From the NCBI GenBank assembly GCA_048940925.1, contig JBHLOC010000004.1, positions 1 through 64,000 of the forward strand: DNA of 64,000 nucleotides. The letters run 5' to 3'. Source of the DNA: Promethearchaeota archaeon. Lineage in GTDB: Archaea; Asgardarchaeota; Lokiarchaeia; Sigyniarchaeales; SOKP01. A program made the position numbers and the translations under genes. Below, in pieces: positions 1 through 64,000 of the stretch. Under the pieces are notes generated by a model. It had not been told where the DNA came from and searched no databases. It saw only the letters and a list, made by a program, of their open reading frames with translations. Position 1 is the first letter of the stretch, and each line of letters opens with the position of its first letter.

Positions 1-28
1 TAGTTCAATTTAGGTTTAAATAAAAGAA

Positions 29-244
29 GTGATGAAAAATATGGATAAATATGAAAAGCTCATAGGAGCCATTATTTTAATAGCTGTAATATCAAGTGTG
101 ACATATTTTATAGCTATTATTGTTGGAATTATTACTACAGATTTTCCGTTTTTTATTTTTATCCCCAGTTGGGGGATAATTTGTATTCCTATTATCACTC
201 AGAAAAGATTAGAAGAAAAAAGGAAACAAGAGATATTTAAATAA
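29..244 (+). CDS. small two-TM membrane protein
   Basis: 71-aa ORF with two hydrophobic segments and a basic C-terminus, co-oriented with the ABC genes. Confidence 0.55.
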   Translation: MMKNMDKYEKLIGAIILIAVISSVTYFIAIIVGIITTDFPFFIFIPSWGIICIPIITQKRLEEKRKQEIFK

Positions 245-266
245 TAAATAGAAAAGTAAGAAGAAA

Positions 267-458
267 ATGTTGATTAAAAGAAGGAAAGAAATGATGCTTG
301 CTATCGGCATGTTTTCACTAGTAATTATGGTAGTATTAAGACTAATTAATTGGGGAGTCCCGATCATAGACTTTTTTGAAGGTCTTTTTACAGGGCTTTC
401 CCTTACTACAAATTTAACGTATTTAATCATTTATTCTAAAGAAAAAAACACAAATTAA
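267..458 (+). CDS. small two-TM membrane protein
   Basis: 63-aa ORF with two hydrophobic helices (…DFFEGLFTGLSL…), directly upstream of the ABC ATPase. Confidence 0.6.
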   Translation: MLIKRRKEMMLAIGMFSLVIMVVLRLINWGVPIIDFFEGLFTGLSLTTNLTYLIIYSKEKNTN

Positions 459-496
459 ATTATAAATAAAAAAAACAAAAAAAGAGGTAAACAAAT

Positions 497-1336
497 ATGA
501 GTAAAGCATACGCAATAAGAGTTCAAAATCTTAGCAAGAATTTTGGTAATATTCAAGCGGTAAACAAACTAAATTTACAAATTCCTTATGGAAAAACTTA
601 CGGATTATTAGGACCGAATGGTGCAGGGAAAACTACAACAGTCAGGATGCTCAATGCGATAATTTCTAAAACTTCAGGAAACGCATCAGTAGGAGGATAT
701 GATATTGTAGCAGAAAGTCAGAAAGTTAAGATGATTTGTGGGTTTTTACCAGAATCACCTGGGTTATACTCAAAACTCACAGCACGAGAATTCTTAGAGT
801 TTATCGGAGAGTTATATTACTTACCAAAGGACGTGATTTCAGCTCGTATTGATGAATTATTAGAGATATTTGATTTAGAAGGTCGAGAGAACGATCTTTT
901 AGAGGGTTATTCTAGAGGTATGAAACAGAAAGTCTGTTTATGTGCGGCATTGATCCAAGATCCAGAAATACTCTTTTTAGACGAACCTACTTCAAATCTA
1001 GACCCTGCTGCAGCCAGAATGGTAAAAGATCTTATCTCGGTGCTAGCAAAAAAAGCAGATAAGACTGTTTTCATTTGTACCCATCTTCTTGATACAGCAG
1101 AAGAACTTTGTGATGTAATTGGTATTATCATTAATGGGGAATTAAAAGCTGAAGGTACTCCTAGAGAAATCATTGAATCTGTTGGTGCTAAAGATTTGGA
1201 AGATGCTTATTTGAAAATTACTGGGGCATCACATATCGATGATTTATTAGCGTGGAGAAATGAATACATCAATAATAATGAACACAATTACAATGAAAAG
1301 AGATATAAGAAAAAGAAAAGCAAGAAATCGAGGTAG
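497..1336 (+). CDS. ABC-2 type transporter ATP-binding protein
   Basis: Walker A GPNGAGKTT, signature YSRGMKQ, Walker B LFLDEPT, H-loop CTH; GAGG upstream. Confidence 0.95.
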   Translation: MSKAYAIRVQNLSKNFGNIQAVNKLNLQIPYGKTYGLLGPNGAGKTTTVRMLNAIISKTSGNASVGGYDIVAESQKVKMICGFLPESPGLYSKLTAREFLEFIGELYYLPKDVISARIDELLEIFDLEGRENDLLEGYSRGMKQKVCLCAALIQDPEILFLDEPTSNLDPAAARMVKDLISVLAKKADKTVFICTHLLDTAEELCDVIGIIINGELKAEGTPREIIESVGAKDLEDAYLKITGASHIDDLLAWRNEYINNNEHNYNEKRYKKKKSKKSR

Positions 1337-1343
1337 ATTTGAA

Positions 1344-3026
1344 ATGACCGTTTTAACAACCGAAAAAAAGTTTGATTTATCCATTAAGGATATTCTGGAG
1401 GATAAATTAACTGAGACAAAATCAATGAAAAAAAGTCTGTGGAAAATAATTGCGAAGAATGAGATAAGACTCAGAACAAGTTGGACAAGAAATCATAGAA
1501 TATTATTTTTCGTTGTATTATATGGAGTTTTAGGACTATGGGCTTTCATCTTTGCTCCCCTTCTTTTTGATTTGTTTATACCAACATTAGCCTCTCAATT
1601 CTCCGATGTTTTCAAACCTGTTGTCGCAATACTAATCGAGTCTTTTATGATGACATTGTTTTTAATACTGATAGTGTATCCTTTAAATAATATTTATAAG
1701 GGGGAAGATGAGTTAGGATCCAAAGAAACATTGCTAGCTACACCTGTTAAAGTCAATGATATATTCCTTGGCGAATTTTTAGGAAAAGCTCCAATTTATA
1801 CAATAGCTGTTTTAATTTTTGCTCCAATTGTAATTGGAATGGTAAATCCTATTGTTGATTTAACATTTGTTCAATACCTTGTAATTTATGGAACTATTTT
1901 CGTTTTTGTATATTTTGCTAATTTAGTCGGCTCAATTATGGTAAGTTGGATTGAACATAAAATTTCTAAAAGCGAAAAAGCAAGGGAACTAGGGAAGATA
2001 TTAATATGGATTATAACAATTGCTATGGTAGCAACAATGTATGCAGTGATGTTTTTCCTAAATGAATTAATGGCACATCCAGAACTAAAAAATTGGTTGG
2101 CATTTTACCCATCTCTTTGGTTCTCAAATATTATCTTATATAGTATCGATGCAACTTTGATTGAACCATTCATTTTAAATATATGGATTAATATTCTACT
2201 GGCAACTGGCGTCCCTGTCGCAACATTATATATTTCATACAAAAAAGCTGAATCATTTTATACTTTAGAAGGTGGTATTGAAAAAAGTAGCATAACTATT
2301 GTTAAACATGAAAATATATTTTACAGATTCATAAGATTAGTCTCTGGACATAAATATGGAAGCTTGACCGTCATGCAATTAAAGAGATTTTTCAGGAAAA
2401 AGTCGAATATTGCTAGAATTGCATATGTAGTCGGCCTTCTTGGATTTATGACTTGGTTTATGTCAAGAATGGATGAGGATGGAGAAGCATTAATTATGAC
2501 TTCATCAATGTTAATTATGTTAGGAGGGGCAATGTCAAGCATAATATTAGGACATCTTATTTTCATCGATTCAAAGGATATCGTCTGGGTGTACAAGAGA
2601 TCGCCACGGGGTATAAAAGGAGCTGTAAATTCCTATTTGATAATGATGTTTATACTTAGTATTATTATAACCATATTCACTACGATATTACGTTCATTCT
2701 TCATTACTATTGATATCATCGAGACCTTGATTTTCTTTTTCCTATTCCTAGCAAATATGGAGATTTGTATGCTCCAAGCAGTAGGTTTACAATGTAGATC
2801 ACCTGCCTTTGGAGAAAAAGATTCAAATATGAAAGGAAATGCAATGATCTCAATGCTGATAATGCAACCTGTAATATTTGCGCCTATGTTTCTGCTAATC
2901 GTATTACATCCAAATTCAATGGTGCTAGCTAGACTTATTTTATTAGGACCAGTATTTCTCTATAATCTTGCTATCGGTATTCCACTGATGTATATTGGCA
3001 TGAAAAAATTGAATAAATTGGAATAA
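1344..3026 (+). CDS. ABC exporter permease (multi-TM, two-half type)
   Basis: About 12-14 TM segments, follows the ABC ATPase; ATG at 1344 after GAGG is preferred over the overlapping 1260 start. Confidence 0.8.
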   Translation: MTVLTTEKKFDLSIKDILEDKLTETKSMKKSLWKIIAKNEIRLRTSWTRNHRILFFVVLYGVLGLWAFIFAPLLFDLFIPTLASQFSDVFKPVVAILIESFMMTLFLILIVYPLNNIYKGEDELGSKETLLATPVKVNDIFLGEFLGKAPIYTIAVLIFAPIVIGMVNPIVDLTFVQYLVIYGTIFVFVYFANLVGSIMVSWIEHKISKSEKARELGKILIWIITIAMVATMYAVMFFLNELMAHPELKNWLAFYPSLWFSNIILYSIDATLIEPFILNIWINILLATGVPVATLYISYKKAESFYTLEGGIEKSSITIVKHENIFYRFIRLVSGHKYGSLTVMQLKRFFRKKSNIARIAYVVGLLGFMTWFMSRMDEDGEALIMTSSMLIMLGGAMSSIILGHLIFIDSKDIVWVYKRSPRGIKGAVNSYLIMMFILSIIITIFTTILRSFFITIDIIETLIFFFLFLANMEICMLQAVGLQCRSPAFGEKDSNMKGNAMISMLIMQPVIFAPMFLLIVLHPNSMVLARLILLGPVFLYNLAIGIPLMYIGMKKLNKLE

Positions 3027-3053
3027 TAATCTCTAAGCTGAAAAATATATACA

Positions 3054-3073
3054 ATTTTTTTTCTTTTTTTTTT
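3054..3073 (+). terminator. oligo-T archaeal terminator candidate
   Basis: Near-pure T run about 30 nt after the permease stop. Confidence 0.45.
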
Positions 3074-3126
3074 GGTATGTTATCAATTAAAGAATAAACA
3101 AAAATAAATGAAAGGAGGAGAAATAA

Positions 3127-3225
3127 ATGAACAAGGTATTACTTTTAAGAATCATATTATTTATTGCATTTTCGGCAATATTTATAATATTTCTTATGAT
3201 GTTCTTAAATAATACATCTTTTTAG
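3127..3225 (+). CDS. 32-aa single-TM micropeptide
   Basis: MNKVLLLRIILFIAFSAIFIIFLMMFLNNTSF, with strong SD AAAGGAGGAG at 3111-3120; below the ORF-track cutoff. Confidence 0.55.
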   Translation: MNKVLLLRIILFIAFSAIFIIFLMMFLNNTSF

Positions 3226-3232
3226 TTTTAAG

Positions 3233-3883
3233 GTGAAAAAAATACCAGAAAATATTGATTTAAAGGAAATTGAAAAAAAAACATGGAGATCTACACTTCA
3301 AGATGGAATTTTAGATATTTATTTTGGTATATTAATTTTAGGAATTGGTATGGGCATGACCTTAAGTCATATTTTACCTGATCCTTTAGATATGATATCA
3401 GTAGCAATCTTTCTTGGAATTGGGCTAACTTTTTTTATTTTAGGGAAAAATTATATTACCAAACCTCGACTTGGATTTGTTAAATTTGGATTTCAACAAA
3501 AAGCTCGCAAGATTAAGACTATTATAATACTATCTATTAATTTTTTTGCAATATTAATTATTAATTTAATAAGGTTTACAAATCCAGACTCAATCCTTAG
3601 ATTTCCAGGAATTTTAGATGGACTAATAATTGGCTTATTATTCTTAACAGCTCCCTTATTCTTTGTTGCTTATATCTTGCAATTTCCCCGATTATATTTT
3701 TACGCGATTTTGTTTGGGATAAGTTTCTTTTTGTCTGAATTATTTGCAATTTTTATACCAGAACCTTTAGACACGTTAATAACATTCAGTATTATAAGCG
3801 GTGTTGTTATATTTGTGGGAGTTATATTTTTGATTAAATTCATTCGAAAATATCCAATACCAAAAGAGGAGATGACTGAATAG
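3233..3883 (+). CDS. six-TM membrane protein, paralogue 1
   Basis: Shared motifs IDLKxIEKK…DG(I/F)xD…PRxGFVK…PRLY…FI(R)KYP with the next two genes. Confidence 0.8.
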   Translation: MKKIPENIDLKEIEKKTWRSTLQDGILDIYFGILILGIGMGMTLSHILPDPLDMISVAIFLGIGLTFFILGKNYITKPRLGFVKFGFQQKARKIKTIIILSINFFAILIINLIRFTNPDSILRFPGILDGLIIGLLFLTAPLFFVAYILQFPRLYFYAILFGISFFLSELFAIFIPEPLDTLITFSIISGVVIFVGVIFLIKFIRKYPIPKEEMTE

Positions 3884-4522
3884 ATGTCAGAACATATTGA
3901 TTTAAAGACTATTGAGAAAAACGTTCTTAAAACAGCTCATCAACATGGTTTTCTTGATATGATATTTGGTTTTGTATTAGGAGGAATGGCATTTGGTCCT
4001 ATTTTCCGTGAGAGTTTACCTGCGCCATATAAATATTTTCTATGGCCACTAATTCTTATTATTATAGCAAGTATATTGGTTTTCACTGTTGTTAAATACA
4101 TTATTCAACCTAGAATGGGATTTGTTAAACCCGGTCCGTCGCTAAGATCCACTAAAAAGAAGTTACTCATAGTTGTCTTAATTAATTTTATAATATTATT
4201 AGTTTTTTTCATTTTACCATTGATTGGTATAGGTTTGGGGATACAAGTAGGAGGAATTGTTTTTCTATTACTTATTGGCTTGTTTTTTATGCCTGTTTTC
4301 ATTGTAATTGCTTATTTACTTAAATACCCAAGATTATATTTGATAGGAATGCTAATATGGCTTGCTATTTTCATCAATGAACTATTATATACTTCTTTGG
4401 ATTATAGAATTAGATGGTTTTTCTCATTTGGGATTATTGGAAGCATCATTTTTATTATGGGATCAGTAATTTTTATACGTTTTCTTAAAAAATATCCACT
4501 TTTAAAAAAGGAGATGCCATAG
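3884..4522 (+). CDS. six-TM membrane protein, paralogue 2
   Basis: Same motifs as 3233..3883; directly abutting it. Confidence 0.8.
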   Translation: MSEHIDLKTIEKNVLKTAHQHGFLDMIFGFVLGGMAFGPIFRESLPAPYKYFLWPLILIIIASILVFTVVKYIIQPRMGFVKPGPSLRSTKKKLLIVVLINFIILLVFFILPLIGIGLGIQVGGIVFLLLIGLFFMPVFIVIAYLLKYPRLYLIGMLIWLAIFINELLYTSLDYRIRWFFSFGIIGSIIFIMGSVIFIRFLKKYPLLKKEMP

Positions 4523-4525
4523 ATC

Positions 4526-5191
4526 ATGCCAGAAGATATTGATTTAACTGTACTCGAAAAAAAAGTGTACCAACGTTATTTTGAAGACGGTATTTGGGAC
4601 TTATTTCTTGGAATGATTATTTTTAGTTTAGGATTTGCACCACTTTTTAGTTTATTTATCAATATTCCTGATCCTTGGAATTATATATTCCCAGCGTTAG
4701 GAGTGAACATTCTTGCTTTGTTGATATTTTTTTTCGGTAAAAAGTATATTACAGTTCCACGTATAGGATTTGTAAAATTTGGACCAAAGCGTAAGGCAAA
4801 ACAAAAAAAATTGAGACTGTTTCTATTCATTGTATTTATTATAAACATTATCCTAATCATTCTGCCTATAACTGGGATATCAAGTCATATTCAGATTGAA
4901 CAATATATTCTAAGTCTTTTAATTGGATTCGGAGCTTTTACGTTACCTTTTTGTGTAGTTGCATATTTTTTAGATTTCACTAGGTTATATTATTATGCTT
5001 TCTCCATAGGATTAGGATTTTTTTTAACTGAATTACTAGCATCAACTTTTGGAGGTCCTTTTAATATGAGTCTCATCTTTTGCGGCATTGGAGGGATAAT
5101 ACTAATAATTGGTTTGATTTACTTCATTCGTTTCTTAAAACAAAATCCTCTACCAAAAGACATCCCAAAACAGGAGGTGGCAGATGGCTAA
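4526..5191 (+). CDS. six-TM membrane protein, paralogue 3
   Basis: Same motifs; overlaps the start of the wHTH gene. Confidence 0.8.
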   Translation: MPEDIDLTVLEKKVYQRYFEDGIWDLFLGMIIFSLGFAPLFSLFINIPDPWNYIFPALGVNILALLIFFFGKKYITVPRIGFVKFGPKRKAKQKKLRLFLFIVFIINIILIILPITGISSHIQIEQYILSLLIGFGAFTLPFCVVAYFLDFTRLYYYAFSIGLGFFLTELLASTFGGPFNMSLIFCGIGGIILIIGLIYFIRFLKQNPLPKDIPKQEVADG

Positions 5192-5516
5192 GGACGCAAG
5201 AAAAATTAGTGATGATATTCCGTCTCCTACAGAAATAGATAAGATAATACATGAGCCTGCTCGCCTGATGATTATGTCTTATCTCTATGTAGTGGAAGGA
5301 GCTGATTTTATTTTCTTAAAAAATCAAACTGGTCTAACTTGGGGAAATTTATCTTCACATATTACTAAGCTCGAAGATGCTGGTTATGTGAATGTAAAAA
5401 AAGAATTTGTTGGTAAGAAGACTCGCACCCTTCTTAGTCTAACGGATGTTGGTAGAGATGCGTTTCGAGATTATAGACAAAAAATGGACGATTTCCTTAA
5501 AGGTTTACCTAAATAG
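5184..5516 (+). CDS. winged-helix transcriptional regulator (MarR/ArsR-like, HTH_34 type)
   Basis: IHEPARLMIMSYL…LTWGNLSSHITKLEDAGYV…GRDAF. Confidence 0.9.
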   Translation: MAKDARKISDDIPSPTEIDKIIHEPARLMIMSYLYVVEGADFIFLKNQTGLTWGNLSSHITKLEDAGYVNVKKEFVGKKTRTLLSLTDVGRDAFRDYRQKMDDFLKGLPK

Positions 5517-5518
5517 AC

Positions 5519-5673
5519 TTAGTTAAAAAAATAAAAATAAAAAAATTTAAAATATGAATAATTTGAATTCTTAAAAAATTTAACAACATTCACCATGTTC
5601 ATGGTTATGATCATGCCCACAACTACACGTATTGGGTGGATCTGGCTCACAATTAGTATCAACAATTTTAATT
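5519..5673. repeat. 155-bp direct repeat, copy 1 (orphan slyD 3' end plus downstream A/T tract)
   Basis: Matches 7051..7205 with 2 mismatches (5637, 5646). Confidence 0.95.
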
Positions 5674-5835
5674 GAGTTACTTAATCCAATTGTAGGCTCT
5701 TTTCTGGCTCCTATTCTAACTTTAGGTGCGACTGGAGGGATTATAGTAATAATAGGATTGTATTACTTTATTCATTTCTTAAACCAATATCCTTTGCCAA
5801 AAGAATTACAAGAGAGAGATGTGGAGGATGGTTGA
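5674..5835 (+). pseudogene. 3' remnant of a six-TM membrane paralogue
   Basis: ELLNPIVG…GGIIVIIGLYYFIHFLNQYPLPKE…EDG aligns with the C-terminus of 4526..5191; 5' part replaced by the slyD fragment. Confidence 0.8.
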
Positions 5836-6181
5836 AAAAGAAAAAAACAAAAACAGCGACAGCCTCACGCCTCCTACGATAGATAAAGTAATACATGAAC
5901 TTGTTCGCCTATTAATCGTGTCTATATTATTTGTAGTAGAAAGCGCAGACTTCCTTTTTTTAAAAAACCAAACAGGGTTAACATGGGGCAATTTATCTTC
6001 ACATATTACTAAGCTCGAAGATGCTGGTTATGTAAATGTCAAAAAAGAGTTTGTTAAAAAGAAGACCCGTACCTTACTTAGTCTTACTGATGCTGGCAAA
6101 GAGGCATTTCGACAATACAAAAGAAACATTGAAGAAATAGAGGAGTATGCTAGAAAAATTAGTAAAGCTGAATCAAAATAG
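5828..6181 (+). CDS. winged-helix transcriptional regulator, second copy
   Basis: Close paralogue of 5184..5516 (identical FLKNQTGLTWGNLSSHITKLEDAGYVNVKKEFV); GGAGG before ATG 5828. Confidence 0.88.
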   Translation: MVEKEKNKNSDSLTPPTIDKVIHELVRLLIVSILFVVESADFLFLKNQTGLTWGNLSSHITKLEDAGYVNVKKEFVKKKTRTLLSLTDAGKEAFRQYKRNIEEIEEYARKISKAESK

Positions 6182-6199
6182 ATAAAATAGATAAAATCT

Positions 6200-6907
6200 C
6201 TACATTAATGCACTGAACATCATTTCTAAATCATCATCATTATATTGAAAATCAAGTTCAATTGAAAATGGTCTTCCAAACTTAACCCCTATAAATGAGT
6301 CTCCTAGATCATGTCGAAGTACACCATAAAAATCTGATACAGGGACTTTTCGTAAGGCAAATTCTAAAGCATAGATTAATTCATCGAGCTCCTTTCTAGA
6401 AAAATCAAAAGGATTAAAATTTATTTCAGAACTAAAATCATTAGGAAAAATATCGTTTCCCAATTCATCAATATAAGAATCCCACCCTCCCAATGCGAAT
6501 CCTGACTGACCATAATAAAAAGAAGCAGGAAATCTTTTATCATTAGGAGTCCTAATAAATACCCAAGAATCAAATAGGATCTCCCCCAAATCTCTTCCAA
6601 ATTTAAGATTAGGAATAAGAGTCTTCAATGAACCTGCAAGGAGTATATCAGACTTATCCTCTTGAATTAAAAATTTGACTAGATCTTCCTTTCTATCTCT
6701 AAGGAAATGCCAAGGAGTCTTTATTTTTCTATGAAAACTTACCGTACAAAATTTACTGCTTTCTATAGTAACTATAAAAGACTCTTTTGAATTAAAAGGA
6801 TCTCTAAATACGAACCCATAACCATTACTTCCAACCGCACCTTCTTCTATATGATCTATACCTTCAGAGGCTTTAATAACTAAGTCTAATAATTCTAAAA
6901 TGTCCAT
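6200..6907 (-). CDS. hypothetical protein
   Basis: 235-aa ORF with no recognised motif. Confidence 0.6.
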   Translation of the reverse strand: MDILELLDLVIKASEGIDHIEEGAVGSNGYGFVFRDPFNSKESFIVTIESSKFCTVSFHRKIKTPWHFLRDRKEDLVKFLIQEDKSDILLAGSLKTLIPNLKFGRDLGEILFDSWVFIRTPNDKRFPASFYYGQSGFALGGWDSYIDELGNDIFPNDFSSEINFNPFDFSRKELDELIYALEFALRKVPVSDFYGVLRHDLGDSFIGVKFGRPFSIELDFQYNDDDLEMMFSALM

Positions 6908-7050
6908 CTCTAAAATAAAAGAAAAAATTTAAATATTTAAATTGGAATAAGTTGAAATTTTTTGATACTAATCATCACTAATAAAGAAAATCAATTAAAC
7001 AAAGCTGAGATGGTCTATTTGCTATAATATCCCTTGCTTTCTCAGAAGCA

Positions 7051-7205
7051 TTAGTTAAAAAAATAAAAATAAAAAAATTTAAAATATGAATAATTTGAAT
7101 TCTTAAAAAATTTAACAACATTCACCATGTTCATGGTTATGATCATGCCCACAACTACACGTATTGGGCGGATCTGGTTCACAATTAGTATCAACAATTT
7201 TAATT
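7051..7205. repeat. 155-bp direct repeat, copy 2 (3' end of intact slyD)
   Basis: Matches 5519..5673. Confidence 0.95.
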
Positions 7206-7618
7206 TTAAAGTTTAAAACCTTGCCTGCCATTGGATGATTTAGGTCAATAATAACATTATCATCTTCGATTGTTTTTATTGTGGCAAGCATTGGACCTTG
7301 TGGTCCCATAATCATCAACATCAAACCTGGTTCGAGCTCAGGACCTTTAGGAAATTGATCTTTTGGAACTTTTTGAATAATCCCTTCCTTGTAGTCACCA
7401 TAGGCTTCTGAAGGTTCGAGTCTGATAGTGTATTCATCACCAAGTTTTTTATCTATAACAGAGTCATCAAATCCTTTAACAATTTGCCCCATTCCCACTT
7501 GAAATTTTAAAGGGCTTCCTCCACTTAATTCTGTGCTATCAAAAACTGTCCCATCTTCAAAAGTTCCTATGTATTCGACTTTAATCCATTCTCCTTTTTT
7601 TACCGCCATTTTCATCAA
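7112..7618 (-). CDS. slyD: FKBP-type peptidyl-prolyl isomerase with His/Cys-rich tail
   Basis: Y.G…DGTVFDS…G.GQIVKGFD…EAYG…DLNHPMAGK.L.F; tail CSCGHDHNHEHGECC. Confidence 0.92.
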   Translation of the reverse strand: MMKMAVKKGEWIKVEYIGTFEDGTVFDSTELSGGSPLKFQVGMGQIVKGFDDSVIDKKLGDEYTIRLEPSEAYGDYKEGIIQKVPKDQFPKGPELEPGLMLMIMGPQGPMLATIKTIEDDNVIIDLNHPMAGKVLNFKIKIVDTNCEPDPPNTCSCGHDHNHEHGECC

Positions 7619-7709
7619 ATTTTAAATTATTAAAAAAATAATGAATTGATGACTTAATAGTTAATTGATTATAATTTAATAATTTTCTATAAAAGATAGA
7701 ACCTGAAAG

Positions 7710-8486
7710 ATGATAAAAAAAATGGTAAAAATTATTGATATTAACGAGAAGAATATTGATGAACAAGAATTATTTTGTAAAAAAACCAGGAAGAAACTAA
7801 ATGGTTATCAGAATAAGCTCAAGTGGATTAAAGAACGCTTTAAGGAAGGTTTAAAATATAAATTACTTATAGTAAAGCAAGGAAATAGGGAAACTTCACG
7901 TGGAATGATCGAATATATCCCCGGTGAATATAACTGGAGGGGTATTGACGCAGATTGCTGGATGGTCATCCATTGTTTATGGGTAGTGGGTAAAGTAAAA
8001 GAGCATGGTTATGGTTCCCATCTTTTAAAATTAGCAATTAAAGATGCGAAAGAAGCAGAGATGCATGGTATTGTTGGAATGACCGCAGAAAAAGGTGGAT
8101 GGCTTCCAAACAGAAAATTGTACGAGAACCATGGATTTGAAAAAGTAGACGAAATAGAACCATATTTCGCCCTATATGCTAAATTTTTTTCTGTTGATGC
8201 ACCCAAACCAAAATTTCATCCAATGTCAGAAGAGAAGAAAAAGGAATATGAGAACGGAGTCACAATTTTCTATACAGACCAGTGTCCTTATCCTGTAGAT
8301 TTAGTAGATGAATTGAAAAAGGAACCAAATGGCAATAAAATTAATACAATCAAATTGAATAATTGCAAGGAAGCCCAAGAAAATGGTGTTTATCCTTATG
8401 GTACTTATTGCATTATATGTAATGGAAATATATCATTATATAAACATGCTACAAAGAAAGAGATTCAAGCAATTATAAGTAAATAA
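7710..8486 (+). CDS. GNAT acetyltransferase with YoaP-like C-terminal domain
   Basis: GMIEYIPGEY.WR, IHCLWV, GYGSHLL, YTDQCPY, EAQ…PYG. Confidence 0.85.
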   Translation: MIKKMVKIIDINEKNIDEQELFCKKTRKKLNGYQNKLKWIKERFKEGLKYKLLIVKQGNRETSRGMIEYIPGEYNWRGIDADCWMVIHCLWVVGKVKEHGYGSHLLKLAIKDAKEAEMHGIVGMTAEKGGWLPNRKLYENHGFEKVDEIEPYFALYAKFFSVDAPKPKFHPMSEEKKKEYENGVTIFYTDQCPYPVDLVDELKKEPNGNKINTIKLNNCKEAQENGVYPYGTYCIICNGNISLYKHATKKEIQAIISK

Positions 8487-8648
8487 TTATATTTTGAAGG
8501 TACATTGAGTTTGATTATCGAATAGTTAACTCAAGCTACTTTCAAAATTACAACCTTTAACAAGGTAATTTATATTGATCCTAGCTAATTTGATATTAAT
8601 TAATAAATTAAAAGAAAGATTTTTATCAGTTAAAATTAACCAAAAACT

Positions 8649-9128
8649 ATGAAAGCATTAATTATATATTTCACAATGGGTGGACGAACAAAAAAAACAG
8701 CAGAGGCTATAGCAAGCGCTCTTACTAATTATGAAGTGACTTACTTTCCAATAGAATTAAAGGGAAAATTCATCGATAAGTTAAAAATACTAGATAAATT
8801 CGAGCATAAAGATTTTTCATCAATCGAAACTGATTTAAATACTCTTGATGCTTTAACTTATGATTTAATTTTCATTGGTATGCCCACTTATGGAAATTTT
8901 CCACCAAAAGTTTTTGATGAAATCTTAGTTAGAATGAAAAATCTTAGTGGAAAAAGAGCATTTGTATTCAATACAGCTCGCTTTTCTGGTGGAAAATCAC
9001 TTGATTATATGAAAGTTAAGGTTGAAGAAGCAGGCGCCCAAGTAATCAACCAAGCCAAATTCAGAAAATTATTCTGGATTGGGGTAAAGGATGCGATTAA
9101 ATTTGGTGAAAAAGTAAACAAAAGTTAA
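8649..9128 (+). CDS. flavodoxin-like protein
   Basis: IIYFTMGGRTKKTAEAI, IFIGMPTYG, FVFNT. Confidence 0.85.
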   Translation: MKALIIYFTMGGRTKKTAEAIASALTNYEVTYFPIELKGKFIDKLKILDKFEHKDFSSIETDLNTLDALTYDLIFIGMPTYGNFPPKVFDEILVRMKNLSGKRAFVFNTARFSGGKSLDYMKVKVEEAGAQVINQAKFRKLFWIGVKDAIKFGEKVNKS

Positions 9129-9152
9129 GAGGATGTAATAGAAAAATAAATT

Positions 9153-9563
9153 TTAATCTTGTTTAGCTCCACATGCATTACAATAACTAGCACTTTCTGG
9201 AATGACTTCACCGCAGAATTTACAATAATTTTTACCTGTAATTTGTTCAGCGTTTATAGAAGCGATTTCTTGAGGTTTGATCTGTTTAAATGGTAGGTTT
9301 TCAGGTAATCTTATCATTGCGGCAAAATTTCCGCAATCCGGACATGATACTTTGCCTTTTTTTCCAAGATTATAAGTTTTTCTAGGACCTTGCCCTGTTA
9401 CTTGTCCCATACAAGATCCACACCAGACTTTTTTACAAGTATGGCATACAAAGAATTGGTTAATCCAATTATCACCTGAATATCTTTTATCATTAGTATA
9501 TCTTCCGCAAATTACACAAAAATAGTCAGAGGGTATCCTTTCTTTTTTCTTTCTTCTCAGCAT
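9153..9563 (-). CDS. Cys-rich zinc-finger protein with C-terminal zinc ribbon
   Basis: CxxC…CxxCx4CxxC…CxxC followed by CKFCG…CNACG. Confidence 0.8.
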   Translation of the reverse strand: MLRRKKKERIPSDYFCVICGRYTNDKRYSGDNWINQFFVCHTCKKVWCGSCMGQVTGQGPRKTYNLGKKGKVSCPDCGNFAAMIRLPENLPFKQIKPQEIASINAEQITGKNYCKFCGEVIPESASYCNACGAKQD

Positions 9564-9698
9564 AATACTTGTTTCTTTAAATCCTTAATATTAATACAAA
9601 CTAATACTATAAATAATTAATTAATTATACTTCTAAAATTGTTTATCTGAGATAAAAAGAAAAAAAAATTTAAATTATATCTATAATCAATATCTTAT

Positions 9699-10136
9699 TT
9701 AGTCGTATCGCTTATATGTGAAAAGCAACCAGAAAAATCCTAGAACACCAACGATAGTTGCGACTATAATTACATAGTTTGGCCAATAAGCAGCATCAAA
9801 AGTTCCTGGAGCTGTAATCCATCCTACAATTGCCATGATACCTGCTGCTGCCATAATACTTAACACCACTAATCCCATGCCCATTGCATATTCTTCTTCC
9901 CTGAACATACCAATTCCAGAAACTAAACTCCAGAATCCTAAAAGGGCTGAAATTACAGCCTGCCCGCCGAAAATAGTAAGCGCATCTTCTAAATCCGGAT
10001 CTTCCAACCATGAGGGTGTATAAATACCTGCCCAAGCCAAAAATTCCATAACGGCTTTTAGGATAAAAAGAAGCCCAATGATAATCATTAGGATATTTAA
10101 TAATTCATTTGAATCTTTTTTCTTCTCTTTGCTCAT
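9699..10136 (-). CDS. four-TM membrane protein
   Basis: Four hydrophobic helices. Confidence 0.75.
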   Translation of the reverse strand: MSKEKKKDSNELLNILMIIIGLLFILKAVMEFLAWAGIYTPSWLEDPDLEDALTIFGGQAVISALLGFWSLVSGIGMFREEEYAMGMGLVVLSIMAAAGIMAIVGWITAPGTFDAAYWPNYVIIVATIVGVLGFFWLLFTYKRYD

Positions 10137-10290
10137 TTTTGATTGAACCTTTTAATTTTAATTTAAATTATGTTATTGAAGTTTGGTAGAAGATTTTCTT
10201 ATATAAACTTACTTTAAATATTTTATAATGAAATAAGCTGTCTTTAGCTAATATTGTTTTAAAAAAGATGAGTATAATATATATAAAATA

Positions 10291-10839
10291 TTAATTTATC
10301 TTTTTTATGGCATTTTTTCCAGCATTATAAGCTTTTTTTAATAAATTAGAGTTGTTTTTTACCTCACCACGACGATTAAAACCTGGTGCAAGTACAGTGT
10401 CGACTAGTTCCATATTCAAATAATTTAAAACATCCGTTAGAAGACCTACTGTATGTCGAGCATATCTTTCATGTCCACCTCCTAAGGGAATCACGAGTAT
10501 AACACCTTTTCCTTTAAATTCTTGGTGTTTTGGACAATACCATCTATCTAAAAATGCTTTAAATTGTGCTGTCGGTCCCCACCAATATATAGGAGTACCT
10601 AAAACCCATAATTGGCTTAATTCCATCTTGTCTAATAATGGTATCATATCATCTTTTTGCACACATTGACCCGTTTTATAACAACTATTACATGCTTGAC
10701 AAGGATTTATATCTAATTTGTTTAAAATAACCTTTTCAACGGATACTCCTGCTTCTTCTGCACCAGCTAATACTTGATCCACTAAAATATCAGTATTCCC
10801 CCCTATTCGCGGGGATCCTACAATACCTAAAACTCGCAT
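10291..10839 (-). CDS. iron-sulfur flavoprotein / NADPH-dependent FMN reductase family
   Basis: GSPRIGGNT, CQACNSCYKTGQC, GTPIYW, KAFLDR. Confidence 0.9.
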   Translation of the reverse strand: MRVLGIVGSPRIGGNTDILVDQVLAGAEEAGVSVEKVILNKLDINPCQACNSCYKTGQCVQKDDMIPLLDKMELSQLWVLGTPIYWWGPTAQFKAFLDRWYCPKHQEFKGKGVILVIPLGGGHERYARHTVGLLTDVLNYLNMELVDTVLAPGFNRRGEVKNNSNLLKKAYNAGKNAIKKIN

Positions 10840-10926
10840 AATAATACTATTGTAGTTTTATTAAAATAATTATCGTTTAGTGAAGTTTTAATACTACAGC
10901 AATTCAATTAATGAAGATTAGATTTA

Positions 10927-11601
10927 TTAAAAATCGAATATGAAGGCTTTACCTTTTTTGTCAATAATTTTAATCAGATCCATTTTTCTTAAACAATAAC
11001 TCATTTTTCGAGCTAGTCCAATTGATTTTTTAAGAGAACGTGATAAATCATGATTAGTGAAGGGAAAAGAAAGATTATCTGGGATTATATTTTGAAAGTC
11101 ACTAGGATTAGAAAATTTTTTTCGTTCGATAATTCTAATTAATTTTTGATCATAAATACTCCATCCATTTCTCCTCCAACTTCCTTTTCCATCATTTTTA
11201 CGAATTTCTTCAATTTGAACTAAAATCACCTCAATTGAGAAATTGGGATGAGAAACTATATGTGGGATACTAATAAGTTCATGAAAGATATCTATGTATG
11301 AATTATGTTTTGGTGACAATCTTCTTCGGATTTTTTTCCATTGAGAATCTAACTTAATAATCCATTTATCCTTAATAATGGGATATACCAAACGAACTTT
11401 ATGATTTTGTATTAACTTTTCAAGTTTTTTTCTAATACTTGAGAAATTGCAAGTTTGTATCTCAATTAAAAGATTATTTCGTACAATATCTATTATAAAA
11501 TTATCAACTGACATTTCAAGTTGATCAAAGGGTTCTTTATACCATTGCTTTAAAGCGACATGAAGAGATTTTTCTTGTAATGTGCCAATCTGATTTGGCA
11601 T
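10927..11601 (-). CDS. conserved hypothetical protein, PD-(D/E)xK nuclease-like fold
   Basis: EKSLH…LK, IIDI…LIEIQT; C-terminal wHTH-like segment. Confidence 0.65.
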   Translation of the reverse strand: MPNQIGTLQEKSLHVALKQWYKEPFDQLEMSVDNFIIDIVRNNLLIEIQTCNFSSIRKKLEKLIQNHKVRLVYPIIKDKWIIKLDSQWKKIRRRLSPKHNSYIDIFHELISIPHIVSHPNFSIEVILVQIEEIRKNDGKGSWRRNGWSIYDQKLIRIIERKKFSNPSDFQNIIPDNLSFPFTNHDLSRSLKKSIGLARKMSYCLRKMDLIKIIDKKGKAFIFDF

Positions 11602-11820
11602 GTTTAAAAATAGTCTATAAATTCTGTTATAAACTACTGAAATTTTTAATTAAAAAGAAAATAATATCTGTATATCTATGATTTTCCAAAATATAAGAAA
11701 AAATGCTACTTTTTTGGTTGGCTATCTCTTATAAAAACCAGTTTATAATACATTTTTAATCACTTTTCAGCTATTTAATCTAATTGTCATAAATTAAATT
11801 TTTAGTAATTAAGAAATAGG

Positions 11821-13245
11821 TTATTCAAGGGCAATAGGTTCATATCTCACGGTAGCTGTTCTACCGCGTTCAGCATAAGAAAATTCAGATTTTTGTGGAT
11901 TTAAATGTTTTTTTAGGAATTCTATGGCTTTTAATCCTTTAGGATATCCTTCACAGATGAAAATATCAATACTAAGATATCCATGTTCTGGCCACGTATG
12001 AATTGCTGCATGACTAGTTTCTAGTATTGCAATAGCACTGTATCCATATGGATGAAAATTATGATGATACACATCGAGAATCTTTAAATTAGCATGTATA
12101 AGAGAGTTTATAAAGACTTTCTGAATCTTCTCGTTTTCTAATAGCAGTTCTTGCTTTGAAAAATGCATTTCTCCAACAAAATGATGTCCCACAGGCCGAA
12201 ATGGAAATTTAATTTTTGATTTTACTTCAGAGGTATATATTGGGTGTGAACTAAAATTTATTACTGACCTAATGTCTGGGATTATAATTGATTGTAAATA
12301 GTATAGATGACTAAATTTACCGATTATACTCGCACCTTTATAGTGATTGAAATCAGGAAGCATTTCATTAATTATGAACCCATGATCTAATATTGATAAT
12401 TGTAATTTCTGCATTTGTTCAGGTGGTTTACTTCCAAAACTGAGAAGGCATTTCTTGCCTATTATAGGATGTATTTTACCATTAATACGGAGATTCGATT
12501 TTAAAGCTTCTCTAGCTCTTTTCAAAAATAATCTTAGTCCTTCATTAGTATAAGGGGGATCCATTACAACTATATCAAATCTATTAACGATATTATTTGG
12601 GCATAGTTTCCTTAAATCATGAGGGAGAACATTAAAATTATTTAACGAGAGTTCCTGTGCTGATTGGGAGAGAAAATCTAATATTCTGTTGTCGATATCC
12701 AACACAGTAATTTCTTTTGATAAGTGGGTCAAACCAACCGCTAATGAGATAACATCATCATCACCTAAAAAAATAATCCTTCTTCCTTCAATATCTCCTT
12801 TTTTTAACATATATAATGTCTTTTTTATTACTGTTGAGAAATCTGCATGAGACTGATCAAGAGCAAATTCTGGAGTTGGTCGATTTTCAAGATACCTCTT
12901 TACTTCTTTTAAATAAGAAAACTCTTCAGGTAATTCTCTTACAACACTTTCAAAATTTCCTGGAAGAGGATCATAATCAAATTTCAAAGCTAGATTTGCT
13001 TTTACCCATTCTCTTCCTCTTTCGCCAAGAAAATTCCTTTTTTCAATAATACCAGATTTAACTAACTCATTTCTTACAGCAGCAAGAGTAGGAATTGCAA
13101 TACCAGTTTTTTGTGATAATATTTTATTTTTAAGCGAAGGAAAACGATACATATATAACAAAATTGAGCGAACCCCTTCAATGCTTTCGGCTAACTGAGC
13201 TCTTTCTGCCACCAAAGTGAGTACTTTTTCTGCCTCTTCATTCAT
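11821..13245 (-). CDS. fusion of BpsA-like branched-chain polyamine synthase and pyruvoyl-dependent S-adenosylmethionine decarboxylase
   Basis: BpsA motifs DQSHA, LGDDD, LDID, HDLR, DPPYT…GLRLFL; C-terminal AdoMetDC motifs GHHF, F.PYG.S, LETSH..IHTWPEHGY..IDIF.C. Confidence 0.85.
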   Translation of the reverse strand: MNEEAEKVLTLVAERAQLAESIEGVRSILLYMYRFPSLKNKILSQKTGIAIPTLAAVRNELVKSGIIEKRNFLGERGREWVKANLALKFDYDPLPGNFESVVRELPEEFSYLKEVKRYLENRPTPEFALDQSHADFSTVIKKTLYMLKKGDIEGRRIIFLGDDDVISLAVGLTHLSKEITVLDIDNRILDFLSQSAQELSLNNFNVLPHDLRKLCPNNIVNRFDIVVMDPPYTNEGLRLFLKRAREALKSNLRINGKIHPIIGKKCLLSFGSKPPEQMQKLQLSILDHGFIINEMLPDFNHYKGASIIGKFSHLYYLQSIIIPDIRSVINFSSHPIYTSEVKSKIKFPFRPVGHHFVGEMHFSKQELLLENEKIQKVFINSLIHANLKILDVYHHNFHPYGYSAIAILETSHAAIHTWPEHGYLSIDIFICEGYPKGLKAIEFLKKHLNPQKSEFSYAERGRTATVRYEPIALE

Positions 13246-13418
13246 TGCCTAATATCTTTATTAATTATAATTTCATTTCCTTGAATTATAGTTTCCTCTC
13301 TTTTTTCTTTTTTACGAATTTAAAGCAAATATATGCAAAAAATGAGAATAACACTTTAAGATCCTAAACTATTGAATTTGATTCCAAAAAAAGAAGCAAA
13401 TATTTATATATTCTCGAC

Positions 13419-13444
13419 CAATAATATTCCTGAACAATAATATT
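13419..13444 (+). promoter_or_regulatory. direct repeat CAATAATATT x2, possible PadR operator
   Basis: Copies at 13419 and 13435, just downstream of TTTATATA (13403). Confidence 0.35.
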
Positions 13445-13480
13445 ATCATTAGAGAATATTAAAAATTCTATAAAAATAAA

Positions 13481-14059
13481 TTGTATTTGAATATGTCATC
13501 AGAAATAGAGTATGAATTGAATCATAGAGAATTTGTTGTTTTAGGCTTGATAGCAGAATTTCCTAGCCATGCATATAGTATTAATCAAAGGATTGATGAG
13601 AGAGGCATGAGAGATTGGACTAGCATTGGAAAGTCATCTATCTATAATGATTTGAACAATTTGGAAGAGAATGGATTAGTAAATTCCTATAGAGAAGAGG
13701 TCGATAATCGTATACGAAAAGTATATTCAATTACAGAATATGGGTCTAGAATTCTAAAAAAAACGACATATAAGGTGCTAAAAGAATTTATCGGAAAAAA
13801 CGATGAAAATTTTTATGTTGCATTTTCTATGCTTCCGATTTTGACTCAAGAACAACAAATTGAGGCAATTTCAAACTGTTTAAACACAATTATTAAGCAT
13901 AAAAAAGAATTGGAAGATATGCTAGAGGAAAATTCCAAAATGCCGTTAAATGTGCGAGGTCTTTTTGTACACCCTATTAAAATCTTAGGAACAGATATAG
14001 ATTTCTTAAATTGGGTGTTAGACGAAATAAACAATCAAGGGGGTAAGAATAATCAATAA
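13481..14059 (+). CDS. PadR family transcriptional regulator
   Basis: VLGLIAE..SHAY, SSIY..L..LEE.GLV, RKVYSITE.G; ATG 13493 is a likely alternative start. Confidence 0.9.
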   Translation: MYLNMSSEIEYELNHREFVVLGLIAEFPSHAYSINQRIDERGMRDWTSIGKSSIYNDLNNLEENGLVNSYREEVDNRIRKVYSITEYGSRILKKTTYKVLKEFIGKNDENFYVAFSMLPILTQEQQIEAISNCLNTIIKHKKELEDMLEENSKMPLNVRGLFVHPIKILGTDIDFLNWVLDEINNQGGKNNQ

Positions 14060-14063
14060 GTTT

Positions 14064-15182
14064 TTGGTGAATAATTTTATCCACAGAGTTGGGTACCATT
14101 GCGAATCATCCTCTATGAGAGACCTATTTGAATTTTACGGTTTTCCCATGTCAGAAGCGATGGCATTTGGATTAGATGCAACAATGGGATTCGGCTTTTT
14201 TGATACAACTAGTAGGGTATCATTTATCCCTGAGTCAGATATTCCCTTTTTCCTTGGAGGTAAACAAGGAACAATAGCGCCAAACTCACTAGCATGCCGT
14301 TTACTAGGTATTACCTTAAGAAAACAGTCTTTCACAAGTGCAGATAAAGCGTGGGAAGAATCGAAAAAACTAATTAATCAAGACATCCCAATAATTCTTC
14401 AGATTGACCTAGGATATTTACCTTATTTTGAAAAAGAAGGAGATATTCACTTTGGTGGTCATGCAATAACTTTAGCAGGATATGATGAAGAACATGGAAT
14501 AGCCTATGTAGGGGATTCAGATCTAGAAGGATTTCAAAAGGTTACAATTGAACAATTAAAGAAGGGACGAAGTTCCGTATTTGGACCTAAATTTATGTGT
14601 CCAAATAATACTCAATTTTCCATGAAAAGGAGACCTGACAAAAAACATCCTCCCTTAGCTGCAGGCGTTAAAGTTGCAATCCAAAAAGTAGTATCCAATA
14701 TGCTACGTCCTTCTGTAAGCAATAATGGGATTCAAGGTCTGAAATTATTCGCATCTTCGATACCTCAGTGGGAAGAAAAGCTAAAAGGAGAAACAAAAGA
14801 TCCTAAAGGAAAAAGGATTTCACGTTCAAAATTAATGTTTGAATTATTACATGGTTATATTGAAACATGGGGAACTGGAGGATCATTATTTAGGAATTTA
14901 TATAAAAAATTCCTTGAGGGTTTATTGACCCATTCAGAGTTAAAAGAAGGTCCAAGAGCGTGGAATAGTGCTGAATTCAAGATACTCGAAAATATAATTC
15001 CCAATATTGATGAATCAGCTAAAAATTGGTCTTTAATTGCAGAAATTTTAAAAAATGCTGCGAATGAATACAAAGACGACTGTTTAAACCATGTGAATTT
15101 AAGTGAATTACATAATATAGTTCTTAACATTCTCTCAAAAGAAAAAGATATCTTCAATTTATTATCAAAAATTAAGATTTGA
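14064..15182 (+). CDS. BtrH N-terminal / DUF4872-like papain-fold protein
   Basis: HCESS..RDL, SEAMAFGL, D..YLPY, HFGGH…AGYD, GTGG.LFR.LY. Confidence 0.8.
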   Translation: MVNNFIHRVGYHCESSSMRDLFEFYGFPMSEAMAFGLDATMGFGFFDTTSRVSFIPESDIPFFLGGKQGTIAPNSLACRLLGITLRKQSFTSADKAWEESKKLINQDIPIILQIDLGYLPYFEKEGDIHFGGHAITLAGYDEEHGIAYVGDSDLEGFQKVTIEQLKKGRSSVFGPKFMCPNNTQFSMKRRPDKKHPPLAAGVKVAIQKVVSNMLRPSVSNNGIQGLKLFASSIPQWEEKLKGETKDPKGKRISRSKLMFELLHGYIETWGTGGSLFRNLYKKFLEGLLTHSELKEGPRAWNSAEFKILENIIPNIDESAKNWSLIAEILKNAANEYKDDCLNHVNLSELHNIVLNILSKEKDIFNLLSKIKI

Positions 15183-15193
15183 ATGGTGTTAAA

Positions 15194-15622
15194 ATGATAA
15201 ATAATAATTTAGCTTCTCATTGTGGATTGTATTGTGGGGCATGTCGAGGATATTTGCTTGAAAAGAAAGACTTATTTAAAGAAAAAGGATATAAAAGAGG
15301 ATGTAAAGGGTGCATTATCCAAAATAAATTTTGTTCATTTATCAAACGAGATTGTCCATAATTACGAAAAAAAGAAATAAGATTTTGTTTTGAATGTAAG
15401 AGTTTTCCATGTTCGAGATTGAAACGAATTGAAAAAATGTCTACGAGTAAATATAATGTAAGTGCTATTGGGAATCTTAAAAGAATTAAAGAAATTGGAG
15501 TCGAAAAGTGGCTTCAAGAGCAAAAGGAACTTTATATCTGTCCAGATTGTGGAGGTGAAATTTGCGTTCATGATGCGGAATGTTATGATTGTGGGTATAA
15601 CATTAATCCAAATAAAATTTAA
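15194..15622 (+). pseudogene. DUF3795-like Cys-rich protein interrupted by an in-frame TAA
   Basis: CGLYCGAC…CKGC…C.FIKRDCP*LRKKEIRFCFECKSFPC…CPDCG…CYDCG in one frame; TAA at 15359-15361. Confidence 0.8.
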
Positions 15623-15636
15623 AGAGAGTAAATAAA

Positions 15637-16320
15637 ATGGAGATACCTAATATAGATGATTTTAGGAAAGTATTTCTTAAATATACCAAAATGGCTTTTA
15701 AACTATTACCTGATATTGATAAACCTAGAATTCTTGATGTGGGCTGTGGTACGGGAGTATCTACAATAGAACTAGCGAATTTATCGGAGGGAGAGGTAAT
15801 CGGATTAGATATAGATCAATTAGCATTGGAAAGATTTAAGGAAAAAATAAAAAATTTTGGATTTGAGAGCCGAGTGAAAATAGTGAATACTTCATTTTTT
15901 AATAATAATTTTAGTGATGAATCAGTAGATATTATTTGGGCTGAAGGTATTTTCCACATTATAGGATATGATAAATCTTTTAAAGAAAGTTATCGACTCC
16001 TTAAAGAGAATGGTTTCTTGGTTATGGTAGATACCTTGAATAGAATAGAAAGCAAATTCTCTGGGATAAAAGGAAGATTAGATTACCTTGAAAATTTAGG
16101 TTTTAATCTCTATAATCAAGTTAATTGGAAGAAAAGTGCGTGGTGGATCGAATATTATCAACCTTTAGAAAAAAAGCTTAAAGAATTACGAGATTCTAAA
16201 ATAGATGCCATCCTATACCAAGATCTGATAAAACATGAAAATGAAATTTCCATGGTTAGGCAAAATCCCAAAAAATTTGATTGTGCTCATTATATATTAC
16301 AAAAAATTAAAAAAAAATAA
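15637..16320 (+). CDS. class I SAM-dependent methyltransferase
   Basis: ILDVGCGTG, GLDID, DIIWAEG, LLKENG. Confidence 0.9.
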   Translation: MEIPNIDDFRKVFLKYTKMAFKLLPDIDKPRILDVGCGTGVSTIELANLSEGEVIGLDIDQLALERFKEKIKNFGFESRVKIVNTSFFNNNFSDESVDIIWAEGIFHIIGYDKSFKESYRLLKENGFLVMVDTLNRIESKFSGIKGRLDYLENLGFNLYNQVNWKKSAWWIEYYQPLEKKLKELRDSKIDAILYQDLIKHENEISMVRQNPKKFDCAHYILQKIKKK

Positions 16321-16434
16321 TATGATAATTAGAAAATGGATGTTACAAGAATAAACGGAGTAAAAATTCAAAATTTAAAAAAAAATTAGAAGTAGATATA
16401 CCAAAAAGGAAGTTAATTTTTAAAAAAATTTTTA

Positions 16435-17592
16435 TTATCTTTTCATTGCTTTTTTAAACAACGGTATCGCAATCAATAAAAGGATACCTCCAAAAACAAT
16501 TAAAAAGATTAAATCCATTGATATAGCTGGAACATTTGCTCCCAAAATCATTACTTTCCGCATTGCATCAGCGGCATAGGTTAACGGAAGAATCCTTGAA
16601 ATTATCTGCATGAAGTTTGGCATTTGTTGAATTGGAAAAAACACACCACTCAAAAACATCATTGGAAACATAATTGTCATCATCATCATGGTCGCCGTCT
16701 CTTCTTTTCCCGTAAAAGAAGTGATTAAAATTCCCATGCCAACAAAACTAAATACATTTAAAAAAAGGACTAGAAACACTAGCAATAAGCTCCCATTAAT
16801 AACAACATTGAATAATAATATTGCCAAAATAAGGACAATTATGCCTTGTATTAATCCTCGGATAGTTTGAGCAAGTGATTTCCCAAGTATTATTGAAATT
16901 TTCTTGATCGGAGCTGTTAACATCCCATCCAACGTTCCTATATCTTTTTCATATGAGATCGCATGAGGTAATCCCGTCATTAATGCCATCATCACTACCA
17001 TTGTCATGATACCAGGAGCCATAAATTCAAAATAACTGGGATTTCCTGGATATATCCCCTTAAAAGTAGGATTATACGGAACTAATTCATTATATGAGAC
17101 ATTACCTATGTTAAAAAGGGCGTATTGTGTCCCTAATTGTTTGATTAACTCATTTAATGCTGTTTCTATCATTAAAGACATCTGCGGGTTAGATTGATCT
17201 AATATAATTGTAATGGTTCCTTGGTGAGCTGATAATAATTCAGAAGAAAAATTCGTTTCAATCAAAATTCCAGCATTAATTTTTCCATCTTGAATCTTTA
17301 TTTTGATATCATTATAATCTTTAGCATCTCTTAACACCATCATATGTGTCTTGTTATTAGCAGCTTTTAAACTATTATAAAATATTGAACCATAAGGACC
17401 GCTATCTTGATTAGCCACTGCTACTGGAATGTTAGTTATTGCATTATTGGAGGGAAATATGTAACCAGTCATTACCATCATAAATAAAGGCATCAAAATT
17501 AACATGACTAACCGTATTTTGCTTCGTCTAAACTCGAGCAAATCTTTCCAACATATCCAAAAACTATGTTTTAGTGTGCTAATTAACTTCAC
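16435..17592 (-). CDS. ABC-2 transporter permease (DrrB-like)
   Basis: FMAPGI, EKDIGTL…LTAPI, FLSGVFFPI, LPLTYA. Confidence 0.92.
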   Translation of the reverse strand: MKLISTLKHSFWICWKDLLEFRRSKIRLVMLILMPLFMMVMTGYIFPSNNAITNIPVAVANQDSGPYGSIFYNSLKAANNKTHMMVLRDAKDYNDIKIKIQDGKINAGILIETNFSSELLSAHQGTITIILDQSNPQMSLMIETALNELIKQLGTQYALFNIGNVSYNELVPYNPTFKGIYPGNPSYFEFMAPGIMTMVVMMALMTGLPHAISYEKDIGTLDGMLTAPIKKISIILGKSLAQTIRGLIQGIIVLILAILLFNVVINGSLLLVFLVLFLNVFSFVGMGILITSFTGKEETATMMMMTIMFPMMFLSGVFFPIQQMPNFMQIISRILPLTYAADAMRKVMILGANVPAISMDLIFLIVFGGILLLIAIPLFKKAMKR

Positions 17593-17603
17593 TTTTCTAT
17601 CAC

Positions 17604-18620
17604 CTATCGTACTCTATTTGCTCGACGACGATGAAAAGGCCCAGCGCTACTTGAATGGCTATCATTCAATTCATCCCTTACTTCATGTCCAGTCATATGC
17701 AAGAAGACATCTTCCAGAGTTGGTTCCAAATCTTTAATGTATGTGATTTTTCCATTTGCTTTTCGAATAACATCAATTATGTTATCAAAAGCATCATCTC
17801 CTTTAGTTTGGATCCTAACTTTAGTGTCGGAAATCCTTGTTAATTGTTGAACAACCTCAAGCTTTTGGAGTAGTGATACCATTTCATTATTTAGATTTGC
17901 AACCTCTAATTCCATAACCAAAACATCAGCTCCGACTACCATGCGCTTTAGATTTTGAGACGTGTCTAAACCAATTATTTTACCATAATCGATAATAGCG
18001 ATTCGATCGCATAATAAATCCGCCTCCACCATCATGTGAGTCGTTAAAACAATGGTAGTATTATTTTTGAGATTAATCTCCTTAATAAACGCACGTAATT
18101 CACTTGTTGACTGAGGATCCAGCCCCAATGTTGGTTCATCTAAAAATAAGATATGAGGGTCATTTAATAGAGCTCTAATTACATTTATTCGTTGCTTCAT
18201 TCCTGTTGAAAAGGTATTGATCAATTTATCTCCCCATTTATCCATTTTTACTAACTTAAGTAGTTCATCAATCTTGGCTTTTAGCTTTTTCTTTGGAATA
18301 TTATACAGTTTCCCAAAAAGTTTCAAGTTTTCACGAGGCGTTAGCATATCATACATTATCATCTTTTCTGATACTAATCCAATATTTTCCCGAATCTTAT
18401 CTTCATCATGTTTTAAATCATACCCACCGACAATTGCAGTGCCTTCTGACGGTGTCGCTAAAGTACATAGCATACGGATCAAGGTGGTCTTCCCCGCACC
18501 ATTGGGACCTAATAATCCGAAAATTTCACCCTTTTTTACGTCAATTGATACGTGATCGACTGCAATGAGGTCTTTAAAATTTTTAGTTAAATCAATTGTT
18601 TGAATTGCTATTTCTTCCAT
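17604..18620 (-). CDS. ABC transporter ATP-binding protein (DrrA-like)
   Basis: GPNGAGKTT, FSTGMKQR, LFLDEPTLGLDP, TTH, C-terminal PTLEDVFL..TG. Confidence 0.93.
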   Translation of the reverse strand: MEEIAIQTIDLTKNFKDLIAVDHVSIDVKKGEIFGLLGPNGAGKTTLIRMLCTLATPSEGTAIVGGYDLKHDEDKIRENIGLVSEKMIMYDMLTPRENLKLFGKLYNIPKKKLKAKIDELLKLVKMDKWGDKLINTFSTGMKQRINVIRALLNDPHILFLDEPTLGLDPQSTSELRAFIKEINLKNNTTIVLTTHMMVEADLLCDRIAIIDYGKIIGLDTSQNLKRMVVGADVLVMELEVANLNNEMVSLLQKLEVVQQLTRISDTKVRIQTKGDDAFDNIIDVIRKANGKITYIKDLEPTLEDVFLHMTGHEVRDELNDSHSSSAGPFHRRRANRVR

Positions 18621-18878
18621 ATCTCATCATTATAATTTTCTCTTGTAACCATCTCATCTATGAATAAGTACTTATCTAAAATCTATTCCGTGGAAATTTT
18701 TTACTTTTTTACAACCTTTATTATAACTTCTATGCTATTGAAAATTTGTGATATCTCAAAAAAAAATATATTATTAATCATAATCATACGTATAATTTTA
18801 TAAACTCAAGGATTAAAATTTATAAATTTTTAGAGTTTACTATAAAGGAAATAAAAAAAGGAGAATAAATTATTAGAA

Positions 18879-21380
18879 ATGGATGAGATAAAAGTTGTAG
18901 GAGCTCGAATTCATAATCTTAAAAATATTAACGTAATTATCCCTAAAAATAAGATTATTCTAATTACAGGTGTATCAGGTTCAGGCAAATCTAGTCTAGC
19001 TTTTGATATTCTTTTCGATGAGGGAATGAATAGATATTTGCAATCGATTGGTTTCCCTCCTAAATTTGAAGATGAAAAGCCATTTGATTTAATAGAAGGA
19101 TTAAGCCCTACAGTAGCAGTGGAGCAGAGAACAACGAGAGTATTTAATCCTCGTTCTACTGTTGGAACTAAAACAGGAATTTATGGAATTCTTCGCATGC
19201 TATATGCTACAGAGGGTGTATTAATCTGTCCTATTTGTAAAGAACCCGTAAATGAATCAACCTTAGAATGTGGTTTGTGTGGGATGGTTGTAGAACGCAA
19301 ACAAATTAAGTACTTTTCTTTTAATGAACCAAGCGGAATGTGCCTAAATTGCCGTGGACGAGGTTATACCTTGCATATTACAGAAGAGATGATTGTTCAA
19401 GATTATAATCGGAATCTTATACAAATAACTAAAGCAGGTTCAGCAGTTTTTGCTGATCAAATTCGTTTTGTTGAGCAATTACCAAGATTCTATAATTTTG
19501 ACATAAATACGCCCTATAAAGATTTACCAGATGATGTAAAACGAGTGTTCTTGTATGGGAGTGGTAAAAAATTGCCTTTTGAGTGGGATTCAAAAACATT
19601 TACTGGAATTTTAGAAAGAGTGTTTGAGGGAATCATTCCACATATAAAGCGTGCTCTTGTGGAATCGAAAAGTACCTACAGGCAACAGAAAATACATAAA
19701 AATTATATGTCAATGAAAAAATGTGAAGAATGTAATGGTTATCGAATAAACGACCAAGCTAGAGAGATTAAAATCTCAGATAAGCATATTGGTGAGTTAG
19801 CTTTAATGACTATTGATGAATTGATTGAATTCTTGGAAAGTCTAAGTGAACAACACATAAAAAGTCCTCAAGGTAAATCAATGTTAGTTAGTTTATTGGA
19901 AGGGTTAAAACGCATGGTTAATGTTGGTCTCTCATACTTACATCTACATCGCTCCTTACCTACATTAAGTGGTGGTGAACTTCAACGATTATCTCTCATG
20001 ACTCATTTAGATGCAGGTCTCAACTCTCTCATATATATATTGGATGAACCAAGTATGAGTTTACATGAACAAGAAAAGGAATCCTTAATTAATATATTAA
20101 AACAATTGAGAGATTTAGGAAATTCTGTAATAGTAGTTGAACACGATAAACGGTTTATAGAAATTGCTGATGAAATAATTGATATTGGTCCAGGAGCAGG
20201 TGTTAAGGGAGGTGAGATAGTGTATCAAGGGATATTAGATGGAATATATAAAATAGAAAAATCTTATACGGGTCAATTTTTGGATGGAAATATTAAATTA
20301 CCAAAAAAATCCCGAGATGAACGCAAAACTATTGATAAAAACACAAAATTCCTGACAATTAGAAATGCAAAAACTAATAATCTTAAAAATATCACCGTAA
20401 AAATCCCTTTAGGTATGATGGTTGGGATCGCTGGTCTTTCTGGATCTGGTAAAAGTTCTCTTATCTTAGATACCCTAGTTCCATTAATAATTCCATATTT
20501 CAAAAAAGGGGTTAATTCGATCCAAAGAAAAGTTGATAATAATAGTGAAAGCGAGGAAAATGGTGAAGATCTTTTAGATTATTCTGGTTTTATTGAAGGG
20601 TGGAAAAATATTGATGAAATTATTGTGGTAAATCAAAAACCAATATCAAGAGTGAGAACTTCTACTCCATGTTCTTTTATAGGTATCTGGGATAAAATAA
20701 GGAATTTATTTGCTAAAACACCAGAAGCAAAAAAGAGAAAATATAAAGCTGGACATTTTTCTTATAATTCTGATAATGGGAGGTGTCCTTCTTGTAAAGG
20801 TACTGGTGAAACAGATTTACAAATTTCATTTCTTAGTAGTTTTTCCATCCCTTGTAAAGAATGTAAAGGTTTAAGGTATAAACCAGAGATTTTAGAGGTG
20901 AAATATAAAGGTAAAACAATTTCAGAGGTATTAGATATGACAGTAAGTGAAGCACTAGAAGTTTTTAAATCCCAAACAAGTATTTCAAGGGTATTAAAAA
21001 TTCTTGATGAAGTTGGTATGGGGTATATCACGCTTGGACAGCCTGCACCAACATTGAGTGGAGGCGAAGCTCAACGTATTAAACTGGCAAAAGAATTAGG
21101 AAAAGCACGTAAAGGGAATTCATTATATATTCTAGATGAACCAACAGTTAGTTTGTCGTTTTATGATGCTGTAAAGTTAATACAGTTACTTGAGCAACTA
21201 GTTCAAGATGGAAATAGTGTAATAATCATAGAACATGATCCGGATATTCTTGCATATACTGATTATATAATAGAATTGGGGCCTAAAGGAGGTCCAAAAG
21301 GAGGAGAAATAATTGCAAGTGGACCCCCTGAAGATATTAAAAAAAATAAAAATTCAAATACAGGTTTTTATTTAAATTAA
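18879..21380 (+). CDS. UvrA-like ATPase, short form lacking the UvrB-binding domain (UvrA2/DrrC-like)
   Basis: GARIHNLKN, two GxSGSGKSS, two LSGGE, two LDEP, Zn-finger CxxC pairs; only a short Zn module after the first signature region. Confidence 0.9.
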   Translation: MDEIKVVGARIHNLKNINVIIPKNKIILITGVSGSGKSSLAFDILFDEGMNRYLQSIGFPPKFEDEKPFDLIEGLSPTVAVEQRTTRVFNPRSTVGTKTGIYGILRMLYATEGVLICPICKEPVNESTLECGLCGMVVERKQIKYFSFNEPSGMCLNCRGRGYTLHITEEMIVQDYNRNLIQITKAGSAVFADQIRFVEQLPRFYNFDINTPYKDLPDDVKRVFLYGSGKKLPFEWDSKTFTGILERVFEGIIPHIKRALVESKSTYRQQKIHKNYMSMKKCEECNGYRINDQAREIKISDKHIGELALMTIDELIEFLESLSEQHIKSPQGKSMLVSLLEGLKRMVNVGLSYLHLHRSLPTLSGGELQRLSLMTHLDAGLNSLIYILDEPSMSLHEQEKESLINILKQLRDLGNSVIVVEHDKRFIEIADEIIDIGPGAGVKGGEIVYQGILDGIYKIEKSYTGQFLDGNIKLPKKSRDERKTIDKNTKFLTIRNAKTNNLKNITVKIPLGMMVGIAGLSGSGKSSLILDTLVPLIIPYFKKGVNSIQRKVDNNSESEENGEDLLDYSGFIEGWKNIDEIIVVNQKPISRVRTSTPCSFIGIWDKIRNLFAKTPEAKKRKYKAGHFSYNSDNGRCPSCKGTGETDLQISFLSSFSIPCKECKGLRYKPEILEVKYKGKTISEVLDMTVSEALEVFKSQTSISRVLKILDEVGMGYITLGQPAPTLSGGEAQRIKLAKELGKARKGNSLYILDEPTVSLSFYDAVKLIQLLEQLVQDGNSVIIIEHDPDILAYTDYIIELGPKGGPKGGEIIASGPPEDIKKNKNSNTGFYLN

Positions 21381-21439
21381 ACTTAGGTATTTTAAAAAAT
21401 ATTTAAGTTAATATTCATAATAATTGTTAAAATAGATAA

Positions 21440-24400
21440 ATGGAAATAGAGATTAAAGGAGCGAGAGAAAATAACTTAAAAGACGTTGATATCAAATTCA
21501 GAGATGGATTAACAGTTGTCACAGGAATTTCTGGCTCAGGAAAGTCATCTCTTGTTTTCGATACTTTATATCATGAATCAAATCGACGATTAATAGAATT
21601 ATTCGGTTATAGTCGAAAATGGTCAAGCCAGAGATCTTCATATAAACTCGCTCCTGCAAAAGTAGGGTCAATAACTGGATTAGGTCCCGCAATTGCTGTT
21701 GGACAGAATTTACTAAATAGAAATCCAAATTCTACCTTAGCTACAGCATCAGGGTTACATCCTTTATTTAGATTACTTTATGCTAGGTTTGGTATAAGAA
21801 AGTGTCCTAATTGTGGTGCTGATGTATCTATCCTAACTCGAGATGAAATAATTGACTATCTACATAATTTATCTAAAGAAAAATCTATTATTGTTTATTG
21901 TCAATTATTCAATAACGTGTTTGGAAGCCATAAGACCTTGCTTAGTCTTTTATCAAAGCAATTTCCTTTAGAAGATTTATATGTAGATGGTAAAAATTGG
22001 AATGGTATTGAACTTAATCCTGATAATCGTCATACCATCATAATTAAACTAGCTCAAATCGATTGTTCAACCTCAGATGATTATATACGAGATATTATAA
22101 TAAAGAGTCAAACATTAGGTTCTAACGTATTTCAGATAGAGATCGACAAAAGAATTGAAAGAATTACGGGAATATTATCTTGTGTGGAATGTGGTGCATG
22201 GTTAAAAGACGTTGAACCTAAGCATTTTCATATGGCTTGTCCATTTTGTAAAAGAAAAGGTTGTAAACATTGTAATAATACTGGGTTACACCCATTAGCC
22301 TCATCTGTATATTTTTCAGATTTACTTATTACGCATCTGCTAACATTTTCTGTAAAAGATGCTCTAAAGCTTTTTAATGATATCAGATTATCACCCTCTT
22401 CAAATCGTCTTATTTCTGAAATAACAAAAAGGTTAGTTGCATTAAAAGAAGTAGGACTTGATTATTTAACTTTAAATCGTTCTTCTCCTACATTATCTCG
22501 AGGTGAATCACAACGAGTAAGGATTGCTCTCACATTGATAAATCAATTAGAAGATGTATTGCATGTACTTGATGAACCTACGATTGGTCAACATGTGGCA
22601 AATGTTTCTAGATTTTTACCCATTTTCCATAAATTACCTGGTCCGGTGATTTTTGTTGAGCATGATAGAATAGCAGCAGCGGCAGCAGATAATGCAATTG
22701 ATTTAGGACCTGGAGCAGGAGTGAATGGGGGCTCAATAGTATTTAAAGGATTACCTTCAGAATTGTGGGACTCTGATACAACAACAGGAGAATTTTTTAG
22801 TTTAAGAAAAAATGTCATCGTACCGAAAAAAAGACCAAAACCAGCTCTCTTTTTAAAAATTGAAGGCGCTAATATGCACAATTTAAAAGAAATAGATGTG
22901 CAGATTCCATTAAATCGGCTCACCGTTATAACTGGTGTTTCAGGTTCAGGAAAGAGTACTTTAATTGAAAATGTTCTTCATGCATCATTAAGAGATAAAA
23001 AACCTGTCGGTTGTGAGAGAATTATAGGACCACCTTTAAAATCAATAATGGTTGACCAAAGTCCTATCGGTAAAAATCCCCGTTCAAATCCAGCTACGTA
23101 TACTAAAATATCAGAAGTCATACGGAAATTATACGCCAAAGAAACAGGATTAAGTGGATCTCATTTCTCATTTAATAGACCTGAAGGAGCTTGTCCAACT
23201 TGTAAAGGAATGGGTGCTCTGGAAATTAAAATGCGACACTTGCCATCATCTTGGATTCCGTGTCCAGATTGTAAAAAAGCACGATATAATGAAGAAGTTC
23301 TTAAGAATAAAGTTATTTTTAATAATAAACCTTATTCTATATCTGAATTCTATGATTTATCGATATCTGAAATAGCTGATTTAATAGAAAAAGAAGATCG
23401 ATTATCTTTAAAAGATTTACAAAAGATAAAGGAGATGATAAGGACTCTTAATGATATTGGATTAGGTTATTTATCATTAGGGCAGCCAAGCCCTTCTTTA
23501 TCAGGAGGAGAAGCTCAACGTATTAAATTGTCAAAATATTTAGGAAAATCATCCCTAAAAAACCAGGTAATTATATTAGATGAGCCGAGTACAGGCCTTC
23601 ATCCTCAAGATTTGAAAGGTTTATTAATAATCCTAGATCGATTAGTTAGATCAAGAGCGACAGTTATCGTTGTGGAACATAATTTAGATATTATCAAAGC
23701 AGCAGACTGGGTTATCGATCTAGGTCCGGGAGCTGGTGATGAGGGAGGTAAGGTTATCTATTCCGGTCCTTTTGAAGGATTATTAGTATGTAAAGATTCA
23801 GAAACAGCCAAAGTTTTGAAAATAGATGAATCAATAAGACCTAGTTCCAAAAAGAGAAAAAAAAAGGCACCTAATAAAATCACGATTAAAAATGCCCACA
23901 TTCATAATTTGAAAGGGATAAATGTCGAATTCCCTAAAAACTCAATTAATGTAATCACAGGTGTGTCTGGAAGTGGGAAGTCTAGTCTAGTTAGCGATAT
24001 AATCGAAGCTGAAGCCAAACGTCGCTTCTTTGAAACATTATCCATGTATGAGCGTCAAGGGATTCGTGAGGGTCCTGAAGTATTAGTAGATGAGATATCT
24101 GGTCTAGGAGTTACTTCTCGTGTTATAACAACTAGAGCAATGCTTTCACGTAATTTCATGGTCAGAAACACTATTGGAAAGGCAACAGAGATTTCCCACC
24201 ATATTGCTAATTTATTAGCATATGCTGGAGAATGCAAATGTCCAAAATGTGGTGCTTCTATGATAAAAAAGACTGAAATGATTTGCGAGAAATGTAATAC
24301 TCGTATTCCACTACCCAATCCCATCCACTTTGATCCCTCATCATATCGAGCAGCCTGTCAAAAGTGTCATGGTATAGGAACAATTAATATTCCAAATCCA

Positions 24401-26329
24401 GATAAGTTACTTATTCATCCGGATAAACCTTTATGTAAGGGTGCAATGTATTCCCCGGGATTCTGGCCACAGGGATATCTATGTAAGCCATATAATGGCG
24501 GTTATTATGTTCTTCAAGCACTTGCAAAACACTATAACTTTGATCCAGCTAATACGCCTTGGAATGAAATGTCTAAGGAAGCTCAAGATGCATTTTTGTA
24601 TGGAAGTGAAGAACCATTAGAAATACATTATGAGAACCGAAAAGGAGAAAAATATTCTAGAACTGGGAAATATACTGGATTCTACCATGGATGGGTAAAC
24701 GAATGGGATATTGGCGGCACATATACTGATGTTAAAGCATGCGACAGTTGTAAAGGTGCTAAACTTCGACCGGAATTTCTAACTGTCAATTTAAATGGTT
24801 ATAATATATATCAATTGAGTGAACTTCCTTTTGTAGATTTGGTAAATGTTATAGAAGGCGTTTCTTTAGACTATGAAGTTCCCGATATAGTTCAAAATAG
24901 TCGTAAAACCATCTTAGAGCGCTTAAGGTTCTTGATCAAAACAGGTTTAGGATATGTGCATTTAAATAGAATAGCAGCATCCCTTTCAGCAGGTGAGGCT
25001 CAACGGGTTAGATTAGCAGGAGTTTTAGGTAGTGGTCTTACTTCTCTTACAATCATTTTGGATGAACCCTCGAGAGGTTTACACCCTTCAGAACTTAAAG
25101 CATTATTGGAAGCGCTTGTTGAATTACGTGATTTGGGTAATACCATCTTAATGGTAGAACATGATATGTTTCTTATTAAATCAGCAGATTACATTGTTGA
25201 TTTAGGACCTAAAGCGGGAATTGAGGGTGGTAAAATAGTTGCTGCAGGCTCACCGACAGATTTTAAAAAGATAACCACAATAACAGCAGATTGGCTGAAT
25301 GGGAAGAAAAAATTTAATTTCAATAAGCCAGAGAAATCTACTAAGAGATGGTTAAAAATATATGGTGCAAAAGAAAATAATCTAAAAGGTGAAACAATAG
25401 AAATCCCTCACGGTTTTCTAGTAGGGATATGCGGTGTATCAGGTTCTGGTAAATCTACACTATTGATAGATACGATTGGAAGGGCACTTGCTCCAAAAAA
25501 ACATACTACATCAATGGCACAAGAGCCTATGGAACCAGGAGAATATGAAAAAATCGAAGGAAAATTGTCTCAAACGATAATAATTGACCAAACCAGAGCC
25601 AGTATAACAAGCCCGTTGAATTATCTTGGTTTAAGGAAAAACTTCTTTAAATTATTTGCTGAAAGCGAAGATTCATTATCGTTAGGCTTGAGCGAAAAAG
25701 ATCTTAATAGGAAATGTACAGCTTGTAAAGGAGTTGGCAGAATAAAGACTGATATGGGTTTCTTACCAAATATTTACGATATATGTGAAATATGCGATGG
25801 TACTGGCTACTCAATAGATGCTTGGAAAGTTAAGGTTAATAGTGTATCACTACCAGAATTAAATGATAAAACTATTGATGAGATTTATGATTTGTTCAAA
25901 GATGAAGAGACCATTAGAAGTAAATTGAAGTTCGTAAAAGATGTTGGTTTAGGATATCTAGTACTAAACCAACCTGCATATACTTTATCGGGAGGAGAAG
26001 TTCAGAGACTTAAAATTGCAAAGGAACTAAGTAAAAAGAGTAAAAAGAAATCGATGTTTATTTTGGATGAACCGACAATAGGACAACACATGGAGGATGT
26101 TTCTCGTCTTATTAATGTATTACATAGGCTAGTGGAAAAAGGACATACTGTGGTAGTTATTGAACATCATCCCCATCTTCTAGCAGCATGTGATTGGTTA
26201 ATAGAACTCGGTCCTGGTGCGGGTGATGATGGTGGAAGATTAATCGCTGCTGATAGGCCTGAAAAGATTGCTGTAGGTAACACACCAACAGCTCCCTACA
26301 TAAAAGAAGTTTTGGAGGAGATAGCATGA
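21440..26329 (+). CDS. double-length UvrA-like ATPase (four ABC domains)
   Basis: Four G(I/V)SGSGKS, signatures LSRGE/LSGGE/LSAGE/LSGGE, four LDEP. Confidence 0.9.
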   Translation: MEIEIKGARENNLKDVDIKFRDGLTVVTGISGSGKSSLVFDTLYHESNRRLIELFGYSRKWSSQRSSYKLAPAKVGSITGLGPAIAVGQNLLNRNPNSTLATASGLHPLFRLLYARFGIRKCPNCGADVSILTRDEIIDYLHNLSKEKSIIVYCQLFNNVFGSHKTLLSLLSKQFPLEDLYVDGKNWNGIELNPDNRHTIIIKLAQIDCSTSDDYIRDIIIKSQTLGSNVFQIEIDKRIERITGILSCVECGAWLKDVEPKHFHMACPFCKRKGCKHCNNTGLHPLASSVYFSDLLITHLLTFSVKDALKLFNDIRLSPSSNRLISEITKRLVALKEVGLDYLTLNRSSPTLSRGESQRVRIALTLINQLEDVLHVLDEPTIGQHVANVSRFLPIFHKLPGPVIFVEHDRIAAAAADNAIDLGPGAGVNGGSIVFKGLPSELWDSDTTTGEFFSLRKNVIVPKKRPKPALFLKIEGANMHNLKEIDVQIPLNRLTVITGVSGSGKSTLIENVLHASLRDKKPVGCERIIGPPLKSIMVDQSPIGKNPRSNPATYTKISEVIRKLYAKETGLSGSHFSFNRPEGACPTCKGMGALEIKMRHLPSSWIPCPDCKKARYNEEVLKNKVIFNNKPYSISEFYDLSISEIADLIEKEDRLSLKDLQKIKEMIRTLNDIGLGYLSLGQPSPSLSGGEAQRIKLSKYLGKSSLKNQVIILDEPSTGLHPQDLKGLLIILDRLVRSRATVIVVEHNLDIIKAADWVIDLGPGAGDEGGKVIYSGPFEGLLVCKDSETAKVLKIDESIRPSSKKRKKKAPNKITIKNAHIHNLKGINVEFPKNSINVITGVSGSGKSSLVSDIIEAEAKRRFFETLSMYERQGIREGPEVLVDEISGLGVTSRVITTRAMLSRNFMVRNTIGKATEISHHIANLLAYAGECKCPKCGASMIKKTEMICEKCNTRIPLPNPIHFDPSSYRAACQKCHGIGTINIPNPDKLLIHPDKPLCKGAMYSPGFWPQGYLCKPYNGGYYVLQALAKHYNFDPANTPWNEMSKEAQDAFLYGSEEPLEIHYENRKGEKYSRTGKYTGFYHGWVNEWDIGGTYTDVKACDSCKGAKLRPEFLTVNLNGYNIYQLSELPFVDLVNVIEGVSLDYEVPDIVQNSRKTILERLRFLIKTGLGYVHLNRIAASLSAGEAQRVRLAGVLGSGLTSLTIILDEPSRGLHPSELKALLEALVELRDLGNTILMVEHDMFLIKSADYIVDLGPKAGIEGGKIVAAGSPTDFKKITTITADWLNGKKKFNFNKPEKSTKRWLKIYGAKENNLKGETIEIPHGFLVGICGVSGSGKSTLLIDTIGRALAPKKHTTSMAQEPMEPGEYEKIEGKLSQTIIIDQTRASITSPLNYLGLRKNFFKLFAESEDSLSLGLSEKDLNRKCTACKGVGRIKTDMGFLPNIYDICEICDGTGYSIDAWKVKVNSVSLPELNDKTIDEIYDLFKDEETIRSKLKFVKDVGLGYLVLNQPAYTLSGGEVQRLKIAKELSKKSKKKSMFILDEPTIGQHMEDVSRLINVLHRLVEKGHTVVVIEHHPHLLAACDWLIELGPGAGDDGGRLIAADRPEKIAVGNTPTAPYIKEVLEEIA

Positions 26330-27366
26330 CGTGGGTACCATTATTATTAACTGATCCTTCACCTAACTTAAGATTACTTGTATTAAAGGAATTATTAAAC
26401 CGTCCAGATGATGATGATGAGATACAAGAATTATACGTATTACGTGAAAAAGATCCAATTGTGGAATCGCTTATAAATACTCAATTAGTTGATGGTTCTT
26501 GGAGTAGTGTAGATCTTTCAGGTAATGTGTCTACTTTTGGAAATCTTCAGGCAACTTCTCAAGCATTAGTAAGATTAGGATATCTTGGTTTTGATAAAGA
26601 ACATACAATTGTTAGAAAAGCTGCTGATTTTATTTTTTCAAAACAAGATGAGCAAGGCTCGTGGCCTATTCCAACTGGAAAACAAGGATCATTTGAAGAA
26701 ATACATGGATATGATATGATACCTTTACAGGTCGCAACTCCGTTGGAGGGAATTGCAGCTTGTGGATATGCTACTGATAAACGAGCTGAAAAAGCTTATG
26801 AATGGTTAATGAAACAGCGACTTGATGATGGAGCATGGCCTACAGGGATTGCTTCAGGTGTTTATGGAAAAGTCGCTGGTTATCGAAGAATTCCACACTC
26901 TCGCTGGGGTTGCAGATCATCTACAATTGCAGTGTTAAATTGTTTGACTTATCATCCAAAGAGAAGAAATAGTAATGTGGCTAAAAGAGCACTTGATTTA
27001 ATCTTAGGATGTGAAACGAAGCAAAAAAATTTACTGGGTTTCGCAATTTCTCGTCTTATTGGTTTAGAAGAATCAAGAGGATGGAGAACTTATTATCCTA
27101 AAATGGATGCTGCGCATATATTAAGTCTCTGCTCAAAGATAGGTGCTTCATTAGATGATGAAAGAATTGCAGAATTAGCTGATTTCGTTAAAAGGGAGCA
27201 AGGTGAGTATGGATTGTGGGAATGTCCATTGCACCCTCAAGCCTCCCGATGGTTAACGTTTGATTTATTAAAAACATTTTCTCATTTAGATGTTAATACA
27301 GATTGGATTAGTCTAGAGCCTCGGACTCCTTTTCAAGAATATCCTAAGAAAATGAAAAGATTCTAA
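26326..27366 (+). CDS. prenyltransferase/squalene-cyclase-like alpha-toroid protein
   Basis: QW-type repeats QLVDGSW, QDEQGSW, QRLDDGAW, QGEYGLW; ATGA overlap with the upstream stop. Confidence 0.75.
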   Translation: MTWVPLLLTDPSPNLRLLVLKELLNRPDDDDEIQELYVLREKDPIVESLINTQLVDGSWSSVDLSGNVSTFGNLQATSQALVRLGYLGFDKEHTIVRKAADFIFSKQDEQGSWPIPTGKQGSFEEIHGYDMIPLQVATPLEGIAACGYATDKRAEKAYEWLMKQRLDDGAWPTGIASGVYGKVAGYRRIPHSRWGCRSSTIAVLNCLTYHPKRRNSNVAKRALDLILGCETKQKNLLGFAISRLIGLEESRGWRTYYPKMDAAHILSLCSKIGASLDDERIAELADFVKREQGEYGLWECPLHPQASRWLTFDLLKTFSHLDVNTDWISLEPRTPFQEYPKKMKRF

Positions 27367-27441
27367 TTAGTATCTTTTTTCCTATAGAAAAAAATTTTTA
27401 AAAAAAAAAATTTCGGAAGAAAAAATTTTAAGATTAAGCTA

Positions 27442-29682
<2,241 letters not shown>

Positions 29683-29776
29683 TTATTGATTCATTATTTT
29701 AGTTTAAATCTTAATTCTATCTATTATAATTCATTTAATCAATAATCATTCCTATATAGGATTGAATACTAAATGA

Positions 29777-29791
29777 CTATAATTATTAAAA
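29777..29791. promoter_or_regulatory. PerR/Fur-box-like site between katG and the regulator
   Basis: CTATAATTATTAAAA, 2 mismatches to TTATAATnATTATAA; AT-rich context weakens the match. Confidence 0.35.
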
Positions 29792-29860
29792 AAGGTTATC
29801 TTTATATAATAAAAGCTATTTTTATATCATGGAATATATTTTGAAATATAACATAAACAA

Positions 29861-30283
29861 GTGATATTGATGGATGACAAGGAATTGATTAATCTTTTTA
29901 GAGATAAGGGATTTAAAGTCACAGTTCAACGATTAGCAATATGTAAATATGTGTTACCCAGAGGTGATCATCCATCAGCAGAGCAAATATATCAAGCTTT
30001 AAAAATTGATTATCCTACAATTAGTTTAGGCACTATTTATAAGACTCTACATCTAATGCAAGACTTAAATATCATTCAAGAATTAGGATTTAAAGATGGA
30101 TCTAGAAGATATGACCCAGATATGGACCCTCATATAAATATGGTATGTACCAAATGTGGAAAAATTTATGATTATAAGACTAAAAAGGTTAAAGAATTAT
30201 GGAATAATATCTTATCAGAACTAGAAATTAAGCCTAAAAGCCAGCGTATAGATATTTATTATGAATGTGATGAATGTAAATAA
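29861..30283 (+). CDS. Fur/PerR family transcriptional regulator
   Basis: T.QRLAI, HPSAEQIY, TIYKTL, RYD, H..MVCTKCG, CDEC; divergent from katG. Confidence 0.92.
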   Translation: MILMDDKELINLFRDKGFKVTVQRLAICKYVLPRGDHPSAEQIYQALKIDYPTISLGTIYKTLHLMQDLNIIQELGFKDGSRRYDPDMDPHINMVCTKCGKIYDYKTKKVKELWNNILSELEIKPKSQRIDIYYECDECK

Positions 30284-30348
30284 ATTGATTTACATAAAAT
30301 CTTTTCTATAAAACTCTTCTAATTTCTTTAATCAAGTTTTAAAATATT

Positions 30349-30783
30349 ATGAAGGATGACCCAGAAAGTAAGGAAAAAGCTAACGAAAAGGAGAAAAGAG
30401 AGGAAAAGAAAGTAATCAGGTATTTTATTTTCTTAGGAGGCTTTATATCTCTGATATTAGGAGTTATAGGGATTGTGATCCCAATTCTTCCCACTACACC
30501 TTTTTTACTACTTGCATCTGCTGCTTTTGCTAAATCATCAAAAAGATTTCATAGATGGCTATTAAATAATAAAATATTTGGAACTTACATTAGATATTAT
30601 AAAGAAGGTAAGGGCATGCCTTTTAAAATTAAAGTGATTACGCTAGCATTGCTATGGATAACGATTTTGATCTCAATTTTATTACTAATGAACTTATTTT
30701 GGGTGCAAATATTATTAATTTGCATAGCTGTTGCAGTTTCTATTCATATTATATTAATTAGGCCAAAAAAAAAATCAAAATAA
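30349..30783 (+). CDS. YbaN/DUF454 membrane protein
   Basis: LGVIGIVIPILPTTPFLLLA…FAKSS.RFH.WL. Confidence 0.9.
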   Translation: MKDDPESKEKANEKEKREEKKVIRYFIFLGGFISLILGVIGIVIPILPTTPFLLLASAAFAKSSKRFHRWLLNNKIFGTYIRYYKEGKGMPFKIKVITLALLWITILISILLLMNLFWVQILLICIAVAVSIHIILIRPKKKSK

Positions 30784-30890
30784 ACTCCAATAATATCTTT
30801 TACCATTTTTTTCGCTATTATAGTATATTTAAGAGCTAATCTGCCTTTTAATTTCTATTCATTTAGATTATTTAAAATGATTGTTTTATT

Positions 30891-31322
30891 TTAGTCTCTC
30901 TTTTCATTTTTGTCTATGTTATTTCTGTTATCACCTAACAACTCATTTTTAAATTTCTCAATTTCCTTCCCAAAATAAGAGATCAAACCAGGATGATCTT
31001 CTGCAGGAAGATTAACTCCCATAATAGGTTTTAATATATTGCCCTCTTTGTCTATAACATTATATTCTTCTAAAATTCTTTTATTAACTTCCAATTCTTC
31101 ACCATTAGATATCCAAAACATCCCCTTCGGACAATTTATTAATATCTTTGTTACCAAATGTGTTTGTTTTTCGCAATTTGGGCAAGTATAATAATATTGA
31201 TCATTTAACAGTTTCTGAATTAAGTCAGGATCTAACCATGTATTAATGGAAGCTTCCCACATTATCCGAAAATGGTTACCACAATGAGGACAATCTATTT
31301 CTCTGCTATCTATACGCGTCAT
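30891..31322 (-). CDS. CpXC-domain zinc-ribbon protein
   Basis: CPHCG…SIN..LDPDL…L…CPNCE. Confidence 0.75.
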   Translation of the reverse strand: MTRIDSREIDCPHCGNHFRIMWEASINTWLDPDLIQKLLNDQYYYTCPNCEKQTHLVTKILINCPKGMFWISNGEELEVNKRILEEYNVIDKEGNILKPIMGVNLPAEDHPGLISYFGKEIEKFKNELLGDNRNNIDKNEKRD

Positions 31323-31401
31323 TATAATTTCATTAGGGCATCGAATATTAATATATATCTAATTTTGATAGAACAATTTTGAATAAGATAGTTCAGATTG
31401 T

Positions 31402-31439
31402 GTGACATAGTGTCACCATGTCGTGACAATGTTTAAATA
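31402..31439 (+). promoter_or_regulatory. triple GTGACA/TGTCAC operator followed by TATA box, upstream of actin
   Basis: GTGACA-tag-TGTCAC-catgtc-GTGACA (31402-31428), then TTTAAATA (31432-31439). Confidence 0.65.
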
Positions 31440-31496
31440 TTTGTGTTTCTATTTATATCTCACTATAATTTAAAATAAAAAAAAGGTGGTAGAAAA

Positions 31497-32642
31497 ATTT
31501 CAGTCAACGGGGATTTTTTAAATAAACGACCTATTGTTTTAGATAATGGAACAGGAATCTCAAAAAATGGCTTTGGTGGAGAAGATCAACCGCGATCTGT
31601 ATTTCCTACCGTAATAGGAAAACCCAAATATGGAAATATAATGCCTGAGGTTAAAGATTATTCCCGGGAATGGTATATAGGACAAGAAGCAATGGAACTT
31701 AAAGGAATTATGAATTTACAATTTCCTATTGAGCACGGAGTTGTTGATGATTGGCCTGCTATGGAAAGAATCTGGCATTATACATTTTATACAGATTTAA
31801 GAATAGATCCCTCTGAATTTCCTATATTATTAACTGAAGCACCATTAAATCCACGATTAAACAGAGAGAAAATGGCGCAGATTATGTTCGAGACTTTCAA
31901 TGTTCCAGCGTTATATGTTGCAACTCAAGCAGTTTTATCGCTCTATGCTTCTGGACGTACAACTGGTTGTGTTGTAGATATTGGAGATGGTGTATCTCAC
32001 ATAGTACCAATTTTTGAAGGATTTACATTAAGTCATGCAATTGAGAGAATTGATCTTGCTGGACGAGATGTTACAACATATTTACAGAGATTGTTACGAC
32101 AAAATGGACACTCATTTACTACATCTGCAGAAAAGGAAATCGTAAGAGATATTAAAGAAAAGCTTTGTTATGTAGCTTTAGATCCTGAGAAAGAGCTATT
32201 ACTTTCAAAACGAATAGCAGGTATGGAAAAAAGCTATATGCTTCCTGATGGAGAAACTATAAATATAGGAATAGAGAGATTTTTAGCACCAGAGAGCATA
32301 TTTAATCCATCAGTATTAGGCAAGGAATTAGACTCATTAGATGATGTTATTGTAGAAGCTATTACTGCTTGTGATGTAGACCTAAGGAGAGATCTCTACA
32401 GCAATATTGTACTCTCAGGGGGATCAACAATGTTTCCTGGTATTAGAGAACGATTGACTCGAGAAATAAAAGAACAGATACCTGATTCCATTGATGTTAA
32501 AATTATCGCTCCACCGGAAAGAATGTATTCGGTTTGGATAGGAGGCTCTATTCTTGCTTCGCTAAAGACATTTCACCGCATGTGGATCACCCGTAGAGAT
32601 TATAAGGAGCTAGGACCTCAAGTAATTCATCGATGTTTTTAA
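31497..32642 (+). CDS. lokiactin-type actin; start extended to a non-canonical ATT
   Basis: In-frame [25 protein letters not shown] upstream of ATG 31641; [67 protein letters not shown]. Confidence 0.95.
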
Positions 32643-32663
32643 GTCTTCCTTTAAAAAACTAAG

Positions 32664-32879
32664 GTGGTGAAAAATATGATAAAAATAGTAATGATTGATG
32701 GAATTCCCTACATATTTATAGAAGAAGGGATTATTGAATTCAGTTCCAAATCACTTACAATAGAAAAAGATCATAATAAGAAGAAAGATTTTACATATTT
32801 TCAGAGACAAAAGGAAGCGCAATTTATGAAGAATTTATTGAAGGAATTAAAAAGAAATTTTATGAATAAGAAGCAATAG
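32664..32879 (+). CDS. small hypothetical protein co-transcribed with actin
   Basis: 71-aa ORF 21 nt after the actin stop; GGTG SD-like motif (ATG 32676 is a likely start). Confidence 0.6.
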   Translation: MVKNMIKIVMIDGIPYIFIEEGIIEFSSKSLTIEKDHNKKKDFTYFQRQKEAQFMKNLLKELKRNFMNKKQ

Positions 32880-32968
32880 GGTGAAATTAAATTTTAAATA
32901 ATTTTTATTTTTCATTAAATAATCAAAAAATTAAGTCATGAATGGATTGTTTTTCATAAAGATTTTTA

Positions 32969-34219
32969 TTGGTTGATAAAGTGGAAAAATTGAGAAATTT
33001 TCTTGAAGAGTATTTTCAACAGGATTCTAAGATAAAGTCATATGTTTTAATTGAAGAAAAAAATAAAATCGTAGATTCATCAGGCAGCTCGGATTTAATA
33101 GATGATTTAGAAGACATAAATTCAGCTTGGAGTAAAAAGGATACTAGGGAGTTAACACTTTCTGGTATAAAATATGTAATATTACAATCTTCCTTGAATG
33201 TATTCATCGCAATTACTCCCGACAAGCAAGGGAGCATCATTGGAGTGAAAGATGAAGAACGGAAGATTTTTTATAAAATTGCTCCTGAGGGGTTAATTCT
33301 TCATAGTTTAAAAGAAGCATCAAACACTTTAAGCGAATTAAGTACAAAAGCTCCCTATATGAGTCCTGAAGATGATTTAGGCAAAACTGAACGTTTAAAG
33401 TGGGCAACTCCAAGGATACTGCTTGATGATACAAACAATTTACAAGAATTAGGTTTACTAAAGTTTGGGTTAAGTATTGAGGAAGCTAAAGTATATTTAG
33501 CCTTATTAGATAGGGGGAAGGAGGGCGCTAGTGTTGGGGAATTAAATGAAGATTTAGCTATTAAAAGAACTACAATTTATCGTATTATTGATCGTTTAAT
33601 TAGTAAAGAGTGGGCGGTGAAGTTACCATTAGTGCCTAAAAGTGCCCAAAATTATATAGCGAGACCATTAAATGACATTTTAGACGAGAGAATCCAACAA
33701 AAGGATGAGGAATTAAAAATCTTAAAAAGCTTCCGTTATATTATGGGGGATTCAAGCGAGAATGGATGGATAATTTTATCTGATATAAAAAAAGATTTAC
33801 AAACTTATAGTCAAGAAACTTTTGATTTTAAAACACTCGGAATTACAGGGGTTGAAAAGGATTGTGGTCTTCTCATTTTTGAATATGATAAAGAAATTAA
33901 AGAAAAAATTATTATTAGAGCCGCATTACAACTTTCTTTGGAAAAAATGAGGGAATTAATACAACCAGATCTCGATGAAAAAGATTTGACTATTCCTGAT
34001 TTGGAAGACATCAAAACAGAGGATACACAAATCAAGGATTATTTAGGCATGATCTTGTACTTCAAGTTTAAAGAAGGAACTGAGACTGCAAACAATATAG
34101 GTACGGATTGGATTGTAGCAGCTAGGCATGTTGCAGTCCCTATAGAGAATAAGATCTATGTGGTTTGGGGTTCGGAAGAAAAATTTCCAATTTTATTGAG
34201 TTTTATATTAAAACTTTAA
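32969..34219 (+). CDS. profilin-like domain fused to a TrmB-family HTH regulator
   Basis: N-terminal LTLSGIKYVILQS…QGSIIGVKDEERKIFYKIAP resembles Asgard profilins; central LLKFGLSIEEAKVYLALL…RTTIYRIIDRL…YIARP is a TrmB wHTH. Confidence 0.8.
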   Translation: MVDKVEKLRNFLEEYFQQDSKIKSYVLIEEKNKIVDSSGSSDLIDDLEDINSAWSKKDTRELTLSGIKYVILQSSLNVFIAITPDKQGSIIGVKDEERKIFYKIAPEGLILHSLKEASNTLSELSTKAPYMSPEDDLGKTERLKWATPRILLDDTNNLQELGLLKFGLSIEEAKVYLALLDRGKEGASVGELNEDLAIKRTTIYRIIDRLISKEWAVKLPLVPKSAQNYIARPLNDILDERIQQKDEELKILKSFRYIMGDSSENGWIILSDIKKDLQTYSQETFDFKTLGITGVEKDCGLLIFEYDKEIKEKIIIRAALQLSLEKMRELIQPDLDEKDLTIPDLEDIKTEDTQIKDYLGMILYFKFKEGTETANNIGTDWIVAARHVAVPIENKIYVVWGSEEKFPILLSFILKL

Positions 34220-34229
34220 AGTTTTCATA

Positions 34230-34778
34230 ATGACAGCGCAAATACCAGATGAATTTATGTTAAATGGTGAATCTTTTTCACTAGTAGGTTTAAAAGGCAC
34301 AGGATTATTTAAACCAGAGGATTTTGGAATAATACCGTATTTTAGTTGTACAGCTTGTTGGCGAGGATACGTTATGAAGTATGTATTTACGGAAAAACAG
34401 TTAATTATGGATGAATTGCTAGTAAATATCAATGATCCTCCAAAAATCAATGGAGTTGAAGCTCAAGATGGGAATGATCTTTTTAAATATAATTATAAAA
34501 ATTTGAATCTTAAATCAAAGTTTACAGGGAGTGTTCTTCTCGCAAAAGACTTTATACAATCTATGTACGTGCATATGGGTTTTCAGAGACCAATGGCTTT
34601 TAAGACAGTTGTTGAAATCCATATTGAAAATGGAGACATCATCTCATTAAAAGATCTTTCTAGACAGATGGAGGAACAAAGGAAAAGGGATCTTTATAAG
34701 GGAGCACAGCCTGAATCTAATTCTAAAAAAGATATTGAGAAATGGGTTAAAAAAACCTTTTCTCTTGATTATGAGTGA
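34230..34778 (+). CDS. conserved hypothetical protein
   Basis: MTAQIPD, CTACWRGY, FTG..LLA, YVHMGF motifs. Confidence 0.75.
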   Translation: MTAQIPDEFMLNGESFSLVGLKGTGLFKPEDFGIIPYFSCTACWRGYVMKYVFTEKQLIMDELLVNINDPPKINGVEAQDGNDLFKYNYKNLNLKSKFTGSVLLAKDFIQSMYVHMGFQRPMAFKTVVEIHIENGDIISLKDLSRQMEEQRKRDLYKGAQPESNSKKDIEKWVKKTFSLDYE

Positions 34779-35066
34779 TAACAGTCCCAGATTTTAATAA
34801 TATTCTGTTCTTTGTCCTTCTTTTCAGATAACCTGAACAATCCTTTCTTGAAAGTCAGCACTGTCTGTGATACTTATTATGATGGATGTCCTCAGAACAT
34901 CAAACTTATTGAGATCTTAACAGTTCACGATTAGGTTTATTATTGAAATTATTATTAAGAAATTCAAAAATATTTATATAATGCTATAAACAAGAAGAAA
35001 TTAAATTAAATTTTCCAGCAATACAATATATTATATAAATAATCTATAAATTAAAGTGGAAAAATC

Positions 35067-35522
35067 TTGGTAGATTTTAGAAAAGATACATGGTTATATG
35101 CCTTAATCGCCTCTATACTTGCTATAATATCACTCTTTACTCCTGCACGTATCATACATGCTGGCGGAGAGTACGGGGACATGATAGCTTGGTTAGGTGG
35201 TGGTATAATGTTAGAAATTGATTCGGGAACTTGGCATGAGGATTTATTTAGTCAGCTTCTATTTGGTGCTACTTTAATTTCAATAACATTACTTCTTATA
35301 ATCTCAATTAATTCTTGGAGAGGAAAGGAAATTAAACGGGATTCATTAATCTATTTACTTTCAGGAACTATAATATTAATGTTAACTATATTCTTCTGGA
35401 TCTTTGAATTTGATCCTGATTTTGAGACTATCAGTTTTGCCACAATCGGTATTTTCATTTCTGGTATAATATCTATTCTAGCATTTACAATTGATAGATT
35501 AAGTGCATACAGGAACAAATAA
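35067..35522 (+). CDS. four-TM membrane protein
   Basis: Four hydrophobic helices. Confidence 0.7.
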   Translation: MVDFRKDTWLYALIASILAIISLFTPARIIHAGGEYGDMIAWLGGGIMLEIDSGTWHEDLFSQLLFGATLISITLLLIISINSWRGKEIKRDSLIYLLSGTIILMLTIFFWIFEFDPDFETISFATIGIFISGIISILAFTIDRLSAYRNK

Positions 35523-35627
35523 TCAAATTCTCAATAAATAATTACTATATTTTATTTCTTTTTATATGTTTTCCAATTTTATTTATATATATATTAATAA
35601 AACTATGTTTCCTATAATTAATGAAAA

Positions 35628-36188
35628 TTGGATATGAATAGAGAAGAGTGGCAAAAGTCGAAGGGAGAAGAAATACTTAGAGAATTTGGTATTAAAGAAG
35701 ACCAAAAAATATTAGATTTTGGATGTGGATCAGGAGTATATTCAATCATTGCTTCGAGAATAGTAGGTAACACAGGGAAAATTTATGCGCTTGATTGTGA
35801 GGAAGCCCCATTAGAAGAGTTATCAAGCAAAATCACAACTCAAAATATTAGTAATATTGAAATCATAAAAACTTCGAAAAAAATATCGATTCCATTGAAA
35901 TCTGATTCTCTAGATGTAGTATTAATGTATGATGTATATCATTTACTTGAAAAGGATGATCGAATCCAATTGTTAGATGAGATACATCGAGTTTTAAAAA
36001 GTAATAATGGGATTCTATCTTATTTTGCTACTCATATAGGTTCTTATGGAATTCAATTAAATAAAGTCCAAGAACAAATAAAGAAAGCAGGTTTTGAATT
36101 TATAGAGCAGTTTAAGCGCCCAATGTTTCATTGGACTTGGATTGAGCAAGGTATGATTTTTAAATATAAAAAAATAGGAAAAAAATAA
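35628..36188 (+). CDS. class I SAM-dependent methyltransferase
   Basis: ILDFGCGSG, YALD, DVVLMYDVYH, RVLK. Confidence 0.9.
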   Translation: MDMNREEWQKSKGEEILREFGIKEDQKILDFGCGSGVYSIIASRIVGNTGKIYALDCEEAPLEELSSKITTQNISNIEIIKTSKKISIPLKSDSLDVVLMYDVYHLLEKDDRIQLLDEIHRVLKSNNGILSYFATHIGSYGIQLNKVQEQIKKAGFEFIEQFKRPMFHWTWIEQGMIFKYKKIGKK

Positions 36189-36190
36189 AA

Positions 36191-36961
36191 TTATTTTCTC
36201 GCTGTAAATATTCCGAATCCTGTGATATTCTCATATCTTATATTTTTGAAATTGTATTTATTTAATAATTTTTCCCAGTGCTCTTTATTCCTGAAAGCAA
36301 AGCAACACAAGCCACTAAATGCTACTAATTGCCATGACGTTCGATTCCATTCACTCAAGTAAAGATATCCATCAGGCTTTAAAACGCGATAAATCTCTTG
36401 CAGTGCTTTATCTTGACCGTTTGGTTCATGCACTTCATGAAGTACTGAAGAAACATTAACAATATCAAATGTATTTTTTTCAAAAGGGATGTTAGAAGCA
36501 GAACCATATTGAAAAGTAGTTCTGTCTTCAACTTTTTCAATTCTAGCATTATTTTGTACCTTATCTAAAGCATTACCCGGAATTGCTAGTTTTGAATAAA
36601 TATCAATACCGTATAAAAGTCCTCCTTTCTTTAATTCTTTAGCAATTCTAATCGCTGTTCTTCCAGTTCCACATCCTACGTCTAAAATCTGGGGATTATC
36701 AATTTCTTCTAATGCTTTCATTCTAGCAATTAAATCTATTTTTGGCATTTTTCGTAATAACAATATATGCATCGTAATCATTCCAATACCTGGCCATAAA
36801 AATACCAAAACGATAGCTAAACCCGAAATAATAAAAATTATTTGCACTACTCCATCTATTAAGAATCCATAAATAAAAACAGATAAACCTATTAATCCTA
36901 TGATATTGAATCCAATAATTAGATTCTTCACATACCATCCATATTTAGGTTTTGCTTCCAT
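36191..36961 (-). CDS. membrane-anchored class I SAM methyltransferase
   Basis: Two N-terminal TMs, ILDVGCGTG, IPF…FDIV…LHE, RVLKPDG. Confidence 0.9.
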   Translation of the reverse strand: MEAKPKYGWYVKNLIIGFNIIGLIGLSVFIYGFLIDGVVQIIFIISGLAIVLVFLWPGIGMITMHILLLRKMPKIDLIARMKALEEIDNPQILDVGCGTGRTAIRIAKELKKGGLLYGIDIYSKLAIPGNALDKVQNNARIEKVEDRTTFQYGSASNIPFEKNTFDIVNVSSVLHEVHEPNGQDKALQEIYRVLKPDGYLYLSEWNRTSWQLVAFSGLCCFAFRNKEHWEKLLNKYNFKNIRYENITGFGIFTARK

Positions 36962-36973
36962 CTTTATTTCGAC

Positions 36974-37507
36974 CTAGATTTTAATAAAATTATATTGTTT
37001 ATCAATCACTTCAGTCAATTTGAAAAGTCCTTTGGATGTGATCAGATTTATTATTTCATCTTCATTCATATGATGATCATCAAATGAAAGGATTGAATTT
37101 AGCTTTAAAACTCGATAAAATTCTTTTAATATATTAAATTTATTAGAGATGTCATGAAGTACATCAAAACAAATAATTTTATCAATACTTTCATTATCTA
37201 ATCCAGTAGCACAGTCTGTCTGAATTGTTTCAATATTAGTATAACCCATTCTTTCAGCTTTTTTTTTAATCTTTTCTAATGCCAATGGATGAATATCTGC
37301 AGCAAAAACTTTCCCATTTGGTCCTAATTCCTCAACTGCAGCTATTGTATAACTTCCTGATCCACACCCATAATCTAAGATTATATCTCCTAGTTTTATA
37401 TTAGCTTTTCTAATCTTATTTACAGGAGGGTAAAACTTATCACGAATTTTGAAAAAAAATGACATAAATCTAAAATCGATATTTGATTGTTTTTTATTCT
37501 TCTTCAT
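36974..37507 (-). CDS. class I SAM-dependent methyltransferase
   Basis: ILDYGCGSG, ADIHP, FDVLHD, RVLK. Confidence 0.9.
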   Translation of the reverse strand: MKKNKKQSNIDFRFMSFFFKIRDKFYPPVNKIRKANIKLGDIILDYGCGSGSYTIAAVEELGPNGKVFAADIHPLALEKIKKKAERMGYTNIETIQTDCATGLDNESIDKIICFDVLHDISNKFNILKEFYRVLKLNSILSFDDHHMNEDEIINLITSKGLFKLTEVIDKQYNFIKI

Positions 37508-37952
37508 TTAAATCACCTCTATTATTTTCCTGGACATCTTCAAAACTTCCCCCAAATGCCTGAAACAGCTTGATAGCAAAATTTTTCAGTTTAGTTGATT
37601 TCATAAAGCCAAGTCCTTTTTCAATATCTCCAAAGACGAGGATTAAATCTCCAGAGTTTATTTTAAAAGTCTCTCGAGCATCTTGTGGTATTACAATTTG
37701 TCCCCTCTCACCAACTTTAGCAGTACCAAAATAGTATTCATGTTTTTCTAGTTCTTTTATATCAATTTCTAAATTTTTAGCCAAACCTAAACCTTTATTT
37801 AATTCTCCAAAAATATATACTTCATCTCTAGCTTCAATTTCAAAGATTTCTCTTGCTTTATGGGGAATAACAATTTGACCTCGTTCACCAACCTTTACTG
37901 AGCCAAAAAAGTATTTTCCTTTTTTACCAGGAAATTCAGTTATTTTAATCAC
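37494..37952 (-). CDS. tandem AbrB/SpoVT-domain DNA-binding regulator
   Basis: Two repeats of FG..KVGERGQIVIP..ARE.F.I…D. Confidence 0.9.
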   Translation of the reverse strand: MIKITEFPGKKGKYFFGSVKVGERGQIVIPHKAREIFEIEARDEVYIFGELNKGLGLAKNLEIDIKELEKHEYYFGTAKVGERGQIVIPQDARETFKINSGDLILVFGDIEKGLGFMKSTKLKNFAIKLFQAFGGSFEDVQENNRGDLNEEE

Positions 37953-37970
37953 CTTTTATTATTCATATTG

Positions 37971-38009
37971 ATATGATCATACCAATATGATCATATTAAT
38001 ATGATCATA
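37971..38009. promoter_or_regulatory. three palindromic TATGATCATA operators at 14-bp period
   Basis: ATATGATCATA at 37971, 37985 and 37999, between the minus-strand TATA (38020-38027) and the AbrB gene start. Confidence 0.8.
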
Positions 38010-38041
38010 CGAATCATACTATATAAATATATTGCTTTTCT

Positions 38042-38205
38042 TTATTCAAAAATTTCAATTTCAAGATGATTCTTTGCTTCAATAAAAATAGGACCTTTTG
38101 CAATATATGTAATAGCTAAATGGCAACCTCTTCTAGAAAGAAAAATATCATTTTTGTTAATTCCAAAAGCTCTTAAAGTTCTTTCTGGCAAAATAACACT
38201 CTTAT
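38042..38205 (-). pseudogene. 3' remnant of a paralogue of 40655..41122
   Basis: Translates KSVILPERTLRAFGINKNDIFLSRRGCHLAITYIAKGPIFIEAKNHLEIEIFE*. Confidence 0.85.
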
Positions 38206-38387
38206 ACCTGTCTCTTCAAATATTTCTCTTTTTGCGGTAGTTAAAGTATCCTCTCCTTGCCTTATATGCCCTTTTGGGTATGTCCAGCTCATATTTCGAT
38301 TTTTCACGAGAATTATTTCAGATGTGTGTCATTATTAAATATAATTCCCCCAGCAATATAATCCTGTAAAAAATTGTTTTTATTCAA
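38206..38387 (-). pseudogene. frameshifted, truncated NUDIX hydrolase
   Basis: IAGGIIF (frameshift in an AC run) …WTYPKGHIRQGEDTLTTAKREIFEETG, a complete Nudix box. Confidence 0.85.
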
Positions 38388-38547
38388 CTTGGCAGTTAAG
38401 TAAATTAATTCTTTTAAACTTTTTAACAATTTAATTAAGGATTTCTAATAAAAAAAAGCAAATTAAATATCAGTTAATAAAAAATTATTATATAATTTAG
38501 ATTTCCGAAAAAAATATCAAATTAATTGTAACAAAATTAAAAATAAT

Positions 38548-39834
38548 CTAAATTTGGCTTTCAATTTGAATAAGATTTGAAATTAGGTTGAGTATCGAAT
38601 GTTCTCTAATTTCAAGTGCCTCTAACGCGTTCTTTAATTCTTTGGGATCTTTTATCCATCCCTTAGCATCATCTTTACATAGATGAAAATGATTTGCAAG
38701 ACCTTTTAATACTTGAATATACCAAGAAATCTTATTAATAATATGTAATGGATCACCAATTTTGCCATTATGTGGATTATTTGATAATTCTTGAAGCTCA
38801 TTATAAAGTTCTGATATAGTATCAAGGCAATTATTTACTTTCATTCCACATCTATTCGCAAAAGTGCGATTCATCCATTTCCTTGCTAATAAACCCAGGT
38901 CATTTGTCTCTTGTTGAAGTTTTTCTATAATTGCAATTACTTTTTTTGAGTTTCCAATAGTTTTTGAAATATACCTATTCAATTCATCATTAGGTTTATT
39001 CGTTTGATTATTACTTGTAATTTCATTATATTTAGTTTTAATTAATCCTAGTTTTAAGAGAGGTGAAAAGGGTTCTGCAATTTGGCCATGATATTCTTTA
39101 GCATATACTATAGTATATGCCCAACCAGCTGCACAATGATCTGCTGGCATCAATCCTTCATAACCAGGATTGACTCCCTGGTTTATAAACTCGTTTTCTG
39201 TCATGCCATACTTTGGAGCCAAGATATGACTATATTCGCGTAATCCTGGTGTATCGATCATTCCAGGACCAAATACAAATATAGAAATATTGGTATCTTC
39301 TAATTCAGCTGCTAATGATTTAGCAATTGATGTTAAAGCAGTTTTACTAGCAAAATAGGGTGCCATGTATGGCCATCCTTCCGCAGAAGTGAGAGTATTT
39401 ATTACACCTTCATTTTGTTCAATCATATATGGTAAAAAGGTTTTAATGATATAAATAGCACCTCGAATATTTACGTCATATATTTTATCCCAATCTTCCA
39501 TTGAAATTTCAAGTATAGTGCCTACTGAAGTTGAATATGCGTTATTTATTAAAATATCAACCTTTCCATAATTTTCAATAACTTTTTTCTCTAAATTTTT
39601 TATATCATCTTCATTAGAAACATCCGTTTTTATAAATAAAGCAGTCCCACCTTCTGCCTGAATTAACTCTTCAACATCTTTACCATAATTATTAATTTCA
39701 GCAATAATTACTTTAGCTCCCAACCAAGCTAACGCTCTTGCAAGTTCTTTTCCAATACCTCTACCTGCCCCTGTAATAATAGCAACTTTGTTAGAGAGGG
39801 AATTCCTTGCCAAACCTAATTTTTTAATAAACAT
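38548..39834 (-). CDS. SDR oxidoreductase with long C-terminal helical extension
   Basis: TGAGRGIG, DILINNA, YFASK, PGMIDT. Confidence 0.9.
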   Translation of the reverse strand: MFIKKLGLARNSLSNKVAIITGAGRGIGKELARALAWLGAKVIIAEINNYGKDVEELIQAEGGTALFIKTDVSNEDDIKNLEKKVIENYGKVDILINNAYSTSVGTILEISMEDWDKIYDVNIRGAIYIIKTFLPYMIEQNEGVINTLTSAEGWPYMAPYFASKTALTSIAKSLAAELEDTNISIFVFGPGMIDTPGLREYSHILAPKYGMTENEFINQGVNPGYEGLMPADHCAAGWAYTIVYAKEYHGQIAEPFSPLLKLGLIKTKYNEITSNNQTNKPNDELNRYISKTIGNSKKVIAIIEKLQQETNDLGLLARKWMNRTFANRCGMKVNNCLDTISELYNELQELSNNPHNGKIGDPLHIINKISWYIQVLKGLANHFHLCKDDAKGWIKDPKELKNALEALEIREHSILNLISNLIQIESQI

Positions 39835-39876
39835 CTTATTATCACTTTTTAGTGTTATTAAGATATTATAATCAAA

Positions 39877-39926
39877 ATGACTATTTAAATGTTTGGGTCA
39901 GTGAGTCATTAAGTCATTTAGTCATA
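39877..39926. promoter_or_regulatory. GTCA repeats, likely TetR operator
   Basis: GTCA at 39897, 39905, 39913, 39921 and inverted ATGACT at 39877, in the divergent SDR/TetR promoter. Confidence 0.6.
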
Positions 39927-39937
39927 AATATATAAGT

Positions 39938-40579
39938 ATGAAAATCCTTATTATTATTATCATGCCAAAAGCTTTTACAGCTGAAGAGAGAAATATTATA
40001 AGAAATAGTCTAATTGAAAAAGGTGCAGAATTTTTTGGATCCTATGGCTTAAAAAGGACAAATGTTGAAGATTTAACAAATGCTGTAGGTATCTCAAAAG
40101 GATCTTTCTATTCTTTTTACAATTCTAAAGAAGAACTTTTTTTAGATGTACTAGATCACGTAGAGAAAAAATTTATCAAGGAAATGCAACAACTTTTGAA
40201 AAAAATGAAAAGTAGCCCAAAAGAGACTTTTAAAAAATTTTTAAAATTTCATATGCAAGCACCAAAAGATAATCCAATCATACAACAAGTTGCTGATAAA
40301 AATATTAGAGAATATCTTATCAGAAAATTATATAATAATCCTAAATTACAACGAAAACTTCAAACTTATGAATACATTCCCCAACTTATTGAAATGTGGC
40401 AAAAGCAGGGCATTATGATTAATAAAGATCCTGAAATTTTAGCAGGTATATTAAAATCCATATTTACAATTGGATTAGATGATGAGACTGTTGAATATAT
40501 TGGAAGGAAAAAGTTCCCTGAAATTATTGAGAATCTTTTAGATCTTATTGTAGATTACATGATAATTTCTGATTCTTAG
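39938..40579 (+). CDS. TetR/AcrR family regulator
   Basis: MPKAFT…G.KRTNVEDLT.AVGISKGSFYSFYNSKEELF; ATG 39962 likely. Confidence 0.93.
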   Translation: MKILIIIIMPKAFTAEERNIIRNSLIEKGAEFFGSYGLKRTNVEDLTNAVGISKGSFYSFYNSKEELFLDVLDHVEKKFIKEMQQLLKKMKSSPKETFKKFLKFHMQAPKDNPIIQQVADKNIREYLIRKLYNNPKLQRKLQTYEYIPQLIEMWQKQGIMINKDPEILAGILKSIFTIGLDDETVEYIGRKKFPEIIENLLDLIVDYMIISDS

Positions 40580-40654
40580 TGAATATCTTATAGGGATGCC
40601 AAGATATCACTATTTATCTTTTATTTAATTTAGTTTAATATAATCTGATTAATT

Positions 40655-41122
40655 CTATTCAAAAATTTCAATTTCAGGATGTTTTTTTGCCTCTTCAAAT
40701 ATTGGGCCTTTTGCTATAAATCCGATAGCTAAATGGCTACCTCTCCCAGAAAGTAAAGTATCGTTTTTATTAATCTCAAAAGCCTTTAAAGTTCTTTCTG
40801 GCAAAAATATGCTCTTGTCCTTAAGAATTGTTACCCAACAGTATTTTTTATTGTTTGATTCGATAATCTCACCTTCAGGTATTTTATATTTAGCTAATGA
40901 AGTATTTTTATCTATTAATTCTTTCATGATTGAATTTTTTAAAATTCTCACAGAACTTAATCCAAATCCCCCTGAAGTTTTACTTCCTGAAAATAAGATA
41001 GCACATTTATCCTGCTTTAAATTATACTCCTCATAAGCTTTGGGGGGAATTTTCACTTTACCTTGATGTCCCACTTTTGACCATCCAAATAGGTATTTTC
41101 CTCCTTTTACAATTTGTGGCAT
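40655..41122 (-). CDS. conserved hypothetical protein, probable tandem AbrB-like fold
   Basis: MPQIVKGGKY.FGWSKVG..G.V.IP…GSKTSGGF…RGSHLA…KGPI. Confidence 0.7.
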   Translation of the reverse strand: MPQIVKGGKYLFGWSKVGHQGKVKIPPKAYEEYNLKQDKCAILFSGSKTSGGFGLSSVRILKNSIMKELIDKNTSLAKYKIPEGEIIESNNKKYCWVTILKDKSIFLPERTLKAFEINKNDTLLSGRGSHLAIGFIAKGPIFEEAKKHPEIEIFE

Positions 41123-41158
41123 AGCTTATCCCTATTATTATAAAGTTTTTTTTGAAAT

Positions 41159-41749
41159 TTATTTCTGCTTCAATATTTTTTTATAAAAATCATATATTAT
41201 TAGTTCACGGTCTTCAGCGATTTTTTTTGAAATATCTAAATATAATTGATCTTTTAGTTTTAGGATTTTATTTTCTAAATGCTCAATAACTTGATCAAGA
41301 CCGCCTTTTTTTTTAATTGTAAATCCAACAGTTCTGTATAGCCCTATAGCTCCAAGTGCGTCTAATTTGTCAGCATCTGATAAAATTTTAGCTTCAAGTG
41401 TTTGAGGAATTATATTATTTGAGAAAGAATGAGCCTTTATACAATGAATTATCTTATCAATATCATCTTTGTTGAGATTGAATTGCTGAGAAGTAAGAAA
41501 TTTAAAAGCTTTTTCAGCAGAAATTTCCGCATGATTTCTTTTTAGGTTATCTTTTTTTTCGTCTATTCTACCAATATCGTGAAGAAGAACAGAGATTTTC
41601 AGTATGTCTAAATTAGCGTTCAACTTTTCTCCTATATTTATACACATAGTATATACTCGTTCAACATGGTTAAATCCATGAATGTCATCTTTTTCAGAAT
41701 TATTAAAAGCAAATTTCCTTACTTTTGAAATAAATTTGTTATTTAACAT
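41159..41749 (-). CDS. HD-domain phosphohydrolase
   Basis: H..HVERV, LLHDIG, H…SA, HS, SDADKLDALGAIG. Confidence 0.92.
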   Translation of the reverse strand: MLNNKFISKVRKFAFNNSEKDDIHGFNHVERVYTMCINIGEKLNANLDILKISVLLHDIGRIDEKKDNLKRNHAEISAEKAFKFLTSQQFNLNKDDIDKIIHCIKAHSFSNNIIPQTLEAKILSDADKLDALGAIGLYRTVGFTIKKKGGLDQVIEHLENKILKLKDQLYLDISKKIAEDRELIIYDFYKKILKQK

Positions 41750-41758
41750 TGATTTATA

Positions 41759-41821
41759 TCATTCTATTTGACTTCTCGCTGAATTTCCAGCGCATAAAAA
41801 AATTGGACTTGTTTTTGCCAT
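41759..41821 (-). pseudogene. arsC: truncated arsenate reductase (LMW-PTP type) remnant
   Basis: AGGAG SD, then MAKTSPIFLCAGNSARSQIE*, the CX5R P-loop only. Confidence 0.75.
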
Positions 41822-41915
41822 ATTAATTTCTCCTAATTTCGATTTTTAATGAAAAAATCCTTTTAATATCGACTTATATAAAATATATAGTTTCATAATG
41901 AGTAAATAACTCACT

Positions 41916-42881
41916 TTAAAATCCATTTTTCCATTTTTTAAAAGAACCAAAACCTTCCTTTTCAAATTTAATTTGTTTATTTTTTTTATCAAAAATAATT
42001 GAAAGAAAATAAGAAGATCTTCTTGAATAACTTTCAGCCAAGATTAACACAATTTGAATTGAATTTTTGTTTTCTTGGAAAAATGGAATAATTGAATCCC
42101 ATTTATGAAAGAATCTGTATTCCTGACTTAGACTCTCAGCTAATTCATAGTATAACATATTCTCTGAATTTTTTAAAATATTATGATTAAAAATTTCTTT
42201 TCGTCTAGAGGAAAACACAAATTTTTTCATCAATTTAAAAGTAATACCATCTTCATTTATGTCTTTCTCATAAATAAAATAAGACCACGGTAAAATACCT
42301 GGAACATAATGTTGATTCTTTTGAAGTTTCACTTGTACTAAGATTCTTAAAATTGCGCGTGCTCCAAAATAACATAAATATATGGAAGAATATATCGTGG
42401 TAAGAGCTCGAAATAAATAGTAATTTGGAATTGTAAGGAATAGCATAAATAAAGTAAAAAAGTTTATACCTGAAAAGATAAAAAGAATAGGATTTATTGC
42501 TCTGTCAGCGAGAAATCTATACTCTTTTTTTGAAATCGGGTAAAAAATCGGAACTTTTGAAGCCGTAAAGAGATCTAGAGTCACATGAAGACTATATCCT
42601 ATGAAACCAGCAATCCAAATCTCAATAAATATACCATTTGTTAAAATTGATATGATTAAACTAAAAATACCAGTAAAAAATAAACCACTGACATAAGAGT
42701 GAGTGCCTGCTCTATGTGATAAGTAATATAATTTATATTTTCTCGATATTGGTTCAAATAATAGATCAATATCAGGGAAAATAGCCATAACGACCAAAAA
42801 GAGGACTGATTCTGAAGATAAAGTAAGTACTAGAGGGAAATATGCTAAAATTCCAATAAGTGTATGTGTAAAAATATCCAT
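41916..42881 (-). CDS. membrane-bound metal-dependent hydrolase (YdjM/YfhP-like)
   Basis: MDIFTH, PDID, HRAGTHS, H..LD. Confidence 0.85.
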   Translation of the reverse strand: MDIFTHTLIGILAYFPLVLTLSSESVLFLVVMAIFPDIDLLFEPISRKYKLYYLSHRAGTHSYVSGLFFTGIFSLIISILTNGIFIEIWIAGFIGYSLHVTLDLFTASKVPIFYPISKKEYRFLADRAINPILFIFSGINFFTLFMLFLTIPNYYLFRALTTIYSSIYLCYFGARAILRILVQVKLQKNQHYVPGILPWSYFIYEKDINEDGITFKLMKKFVFSSRRKEIFNHNILKNSENMLYYELAESLSQEYRFFHKWDSIIPFFQENKNSIQIVLILAESYSRRSSYFLSIIFDKKNKQIKFEKEGFGSFKKWKNGF

Positions 42882-42949
42882 TTTTAATATTAAAGGATTT
42901 AAATTTTTATTTTTTGAAAATTTATTGCTTTTAAGGAGGCAATCCTATT

Positions 42950-42985
42950 GTCAATCTTTTACTATCATTTTTTAAAAGACTTCAT
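42950..42985 (-). promoter_or_regulatory. candidate SECIS-like hairpin
   Basis: AUGAA-GUCUUUUA-[AAAAAUGAUAG]-UAAAAGAU-UGAC on the minus strand, about 130 nt after a TGA-TGA. Confidence 0.45.
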
Positions 42986-43110
42986 TCAAATCATTCATTA
43001 ATTCTTTTAACTTCAAAATAATGAGCGAATTCTTCATCATTTTTTCCAAATTTTTTCATGATAATCCTTTTAAAAGTACCAAAATCTACACGTTCCTTCA
43101 TGACATCAGC

Positions 43111-43470
43111 TCATCAATCAGCATGGACTACTATTGTAATCTCACTTTCAGGAATTAAGTTAAAATTAATATCCTCCTGAAGCGGTATGAACTCTCTATT
43201 GGGACCATAAGCATTTACAGCGCAGTCTTCATAAATCTTATTCTCCTCCGAATCCCAAATTAATTGGAGGAAGCTATGAATTAAGCCTTTATATATTGGA
43301 AAAATAGAGTTTTTTGGATTTTCATACATATGTTTATCTAAAATACTCAATGCATCAATAATAGTTCCATCATCTTTTAAATCTAAATTGTATTCTATCC
43401 CCTTTGATAACTTTTTTTCAGGATCAGGGGCAAATATTGTTAGTTTAATATTCTTAATTCTAAAATTCAC
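43111..43470 (-). CDS. beta-grasp (MoaD/ubiquitin-like) hypothetical protein, possible C-terminal selenocysteine
   Basis: …TIIDAL…L…L.PESEITIVVHAD then TGA TGA; last gene of the acr3 run. Confidence 0.65.
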
Positions 43471-43503
43471 CTCAAAATTATAAAAATATAAATTTACTAA
43501 GCA

Positions 43504-43917
43504 CTAAATAAGCCCTTTAGCTTTAAGTAGTTTGGGTAATTCCTTTCTAAGAGTAATTGAGGAAGAAACTTTTATCTCTCCATCAAGAACCACACATTTA
43601 TTATGAAGATTTAATTTTCTAGCTTCTTTTGAATTTAGGTTTTTTGTATCGTAGTCGATATGTTTTATATAAGGGGTGAGCTCTACAAAAACACGATTTA
43701 TGAATTTATCCCACTCACAAGCACATACATCTAAAGGCACATAGATATCTACTTTCAATTTTCCTTCTTTTAAGCTTTTAAGATTATCTAAGCTACAGCT
43801 TTCTTTTCCACAATGTAAATCTGAATCAATACTACAAAAATCTCCCCAATAATCAGGTGATGCCCTAATTTCTTTCATAACCTTTTCTACAGTTTTATCT
43901 ATCTCATGATCAGACAT
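43504..43917 (-). CDS. Cys-rich thioredoxin-fold/ArsD-like protein
   Basis: Six Cys including VPLDVCAC; C-terminal CVVLDGE; follows acr3. Confidence 0.6.
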   Translation of the reverse strand: MSDHEIDKTVEKVMKEIRASPDYWGDFCSIDSDLHCGKESCSLDNLKSLKEGKLKVDIYVPLDVCACEWDKFINRVFVELTPYIKHIDYDTKNLNSKEARKLNLHNKCVVLDGEIKVSSSITLRKELPKLLKAKGLI

Positions 43918-43990
43918 ATCTTCTTTATTCCTTTTTTTTATACTTATTAAAATCTATTCTAAACAAAATATTTTTTGAATATATTTTAGT

Positions 43991-45049
43991 TTATTGAGTT
44001 TTCCAAAATCTCCGTTTTTGAAGATATCGTCCCAAATATACAATTGAAAGCATTACTGGAACCTCCCAAAACAATCCCATTGTAGTTCCTAATGCTGCGA
44101 TTGAACCAATTCCATACATAGCAATAGCTGTAGCGATAGCAATTTCAAAATGACTTGATGAACCAATAATTACTGTAATGATCGCTTCTCTATATTTTAA
44201 TTTAAATAGTTTCGTGATGAAAATATTATATCCAACAACAATTACAAATCCAAGTAATAACGGTATCGATACTAAAAGCAAGAGTTTTGGATTATGTATT
44301 AAGACATCTCCATTCATTGAGAAAAGAACAATCAAAGTTGTTAGTAAAGCTACAATTGATATCTTTCCGACTATAGGTCTATAGGTATTGTTAAACCAAT
44401 CTTCACCTTTAGAAGATATTAATAATCTTTTACTAATTACTCCTAATAGAAGGGGAAGCCCAATAAAGATAAAGATCGAGACTAATAGTAAAATCCAATC
44501 AACAGGTATGTTTTGAATGCCTGTTAATAATGTTACCATAGGAGCATAACCGAATATTATTGTTATCGTATTAAGACTTGTGTTCACTACATTTTGTTCT
44601 TGATTCCCTTTTGCCATCCATCCCCATACTAAAACCATCGCCGTACAAGGACTTGAACTTAATAAAATTATGGCAACTATTAATTGTTCATACCCAGGTA
44701 CAAAAATTCGAGCCATAAGCAAACCAACAAATGGAGCAATTAACCAATTAGAGATTATTGTCAAGATTATTGGTTTGGGATTTCTTCCTAATTTTTTTAA
44801 TTCAGAGACTTGTAGGTTCAACATTGCAGGATACATCATTAAAAATAAACAGATCCCGATAGGTATAGAAATTTGACCTATACTCAAAGCATTTATAGCT
44901 TGGCTAATTCCAGGAATTATCTGGGAAAAAAGAATTCCAATGACGATGCATAATGCAACCCATAAGGGAAGAAACTTTTCAAAAAATCCTAGTTTTTTAG
45001 ATTCTGCATCTTTAGTTATTGAAATTTCCTCTGTTTCTGATACACTCAT
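43991..45049 (-). CDS. acr3: Acr3 arsenite efflux permease
   Basis: FFEKFLPLWV, LMMYP, NWLIAP, PCTAMVLVW, SSHFEIAIA, EVPVM. Confidence 0.95.
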   Translation of the reverse strand: MSVSETEEISITKDAESKKLGFFEKFLPLWVALCIVIGILFSQIIPGISQAINALSIGQISIPIGICLFLMMYPAMLNLQVSELKKLGRNPKPIILTIISNWLIAPFVGLLMARIFVPGYEQLIVAIILLSSSPCTAMVLVWGWMAKGNQEQNVVNTSLNTITIIFGYAPMVTLLTGIQNIPVDWILLLVSIFIFIGLPLLLGVISKRLLISSKGEDWFNNTYRPIVGKISIVALLTTLIVLFSMNGDVLIHNPKLLLLVSIPLLLGFVIVVGYNIFITKLFKLKYREAIITVIIGSSSHFEIAIATAIAMYGIGSIAALGTTMGLFWEVPVMLSIVYLGRYLQKRRFWKTQ

Positions 45050-45243
45050 CCGTTTTCACTAAATTTTATGAAAATTTTTTTAAAAAACTTAATTTATATT
45101 TATAGGGTTTGAGATATTTATGAAATGCATCAAATAAAAATATTTGGATTTAAAGAATTTAACAAAATATTTATATTAACTTAAACATAAGTTGATCAAT
45201 ATATATATAATTTATAAATCTTGAAATAGTTCTAAAAAAGTGG

Positions 45244-45645
45244 GTGATGGTAATAAATAAAAGGCGCACTATTGAGATAACAGACTCCCTCGAGAGTTGT
45301 ATTAACATGACTGAAATCGATGTTAAAACCTACTTTCGAGATTTGCAAGATTTGGGGAAAAATTTAGAAAAATCTAATAAATTTAAGAAATTATTAGAAT
45401 TTTGTTATGTAATTGGTAATAAAGAGCGTTTAAAAATAATTGCAGCATTAAAAGATAATGACCATTGCGTTTGTGAATTAGAAGCAATCTTAGATAAATC
45501 GCAACCATCAATATCACATCATCTTAGAATTCTTGAAAGCATTGGGCTTATAAGAAGCTTTAAAAAAGGTAAATTTACTCATTATGACATTATTAAAGAA
45601 ACAGTTAATTCATATTTAGATCTACTAAATCAAGAATTAATTTAA
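45244..45645 (+). CDS. arsR: ArsR/SmtB family regulator
   Basis: RLKII..L…CVCEL…SQPSISHHLRILE..GLI; divergent from acr3. Confidence 0.9.
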   Translation: MMVINKRRTIEITDSLESCINMTEIDVKTYFRDLQDLGKNLEKSNKFKKLLEFCYVIGNKERLKIIAALKDNDHCVCELEAILDKSQPSISHHLRILESIGLIRSFKKGKFTHYDIIKETVNSYLDLLNQELI

Positions 45646-45671
45646 ATCTAGATTTTAAAATAAGTTATCAA

Positions 45672-47066
45672 TTATTTCTTCAATTTGAGCTTCCTGATGA
45701 AAAATAAGCTTAATAAATAGAAGATACCCATAGATGAGAAAGTAAGAGTTAATATTATTGAGTTTTCTGAATTAGATCCAGTAAGAATAAAACCTATAAG
45801 TAGAGAAGATAATGCTGAGCCAATTGACATAACAAAAGAATTTAACCCAAAATAGGCTCCAGAAATATTTGAAACCGCTTCTTCAAGACTAAACTCTTTA
45901 TTATTTTCAGCAGCTTCATATACTAACGCGCTAGCTAAAGGTGGATTGAAAAGACCAAAACCATACATTGAACCTAAGATTGTTCCAATAGATAGTATAA
46001 ATAATATTACTACAAATGCATTGGGAAGTTGATTATAAAGAAAGATTAAATCTGATAAAGAAGCAACAGCTGCTGCTATAATACAAATCGTATATGTCTT
46101 AGTAATATCATGCTTTTTAAGCATTCTACGCCAAATAACAAATCCCGCAAATTTGCCTCCGGTTGAGACAATTATATAAAGATAAAAACTAGGTCCTGTA
46201 AAAAGAAGCGCATAAGTTAAAAATGGTATAACAAGAGCACCTAGTATTCTACCTGCCATCCCATTAAATAGTATAACAGAAAGCAATTTTCTATATCTTT
46301 TATCTTTTATTGGTTCAACCATTTGGGGAAAAATTGTCTTAAAATTCTTTTTTTTAACAATAGTAATAGAGGATTTATGAAAACTTTCATCAATTGAGAA
46401 AAAGGTAGTAATAATCGCAATTAATCCAAAAAGAGTGAAGCTAATACCTATCAATGGTATATAAAAAAGAATATATTCTCCCGAAGGTTCCCACCATTTT
46501 ACATTTTGAGGATCTGGTAAGATACTCTGCACCATTATAGGTAGTAATAAAGCAATTATAGAAGAAACTATACTAAAGAAAGTTGTTAAAGCTGCAATTG
46601 TTTGTCTGTTCTCATGTGTTTGAGATTGTTCTGTAAGCATTGATTGATGTACTGTGAAGATTGATGATCCCGAAATAGTATTTAATATTAATATCACCCA
46701 TAAAAAAATAGCTGTTGGAAAATATAATTGGTTATTTTCAGGGCATCTAGGCGGGAACCATATAATAATACTTGTGAAAATCCAGATAGGTAGTCCATAA
46801 AGCAGAAAAGGTCTCCGTTTCCCAAATCTTCCCGGTTTTTTATTGTCAGCTATAATCCCGAAAAATATCGAAGAAAAAGCTGAAATAATAAGTTGAATAG
46901 ATATACCAATTGAAATGAGTATGGTATCTAAATTAATTGTATAAACATAAAATTGTAAAACAAACACACCGACAAACATATTTGTCAAAAACATTCCAAA
47001 TTGACCTATTGTATATCCGAATAATCTGAATCCATGTAATTCCCGTGGTGTGCTAATATCACCCAT
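45672..47066 (-). CDS. MFS transporter (GPH/MelB-like)
   Basis: About 12 TMs, G.IADN…GRFGKRRPF. Confidence 0.88.
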   Translation of the reverse strand: MGDISTPRELHGFRLFGYTIGQFGMFLTNMFVGVFVLQFYVYTINLDTILISIGISIQLIISAFSSIFFGIIADNKKPGRFGKRRPFLLYGLPIWIFTSIIIWFPPRCPENNQLYFPTAIFLWVILILNTISGSSIFTVHQSMLTEQSQTHENRQTIAALTTFFSIVSSIIALLLPIMVQSILPDPQNVKWWEPSGEYILFYIPLIGISFTLFGLIAIITTFFSIDESFHKSSITIVKKKNFKTIFPQMVEPIKDKRYRKLLSVILFNGMAGRILGALVIPFLTYALLFTGPSFYLYIIVSTGGKFAGFVIWRRMLKKHDITKTYTICIIAAAVASLSDLIFLYNQLPNAFVVILFILSIGTILGSMYGFGLFNPPLASALVYEAAENNKEFSLEEAVSNISGAYFGLNSFVMSIGSALSSLLIGFILTGSNSENSIILTLTFSSMGIFYLLSLFFIRKLKLKK

Positions 47067-47410
47067 AATAAAGTAATTTGTTACTTAAAATTTAAGATTT
47101 CGATTTTTGTGTTATTTATTCTTTTATGTAGAATTCTTACAAAATCTTTTGTTATAAATTTAAAACTAATTTTTCTCTGACTATTTCATTTAGATTTTTA
47201 AGATAAAGATTTAACTATTAGATATAAGCAAGAAATAAAGAATTATAAATTATTTTAGAGTTTATAGAAAAAATTTTTATTATATATATTTTATGGTTTT
47301 TGTCGATTCCGTATTTATAGTTAAACATGAATACCGCTAAATATATATGGATAAATTGGTATGTAAATAGTGTTCATAAATTTTAGTGATTTTTTAAGTA
47401 GAGGTTTTCT

Positions 47411-48634
47411 ATGAGTGATTTAAACAGTATTCCGGAATTTTCAAAATATTTTCGAGCGATTTCTCCTTCAGAAATCAATATTAATAACGAAGATATATTT
47501 TATCGCGATAAATATAATGAAATTTTAAATTTTATTAAGTTAAATTTGACGAACAATCAAGATTTGGTATTAAAAGAGTATGTAGAGCCAAAAGGCGCCA
47601 TTTTATTATATGTAAATCGGGGTACAGACATATTAGATTTTTTGAAACTAATATCAATGAATTATTATATAGATTTTATTGAATATAATGATAATGAGGT
47701 CATTAAAACTCCTGAAGACTTTATAAAAAGTTTGAGTTCTATTGTTAAGGTATTGAAAGCTAATATAGAAAAAAGCACTGAACTAAATAACAAAAAGAGA
47801 TTGTTTTTAATTAACCAACATATATTTCGTAATCAAAATTTCACAGGAAAGAATTTAGTGGAATTTTTTATAAAAGCGCAACAAAATGGTAAAATTAGAT
47901 TTAATTGCAAAGAGTTAGACCTAATTTTAGTTTGGATCAATTATGATCTTAAGGAAATCAGATCAGTCTCAGCAGATTTATATGATATATTTGATCTATT
48001 TCTTATAATAAATATGTTAAACCAAGTTGAACGAGAAACAGTGTTTCGAGATTTCTTAGAAAAAAATCCAAAGATCGTGTTTGATATTGATGAAATAGTA
48101 AAAAACACACAAAATTGGGAAGTAAATAATATTAAGCAACTTTTAAAAATTGGAATTTTAAAGCATTTTATAAATTATGAGTTAAATAGTAAAAGTAATG
48201 AAATTACAGATAGTCTTCTTAATTTAATTAAATCAGGTGAATATTTACCAACACTCTCAACCAATACACCAGAAATTTCAGATGATAAAGATATCAAGGG
48301 TGAAATTGTTGGAACAGAGAATGTTTCTTTAAAAAAAGAACGGGAAAGTGTTGAACAGATCAACGATGCAGATAATTTTGCTGAACAAATTCGAGAAACT
48401 CGTATTTCAGATTTTATGTTAAACCAATTATATGAAAATGCTGCTTCGAAGCATTATAATGAACTTCTTATTATTATTGATAAACTGAAGAAAAATGAAC
48501 CGTTAGAAGAAAATGATAGGAAATTATTAGCAATATACCCATTCATCTTAAATGAATCTCCAAATAGAGCACAAATTAATTTAGAAAAGGCAAAGAAAAG
48601 AGTGGATCGTATAAAACAAGTTTTTGGTAATTGA
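47411..48634 (+). CDS. degenerate (inactive) AAA+ ATPase-like protein
   Basis: PKGAILLYVNRGTDILDFLKLIS sits where PKGILLYGPPGTGKT would; FD..L.I…ER..F…D.DEIV..T.NW…IKQL resembles the AAA lid. Confidence 0.6.
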   Translation: MSDLNSIPEFSKYFRAISPSEININNEDIFYRDKYNEILNFIKLNLTNNQDLVLKEYVEPKGAILLYVNRGTDILDFLKLISMNYYIDFIEYNDNEVIKTPEDFIKSLSSIVKVLKANIEKSTELNNKKRLFLINQHIFRNQNFTGKNLVEFFIKAQQNGKIRFNCKELDLILVWINYDLKEIRSVSADLYDIFDLFLIINMLNQVERETVFRDFLEKNPKIVFDIDEIVKNTQNWEVNNIKQLLKIGILKHFINYELNSKSNEITDSLLNLIKSGEYLPTLSTNTPEISDDKDIKGEIVGTENVSLKKERESVEQINDADNFAEQIRETRISDFMLNQLYENAASKHYNELLIIIDKLKKNEPLEENDRKLLAIYPFILNESPNRAQINLEKAKKRVDRIKQVFGN

Positions 48635-48656
48635 AATTAAGTAAGATGAGAAAAAT

Positions 48657-51600
48657 TTGGCTTCTCAATCAAAAAATAATCAAAGAAAAAAAGAATTGAA
48701 TTATTCTGAAAATAGGAAGATTTTCATTAAGAAGGTTATTTTAGAAAATTTCCTATCCTTTCAAAAAGATGAAGTAGATTTTGGGGATGCTAAATTTATA
48801 ATAATTGTTGGTCCAAATTGGAGTGGAAAGACATCGATTTTTCAAGCTATCAAATTTGCGTTGGGTAGTAATGAAAGAGATGAGAGGTATACAAAATGGT
48901 CAGATTTCATTAGAAACGGTCAAAATCATGCTATGGTCGAGATCCATATACAAAATGATGGAGAGCTAATAAAATTAAGGCGTTATGTTATTAAAGGGCA
49001 ATCTCCGTATTTTAAAATAAAATTAAAGGAAGATAAAGAATTTAGAAAAATCCAAGCACTTGAAATTCAAAAATTGATTAGAACATTAAATATTAATCCT
49101 GACAATCAATTTGCTTTTGTTAGCCAAGGAAAGATTGATGCTGTTAAAAATTTAAAGTCGACAGAGTTGTGTTCTTTCCTGGAAGAAGGAATTGGGCTAA
49201 AAAGTTTGAGAAATGAGATATTGCAACAAAAATCAAATGTTAATAATTTAAATACTGAGCTTAAATCATTAATGAGCAAAAAAAATACGTTAAATATAAG
49301 TTTAGAATTTCTAACTCCTAAGTTGGAACGTTTAAAGAAAAAAAATAAGCTATTAGAAATTAGAAATAAATTCCATGATGAACTCTTATGGGCAAATAAA
49401 GATAAATTACAAAAAGAAATTATCAGAATTGAAGAATTCGTTAAAAACATCATACTTGTAATCGAAGGGATTAAAAGAGAAAAAACAAAGTATGATAAAA
49501 AAATCCTAGAGTTAGTAAATGAAATTGTTACTGAGGAACAAAGTATTAACAAACTTTCAGAAAAATTAGGAGAACTGAAATATAAACAAATAGACTTAGT
49601 AGCAAAAATAAAGAAGTGGCAAAAAGATAAAATATTAGTAAAACAAGACTTAGATGCTTATTCTCAAAATATCGATCGAATTGAAAAATTAGTAATCAAC
49701 TTTGAAATGCAGAAAGAGAGTCTAAACGATGAGATAAAAATAATGACAAATGAAATCACTCACCTTGAAAATCAAATTGATAAGCTCCTAAAAGAGCAAA
49801 ATCAACTTATAAAAAAAATCAAACAAAATAAACTTCTGCTAGATGAATATAATCAAGTGATTTCTGAGAAAACCAAAAAGATAAATATTATTAAAGAAAA
49901 TGAAAACTCAATTAAGGCTATAAATGATGAGATCAATCAGTTATTTCAGAGTTTTAAGGATATAGAGCATAAATTAAAAAAGAATAAATGGTTTTTGGAA
50001 AATCCAACTAAAAATCTTTTAGAAAAGCTTGATAAGCAGTTAAGAGAATCTTCAATAAAAATCTTTGAAATTGATTCAGAAATAAAGAAACTGGAAATTG
50101 AAAAATCCAGAAAACTAAATAAATTAAAAATCTTACAAGCTTCACTTAGGGAACGTCGAGTTATTCTCCCCTCTACAATTTCTATTTTAAAGGAAGAGAT
50201 AAAAAAAAGAGAGTTAAGAGTTAAAGGTCCTATTATTGATTATCTTAAATATGATGATGAGTTAAGTTATGCTATAGAGTCCGTTTTAGGGGAAAAATTA
50301 CTTTATAGTTTTATTGCTGAGGATTGGGATACTTTAAATTTATTAAAGAGATTAAAAGAGAAGTATGGAGCATACTGTAACCTCTATTTACCAAAAAAGA
50401 TAACCTTACAGCCTTTAATGAGAATTTCTGCAGAGGGAGTTGTGGGTTACATTGCAGAATTAGTAAAATTTGTAGATAATGATGTAGATATTAAAAAAGT
50501 AATTTACTCCAAAGTAAAAAATTGTATTGTTGTGAGAGATTATCGTTCTGGAACAAATCTTTATAATAAACTTAATTTCCGAGGGAAATGTGTCACCTTA
50601 AAGGGCGAACAAATAGTTTCTTATAAATATGTGTATGAAACACCTTATATTAAGAGATTGAAAGGATTATTAAGTGCAGCAACCCAAAAAGAACAGTCAA
50701 GCATTTTAGAATCAGAAGTTAATATCTTGAATGATAAGATCTCAGAATTAAAAATCAAACAATCAAGCTTTGACAATATTCAAAAAGAGATTTTTAAGAA
50801 AAAAGAAGCCTTCAACGACCTTTTATATAATTTCAATCAAAAACAGAGAATAACGACTAAAAAGAATGAATTATATGAAGAAATGCATAATTTTGAAAAA
50901 AATAATTCATCTTTAAAAAAAGAGATTCAGGATTTAGATCTTAAAATAAAAAGTCTACAAACCCATACTGATTCTGAATTTTTTAAATGGAATGATAGGG
51001 TTAAAGAAATACCTAATGAATTATCTTTTTTAAATGAAGAAAAGAAAAAGTGGGATCTAAAACGGAAAGAGAATTTAGATATTTTAAAAGAAGTACAAGA
51101 TAAATTATCGAAGCATAAGAACCAACTTATTCTATTAAAATCGGAATATGAAAATAAAAAAGAAGATTTCCAGAAAGCAGATAAATCTGCTTTTAATACA
51201 TACAGGCAATTGGAAAATGTAGAAGAAGAAATTAATATAATAGAACAAAAGATTTCAGAGTTAAGAGAAACAAGAATGAAACTCCAAAAAGAAAAAAGTC
51301 AGATCGAAAATAATAACATGCAAACCATTTTAAAATTAGAACAAGAGAATGTCAAGTTAAATTCATATAATCAAGATCTTGAATCCAAAAAAAATGATTT
51401 AAAAAGAATTAACTCTGAAATAGGCCCTTTAATTTCTGAACAAATCATGAAACTCCGTTCAATTAAGGAAATTGAGAAAGATATCCTACAAATCGATGAA
51501 AAATTGCTTAATTATTTGGATGTAGATGACTCAATTGTAGTCGAAAGAGATCAAATCATTGCTTCATTAAAAGAAATATCAAAAAATCAAAAAGATTTAG

Positions 51601-52124
51601 AAAATGATATTAAAGCAGCTATTAAAGCTGAAAGTAAATTAGAAAATACTTATAACAACAAATTTAGTATAGTTCTTGAAAATCTTCAAACTAAAATAAA
51701 TCAAAAATTTGAGGATTCTCAAATAAAATCATATTGTTCTCTTGAACTTTCAGGAAGTTTTGAAGATCTAGGAGTTGAGATTAAAGCTGCTACGTCAAAA
51801 GAACAATTGAAATCATTTACTGCATTAAGTGGGGGCCAAGTTTCTTTAATTTCAATCTGTTTAATTTTATCATTACAAGAGATTAAGCCTTCTGCTCTTA
51901 CTATGCTAGATGAGCCAGGTATGTTTTTAGATGAAAAAAATTCTGAAGTAGTATATCAATTAATAAAGGCAACATTGGAACAAAACCCCATTCAATTATT
52001 CATGTTTTTACCTAAATCTTCAACTTCATTATTTATGCTAGCTGAAAAGGTAATTGGAATTGCGAGAGTGGGGAAAAATGAAATTTCTTCAGTTTTTAAA
52101 CCTAAAATTCTAAAAAAGAAATAA
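48657..52124 (+). CDS. SMC ATPase, Smc5/6-like
   Basis: IKKVILENFLSF, GPNWSGKTS, LNINPDNQFAFVSQ, coiled coils, hinge (GPIIDYL…AIESVLG…CVTLKGE), LSGGQ, LDEP..FLD, QLFMFLPK. Confidence 0.92.
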   Translation: MASQSKNNQRKKELNYSENRKIFIKKVILENFLSFQKDEVDFGDAKFIIIVGPNWSGKTSIFQAIKFALGSNERDERYTKWSDFIRNGQNHAMVEIHIQNDGELIKLRRYVIKGQSPYFKIKLKEDKEFRKIQALEIQKLIRTLNINPDNQFAFVSQGKIDAVKNLKSTELCSFLEEGIGLKSLRNEILQQKSNVNNLNTELKSLMSKKNTLNISLEFLTPKLERLKKKNKLLEIRNKFHDELLWANKDKLQKEIIRIEEFVKNIILVIEGIKREKTKYDKKILELVNEIVTEEQSINKLSEKLGELKYKQIDLVAKIKKWQKDKILVKQDLDAYSQNIDRIEKLVINFEMQKESLNDEIKIMTNEITHLENQIDKLLKEQNQLIKKIKQNKLLLDEYNQVISEKTKKINIIKENENSIKAINDEINQLFQSFKDIEHKLKKNKWFLENPTKNLLEKLDKQLRESSIKIFEIDSEIKKLEIEKSRKLNKLKILQASLRERRVILPSTISILKEEIKKRELRVKGPIIDYLKYDDELSYAIESVLGEKLLYSFIAEDWDTLNLLKRLKEKYGAYCNLYLPKKITLQPLMRISAEGVVGYIAELVKFVDNDVDIKKVIYSKVKNCIVVRDYRSGTNLYNKLNFRGKCVTLKGEQIVSYKYVYETPYIKRLKGLLSAATQKEQSSILESEVNILNDKISELKIKQSSFDNIQKEIFKKKEAFNDLLYNFNQKQRITTKKNELYEEMHNFEKNNSSLKKEIQDLDLKIKSLQTHTDSEFFKWNDRVKEIPNELSFLNEEKKKWDLKRKENLDILKEVQDKLSKHKNQLILLKSEYENKKEDFQKADKSAFNTYRQLENVEEEINIIEQKISELRETRMKLQKEKSQIENNNMQTILKLEQENVKLNSYNQDLESKKNDLKRINSEIGPLISEQIMKLRSIKEIEKDILQIDEKLLNYLDVDDSIVVERDQIIASLKEISKNQKDLENDIKAAIKAESKLENTYNNKFSIVLENLQTKINQKFEDSQIKSYCSLELSGSFEDLGVEIKAATSKEQLKSFTALSGGQVSLISICLILSLQEIKPSALTMLDEPGMFLDEKNSEVVYQLIKATLEQNPIQLFMFLPKSSTSLFMLAEKVIGIARVGKNEISSVFKPKILKKK

Positions 52125-52133
52125 AAAAGTTGT

Positions 52134-52766
52134 ATGATTAAAGAATTAAATAAAAAAATTGAAAATATTAGAACTAAGGTTCTTTCCGGAGAAATATCTT
52201 TATTAGATATAGAACTGGTTCCAATTTTTGAATATCTAAAGGATTCATTAACTGTGGATAATATTGATAAGTATTCAAAAACCTATCAAAGGGCATTTAC
52301 ACTTCTAAATGAGAAATTTGAAGAATTTAAAATCTTACTAAATCACTTAGATAACGAAAATGTCTTCATAGAGTTTTTAAAATCAAAACCAAAAGATAAA
52401 GAGATTTATGGACTGCTTAAGGATTGTTGGAGACAACCATTCACAATCCATAATCTCTCTATCAATTTTCTTAAGCGATCTAAAGATAAATTAAGTTCAA
52501 GTAACAGAGAATCATTTGCTATTGAAATAATAGAAAGAATGAAAGTAAAGAACGATTTTTTTTTAGAAGTACCAACACAGAAATTTACTGAAAAAATGTT
52601 AGACTTTTTCGATGCTATAAAGCGTAAATTGCCTTGCCCTTTTGATGATGTTTTTAAAGATGAAAAAGATCAAATAAAAATATATGAAAAATTTGTTTTT
52701 ATTTTACACTTACTACAATTAGGGAGTTTAAAATATCAAAAAGAGAGTAATTTTTTATATTTGTGA
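52134..52766 (+). CDS. kleisin (ScpA/Nse4-like)
   Basis: Follows SMC; N-terminal ISLLDIEL and C-terminal wHTH FVFILHLLQLG.L. Confidence 0.65.
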   Translation: MIKELNKKIENIRTKVLSGEISLLDIELVPIFEYLKDSLTVDNIDKYSKTYQRAFTLLNEKFEEFKILLNHLDNENVFIEFLKSKPKDKEIYGLLKDCWRQPFTIHNLSINFLKRSKDKLSSSNRESFAIEIIERMKVKNDFFLEVPTQKFTEKMLDFFDAIKRKLPCPFDDVFKDEKDQIKIYEKFVFILHLLQLGSLKYQKESNFLYL

Positions 52767-52783
52767 AGAGTTGAGAAAAAATA

Positions 52784-53299
52784 ATGAATGAAATTACAAT
52801 TTTAATGCACTTATTAAGTAGGAAAGTAAATTTGTTTGAAATAGGAGCAACCAAAGAAGAAGTGTTAAACGCTTTAAATATTAAAGATAAAAATAAATCA
52901 ATTTATTTTCAAGATTTGATTACTAATTTATCAAATTACATCGAACCCTTAGGACTTCAAATTCGATTCAATCCGTTGAATTCTCATTGGTTTATTCTTT
53001 TTAATTCAGATGTTTCAGATTTTGTATCAGCAAATCCTTTTGAAGGAAAACCAAGATTAGCTGCAACTTTATTTTGTACGTTAGTTTGTTGTATGAAGAA
53101 TTTCGGAACTGGTAAAATTCATGAGATTCGAGAATTAAGGAAAAAAAAAGGGATTATCGAGGATTTAAATGAATTAAAGAAGATGGGATATTTGGAATTA
53201 AAGAAAGATTCGGGTGAAGTTAAATTATCCCCTCTTATAGGATATCAACTTGACCTTGAAAAATTATTTATAAAATTAGCATTAAAATTTAAAAAATAG
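52784..53299 (+). CDS. kite subunit (ScpB/Nse1/Nse3-like tandem winged helix)
   Basis: L..YIEPLGLQI…W, AATL, DL.EL.KMGYL…LSP; follows the kleisin. Confidence 0.65.
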   Translation: MNEITILMHLLSRKVNLFEIGATKEEVLNALNIKDKNKSIYFQDLITNLSNYIEPLGLQIRFNPLNSHWFILFNSDVSDFVSANPFEGKPRLAATLFCTLVCCMKNFGTGKIHEIRELRKKKGIIEDLNELKKMGYLELKKDSGEVKLSPLIGYQLDLEKLFIKLALKFKK

Positions 53300-53306
53300 A
53301 AAAATA

Positions 53307-53942
53307 CTACTGACTAGTAGTAATTTCTAAAATCATTTCTGCAACACGATTGTTATATTTCTCAATTTCGTCAAAATTATCAACAGTTTCTCCACATGTT
53401 ACAAAAAACTCATTGATCGCAATTTTTCGTTTTTCAAAAAAGTTTTTGATTTTACTCGTTACTTCCTGAACTTTCTTTTCCATATCTCCTTCTACTAAAT
53501 CGACTTTATTGATGCATACATAAATTTTATCAGGGAAAAACCGAACATCATTAAAGAATTCAAATTGTCTCTCTAATTCACGATCCATTGAAAAGACCGC
53601 TATAATCTGGGTTGCAATGCGAGAGATGGTAATAATACCCATTTTCACTACGGCCCTAGACCTGTCGCCACCAGGGGCGAAAATAGTATGCGCCTTATTG
53701 CTCTCATCTTCCCTAAACACAATTCGATTGGGATGGATGGTTTTTGTTTCTTTTTCGTCTAGAGCACTCTCCTTATTTCCTCCAGGAACAGTTGCTTCTC
53801 CAGAAAAGTCTGCCTTAACTACAGAACATTTTATTCCTCCTTCTACTTTTTCGATTTCACCTTTTTTTAAGTATCGAACAAAAAGGCGAAGGATACTGGT
53901 CTTTCCAACGCTAACATCACCTAACAATCCAATGTTCACCAT
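53307..53942 (-). CDS. small GTPase (MglA/Ras-like)
   Basis: G1 GDVSVGKT, G2 KTIHP, G3 APGG, G4 NKVD, G5 TCG. Confidence 0.85.
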   Translation of the reverse strand: MVNIGLLGDVSVGKTSILRLFVRYLKKGEIEKVEGGIKCSVVKADFSGEATVPGGNKESALDEKETKTIHPNRIVFREDESNKAHTIFAPGGDRSRAVVKMGIITISRIATQIIAVFSMDRELERQFEFFNDVRFFPDKIYVCINKVDLVEGDMEKKVQEVTSKIKNFFEKRKIAINEFFVTCGETVDNFDEIEKYNNRVAEMILEITTSQ

Positions 53943-54754
53943 TATGCTTCTCCCTCCAATAGTTTATTTAAAAGTAATTCGTAATCTGTAATTATAAATT
54001 GTTCAAGAAAGGCATTATTATGAGCATTAATAAGAGCTACTAATATTTCTTTTAGATTTTTAGCGTTCTTTGAGTATTTTATCAGATTTTCTGAGGTGGG
54101 ATCTTCAGTAAAATCTCTGGCATGTTCCTCGAATCCAAATTTAGATAATTCAGGCAAGGCATTGAAAAATCCAAAAGCTGAATATCCTTGAAATTGGAAA
54201 AATACAAAAAATCTTGTTTTAATATTTTTTATAATCTGAGTAAGATAGGCGGATGGATAAATTTCTCCTAATGTTAGTTCTTCATCCTGTTTAATTATAA
54301 AATAAGGAGAAATTGGAGATACTTGAGTTCCATACATTTCTTTTGGAGGTATAGAAATAAAGGGTAATTTTTCTGAGACAATTGTCCAAAGATCTTCTCT
54401 TTTCTTTTCTAATAAGATATCTTTTATCTCATCGTAAGCAAAAAAAAAGTCTGATTGAAATCCTAATAGAGAGCTTAAGTATACTGATAAAGAAGCGAAT
54501 GTAGCTTCTAAAACCGGTCTTCGCCCTCCATCATCCTCAGAGGGTTTTACAGCTCCCTTCCACGCTCTTAATCCGGAATATGCAAAGGATTTAACATCAA
54601 AAAATGCACCTGAAAGAAATAAAAATGAGGGGGGTTCGCTCTTATCACCAGTTAAAAATTCTAAAGATTTGTTAATTAAGACACTCTCTAACTTCGCATC
54701 ATGAAATTTGGAGTGAACCTTTGGCATTTGTAGCCATGATTTCTTCTTCGCCAA
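53942..54754 (-). CDS. hypothetical protein translationally coupled to the GTPase
   Basis: 270-aa ORF with TAATG overlap onto the GTPase start. Confidence 0.75.
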   Translation of the reverse strand: MAKKKSWLQMPKVHSKFHDAKLESVLINKSLEFLTGDKSEPPSFLFLSGAFFDVKSFAYSGLRAWKGAVKPSEDDGGRRPVLEATFASLSVYLSSLLGFQSDFFFAYDEIKDILLEKKREDLWTIVSEKLPFISIPPKEMYGTQVSPISPYFIIKQDEELTLGEIYPSAYLTQIIKNIKTRFFVFFQFQGYSAFGFFNALPELSKFGFEEHARDFTEDPTSENLIKYSKNAKNLKEILVALINAHNNAFLEQFIITDYELLLNKLLEGEA

Positions 54755-54910
54755 AATTACACACTCAATATATTGATTTTGATAAAATAAATAAGAATTC
54801 TCGAATAATTAATTTTTCCTATTTTAATAAAACATAATATTATGCTAATATAATATTTTGCAAATGATTAAGATAAGTCTAAATTAAACTATATCAATGC
54901 CACATTTTTG

Positions 54911-55531
54911 TTAATTAGTAATTTCTTTAGCTAACAATTCGCTAATCTTTGAAGTTATTAAATCGTACTCAGAAATTGAATTTAAATTTGAAATTTTTAT
55001 AGTTTCAATTAAATCTGTTTTTTGAAAATGGAGATATGCCAAATCCATATTGGAATTATTTTCTTTAATTTTTATAAGGGCTCCTTTCAAAAAAATTTGT
55101 ATAAAATCCTCAGATGTTTCTTTTATTGCCCGTTTCTCAGGATCAATTAATTTAATTTCTACTGAATTAAGATCGTAAAAATTCAAAACACATAGTAGAT
55201 CTGGTTCTTTATTGTTATTTTTGGTAAAGATTTTTCTCTTAATATTTGTTCCTCTAACTTTTTCTTTTGGAATTTCTTCAATAAAATATTTTTCGTCCTT
55301 GGGTTTTTTATCTATTTTTAGAGTTTGTTGATAGATTTCATCTGCACTAGTGAAAGATTTATTTGAGATGAGTGAGTTTAAATAATTTATGACTTCCTTT
55401 AATTCATCTATCTCTATTTGTAATTCTTCTAACTGTTCCTTCTTTTTGTAATATATATTTTGAATTTTGCTTAACATCTGTGATAATTTTTCGATTTCGT
55501 GGTCTTTATCTTCACGTTCCATTGATTTCAT
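54911..55531 (-). CDS. hypothetical protein with N-terminal coiled coil
   Basis: Heptad-rich first 60 aa. Confidence 0.7.
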   Translation of the reverse strand: MKSMEREDKDHEIEKLSQMLSKIQNIYYKKKEQLEELQIEIDELKEVINYLNSLISNKSFTSADEIYQQTLKIDKKPKDEKYFIEEIPKEKVRGTNIKRKIFTKNNNKEPDLLCVLNFYDLNSVEIKLIDPEKRAIKETSEDFIQIFLKGALIKIKENNSNMDLAYLHFQKTDLIETIKISNLNSISEYDLITSKISELLAKEITN

Positions 55532-55612
55532 ATATGTTTAATAAGAAAATAAATTTATTTAAAAATTAGTGCTATAAATTAATAAAGTAATTTACTTTTA
55601 AGGAAAACTAAA

Positions 55613-56479
55613 ATGGAATCTATGATAATTACTCCAAATCCCTCTGATCCCGAAGTTCAATTATTAACAAAGGAATTTGAAAAGAAAGCTTACAATATTC
55701 ATTATTTTATTCCCTCTAGTGTGAAACTATCTATTTCTTTTAAAGATAAATTTGAAGATAAGTTTAATATTCTTGAGACTAAAGCGGCTCTCGTGAGAGG
55801 GTTTGGTGCAGGGATCACTCAAAAAGTATTCTTTAGATTAGATATTTTAAGGGCTATAGAAGAATGTGGCGTTAAATTAATAAATTCAAGAGAATCTTTA
55901 GAAATAGCTAGTGACAAATTTTTAACTTCTATTTTTTTGGACAGATATAACATTCCTACACCTAAAACAATAATTTGTGAAGATCCTCATACTGCTATAG
56001 AATCTTTTGAAGAATTGGGAGAAGATTGTGTCTTAAAACCACTCTTTGGATCAAAAGGTGTAGGTATAACTAGGATAAATGACAAAGGTTTTGCTGAAAA
56101 TGTGATATATTCTCTTGGTCGACTTAATGAAGTGTTTTATCTACAAGAGTTTATTAAGCATCAGAATAGAGATATCAGAATACTAGTGTTAGGTAATAAA
56201 GTTATTGCTGGTATGTACAGAGTTGGTGATAGTTGGAAAACAAATATTCATGCAGGTGCGAAGGCAGAACGATTAGATATAAATTCAGAATTGGAAAAAT
56301 TAGCTCTTAAAGTAGCTAAAGTTACTAAAACCAAAATTGCTGGAGTTGACATTATAGAGAGTGAAAAAGGGTATCTTGTTTTAGAAGTGAATTCTATTCC
56401 AGGATTTACTGCATTACAGAAAGTAACAGATGTGAATTTAGCTGAAGAAATAGTTAATTACTTCTTAGAAAATTCTTAA
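55613..56479 (+). CDS. RimK/MptN-family ATP-grasp ligase
   Basis: SDKFLT, IPTPKT, LKPLFGS.G.G, YLQEFI, RDIR, WKTN, GVDI, EVNS.PG. Confidence 0.92.
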   Translation: MESMIITPNPSDPEVQLLTKEFEKKAYNIHYFIPSSVKLSISFKDKFEDKFNILETKAALVRGFGAGITQKVFFRLDILRAIEECGVKLINSRESLEIASDKFLTSIFLDRYNIPTPKTIICEDPHTAIESFEELGEDCVLKPLFGSKGVGITRINDKGFAENVIYSLGRLNEVFYLQEFIKHQNRDIRILVLGNKVIAGMYRVGDSWKTNIHAGAKAERLDINSELEKLALKVAKVTKTKIAGVDIIESEKGYLVLEVNSIPGFTALQKVTDVNLAEEIVNYFLENS

Positions 56480-56558
56480 CCTTTAAATTTTCAATTAAAA
56501 AGTTTAAAAAAAAAAATAAAAAGTAGTAATTTAATGTCAAAAAGAATATTTTTCTTTT

Positions 56559-56891
56559 TTATAAAACTTCAATCAATCCTATTAATGCGGCAATAACTAG
56601 TAGTACGCAGGCAATTATTCCTCCAGCAAAGATAACAAGCAAGATCCCTAATATAAATAAGAATAGCCAATGAAAAGGAAAGGGATTATCAGGTTTAATT
56701 GCTGTATAGATTGTTATAATTGAAATAAAAATTCCAATAATCGCATAAATTATGTGATATAATCCAAGCCAATGAGGGATGGGCCAATTAAATCCAAAAA
56801 TTGCAAATATTTGACTTGCTAATGCTACTAAGCCTCCAATAACAGTAAGGAATTTCATAATTCCTTCATTTTTATAATGAGTTTTAGCCAT
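56559..56891 (-). CDS. small membrane protein
   Basis: Three to four TM helices. Confidence 0.7.
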   Translation of the reverse strand: MAKTHYKNEGIMKFLTVIGGLVALASQIFAIFGFNWPIPHWLGLYHIIYAIIGIFISIITIYTAIKPDNPFPFHWLFLFILGILLVIFAGGIIACVLLVIAALIGLIEVL

Positions 56892-57085
56892 TTTGTATCC
56901 TCTTAATTATTATTGTAATTTGAATAATTATTTTGCATTATATAAGAATTTAAGTTTTAAAAACAAAGACTAATATTTGTATTTATATAAAAATGTCAAA
57001 ATTCTTATTTTCCTGCTAGATTTTTTCAGGTGATATTATCTAGATATTTTTAGATTTTAAATATAAACTTATTTGAAAAAATTAT

Positions 57086-57247
57086 GTGATTGAAGATAAA
57101 ATAAGACGATATAGAAACGAAATCACTCTTGCAAGAGAGTTATCAAAAATGAGATATGCTGATACAGATTATTATGAAAATTTAATTATTAAATTTGAAA
57201 AAATATTAAGATTCTATGAAGATTTAAAAAGTATTAGAAACTTATAA
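57086..57247 (+). CDS. putative 53-aa helical protein
   Basis: GTG…TAA ORF with an amphipathic pattern, filling an otherwise empty gap. Confidence 0.4.
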   Translation: MIEDKIRRYRNEITLARELSKMRYADTDYYENLIIKFEKILRFYEDLKSIRNL

Positions 57248-57270
57248 GTGAAAAAAAATCCTCCTCTTTT

Positions 57271-57843
57271 TTAATAAAATTGATATAAATCTTTATTTAA
57301 GTAGGGTAATAGAGCACATATTACTGCTTGAGTCAAAATTTTAGTTCTAGTTATTGCATTATTACTTAAAAAACTAATAGCACCAGATTCATTTTTCAAA
57401 TTCATATTACCTGCTAGTTTTCCCATAATTTCACCAATTTCTATATTTTTTTTTGTTAAAATTTGATCGATAACAGATTGAGGATATTCAAAGGCAACTC
57501 CAGATCCTAATGATACATGCTCAAATTCATCTATAATTGCACAAAATTGGAAATCCATATAATTCGTTTTAATAAAAGGCATAGTAACTAGCCCTGCTTC
57601 AATTCCCACCCCAAAAATTCTATTGTTAATCTTTTTTCTTTCAATGAGAAAATTTAAAGCACTTGTAGCTCTATTAATTGCACCTTCAAGAATTATCTTT
57701 ATCCCAACAGGTTGATTTGAAACTTTTGAATTTCCTTTAATTTTAAAAAGTTGAAAATTATCGAAATATTTACTAAATCCTATTTTTGTAGCATTAATTT
57801 TTGTTGGATTTAAAGAAGCTACACAGATATGAATTTTTTCCAT
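57271..57843 (-). CDS. yjjX: inosine/xanthosine triphosphatase (YjjX/DUF84)
   Basis: VASLNPTK, VSNQP, GA.NRA, GIEAG, EIG, GAI..LS…TR. Confidence 0.9.
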   Translation of the reverse strand: MEKIHICVASLNPTKINATKIGFSKYFDNFQLFKIKGNSKVSNQPVGIKIILEGAINRATSALNFLIERKKINNRIFGVGIEAGLVTMPFIKTNYMDFQFCAIIDEFEHVSLGSGVAFEYPQSVIDQILTKKNIEIGEIMGKLAGNMNLKNESGAISFLSNNAITRTKILTQAVICALLPYLNKDLYQFY

Positions 57844-57857
57844 AATTAGAATTACTA

Positions 57858-58463
57858 TTAGTCCATTTGAAATAAATTAACATTAAATTCCTTTTTTAAG
57901 ATTTTATAGAGTTTTTGCATCGGTAAACCCATCACATTCGAGGAAGACCCAATTATTTTATTTATAAATAAACTTGCTTTATCTTCTATAGAATAGGCTC
58001 CAGCACGTCCTTTCCATTCATTAGTGTTTATGTATCCCCTGATTTCTTTATCAGAAAGTGCAAGAAATTCTACAGACGTTATATCATAATCAACAATAAT
58101 CTTAGAAATAATGGTATCGATAATTGCTATTCCTGTTATTAAATTATGCGTTTTACCACTTAATTTCTTAAGAATTTTAAAAGCCTGCACTTTATTTTTT
58201 GCTTTGCCAATTATTTCTCCATTAAGTTCCACAATTGTATCTGCTGCAATAATAACATAATCAAGATTATCTTTTATTAATGCTGTTTTAGTAGAAAGTG
58301 CTTTGGCTTTAGCTAATTCTTTTGATAACTCAATAGGATCTGTTATAGTTGTTTTGTACTTTTCTTCATCGATATTAGATGTAACTACTTTAAAAGTAAT
58401 CCCTGCCTGTTTCAATAACCTGCTTCGATCGACAGACTTTGAAGCTAAGATAATCTTCTTCAA
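57858..58463 (-). CDS. maf: Maf-family nucleotide pyrophosphatase
   Basis: IILASKS..R, IDE, LAKAKA, AADTIV, GK, LSG..H, AGAY, NVMGLP. Confidence 0.92.
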   Translation of the reverse strand: MKKIILASKSVDRSRLLKQAGITFKVVTSNIDEEKYKTTITDPIELSKELAKAKALSTKTALIKDNLDYVIIAADTIVELNGEIIGKAKNKVQAFKILKKLSGKTHNLITGIAIIDTIISKIIVDYDITSVEFLALSDKEIRGYINTNEWKGRAGAYSIEDKASLFINKIIGSSSNVMGLPMQKLYKILKKEFNVNLFQMD

Positions 58464-58614
58464 TTATAATATCACAGAGAAGCTAATTTTGTACTATCTA
58501 GTTATAAGATTAATTTTGTTGTTAATTTTTTTGAAGAGTTTATTTTGGGATTAATAATATAAGTCAATGAGAAAATGCATATATTTAATATATATTAGTA
58601 AACAAGTTTAGTTT

Positions 58615-59718
58615 ATGGAGTATTTCTATTTTTGGTTTATTTTCTTTTTATTGTCATATTTAGTTATTCTCTTTAATTATTTGTATTTTTCATTCAAGAA
58701 AGATACTATTAATAATATTGTTGGATTTGGTGCCTTATTTTTAGTATTTACTCATATTTTGTTGTTTTTACTATTAATGAATCAGGATATTGAGCTCCGT
58801 TCATCTATAATGCCTTTATGGTTATTGTCACTAGGAATACCTTTATTAGTAGTTCTTTTTTTATTAATAATATCTACGGGAATAGTGCAAGTATATAAAC
58901 GAGTTTTGAATAAAGATTTTTCCAATTTTTCAGATAAATTCGAATTAAAACAAAAGAATTTGAGTAAAGCAAAAAAAGATACGTTTCGAAAATTACATCA
59001 CGTATTAATATTTATTGGTCTTTTTATTGTGTGGTATATCGGTCTATATGTTGTGCAATTTTATACAGGAAGCTCAGCAGGAATGATTCCTGAAGAAAAT
59101 AATATGCTTTTATTGTATTTACAAATACTTGATGAACAAAATTCTATTGCTGAGGTTATGTATGCATTAGGATGGTTTTATTATCTTCTATTTTTCTTTT
59201 TTTATACCATATGTTTAATAATGATTACAAATGAGTATAGCCGAAAATCTCGCTTTTTTTCTTTTCCTTTTACTTTTTTTCCCAACTTGTATCTAACTAA
59301 AGAAGAAAAAGATAATTATGGAACTTATCTTTATTTTGCAATCGGACATTTGTTTGTAGCTTTCATTTGCCCTCCAATGATATTTTTTGCGATATTAGGG
59401 ATAAGCTCAATTGCCGATTTAATGACTAGTCAAATTGGAATACGTTATGGGACACATCATATTTCTTGGAATAAAGAAAAAACTTGGGAAGGTTCAATAG
59501 CAGGTATATTTTCAACTTATATTATATGTATTTTCTTTGTCGGTCATTTTTGGGCAATGATTTTTTCGATTACCTTCTTAATTTTTGATATATTTACTAG
59601 AAAACCAATTAATATATCAGATAATCTATTAATCCCTATTGGATGCGGATTACTTTATATTTTTATTAGATTTTTCTTTAAATTAGATTTCTATACAATT
59701 ATTTTAGCATGGATTTGA
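58615..59718 (+). CDS. CTP-dependent dolichol/diacylglycerol kinase-like membrane protein
   Basis: RKLHH, ADL..SQIG..YG, KTWEGS, SDNL.IP. Confidence 0.85.
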   Translation: MEYFYFWFIFFLLSYLVILFNYLYFSFKKDTINNIVGFGALFLVFTHILLFLLLMNQDIELRSSIMPLWLLSLGIPLLVVLFLLIISTGIVQVYKRVLNKDFSNFSDKFELKQKNLSKAKKDTFRKLHHVLIFIGLFIVWYIGLYVVQFYTGSSAGMIPEENNMLLLYLQILDEQNSIAEVMYALGWFYYLLFFFFYTICLIMITNEYSRKSRFFSFPFTFFPNLYLTKEEKDNYGTYLYFAIGHLFVAFICPPMIFFAILGISSIADLMTSQIGIRYGTHHISWNKEKTWEGSIAGIFSTYIICIFFVGHFWAMIFSITFLIFDIFTRKPINISDNLLIPIGCGLLYIFIRFFFKLDFYTIILAWI

Positions 59719-59771
59719 TATTTGGTAGTAAAAATTTTTATAATATTAGACTTTAAAGGTTAACATCAACT

Positions 59772-60803
59772 ATGTATTTCCTGCCTACAAGCATAATTTT
59801 CATCGGATATTCAATTTTAACTCTAATTTATATATTTAAAAACAAAAAATTCAAAATAGAAAATCGTCTATTTATCAATGAAATTTTTATAGCTTTATTA
59901 TTTTTGATAGCTGGCGTTCTTTTTCCTTTTATTTATCAATCTCATTCACCAAATTTAAGTCAAAGTTCACTTAATTATTTATGGCTATTTACATCAATCA
60001 CTTTTGTTGTTGAGTTGGGAATATGGGTAATTATGTTACTTTATAATGGTTTCATTTCAAAAAGAAATCCCGAAATTATGGCAGAGAGAGATTATAAGAA
60101 ATATTGTCAAGAATTTAATGAAAATTGGACTGATGATTTGAAAAGTGAATTAGGTAGGAAATTTTTGCATTTATTTACTTGTTTTGTTATTTTCTTCTTC
60201 TGGACATTAGGACTTATTCTTGATGATATTGGAGTATTGTCTCAATGGAATTTAGATAATTATAGTTTCTCATATTGGTTGATCATCACTATAGGTTTTG
60301 GATTTGTAATTATGTTTCAAATTGGAGATCTAACTCGTTTAAATAAATTCTACATGCTACCGAATTGGTCGAAGAAGTGGTATATGTCTATGCGACAGGA
60401 AGAGCAATGCACATTTATAGGGTCTACGCCATTAGTATTATCTTTTGTACCTTTTTTGTTTGCTCCTTTTCCTATTTTTGGATCTGTAGCTTTAATTACA
60501 ACTGGAGCTGATGCTGCTGCATGTATCATAGGAAAAAAATACGGGAGACATAGTTTAAGAAAGAATACAAAAAAGACTGTTGAGGGTTTTTTAGCAGGTG
60601 GAGTAGCAACATTATTGATAGTACTTATTATCCCAATCACATATTATGCGTGGATGCCTATACCAATTGAAAAAATCATTTTAATGGCGATTGTGGCTAC
60701 AACCCTATTTTTATTGATTGATGCATTTGCTAAGTATATTTCCGATAATATTTTGAATCCAATGTTGACTGGGTTTGGAATGTGGTTAATTTTAGTTTTA
60801 TAG
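59772..60803 (+). CDS. CTP-dependent dolichol/diacylglycerol kinase-like paralogue
   Basis: RKFLH, ADAAA.IIG..YG, KTVEG, SDN.L.P. Confidence 0.85.
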   Translation: MYFLPTSIIFIGYSILTLIYIFKNKKFKIENRLFINEIFIALLFLIAGVLFPFIYQSHSPNLSQSSLNYLWLFTSITFVVELGIWVIMLLYNGFISKRNPEIMAERDYKKYCQEFNENWTDDLKSELGRKFLHLFTCFVIFFFWTLGLILDDIGVLSQWNLDNYSFSYWLIITIGFGFVIMFQIGDLTRLNKFYMLPNWSKKWYMSMRQEEQCTFIGSTPLVLSFVPFLFAPFPIFGSVALITTGADAAACIIGKKYGRHSLRKNTKKTVEGFLAGGVATLLIVLIIPITYYAWMPIPIEKIILMAIVATTLFLLIDAFAKYISDNILNPMLTGFGMWLILVL

Positions 60804-60818
60804 ATCTTAAAAGAAGGT

Positions 60819-61109
60819 TTAACCACCAAAATAAATGTAAATGAACACTATTTGATCACCATCCTTTAAGATAGTATCTAAAAACTTATCATGACGATAA
60901 CTATGTCCATTTATAATCAAAGAAAGAAGTTTATGAAATTCCCCTTTTTCTCCTTTTTCCCACACTAAATCAGTAAAAGCTTTTCCATATTTCTCTTGAA
61001 AGAATTCTAATAATTCTTTTAGAGTTAACTCTTTTTCAAATTCAAATGTTTCGAATAAATTTTTAGTAACTTCATTAAATGGGGGAGAGAATTCAAGATG
61101 CAATTTCAT
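60819..61109 (-). CDS. MoaD/ThiS/SAMP ubiquitin-like protein
   Basis: TLKELL…L.IING…L.DGD.I.F…GG C-terminus. Confidence 0.88.
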   Translation of the reverse strand: MKLHLEFSPPFNEVTKNLFETFEFEKELTLKELLEFFQEKYGKAFTDLVWEKGEKGEFHKLLSLIINGHSYRHDKFLDTILKDGDQIVFIYIYFGG

Positions 61110-61236
61110 ATTCTAATTATAATTTTCAGATTGATTTTCTTAAGAATTTTAAACAAAATAATTAATAAAAACTTGATGCTAATAAAAAATAAAAAAGTTA
61201 GTGCGTATCTTTTGTTTTCTTTAAATAATAGAATTC

Positions 61237-62016
61237 TTATATAATTAATAATCCAAAAAATGTACCAAAAGGGAAGCTTAGAAGAAGTATTATAGAAGAT
61301 AATATGATAAAAAGTCTAAACACCTTCCATGTAAGTTTTTGAGTTTCCAACGACGCGATTTTTCCAAATTTAATAGAAGTAAATGAATAAATACACAATA
61401 AGAATCCTGGGATTAAATTAATATAACCGTAAATAGTTAATAAATTAATTAATCTCAAATTAATATAAGGGTATAATAACAGTAGTTGATCCTCTAGAAA
61501 ATCAGGAACAATTAGAATAAATAATAATCCAATTAAAAAATGAATAATTCCACTGAAAATTAGTAAAATGAAATATGGTAGTTGCAAATTTCTACCTTTT
61601 CTTTCCACACTTTCGGTTGATTTTAACTCTTGCTTTAAGCCAAGTGCAAGAAATGGACCAATTGGAAAAATTAAAATTGATATGATAATACTGATTATCG
61701 TAATTATTTTTACTGTTTTACTATCATCATATCTTATTTTAAAGAAGGGAATAAACATTGTGATAACTCCAATAATTATATATATCCAACCAATCAATTT
61801 TATTATCCAAAGTAAAGTTGCATTTAAATAAGGATAAATCATTATTATTGGTAATCCAAGTAAAAAGCTCACTAATAAAGTGAAAAGTAAACCTCCTGCA
61901 ATTTGACATAAACCGGTTCCTAGATAAATTAGAAAATGAGTCTCGTCTTGGAAATCTTTTAATTTTATATATATTTCCTTAATTTTACTGTTTTCACTCA
62001 TATTACCACCACTCAC
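61237..62016 (-). CDS. membrane protein with internal duplication
   Basis: Two halves, each with YPY.N…G.I..I.G…FP.G.F. Confidence 0.7.
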   Translation of the reverse strand: MSGGNMSENSKIKEIYIKLKDFQDETHFLIYLGTGLCQIAGGLLFTLLVSFLLGLPIIMIYPYLNATLLWIIKLIGWIYIIIGVITMFIPFFKIRYDDSKTVKIITIISIIISILIFPIGPFLALGLKQELKSTESVERKGRNLQLPYFILLIFSGIIHFLIGLLFILIVPDFLEDQLLLLYPYINLRLINLLTIYGYINLIPGFLLCIYSFTSIKFGKIASLETQKLTWKVFRLFIILSSIILLLSFPFGTFFGLLII

Positions 62017-64000
62017 CAGAACCTTGCTCTCCTTCTTTTAATTGATTAACAGTTTCATTATATTCTAAGAAGATATCAAATCCCTGCATCTTTATAAAAT
62101 CTCTGCTTACTATCCAAGTAGGGTAAATGTTTATTCTAGTAGCGAAAGCTAAAGCAGTATCTAAAGAAACATTATTCATAATGTAAAATTGATGATGTGC
62201 CATCATATGCAATCCTTCATCTTCATAAACTTCCACATAATCTTTTTGCCAAAGCCAACTAGTATGTCTCGCTGTGACATTTTTTACGATAGCTATCCCT
62301 ACTTTTCCACCAGGTTCTGAGGGGATAAATAATAACCCATTACTAAGAGGAAGGAATATATAAACAGGATGATATTTATAGTCATCTCTATGAAGTCTTT
62401 TTAAATAATTCTCGAGTAATGAAGGAGAGTAACCTATTTCCTCAAAATCTCGATTAGGATATTTGAATTTTATACTAATTCTTCGTATTGAATCATCTAG
62501 CCAATCATAGGTACCATTAAAAGATATATCTAAACGTGTTAAATTAAACACTCTATTGAGGAGATCAGAAGAATTGAACTTAACCCGTGAGACTAAAATT
62601 TCTGGGTTTAGAACGCCATTATCTACTCTTGAACTATATACAACATTAATAGGTAAATCATTTAAACTTAAGTCCGAATCTAGAACCGTTATTAAACATT
62701 TGAAATTTTTAATATCTGTAAAGAATTCTTCTGTTTTTAAATCATATTGGAGTAAATTAACATCTATTTCATTAAAATTATCTGCTAAGATTGTGAGAAT
62801 TTGTGAGCAATTTTTTTCTGCAGTGATAATATTAGCCATAGCAGTATGTCTTTCTAAAGGATCGGGGCCAATACCAGTAGAATCTGTACAAGTTGCTTGT
62901 AACCATAATTTTTCAGCCATTTGTAGTTTTTCTGTTATAATTGTTTGATTAGCTATATCCAATAAGTCATAATATTGATTAAGAATTCCTTTAGTAGCTA
63001 TAATAATATTTCTACATCGATAGTTATTAGCTAAAATAATTCCATCATCTGCAGAATCTCCATTATTAGCAGCCCAAATATAACTTGAATTATATCTCGT
63101 TGTGCCCCAATTGCATTCAGGAATATAATAGTCTAATTTTTTCACAGCTCCCTTACTTTCACAATGATTCACCCATTCTGTGCACGTCATAAACTTATTA
63201 CCTTCCATTTCAAGCATTACAAGTTCTTCTTCATATGCTTTTACTTTTTTATCGTCAACAAAGAATTCCGGAAGTCCTTTTTTTTCCCAATTGTTAACTT
63301 CTAAGGCTAGTTCAGCATCTAGTTCAAAACACCATGAATGCATATAACCCGCTTCCCATTTTGGTAAATAGTCATATTGAAGAACATTGATTTTCTTACC
63401 TGTTCCAGTATTTATTAAATCAAATACAGGTGAATCAGCTCCAGAATATCCCGGAAACCTAAAATCTCTTATTTGTTGAGTAGATGCTAAAACTGTATCA
63501 ATATTACTAGTCCATTTACTATTCAATAAAGTAGCTAAACCATAACAAAACTGGCCTTCTTGAAAGAGTATGCACCTACTTCTTTTATCCAATATACCTG
63601 CAGCGTCTAATGTCTTGTTAGCGTATTCTAGGTTTAACTCAAAAACATCTGCAGGATACATGTAAATTAATTGACTAAATTGAATGCCACATATTAACTC
63701 CATCTGCCCATGGTTTATTAGCTCTAATGATAGATCCTTTATTTCTTTAAACTGAACTTCATTAAAAACTCGATAAATCAGCTCTGCTTGACACTCAATT
63801 GTAAATTTCCATTTTGGATGCTTTTCATATATCGATAATAATTTAAAATATGGTTCACGGATGATTGTCTCTTCCACCTCTTCACTACCTAATCGATAAT
63901 CAATATTGAAATGATAAAAATTAGTAGTACATCGAGGACCTATCCAGAATAAACGAACAGCATATGTCATTATCCCTACGGATATAAATCCAACAATTAA
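62003..64000 (-). CDS. membrane-anchored GH57/GH38-like carbohydrate-active protein (5' end beyond window)
   Basis: YHFN, EPY..LL, FTIE, ELI.G, QEG, TDSTG; frame stays open to the window end (LIVGFISVGIMTY). Confidence 0.6.
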   Translation of the reverse strand, partial: LIVGFISVGIMTYAVRLFWIGPRCTTNFYHFNIDYRLGSEEVEETIIREPYFKLLSIYEKHPKWKFTIECQAELIYRVFNEVQFKEIKDLSLELINHGQMELICGIQFSQLIYMYPADVFELNLEYANKTLDAAGILDKRSRCILFQEGQFCYGLATLLNSKWTSNIDTVLASTQQIRDFRFPGYSGADSPVFDLINTGTGKKINVLQYDYLPKWEAGYMHSWCFELDAELALEVNNWEKKGLPEFFVDDKKVKAYEEELVMLEMEGNKFMTCTEWVNHCESKGAVKKLDYYIPECNWGTTRYNSSYIWAANNGDSADDGIILANNYRCRNIIIATKGILNQYYDLLDIANQTIITEKLQMAEKLWLQATCTDSTGIGPDPLERHTAMANIITAEKNCSQILTILADNFNEIDVNLLQYDLKTEEFFTDIKNFKCLITVLDSDLSLNDLPINVVYSSRVDNGVLNPEILVSRVKFNSSDLLNRVFNLTRLDISFNGTYDWLDDSIRRISIKFKYPNRDFEEIGYSPSLLENYLKRLHRDDYKYHPVYIFLPLSNGLLFIPSEPGGKVGIAIVKNVTARHTSWLWQKDYVEVYEDEGLHMMAHHQFYIMNNVSLDTALAFATRINIYPTWIVSRDFIKMQGFDIFLEYNETVNQLKEGEQGSGEWW

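Follow-up and report, generated by a model that had tools for sequence, protein, structure and literature searches.

The question raised by this locus is whether two consecutive TGA codons end a short gene or lie inside a longer one. Coordinates throughout are positions in the window, that is, the whole 64,000-nt stretch of DNA that was analyzed (Promethearchaeota archaeon GCA_048940925.1, contig JBHLOC010000004.1). A minus-strand ORF at 43114..43470 is closed by the residues VVHAD and the TGA pair; a first-pass annotation of the sequence had read this VVHAD-TGA-TGA ending correctly. It had proposed that the first TGA specifies selenocysteine (Sec) with the help of a hairpin downstream. Beyond the pair the same frame continues for 39 further sense codons before reaching another TGA, and the coding sequence then predicted has 159 codons (Table 1). 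Its start, assumed to be the GTG at 43468-43470, is uncertain.

Table 1. Features of the selenoprotein locus and its arsenic-related neighbors, in window coordinates
Feature	Coordinates	Strand	Basis or remarks
Full predicted selenoprotein CDS	42994..43470	-	159 codons, Sec at 119 and 120; translation with TGA = U
First predicted Sec codon (UGA, residue 119)	43114..43116	-	TGA invariant in 49 distinct sequences; gapless Cys match in C-U-U clade
Second predicted Sec codon (UGA, residue 120)	43111..43113	-	TGA invariant in 49 distinct sequences; invariant column in 43-row read-through alignment
C-terminal extension, 39 codons, predicted helical	42994..43110	-	Codon-position entropies; model pLDDT
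True stop codon (UGA)	42991..42993	-	5 nt ahead of SECIS core
Loki-type SECIS	42951..42985	-	AUGA, 9-bp stem, 11-nt A-rich loop ending AG, then GA
Short second hairpin straight after SECIS	42933..42948	-	Conserved; compensatory changes by eye in 3' flanks
Thioredoxin-fold protein, 137 aa, C-A-C motif, Cys-rich N-terminal part	43504..43917	-	Adjoins selenoprotein gene in 39/53 loci
ACR3-type arsenite efflux permease	43991..45049	-	Pfam SBF 1.3e-39; same cluster in 39/53 loci
Divergent ArsR-family regulator	45244..45645	+	Pfam HTH_5 5.5e-16; in 32/53 loci

Asgard metagenome bins contain over 160 close relatives of the 118-residue product of the short form, almost all of them annotated as 118 aa long and ending in HAD; a few database records, called with a code in which TGA is Trp, run through both codons into the conserved tail. 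Annotations that stop at the first TGA suggest two genes: a 118-residue protein with a double stop, and a small ORF translated separately. The hairpin would then be a terminator, or a chance fold of the kind that AT-rich DNA readily adopts. Comparison with relatives makes such an arrangement very improbable. Related Asgard loci were retrieved from one genome per species, 53 in all, with 49 distinct sequences for codon analysis. In 53/53 the TGA-TGA is in frame and leads into a conserved extension of 32-42 codons in that frame. The stops at the end of the extension vary (TAA 41, TGA 9, TAG 3); the paired codons are never TAA or TAG.

The extension also evolves as coding sequence would. Mean entropies at codon positions 1/2/3 are 0.46/0.38/0.92 within it, the third position being about twice as variable as the first and second, and 0.31/0.28/1.15 in the last ten codons ahead of the pair. 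Synonymous codon changes occur at conserved Ala, Arg and Gly residues of the extension, and the codons right after the pair are conserved at the amino-acid level. Some loci have Leu, Phe or Val where others have the internal Met; the extension is therefore left without a conserved start codon from which a separate gene could be translated. The double stop with an independent small ORF was rejected on these grounds: the absence of a conserved start, the frame maintained in every locus, and the score of the hairpin as a SECIS under a model built from other genes' elements (R2, below). The comparative evidence firmly supports the read-through gene model.

The pattern extends well beyond the 53 loci. 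Of 400 genomes scanned from the phylum, 137 have the gene, among them 116 of the 134 that belong to the window's own family. All 150 matches listed in that scan have TGA inside, two or three each and never none; for the window's own gene, the whole-genome search gives one match with two TGA inside. The gene occurs in every other family of the class with any match, and each of five distant genomes from these other families, examined singly, has two in-frame TGA at the motif.

The motif itself takes several forms. The window's clade has D-U-U (U for Sec) together with a nearly invariant Cys83. In a paralogous clade, frequently encoded within the same cluster, the motif is G-C-U-U and position 83 is Val or Ile; G-C-U-U is likewise what the distant families of the class have. 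U-G-U-U, with three Sec, occurs in a small clade. As spacing to the next conserved Arg is equal in all forms, a gapless alignment sets the Cys of C-U-U opposite Sec119 and leaves Sec120 invariant. Cys at the TGA position, which had been put forward as strong support for Sec, is thus found in a sister clade for the first codon but not for the second: the database search, the 400-genome scan and the distant genomes yielded no all-Cys form and no homologue that has Cys instead of the invariant Sec120. A word-based search with the extension for Cys-Cys forms returned only records with both codons as Trp. With no Cys homologue of the invariant Sec, the classic Sec/Cys pairing is only partial. Of 66 gene copies, 49 combine Cys83 with D-U-U, 12 have C-U-U without Cys83, 4 have both together and 1 has U-G-U-U; at least three Cys/Sec residues are present at these sites in 66/66, in genomes that are related and not independent, with several clades in agreement.

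A selenoprotein gene of a Lokiarchaeon is expected to carry its decoding signal in the 3' untranslated region. The first-pass annotation had described a hairpin about 130 nt downstream with an AUGA...GA core and a loop opening in five A, while cautioning that AT-rich DNA might form it by chance. The hairpin is real, with its AUGA 131 nt downstream of the first UGA. Its stem has nine pairs, one of them G-U, rather than the eight counted earlier, and its 11-nt loop opens with five A and closes with AG. It thus has every feature by which lokiSECIS elements are defined: a preceding AUGA, a 9-bp stem, an 11-nt apical loop with initial adenines and a conserved final G, and GA after the stem (Mariotti 2016, PMC4989117). 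In every related locus the element lies 3' of the true stop, with its AUGA 113-143 nt (most commonly 131) past the first UGA. Across 57 aligned copies the stem is paired in 94% of cells, and two stem positions alternate between U-A and C-G (34/15 and 11/42); none of 500 shuffles equals this covariation, and pairing falls to 40-55% when the partner strand is slid out of register.

Reciprocal covariance models connect this hairpin with SECIS elements of known selenoprotein genes elsewhere in the genome. Model R1, built from the family's own elements only and run on the whole genome, recovers elements 3' of two HdrA-VhuD gene pairs, at 43 and 36 bits; the VhuD of both pairs has two in-frame UGA codons. 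A weak third match (21 bits, E 3.3) is located after an HdrA-like gene. Model R2, built from those three elements only and run on the 64 kb window, has a sole significant match, at 42947-42989 on the minus strand (40.6 bits, E 2.6e-6), with the runner-up at 13 bits; the concern about a chance fold is answered by this difference. The eukaryotic and bacterial SECIS families of Rfam gave no match in 42700-43600 at E up to 10. Comparative evidence, then, identifies the hairpin as a genuine Loki-type SECIS. The element begins only five bases past the terminal UGA of the gene, and this codon would stay a stop by the reasoning that Mariotti et al. apply to other Loki genes: it is too near the SECIS for recoding, UGA codons in that position being described as acting as stops (PMC4989117).

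The short second hairpin directly after the SECIS is conserved in this gene family (compare loci L070 and L074); its compensatory changes were judged by eye only. The SECIS elements of HdrA-VhuD have a similar hairpin behind them, and there the two hairpins seem to be enclosed together by a lower helix.

Read-through could also take place without Sec, by means of a near-cognate tRNA or through lineage-wide reassignment of UGA to Trp or Gly, and some public gene calls do give Trp here (translation table 4). There is next to no chance of this. UGA otherwise acts as a stop in this organism: it closes 5/35 long ORFs in the window, it closes the present gene itself, and it closes nine of the homologues. 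The genome also has the full Sec machinery, as the proposal of a selenoprotein demanded: a tRNA-Sec (63.7 bits), with a SepSecS gene 0.6 kb and an EFSec-like gene 4 kb from it, a PSTK-like gene, and SelD. Genome-wide reassignment was rejected because UGA stops elsewhere and for this gene, and because the SECIS and the Sec machinery are present. The SelD genes are two in tandem (contig C72:3553-6078, plus strand), with one in-frame TGA each.

Sec is thus very probably inserted at both UGA codons. The earlier proposal is supported for the first TGA; it did not foresee that the second would be read as Sec too, nor that the residues would be internal (119-120 of 159) and followed by a conserved helical extension of 39 residues, where it had pictured a C-terminal Sec. 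Its central suggestion, a new selenoprotein with a Loki-type SECIS, is upheld by the conserved TGA pair, the extension and the covarying stem. The best explanation overall, and one we hold with considerable confidence, is a selenoprotein gene shortened by annotation, with its SECIS past the true stop. Under this explanation the SECIS would let a Sec-specific elongation factor bring Sec-tRNA to both recoded UGA codons, 131 and 128 nt upstream of the element, and translation would pass through the pair to yield a 159-residue protein. Counting against it, two directly adjacent Sec codons ought to be costly to decode.

The nature of the product is suggested by an AlphaFold model made from 43 read-through homologues with Sec entered as Cys (pLDDT 90, pTM 0.86). 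Residues 1-118 form a beta-grasp domain in this model. The closest structures make a uniform list (transcobalamin beta domain, CysO, SAMP1, HVO_2177, MoaD and Urm1); scores are middling in VIA-align (Z 5.7-7.2 for structural neighbors, 5.7-7.0 to CysO, SAMP1 and MoaD), and Foldseek probability rises to 0.99, the value for Urm1 and SAMP1, with E about 4e-3. Full-length E. coli MoaD (residues 1-81) covers model residues 7-120, and this places the Sec pair where the carriers have their C-terminal Gly-Gly, in line with the MoaD/ubiquitin-like fold first suggested. The extension has helices at 121-124 and 130-141, modeled with high confidence (block-mean pLDDT 84-96 across residues 121-150); this conserved helical segment would pack back onto the beta-grasp domain. 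The predicted product is accordingly described as a 159-aa MoaD/ThiS/SAMP-like beta-grasp protein with Sec119-Sec120 at the position of the Gly-Gly tail. From beta-grasp topology alone, Cys83 would lie close to the Sec pair. Searches of Pfam and NCBIfam at E up to 0.1 assigned no family to the protein in either its short or its read-through form, ThiS, MoaD and ArsD included.

Resemblance to the sulfur carriers brings up a first possible function. In MoaD, ThiS, CysO, SAMP and Urm1, as would be the case here, a beta-grasp domain presents its reactive residues just past the last strand, at the Gly-Gly site in the carriers. The protein might then be a chalcogen carrier like MoaD, ThiS or CysO, whose Sec loop brings S or Se, as selenotrisulfide or perselenide, to a partner enzyme. 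The fold and the location of the Sec pair at the reactive tail of these proteins are what such a role would predict; it is improbable all the same. Sec-Sec or Cys-Sec-Sec replaces Gly-Gly, and the profile match that the carriers would lead one to expect is missing. The chain runs on for 39 residues, so that the tail is internal and there is no free C-terminal carboxylate to activate, unlike in the sulfur carriers. Nor was an E1-like activating enzyme or a sulfurtransferase found among the conserved neighbors.

The neighbors that are conserved belong with arsenic, as the first-pass annotation had recognized. Gene order in the window is divergent ArsR, ACR3-type permease, 137-aa protein, selenoprotein, YdjM-like membrane protein and HD-domain protein. 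Most loci share the order ArsR, ACR3, thioredoxin-fold protein, selenoprotein, and the association outlasts changes in gene order; DGC-domain, DUF3795 and glyoxalase proteins are other neighbors among the loci. The 137-aa protein has no Pfam or NCBIfam match. In the model its residues 53-137 adopt a thioredoxin fold and match thioredoxins, and C-A-C lies at the first strand-helix junction, where thioredoxins have CxxC. The N-terminal part of this protein and its homologues is poorly conserved and modeled as disordered, and in several loci the homologue is divided into two ORFs, a Cys-rich N-terminal piece and a CxC domain.

Some loci (L014, L019, L022, L037, L054 and L060) have an HgcAB-like pair inserted between ACR3 and the thioredoxin-fold gene. 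One member, of 552 aa, joins a methyltransferase to a CdhD-like corrinoid domain, and the other is a 118-aa two-cluster ferredoxin with a Cys-Cys tail; the pair occupies the place where an arsenite methyltransferase might be expected. In the window, just upstream of the HD-domain gene, a 20-codon ORF (41771-41830, minus strand) has only an ArsC-type P-loop with the second Cys changed to Ala; it looks like a decayed arsenate reductase. As judged from gene order, the arsenic association is limited to the window's family of genomes. The C-U-U relatives in five distant lineages are not beside arsenic genes; their neighbors are a hybrid-cluster protein, a GNAT acetyltransferase, an enoyl-CoA hydratase, a cation-diffusion transporter and a Ras-like GTPase.

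A selenoprotein in this setting might handle arsenite. Cys triads of ArsD and ArsR are three-coordinate As(III) sites. By analogy, two selenols and the conserved Cys83 would make a three-ligand site for a soft metalloid, most likely arsenite; the selenoprotein and its thioredoxin-fold CxC neighbor would hold As(III) or pass it to the ACR3 pump, under ArsR control. The recurring ars cluster order and the presence of at least three Cys/Sec residues in every one of the 66 copies favor such a role. We prefer it tentatively, at somewhat less than an even chance, in the form of a three-coordinate As(III) site of Cys83, Sec119 and Sec120, with the thioredoxin-fold neighbor and ACR3 as presumed partners. 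Like ArsD, and like the As(III) sites of ArsR, the product of this ars-operon gene has vicinal chalcogens that could make a three-coordinate site with a third ligand. Unlike ArsD, which has a thioredoxin fold and Cys only, the selenoprotein is a predicted beta-grasp protein, and the thioredoxin fold belongs to the 137-aa neighbor; the Pfam search, at E up to 0.1, did not link it to ArsD either. ArsD serves the ArsA ATPase and is not known to serve ACR3.

An extension of the arsenite reading, more doubtful, makes the Sec-Sec loop a mobile selenol arm that passes As(III) or another soft metal(loid) between the thioredoxin-fold CxC protein, ACR3 and sometimes the HgcA-like methyltransferase. If true, the arm would amount to a selenium-based metalloid chaperone, a class of function that, to our knowledge, has no precedent among selenoproteins or ubiquitin-fold proteins.

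The main rival to an arsenite site is a redox role, in which the Sec pair is a redox center and not a metal site: it would cycle through a diselenide or selenenylsulfide, be recycled by the thioredoxin-fold CxC neighbor, and may stand in for the lost arsenate reductase of the cluster. The thioredoxin fold of the neighbor, with C-A-C at the canonical active-site position, is what such recycling would call for; an ArsC P-loop remnant of only 20 codons is all that is left downstream in the window; and the distant G-C-U-U relatives outside arsenic clusters suit a general redox role. The motif also resembles the Gly-Cys-Sec-Gly tail of thioredoxin reductase. In that tail, as in the UxxU of SelL, neighboring Cys/Sec or Sec/Sec in a flexible segment can form a selenenylsulfide or diselenide, although both are eukaryotic proteins with other folds, and a Sec-Sec dipeptide is not described for them. 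Nevertheless a redox role seems rather unlikely. No oxyanion-binding motif was recognized in the protein, organisms of anoxic sediment encounter mainly arsenite, and a constant set of three Cys/Sec residues fits a trigonal As(III) site better than it fits a two-electron redox pair.

In logic, the nearest analogies are the bacterial CU-motif selenoproteins of Haft and Gwadz. There, too, annotation is shortened at a UGA beside Cys, adjacent chalcogens are read as heavy-metal ligands, and the neighbors include thioredoxin-like proteins and efflux pumps; HgcAB-like genes are found in some of the present loci. The CU-motif proteins differ in being bacterial, in having a bacterial SECIS and other folds, and in having one Sec beside Cys.

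Comparison with the selenoproteins already described from Lokiarchaea brings out what is shared in decoding and what is not. Those decoded with a lokiSECIS are HdrA, VhuD/FrhD, VhuU/FrhA, PrxL and SelD (PMC4989117; PMC11227280). The present gene has in common with them the 3'-UTR element itself (AUGA, 9-bp stem, 11-nt A-rich loop, GA), the use of one SECIS for more than one Sec, and the UGA near the SECIS as a stop. A single SECIS can serve tandem genes, as in HdrA-VhuD: at L035, L048 and L063 the D-U-U gene is immediately preceded by its C-U-U paralogue, which has no SECIS of its own, so that one element would serve four UGA codons in two genes. At L063 a frameshift breaks the downstream D-U-U gene. 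Unlike the other Loki selenoproteins, this one is of an unrelated family and fold, its Sec residues are directly adjacent, and all-Cys homologues were not found.

Seven Asgard selenoprotein families have been found by homology to known families (Huang 2024, PMC11227280), and eleven archaeal families are counted in a 2026 review in which MoaD, ubiquitin and sulfur carriers are unmentioned (PMC13188914). The SECIS-based search of Mariotti et al. (PMC4989117) reported no further families, and Sun et al. 2021 have HdrA, Prx and MvhD only. The present family is not among the seven or the eleven, nor in PMC4989117; a full-text literature search combining selenocysteine with beta-grasp, ubiquitin-like, Asgard or arsenic found no description of it, and a search on adjacent or tandem selenocysteine found nothing relevant. 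From these comparisons, a ubiquitin-fold selenoprotein family appears to be missing from published selenoprotein catalogues. Having neither Cys-containing nor previously known relatives, it would escape homology-based surveys.

If this account is right, a widespread family is added to the archaeal selenoproteome. In it a single eukaryote-like SECIS, at an almost constant distance, would serve two Sec codons that stand directly side by side, a natural example that bears on Sec decoding in the archaeal relatives of eukaryotes. It would also tie selenium use to arsenic handling in Asgard archaea, and present a ubiquitin/MoaD-type fold with its reactive tail rebuilt from selenols. Since three genomes of the same order that consist of a single contig encode relatives, cultured strains may be open to proteomic tests.

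In the same genome (C63:88277-88576, plus strand) there is a second candidate for an unannotated selenoprotein, about 100 aa long, in which the N-terminal part is a membrane anchor and a C-x-x-U motif is conserved. A Loki-type SECIS lies about 115 nt past its UGA and scores 33.7 bits with the family SECIS model; the TGA is also present in homologues from two further genomes of the genus (loci L076, L077 and L078). Within the window, a 49-aa ORF at 38042-38191 (minus strand) is closely similar to the C-terminal third of a 155-aa protein encoded 2.5 kb away (40655-41122, minus strand), and is probably a truncated duplicate of it.

Follow-up and report, generated by a model that had tools for sequence, protein, structure and literature searches.

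The DNA analysed here, called the window, is a stretch of 64,000 nucleotides from a Promethearchaeota archaeon, an Asgard archaeon of the Loki type. The gene under study occupies positions 47411-48634 of the plus strand, starts with ATG, stops with TGA and encodes a protein of 407 residues, which is referred to as P0001. It is the first of four co-oriented genes that follow an AT-rich intergenic region of 344 nt:

47067..47410, plus strand: AT-rich intergenic region 5' of the pseudo-AAA gene, adjoined by a divergent MFS transporter gene; presumed operon promoter
47411..48634, plus strand: pseudo-AAA gene encoding P0001, first of the four operon genes, 407 residues
48657..52124, plus strand: divergent second SMC gene, TTG start, 1155 residues; matches PF02463 and SMC_hinge, and is below the cutoff of TIGR02169
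52134..52766, plus strand: kleisin-like gene, 210 residues, assigned from its operon position and a weak match to the C-terminal winged-helix domain of ScpA
52784..53299, plus strand: kite-like gene, 171 residues, tandem winged helix, with winged-helix matches

The SMC gene starts at the TTG codon at 48657. An in-frame TAA at 48642 makes any earlier start impossible, and the spacer between the P0001 and SMC genes is therefore 22 nt, the distance given in the first-pass annotation. The SMC, kleisin-like and kite-like genes are separated by gaps of 9 and 17 nt. No terminator-like sites were returned by a scan of the plus strand from 47000 to 53600, hence none between the P0001 gene and the SMC gene. 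The scan of 47067..47410 for promoters of the sigma-70 type is uninformative for archaea.

The SMC protein of the window contains the PF02463 domain and an SMC hinge, and its TIGR02169 score of 194 bits is far below the cutoff. When compared to the proteins of known structure in the Protein Data Bank (PDB), it matches Smc, Smc3 and Smc5, the Smc5 and Smc3 matches being similar in strength. A second SMC is encoded elsewhere in the genome, on contig C63. This protein of 1484 residues is more canonical (TIGR02169 scores of 312 and 270 bits), and its gene is followed by a gene for a 289-residue protein and then by a gene for ScpB (PF04079, E 1e-33). The assignment of the two small proteins of the window operon is more tentative. 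The family profile of the 210-residue protein weakly matches the C-terminal winged-helix domains of ScpA at E-values of 0.026-0.3, of which 0.026 belongs to 4i99_C. The 171-residue protein has winged-helix matches, and single members of its family match ScpB, DUF4194 or MAGE, the last faintly (E 0.067); the kite of the window itself has no ScpB match. The window operon thus joins a second SMC to a kleisin and a non-ScpB kite of its own, apart from the canonical SMC-ScpAB. Because a separate canonical SMC-ScpB operon is present on C63, the window operon is an additional, non-ScpB one. Two SMC operons have been described in TACK and Asgard archaea, and the one without ScpB, to which type the Prometheoarchaeum operon belongs, has been named SMC5/6-related (bioRxiv 10.1101/2024.01.07.573240). 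The published trees on which a kinship of SMC, kleisin and kite with Smc5/6, Nse4 and Nse1/3 is based are those for Prometheoarchaeum. By elimination, and by this published classification (bioRxiv 10.1101/2024.01.07.573240), the window operon would be the SMC5/6-related second operon. The three downstream genes agree with the archaeal SMC5/6-related operon as it has been described (bioRxiv 10.1101/2024.01.07.573240; Yoshinaga and Inagaki, PMC8665677).

A gene for a 386-residue protein lies ahead of the canonical SMC gene and was considered as a possible paralogue of the P0001 gene. It was rejected, the hhalign probability being 0.2 and the protein being Orc1/Cdc6-like.

The position of the P0001 gene relative to the SMC gene recurs throughout the family. 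A family member is located directly 5' of an SMC gene in 53 other Asgard loci that represent at least ten families. In 29 close loci and 20 distant ones (families f1, f2, f9, f10, f11 and f28) the gene is immediately upstream of SMC and on the same strand, and the order AAA-like gene, SMC, gene for about 215 residues, gene for about 170 residues is found in 22 of the 23 distant loci. The spacers of the distant loci range from about -38 to 54 nt, except for a start-codon artefact at L043, and several of them are 4-nt overlaps. In the f21 loci the family form is 459-463 residues long and is followed by a shorter SMC of 832-835 residues. The f3 locus encodes a form of 560 residues, the gene of which overlaps the SMC start, and at L070 the family gene is directly upstream of SMC as elsewhere. 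Outside the SMC operon the neighbouring genes change across the families, while the adjacency of the family gene to SMC persists. The linkage to the SMC-kleisin-kite operon is supported as conserved in every family locus examined. The gene-neighbourhood comparison that had been proposed as a check (29 close, 20 distant, f21, f3 and L070 loci) bears out the earlier description of this gene as leading an SMC operon, and extends it to the 53 other loci.

Two proteins that resembled family members were excluded. The protein at L061 of genome G214 is an IetA-like, active AAA encoded beside an SMC-type protein similar to LmuB/mad3, and the protein at L060 of genome G226 is an ordinary PF00004 AAA whose gene is followed by metabolic genes; both are devoid of the C-terminal domain described below. 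The only family member that carries a non-Asgard label belongs to a metagenome-assembled genome (MAG) named 'Bathyarchaeota' (WJJB01000312.1). It was rejected as evidence for the presence of the family in TACK archaea, its GTDB phylum being the same as that of the window.

The occurrence of the family gene together with the rest of the operon was surveyed in 301 Asgard genomes, the families of which are labelled f1, f2 and so on. The kite profile, which was built from loci picked via the AAA-like gene and makes the co-distribution partly circular, matched in 149 of the 301 genomes. An intact gene of the P0001 type was found in about 135, and hardly any genome has an interrupted frame. Both the kite and the AAA-like gene are present in f1, f2, f9, f10, f11, f21, f28 and f30. 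In a count in which related genomes are non-independent samples, f1 has the AAA-like gene in 63 of 68 genomes and the kite in 63 of 68, f2 scores 7/7, f21 6/6, and f9 has the AAA-like gene in 59 and the kite in 62 of its 76 genomes. The AAA gene of f3 was detected only through inspection of a kite-positive locus. Neither gene was found in f7 (0/28), f14 (0/19), f16 (0/11) or f29 (0/11). In f24 the kite is likewise missing (0/21), and the only strong AAA profile match there is the excluded IetA-like AAA of G214. Five genomes taken from f7, f16, f24 and f29 contain at most one canonical SMC each. Where f1 genomes have no AAA-like gene (five cases), either SMC is also absent or the operon is cut by the end of a contig, and in G144 (f1, 98% complete) all parts of the operon are absent with the queries used. 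The family gene and the operon have been gained and lost together, and their phyletic spreads match.

As a single sequence P0001 has no match in Pfam, NCBIfam or the PDB, and it does not reach the gathering score of PF00004. It has 564 homologues at E-values of 1e-3 or better, all of them unnamed proteins of Asgard MAGs, and a search of 1.8 billion proteins gave matches to 93 representative clusters. The origin of the protein becomes apparent at the level of the family. Over its positions 58-256, a profile of 49 members matches both the D1 and D2 modules of VAT/p97/Cdc48 in the PDB with E-values of 5e-22 to 1e-19; its matches to CdvC/Vps4 and Msp1 have E-values of about 1e-12. The PF00004 cutoff is passed by three distant members (P0175, P0210 and P0192), and the P-loop of P0175 still reads GPLGTGKS. 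The AlphaFold2 (AF2) model of P0001, with a pLDDT of 82.5, contains a β1-P-loop-helix unit, strands β3, β4 and β5, and a helical lid. In Foldseek searches the model retrieves Msp1/ATAD1, p97, PAN, Rpt subunits and Vps4 at E-values of about 1e-8. The P-loop NTPase α-β-α core with a helical lid is thus recovered by the model, by Foldseek and by the profile:

47411..48265, plus strand: degenerate AAA module, residues 1-285, with an N-linker helix, an α-β-α core and a four-helix lid (AF2, profile, Foldseek)

The stretch ahead of the AAA core is only about 60 residues long and has no domain match, and the N-terminal MIT domain and active motifs that characterize Vps4/CdvC are not found. The profile and the model support the view that P0001 is a pseudo-ATPase with its origin in the classical clade of AAA proteins (Cdc48/PAN/Vps4). 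The scaffold of a CDC48/Vps4/PAN-clade module, which had been recognized from the sequence alone, is recovered by the profile (E 5e-22), by the PF00004-positive relatives, and by the model together with the Foldseek search (E about 1e-8 to Msp1, p97, PAN, Rpt and Vps4) that had been proposed as its check.

The catalytic motifs were mapped in P0001 using HMM alignments, a MAFFT alignment with motif-bearing relatives, and the strands of the AF2 model. Their remnants are positioned as follows:

47615..47635, plus strand: degenerate P-loop NRGTDIL, residues 69-75, which replaces GPPGTGKT (Lys to Ile, Thr to Leu)
47702..47722, plus strand: pore-loop-1 position IKTPEDF, residues 98-104, with no aromatic-hydrophobic-Gly motif
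47798..47818, plus strand: strand β3 RLFLINQ, residues 130-136, in which the DE of Walker B is NQ
47981..48010, plus strand: remnant of the second region of homology, YDIFDLFLII, residues 191-200, with the FD pair kept and the RPGR fingers absent

Strand β1 (AILLYV, residues 63-68) immediately precedes the degenerate P-loop. The Walker B position reads LFLINQ (residues 131-136), where hhhhDE is expected. The sensor-1 asparagine is retained (WIN, residue 177). As judged from these motifs and from the model, P0001 should be incapable of canonical ATP hydrolysis.

The loss of the motifs was followed through 196 family members, each at least 300 residues long. The G[TS]D remnant of the P-loop is found in 144 of the 196, GK[ST] is kept in three and the DE of Walker B in three; these last three are without the Walker A lysine, and GK[ST] and DE occur together in none of the 196. 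The first-pass annotation had described a Walker A without GKT and LFLINQ at the Walker B position, and both readings hold for P0001. The alignment and the motif survey show that the decay is graded by lineage:

f21 (L059, L063): Walker A GTGKT, Walker B FIDN
f3 (L066): Walker A GPSGNGKT, Walker B IEN
P0175, labelled Helarchaeales: Walker A GTGKS, Walker B FDP
Thor-type: Walker A GPPGTDF, Walker B YID[KQ] or Y[IV]E[KR]
Loki-type: Walker A NPGTDI, Walker B INQ

The AAA module is followed by a linker and by a second folded domain, which is the signature of the family:

48266..48403, plus strand: disordered acidic linker, residues 286-331, pLDDT below 50, pI 4.4
48404..48631, plus strand: C-terminal helical domain, residues 332-407, the family signature, pI 9.0

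In the AF2 model the C-terminal domain is made of compact helices at residues 334-405. When it was modelled alone with 22 diverse homologues, the pLDDT was 95.7, in keeping with the separate helical domain that had been noted at this end of the protein. A single-sequence search across classes detects only this part of P0001. The domain has no match among PDB sequences, and fold searches gave only E-values above 1 in Foldseek and Z-scores of 4.7 or less in VIA-align. Its one match in the ESM Atlas is a Thorarchaeota cluster of proteins of about 357 residues, 98% of which have PF00004. This cluster is a branch of P0001's own family. A weak search for longer proteins fused to the domain returned none.

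The rates of substitution differ among the parts of the protein. Within-genus comparisons give the AAA module a dN/dS of 0.10-0.26. For most pairs the value is 0.2-0.55 in the linker and 0.03-0.14 in the C-terminal domain, which is the most conserved part. The low values in both folded domains indicate purifying selection, strongest on the C-terminal domain, and show that the gene is not decaying.

In some lineages the operon has additional neighbours. In 13 of 13 Thor-type, f10, f11 and f28 loci it is adjoined by two genes, one for a MoxR-like AAA_5 protein and one for a protein of about 600 residues with a weak VWA_2 match. At L038 this pair is directly upstream of the operon and on the same strand. 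The pair is not adjacent to the operon in any Loki-type locus, the window included; the MoxR orthologue of the window genome is on another contig, and no vWA partner was found beside it.

A reading of the operon as a defence system was rejected, for PADLOC gave no match for P0001 or for the kleisin-like and kite-like proteins, and the scores of the SMC against LmuB and JetC models are far below those against SMC models. The motif-intact family members and the unrelated G214 protein do score on models of IetA, the AAA of the anti-phage system IetAS. However, P0001 has no PADLOC match, the IetS protease is absent, and the neighbours are instead SMC, kleisin and kite. Unlike a defence island, the P0001 operon occurs once per genome, keeps its synteny and is found almost throughout its lineages.

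The reading that we prefer, with modest confidence, is that P0001 would accompany the second, SMC5/6-related SMC-kleisin-kite complex of Asgard archaea as a non-catalytic partner, accessory or regulatory in role, and would dock through its C-terminal domain. A partnership with the SMC complex is suggested because the gene is always the first one of the second, SMC5/6-related operon. The basic and most conserved C-terminal domain may dock on the SMC head or neck, the kleisin, the kite, or the adjacent DNA, and the acidic, flexible linker would then tether the nucleotide-free, AAA-shaped module. This dead module might serve as a protein-binding scaffold that gates loading, modulates the SMC ATPase, or recruits another factor. 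In f3, f21 and one Helarchaeales member, in which Walker A is intact and the glutamate of Walker B is missing, ATP could be bound without hydrolysis and could act as a switch. In the Loki and Thor forms even this ATP-binding switch would have been lost.

A more specific form of the partnership can be envisaged, to which we would give somewhat less than an even chance. P0001 could be a stoichiometric fourth subunit of an SMC5/6-type ring, a fossil of a former AAA motor for the opening or loading of SMC rings that now acts, nucleotide-free, as a gate, loader or ATPase regulator and is a counterpart of the Nse5/6 loader. If this were true, the graded decay of the Walker motifs would record a transition from motor to scaffold.

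Certain observations count against a partnership with SMC in general. The position of a gene in an operon can reflect co-regulation alone. No fused form was found in what was a weak search, and the fold of the C-terminal domain resembles no known one from which a partner might be guessed. The Thor-type loci also link the operon to a MoxR-like ATPase with a weak-vWA protein, a machine that could be the true partner in place of SMC itself.

The last of these observations leads to a different role, which we consider unlikely. P0001 might act only transiently, as an adaptor in the assembly, disassembly or turnover of the SMC ring and not as a stable subunit. Being a dead AAA protomer, it would bring in or control an active remodelling ATPase of either the Cdc48/PAN or the MoxR-vWA type that works on the ring, much as LAP1 and LULL1 act on Torsin. 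The clear classical AAA ancestor of the family, the intact Walker A of L059, L063, L066 and P0175, and the MoxR-like AAA_5 and weak-VWA genes that adjoin the operon in all 13 Thor-type, f10, f11 and f28 loci are all consistent with such an adaptor. Yet the Loki-type loci have neither gene beside the operon, the MoxR of the window genome being on another contig, and P0001 is devoid of the arginine fingers that an activator similar to LAP1 would need.

It is less probable still that the gene is co-transcribed with SMC and is otherwise functionally unrelated to it, its product having another role coupled to the chromosome or the cell cycle and sharing only regulation. The evidence for a partnership is all genomic context, and a basic C-terminal domain (pI 9.0) could bind nucleic acid by itself. 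Against this, the adjacency persists over at least ten Asgard families while other neighbours change, in several lineages the stop codon overlaps the next start, and genomes without the operon are also without the gene.

The G[TS]D remnant, found in 144 of the 196 members, and the retained sensor-1 asparagine (residue 177) might be taken to mean that P0001 is an enzyme that binds or hydrolyses nucleotides at a non-canonical site, with the G-T-D remnant of the P-loop being functional. This is very improbable, as the Walker A lysine and threonine, the acidic pair of Walker B and the arginine fingers are all absent in P0001, and no member of the 196 has both GK[ST] and DE. Finally, the lack of Pfam, NCBIfam and PDB matches to the P0001 sequence could suggest that the gene is a pseudogene in decay or arises from faulty annotation, but with 564 homologues, a frame intact in almost all genomes, dN/dS well below 1 in both domains and a confident structural model, the chance of this is negligible.

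SMC complexes are universal chromosome-folding machines. The SMC5/6-related operon of Asgard archaea is the proposed ancestor of eukaryotic SMC5/6 and has been published as encoding a three-part complex. The gene described here is a near-obligatory and strongly conserved fourth gene of this operon, and its product is apparently catalytically dead and carries a new domain. The pseudo-AAA family also provides a clean natural series for the study of how a scaffold arises from an AAA motor.

The AAA fold and the SMC-kleisin-kite operon were both known previously. The new element appears to be a family of pseudo-AAA proteins that have a novel C-terminal domain and are strictly linked to the operon, a family absent from the two publications consulted on archaeal SMC5/6-related complexes. 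These publications (bioRxiv 10.1101/2024.01.07.573240; PMC8665677) do not mention an AAA gene, in agreement with the statement of the first-pass annotation that SMC-kleisin-kite complexes have no recognised pseudo-AAA subunit. SMC goes unmentioned in a survey of the Vps4-like ATPases of Asgard archaea, and keyword searches of the literature returned nothing.

AAA+-shaped proteins that have lost nucleotide handling and serve as structural or regulatory subunits have precedents in the δ' subunit of the clamp loader and in LAP1 and LULL1 of Torsin. LAP1 and LULL1 are degenerate, AAA-like partners that act on Torsin and contribute an arginine finger to it. These proteins belong to other AAA+ clades, however, and the partner of P0001 would be an ABC-type SMC ATPase and not an AAA+ protein.

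The eukaryotic Nse5/Nse6, a loader of Smc5/6 and an inhibitor of its ATPase, may be a functional analogue of P0001, as both would be extra factors that are neither kite nor kleisin and that serve an SMC5/6-type complex specifically. The similarity does not extend further: Nse5/6 is an α-solenoid (bioRxiv 10.1101/2024.01.07.573240), whereas the fold of P0001 is that of an AAA protein, and the two do not resemble each other in sequence or in fold. The published SMC5/6-related operon consists of three subunits and has no AAA gene; to these the family of the window adds a conserved, leading fourth gene.

Compared to classical AAA modules, such as those of p97/Cdc48/VAT, PAN/Rpt, Vps4/CdvC and Msp1/ATAD1, P0001 has the same α-β-α core and four-helix lid. 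It differs from them in lacking the Walker A lysine and threonine, the DE of Walker B, the arginine fingers and the aromatic residue of the pore loop, as well as an N-terminal substrate-binding domain, be it MIT, a double-psi barrel or a coiled coil. The helical domain at its C terminus, on the other hand, is unique to the P0001 family.

In 13 of 13 loci of the Thor-type lineages and families f10, f11 and f28 (L034-L042 and L047-L050), the pseudo-AAA/SMC operon is adjoined by a MoxR-like AAA_5/AAA_3 ATPase of about 571 residues and a weak-VWA_2 protein of about 600 residues. The two genes lie directly upstream of the operon and on the same strand in L038. No Loki-type locus has this pair beside the operon. 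The window's own genome contains an orthologue of the ATPase on contig C22, where it has no linkage to the SMC operon and is flanked by a HAD hydrolase and a methyltransferase; no vWA partner was found near it.

L041:3715-7153, MoxR-like ATPase and weak-VWA_2 protein (example of the pair)
C22:18220-19899 (L079:7200-8927), MoxR-like ATPase orthologue in the window's genome, 46% identity

A gene of about 118 codons with a TFIIB-type zinc ribbon (PF08271) is found a short way 3' of the kite gene in 10 loci, nine Thor-type and one from f28, and follows it immediately in most of them. The window has no counterpart of this gene. Convergent to the window's operon are a small GTPase-like gene and a gene for a 270-residue protein without a family match, which are kept beside the operon in other f1 loci (L043, L045 and L046); this neighborhood is not conserved outside f1.

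L041:13411-13767, zinc-ribbon gene, PF08271 (example)
window 53307-54754, minus strand, GTPase-like gene (211 aa, weak GTP_EFTU match) and 270-aa gene

The window SMC (48657-52124) starts with a TTG codon, and its Walker A motif, GPNWSGKT, has a tryptophan inside. At its N-terminus lies a basic stretch, an extension of about 22 residues, which other members of the genus conserve.

In the window's genome, a gene of the AAA+ superfamily stands ahead of the canonical SMC-ScpB operon on contig C63 as well. Its product is Orc1/Cdc6-like (TIGR02928, E 8e-14, under the cutoff; PDB 2qby_A, E 0.002) and has an unusual P-loop, GIDGVGKK. This protein was rejected as a homolog of the pseudo-AAA family (hhalign probability 0.2).

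L065 (C63:9000-25000), ORF 3997-5157, Orc1/Cdc6-like protein, 386 aa

The whole genomes G074, G026 (f7) and G054 (f16), which are 92-93% complete, the first two being single contigs, gave no TIGR02169 SMC match at E <=1e-15. The canonical SMC may be either missing or very divergent in f7 and f16.

The record of L070 (WJJB01000312.1) reads 'Candidatus Bathyarchaeota', yet GTDB places this MAG and the window in one phylum. Because, in addition, a phylum sample centered on this MAG brings back the same Asgard loci and an AAA-like gene followed by an SMC gene is present, the NCBI label looks wrong.

The AAA protein of L061, earlier excluded from the pseudo-AAA family, is a fully active type resembling IetA (PADLOC IetA, E 4.5e-59). 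Its gene overlaps the start of that for a 1067-residue SMC-type protein, which scores on the mad3, LmuB and JetC models.

L061 (G214:C246:1-15000), 2933-7041, minus strand, IetA-like AAA and SMC-type protein (PADLOC, model scores)

The pair probably forms a system of the defence type that has no relation to the operon in the window.
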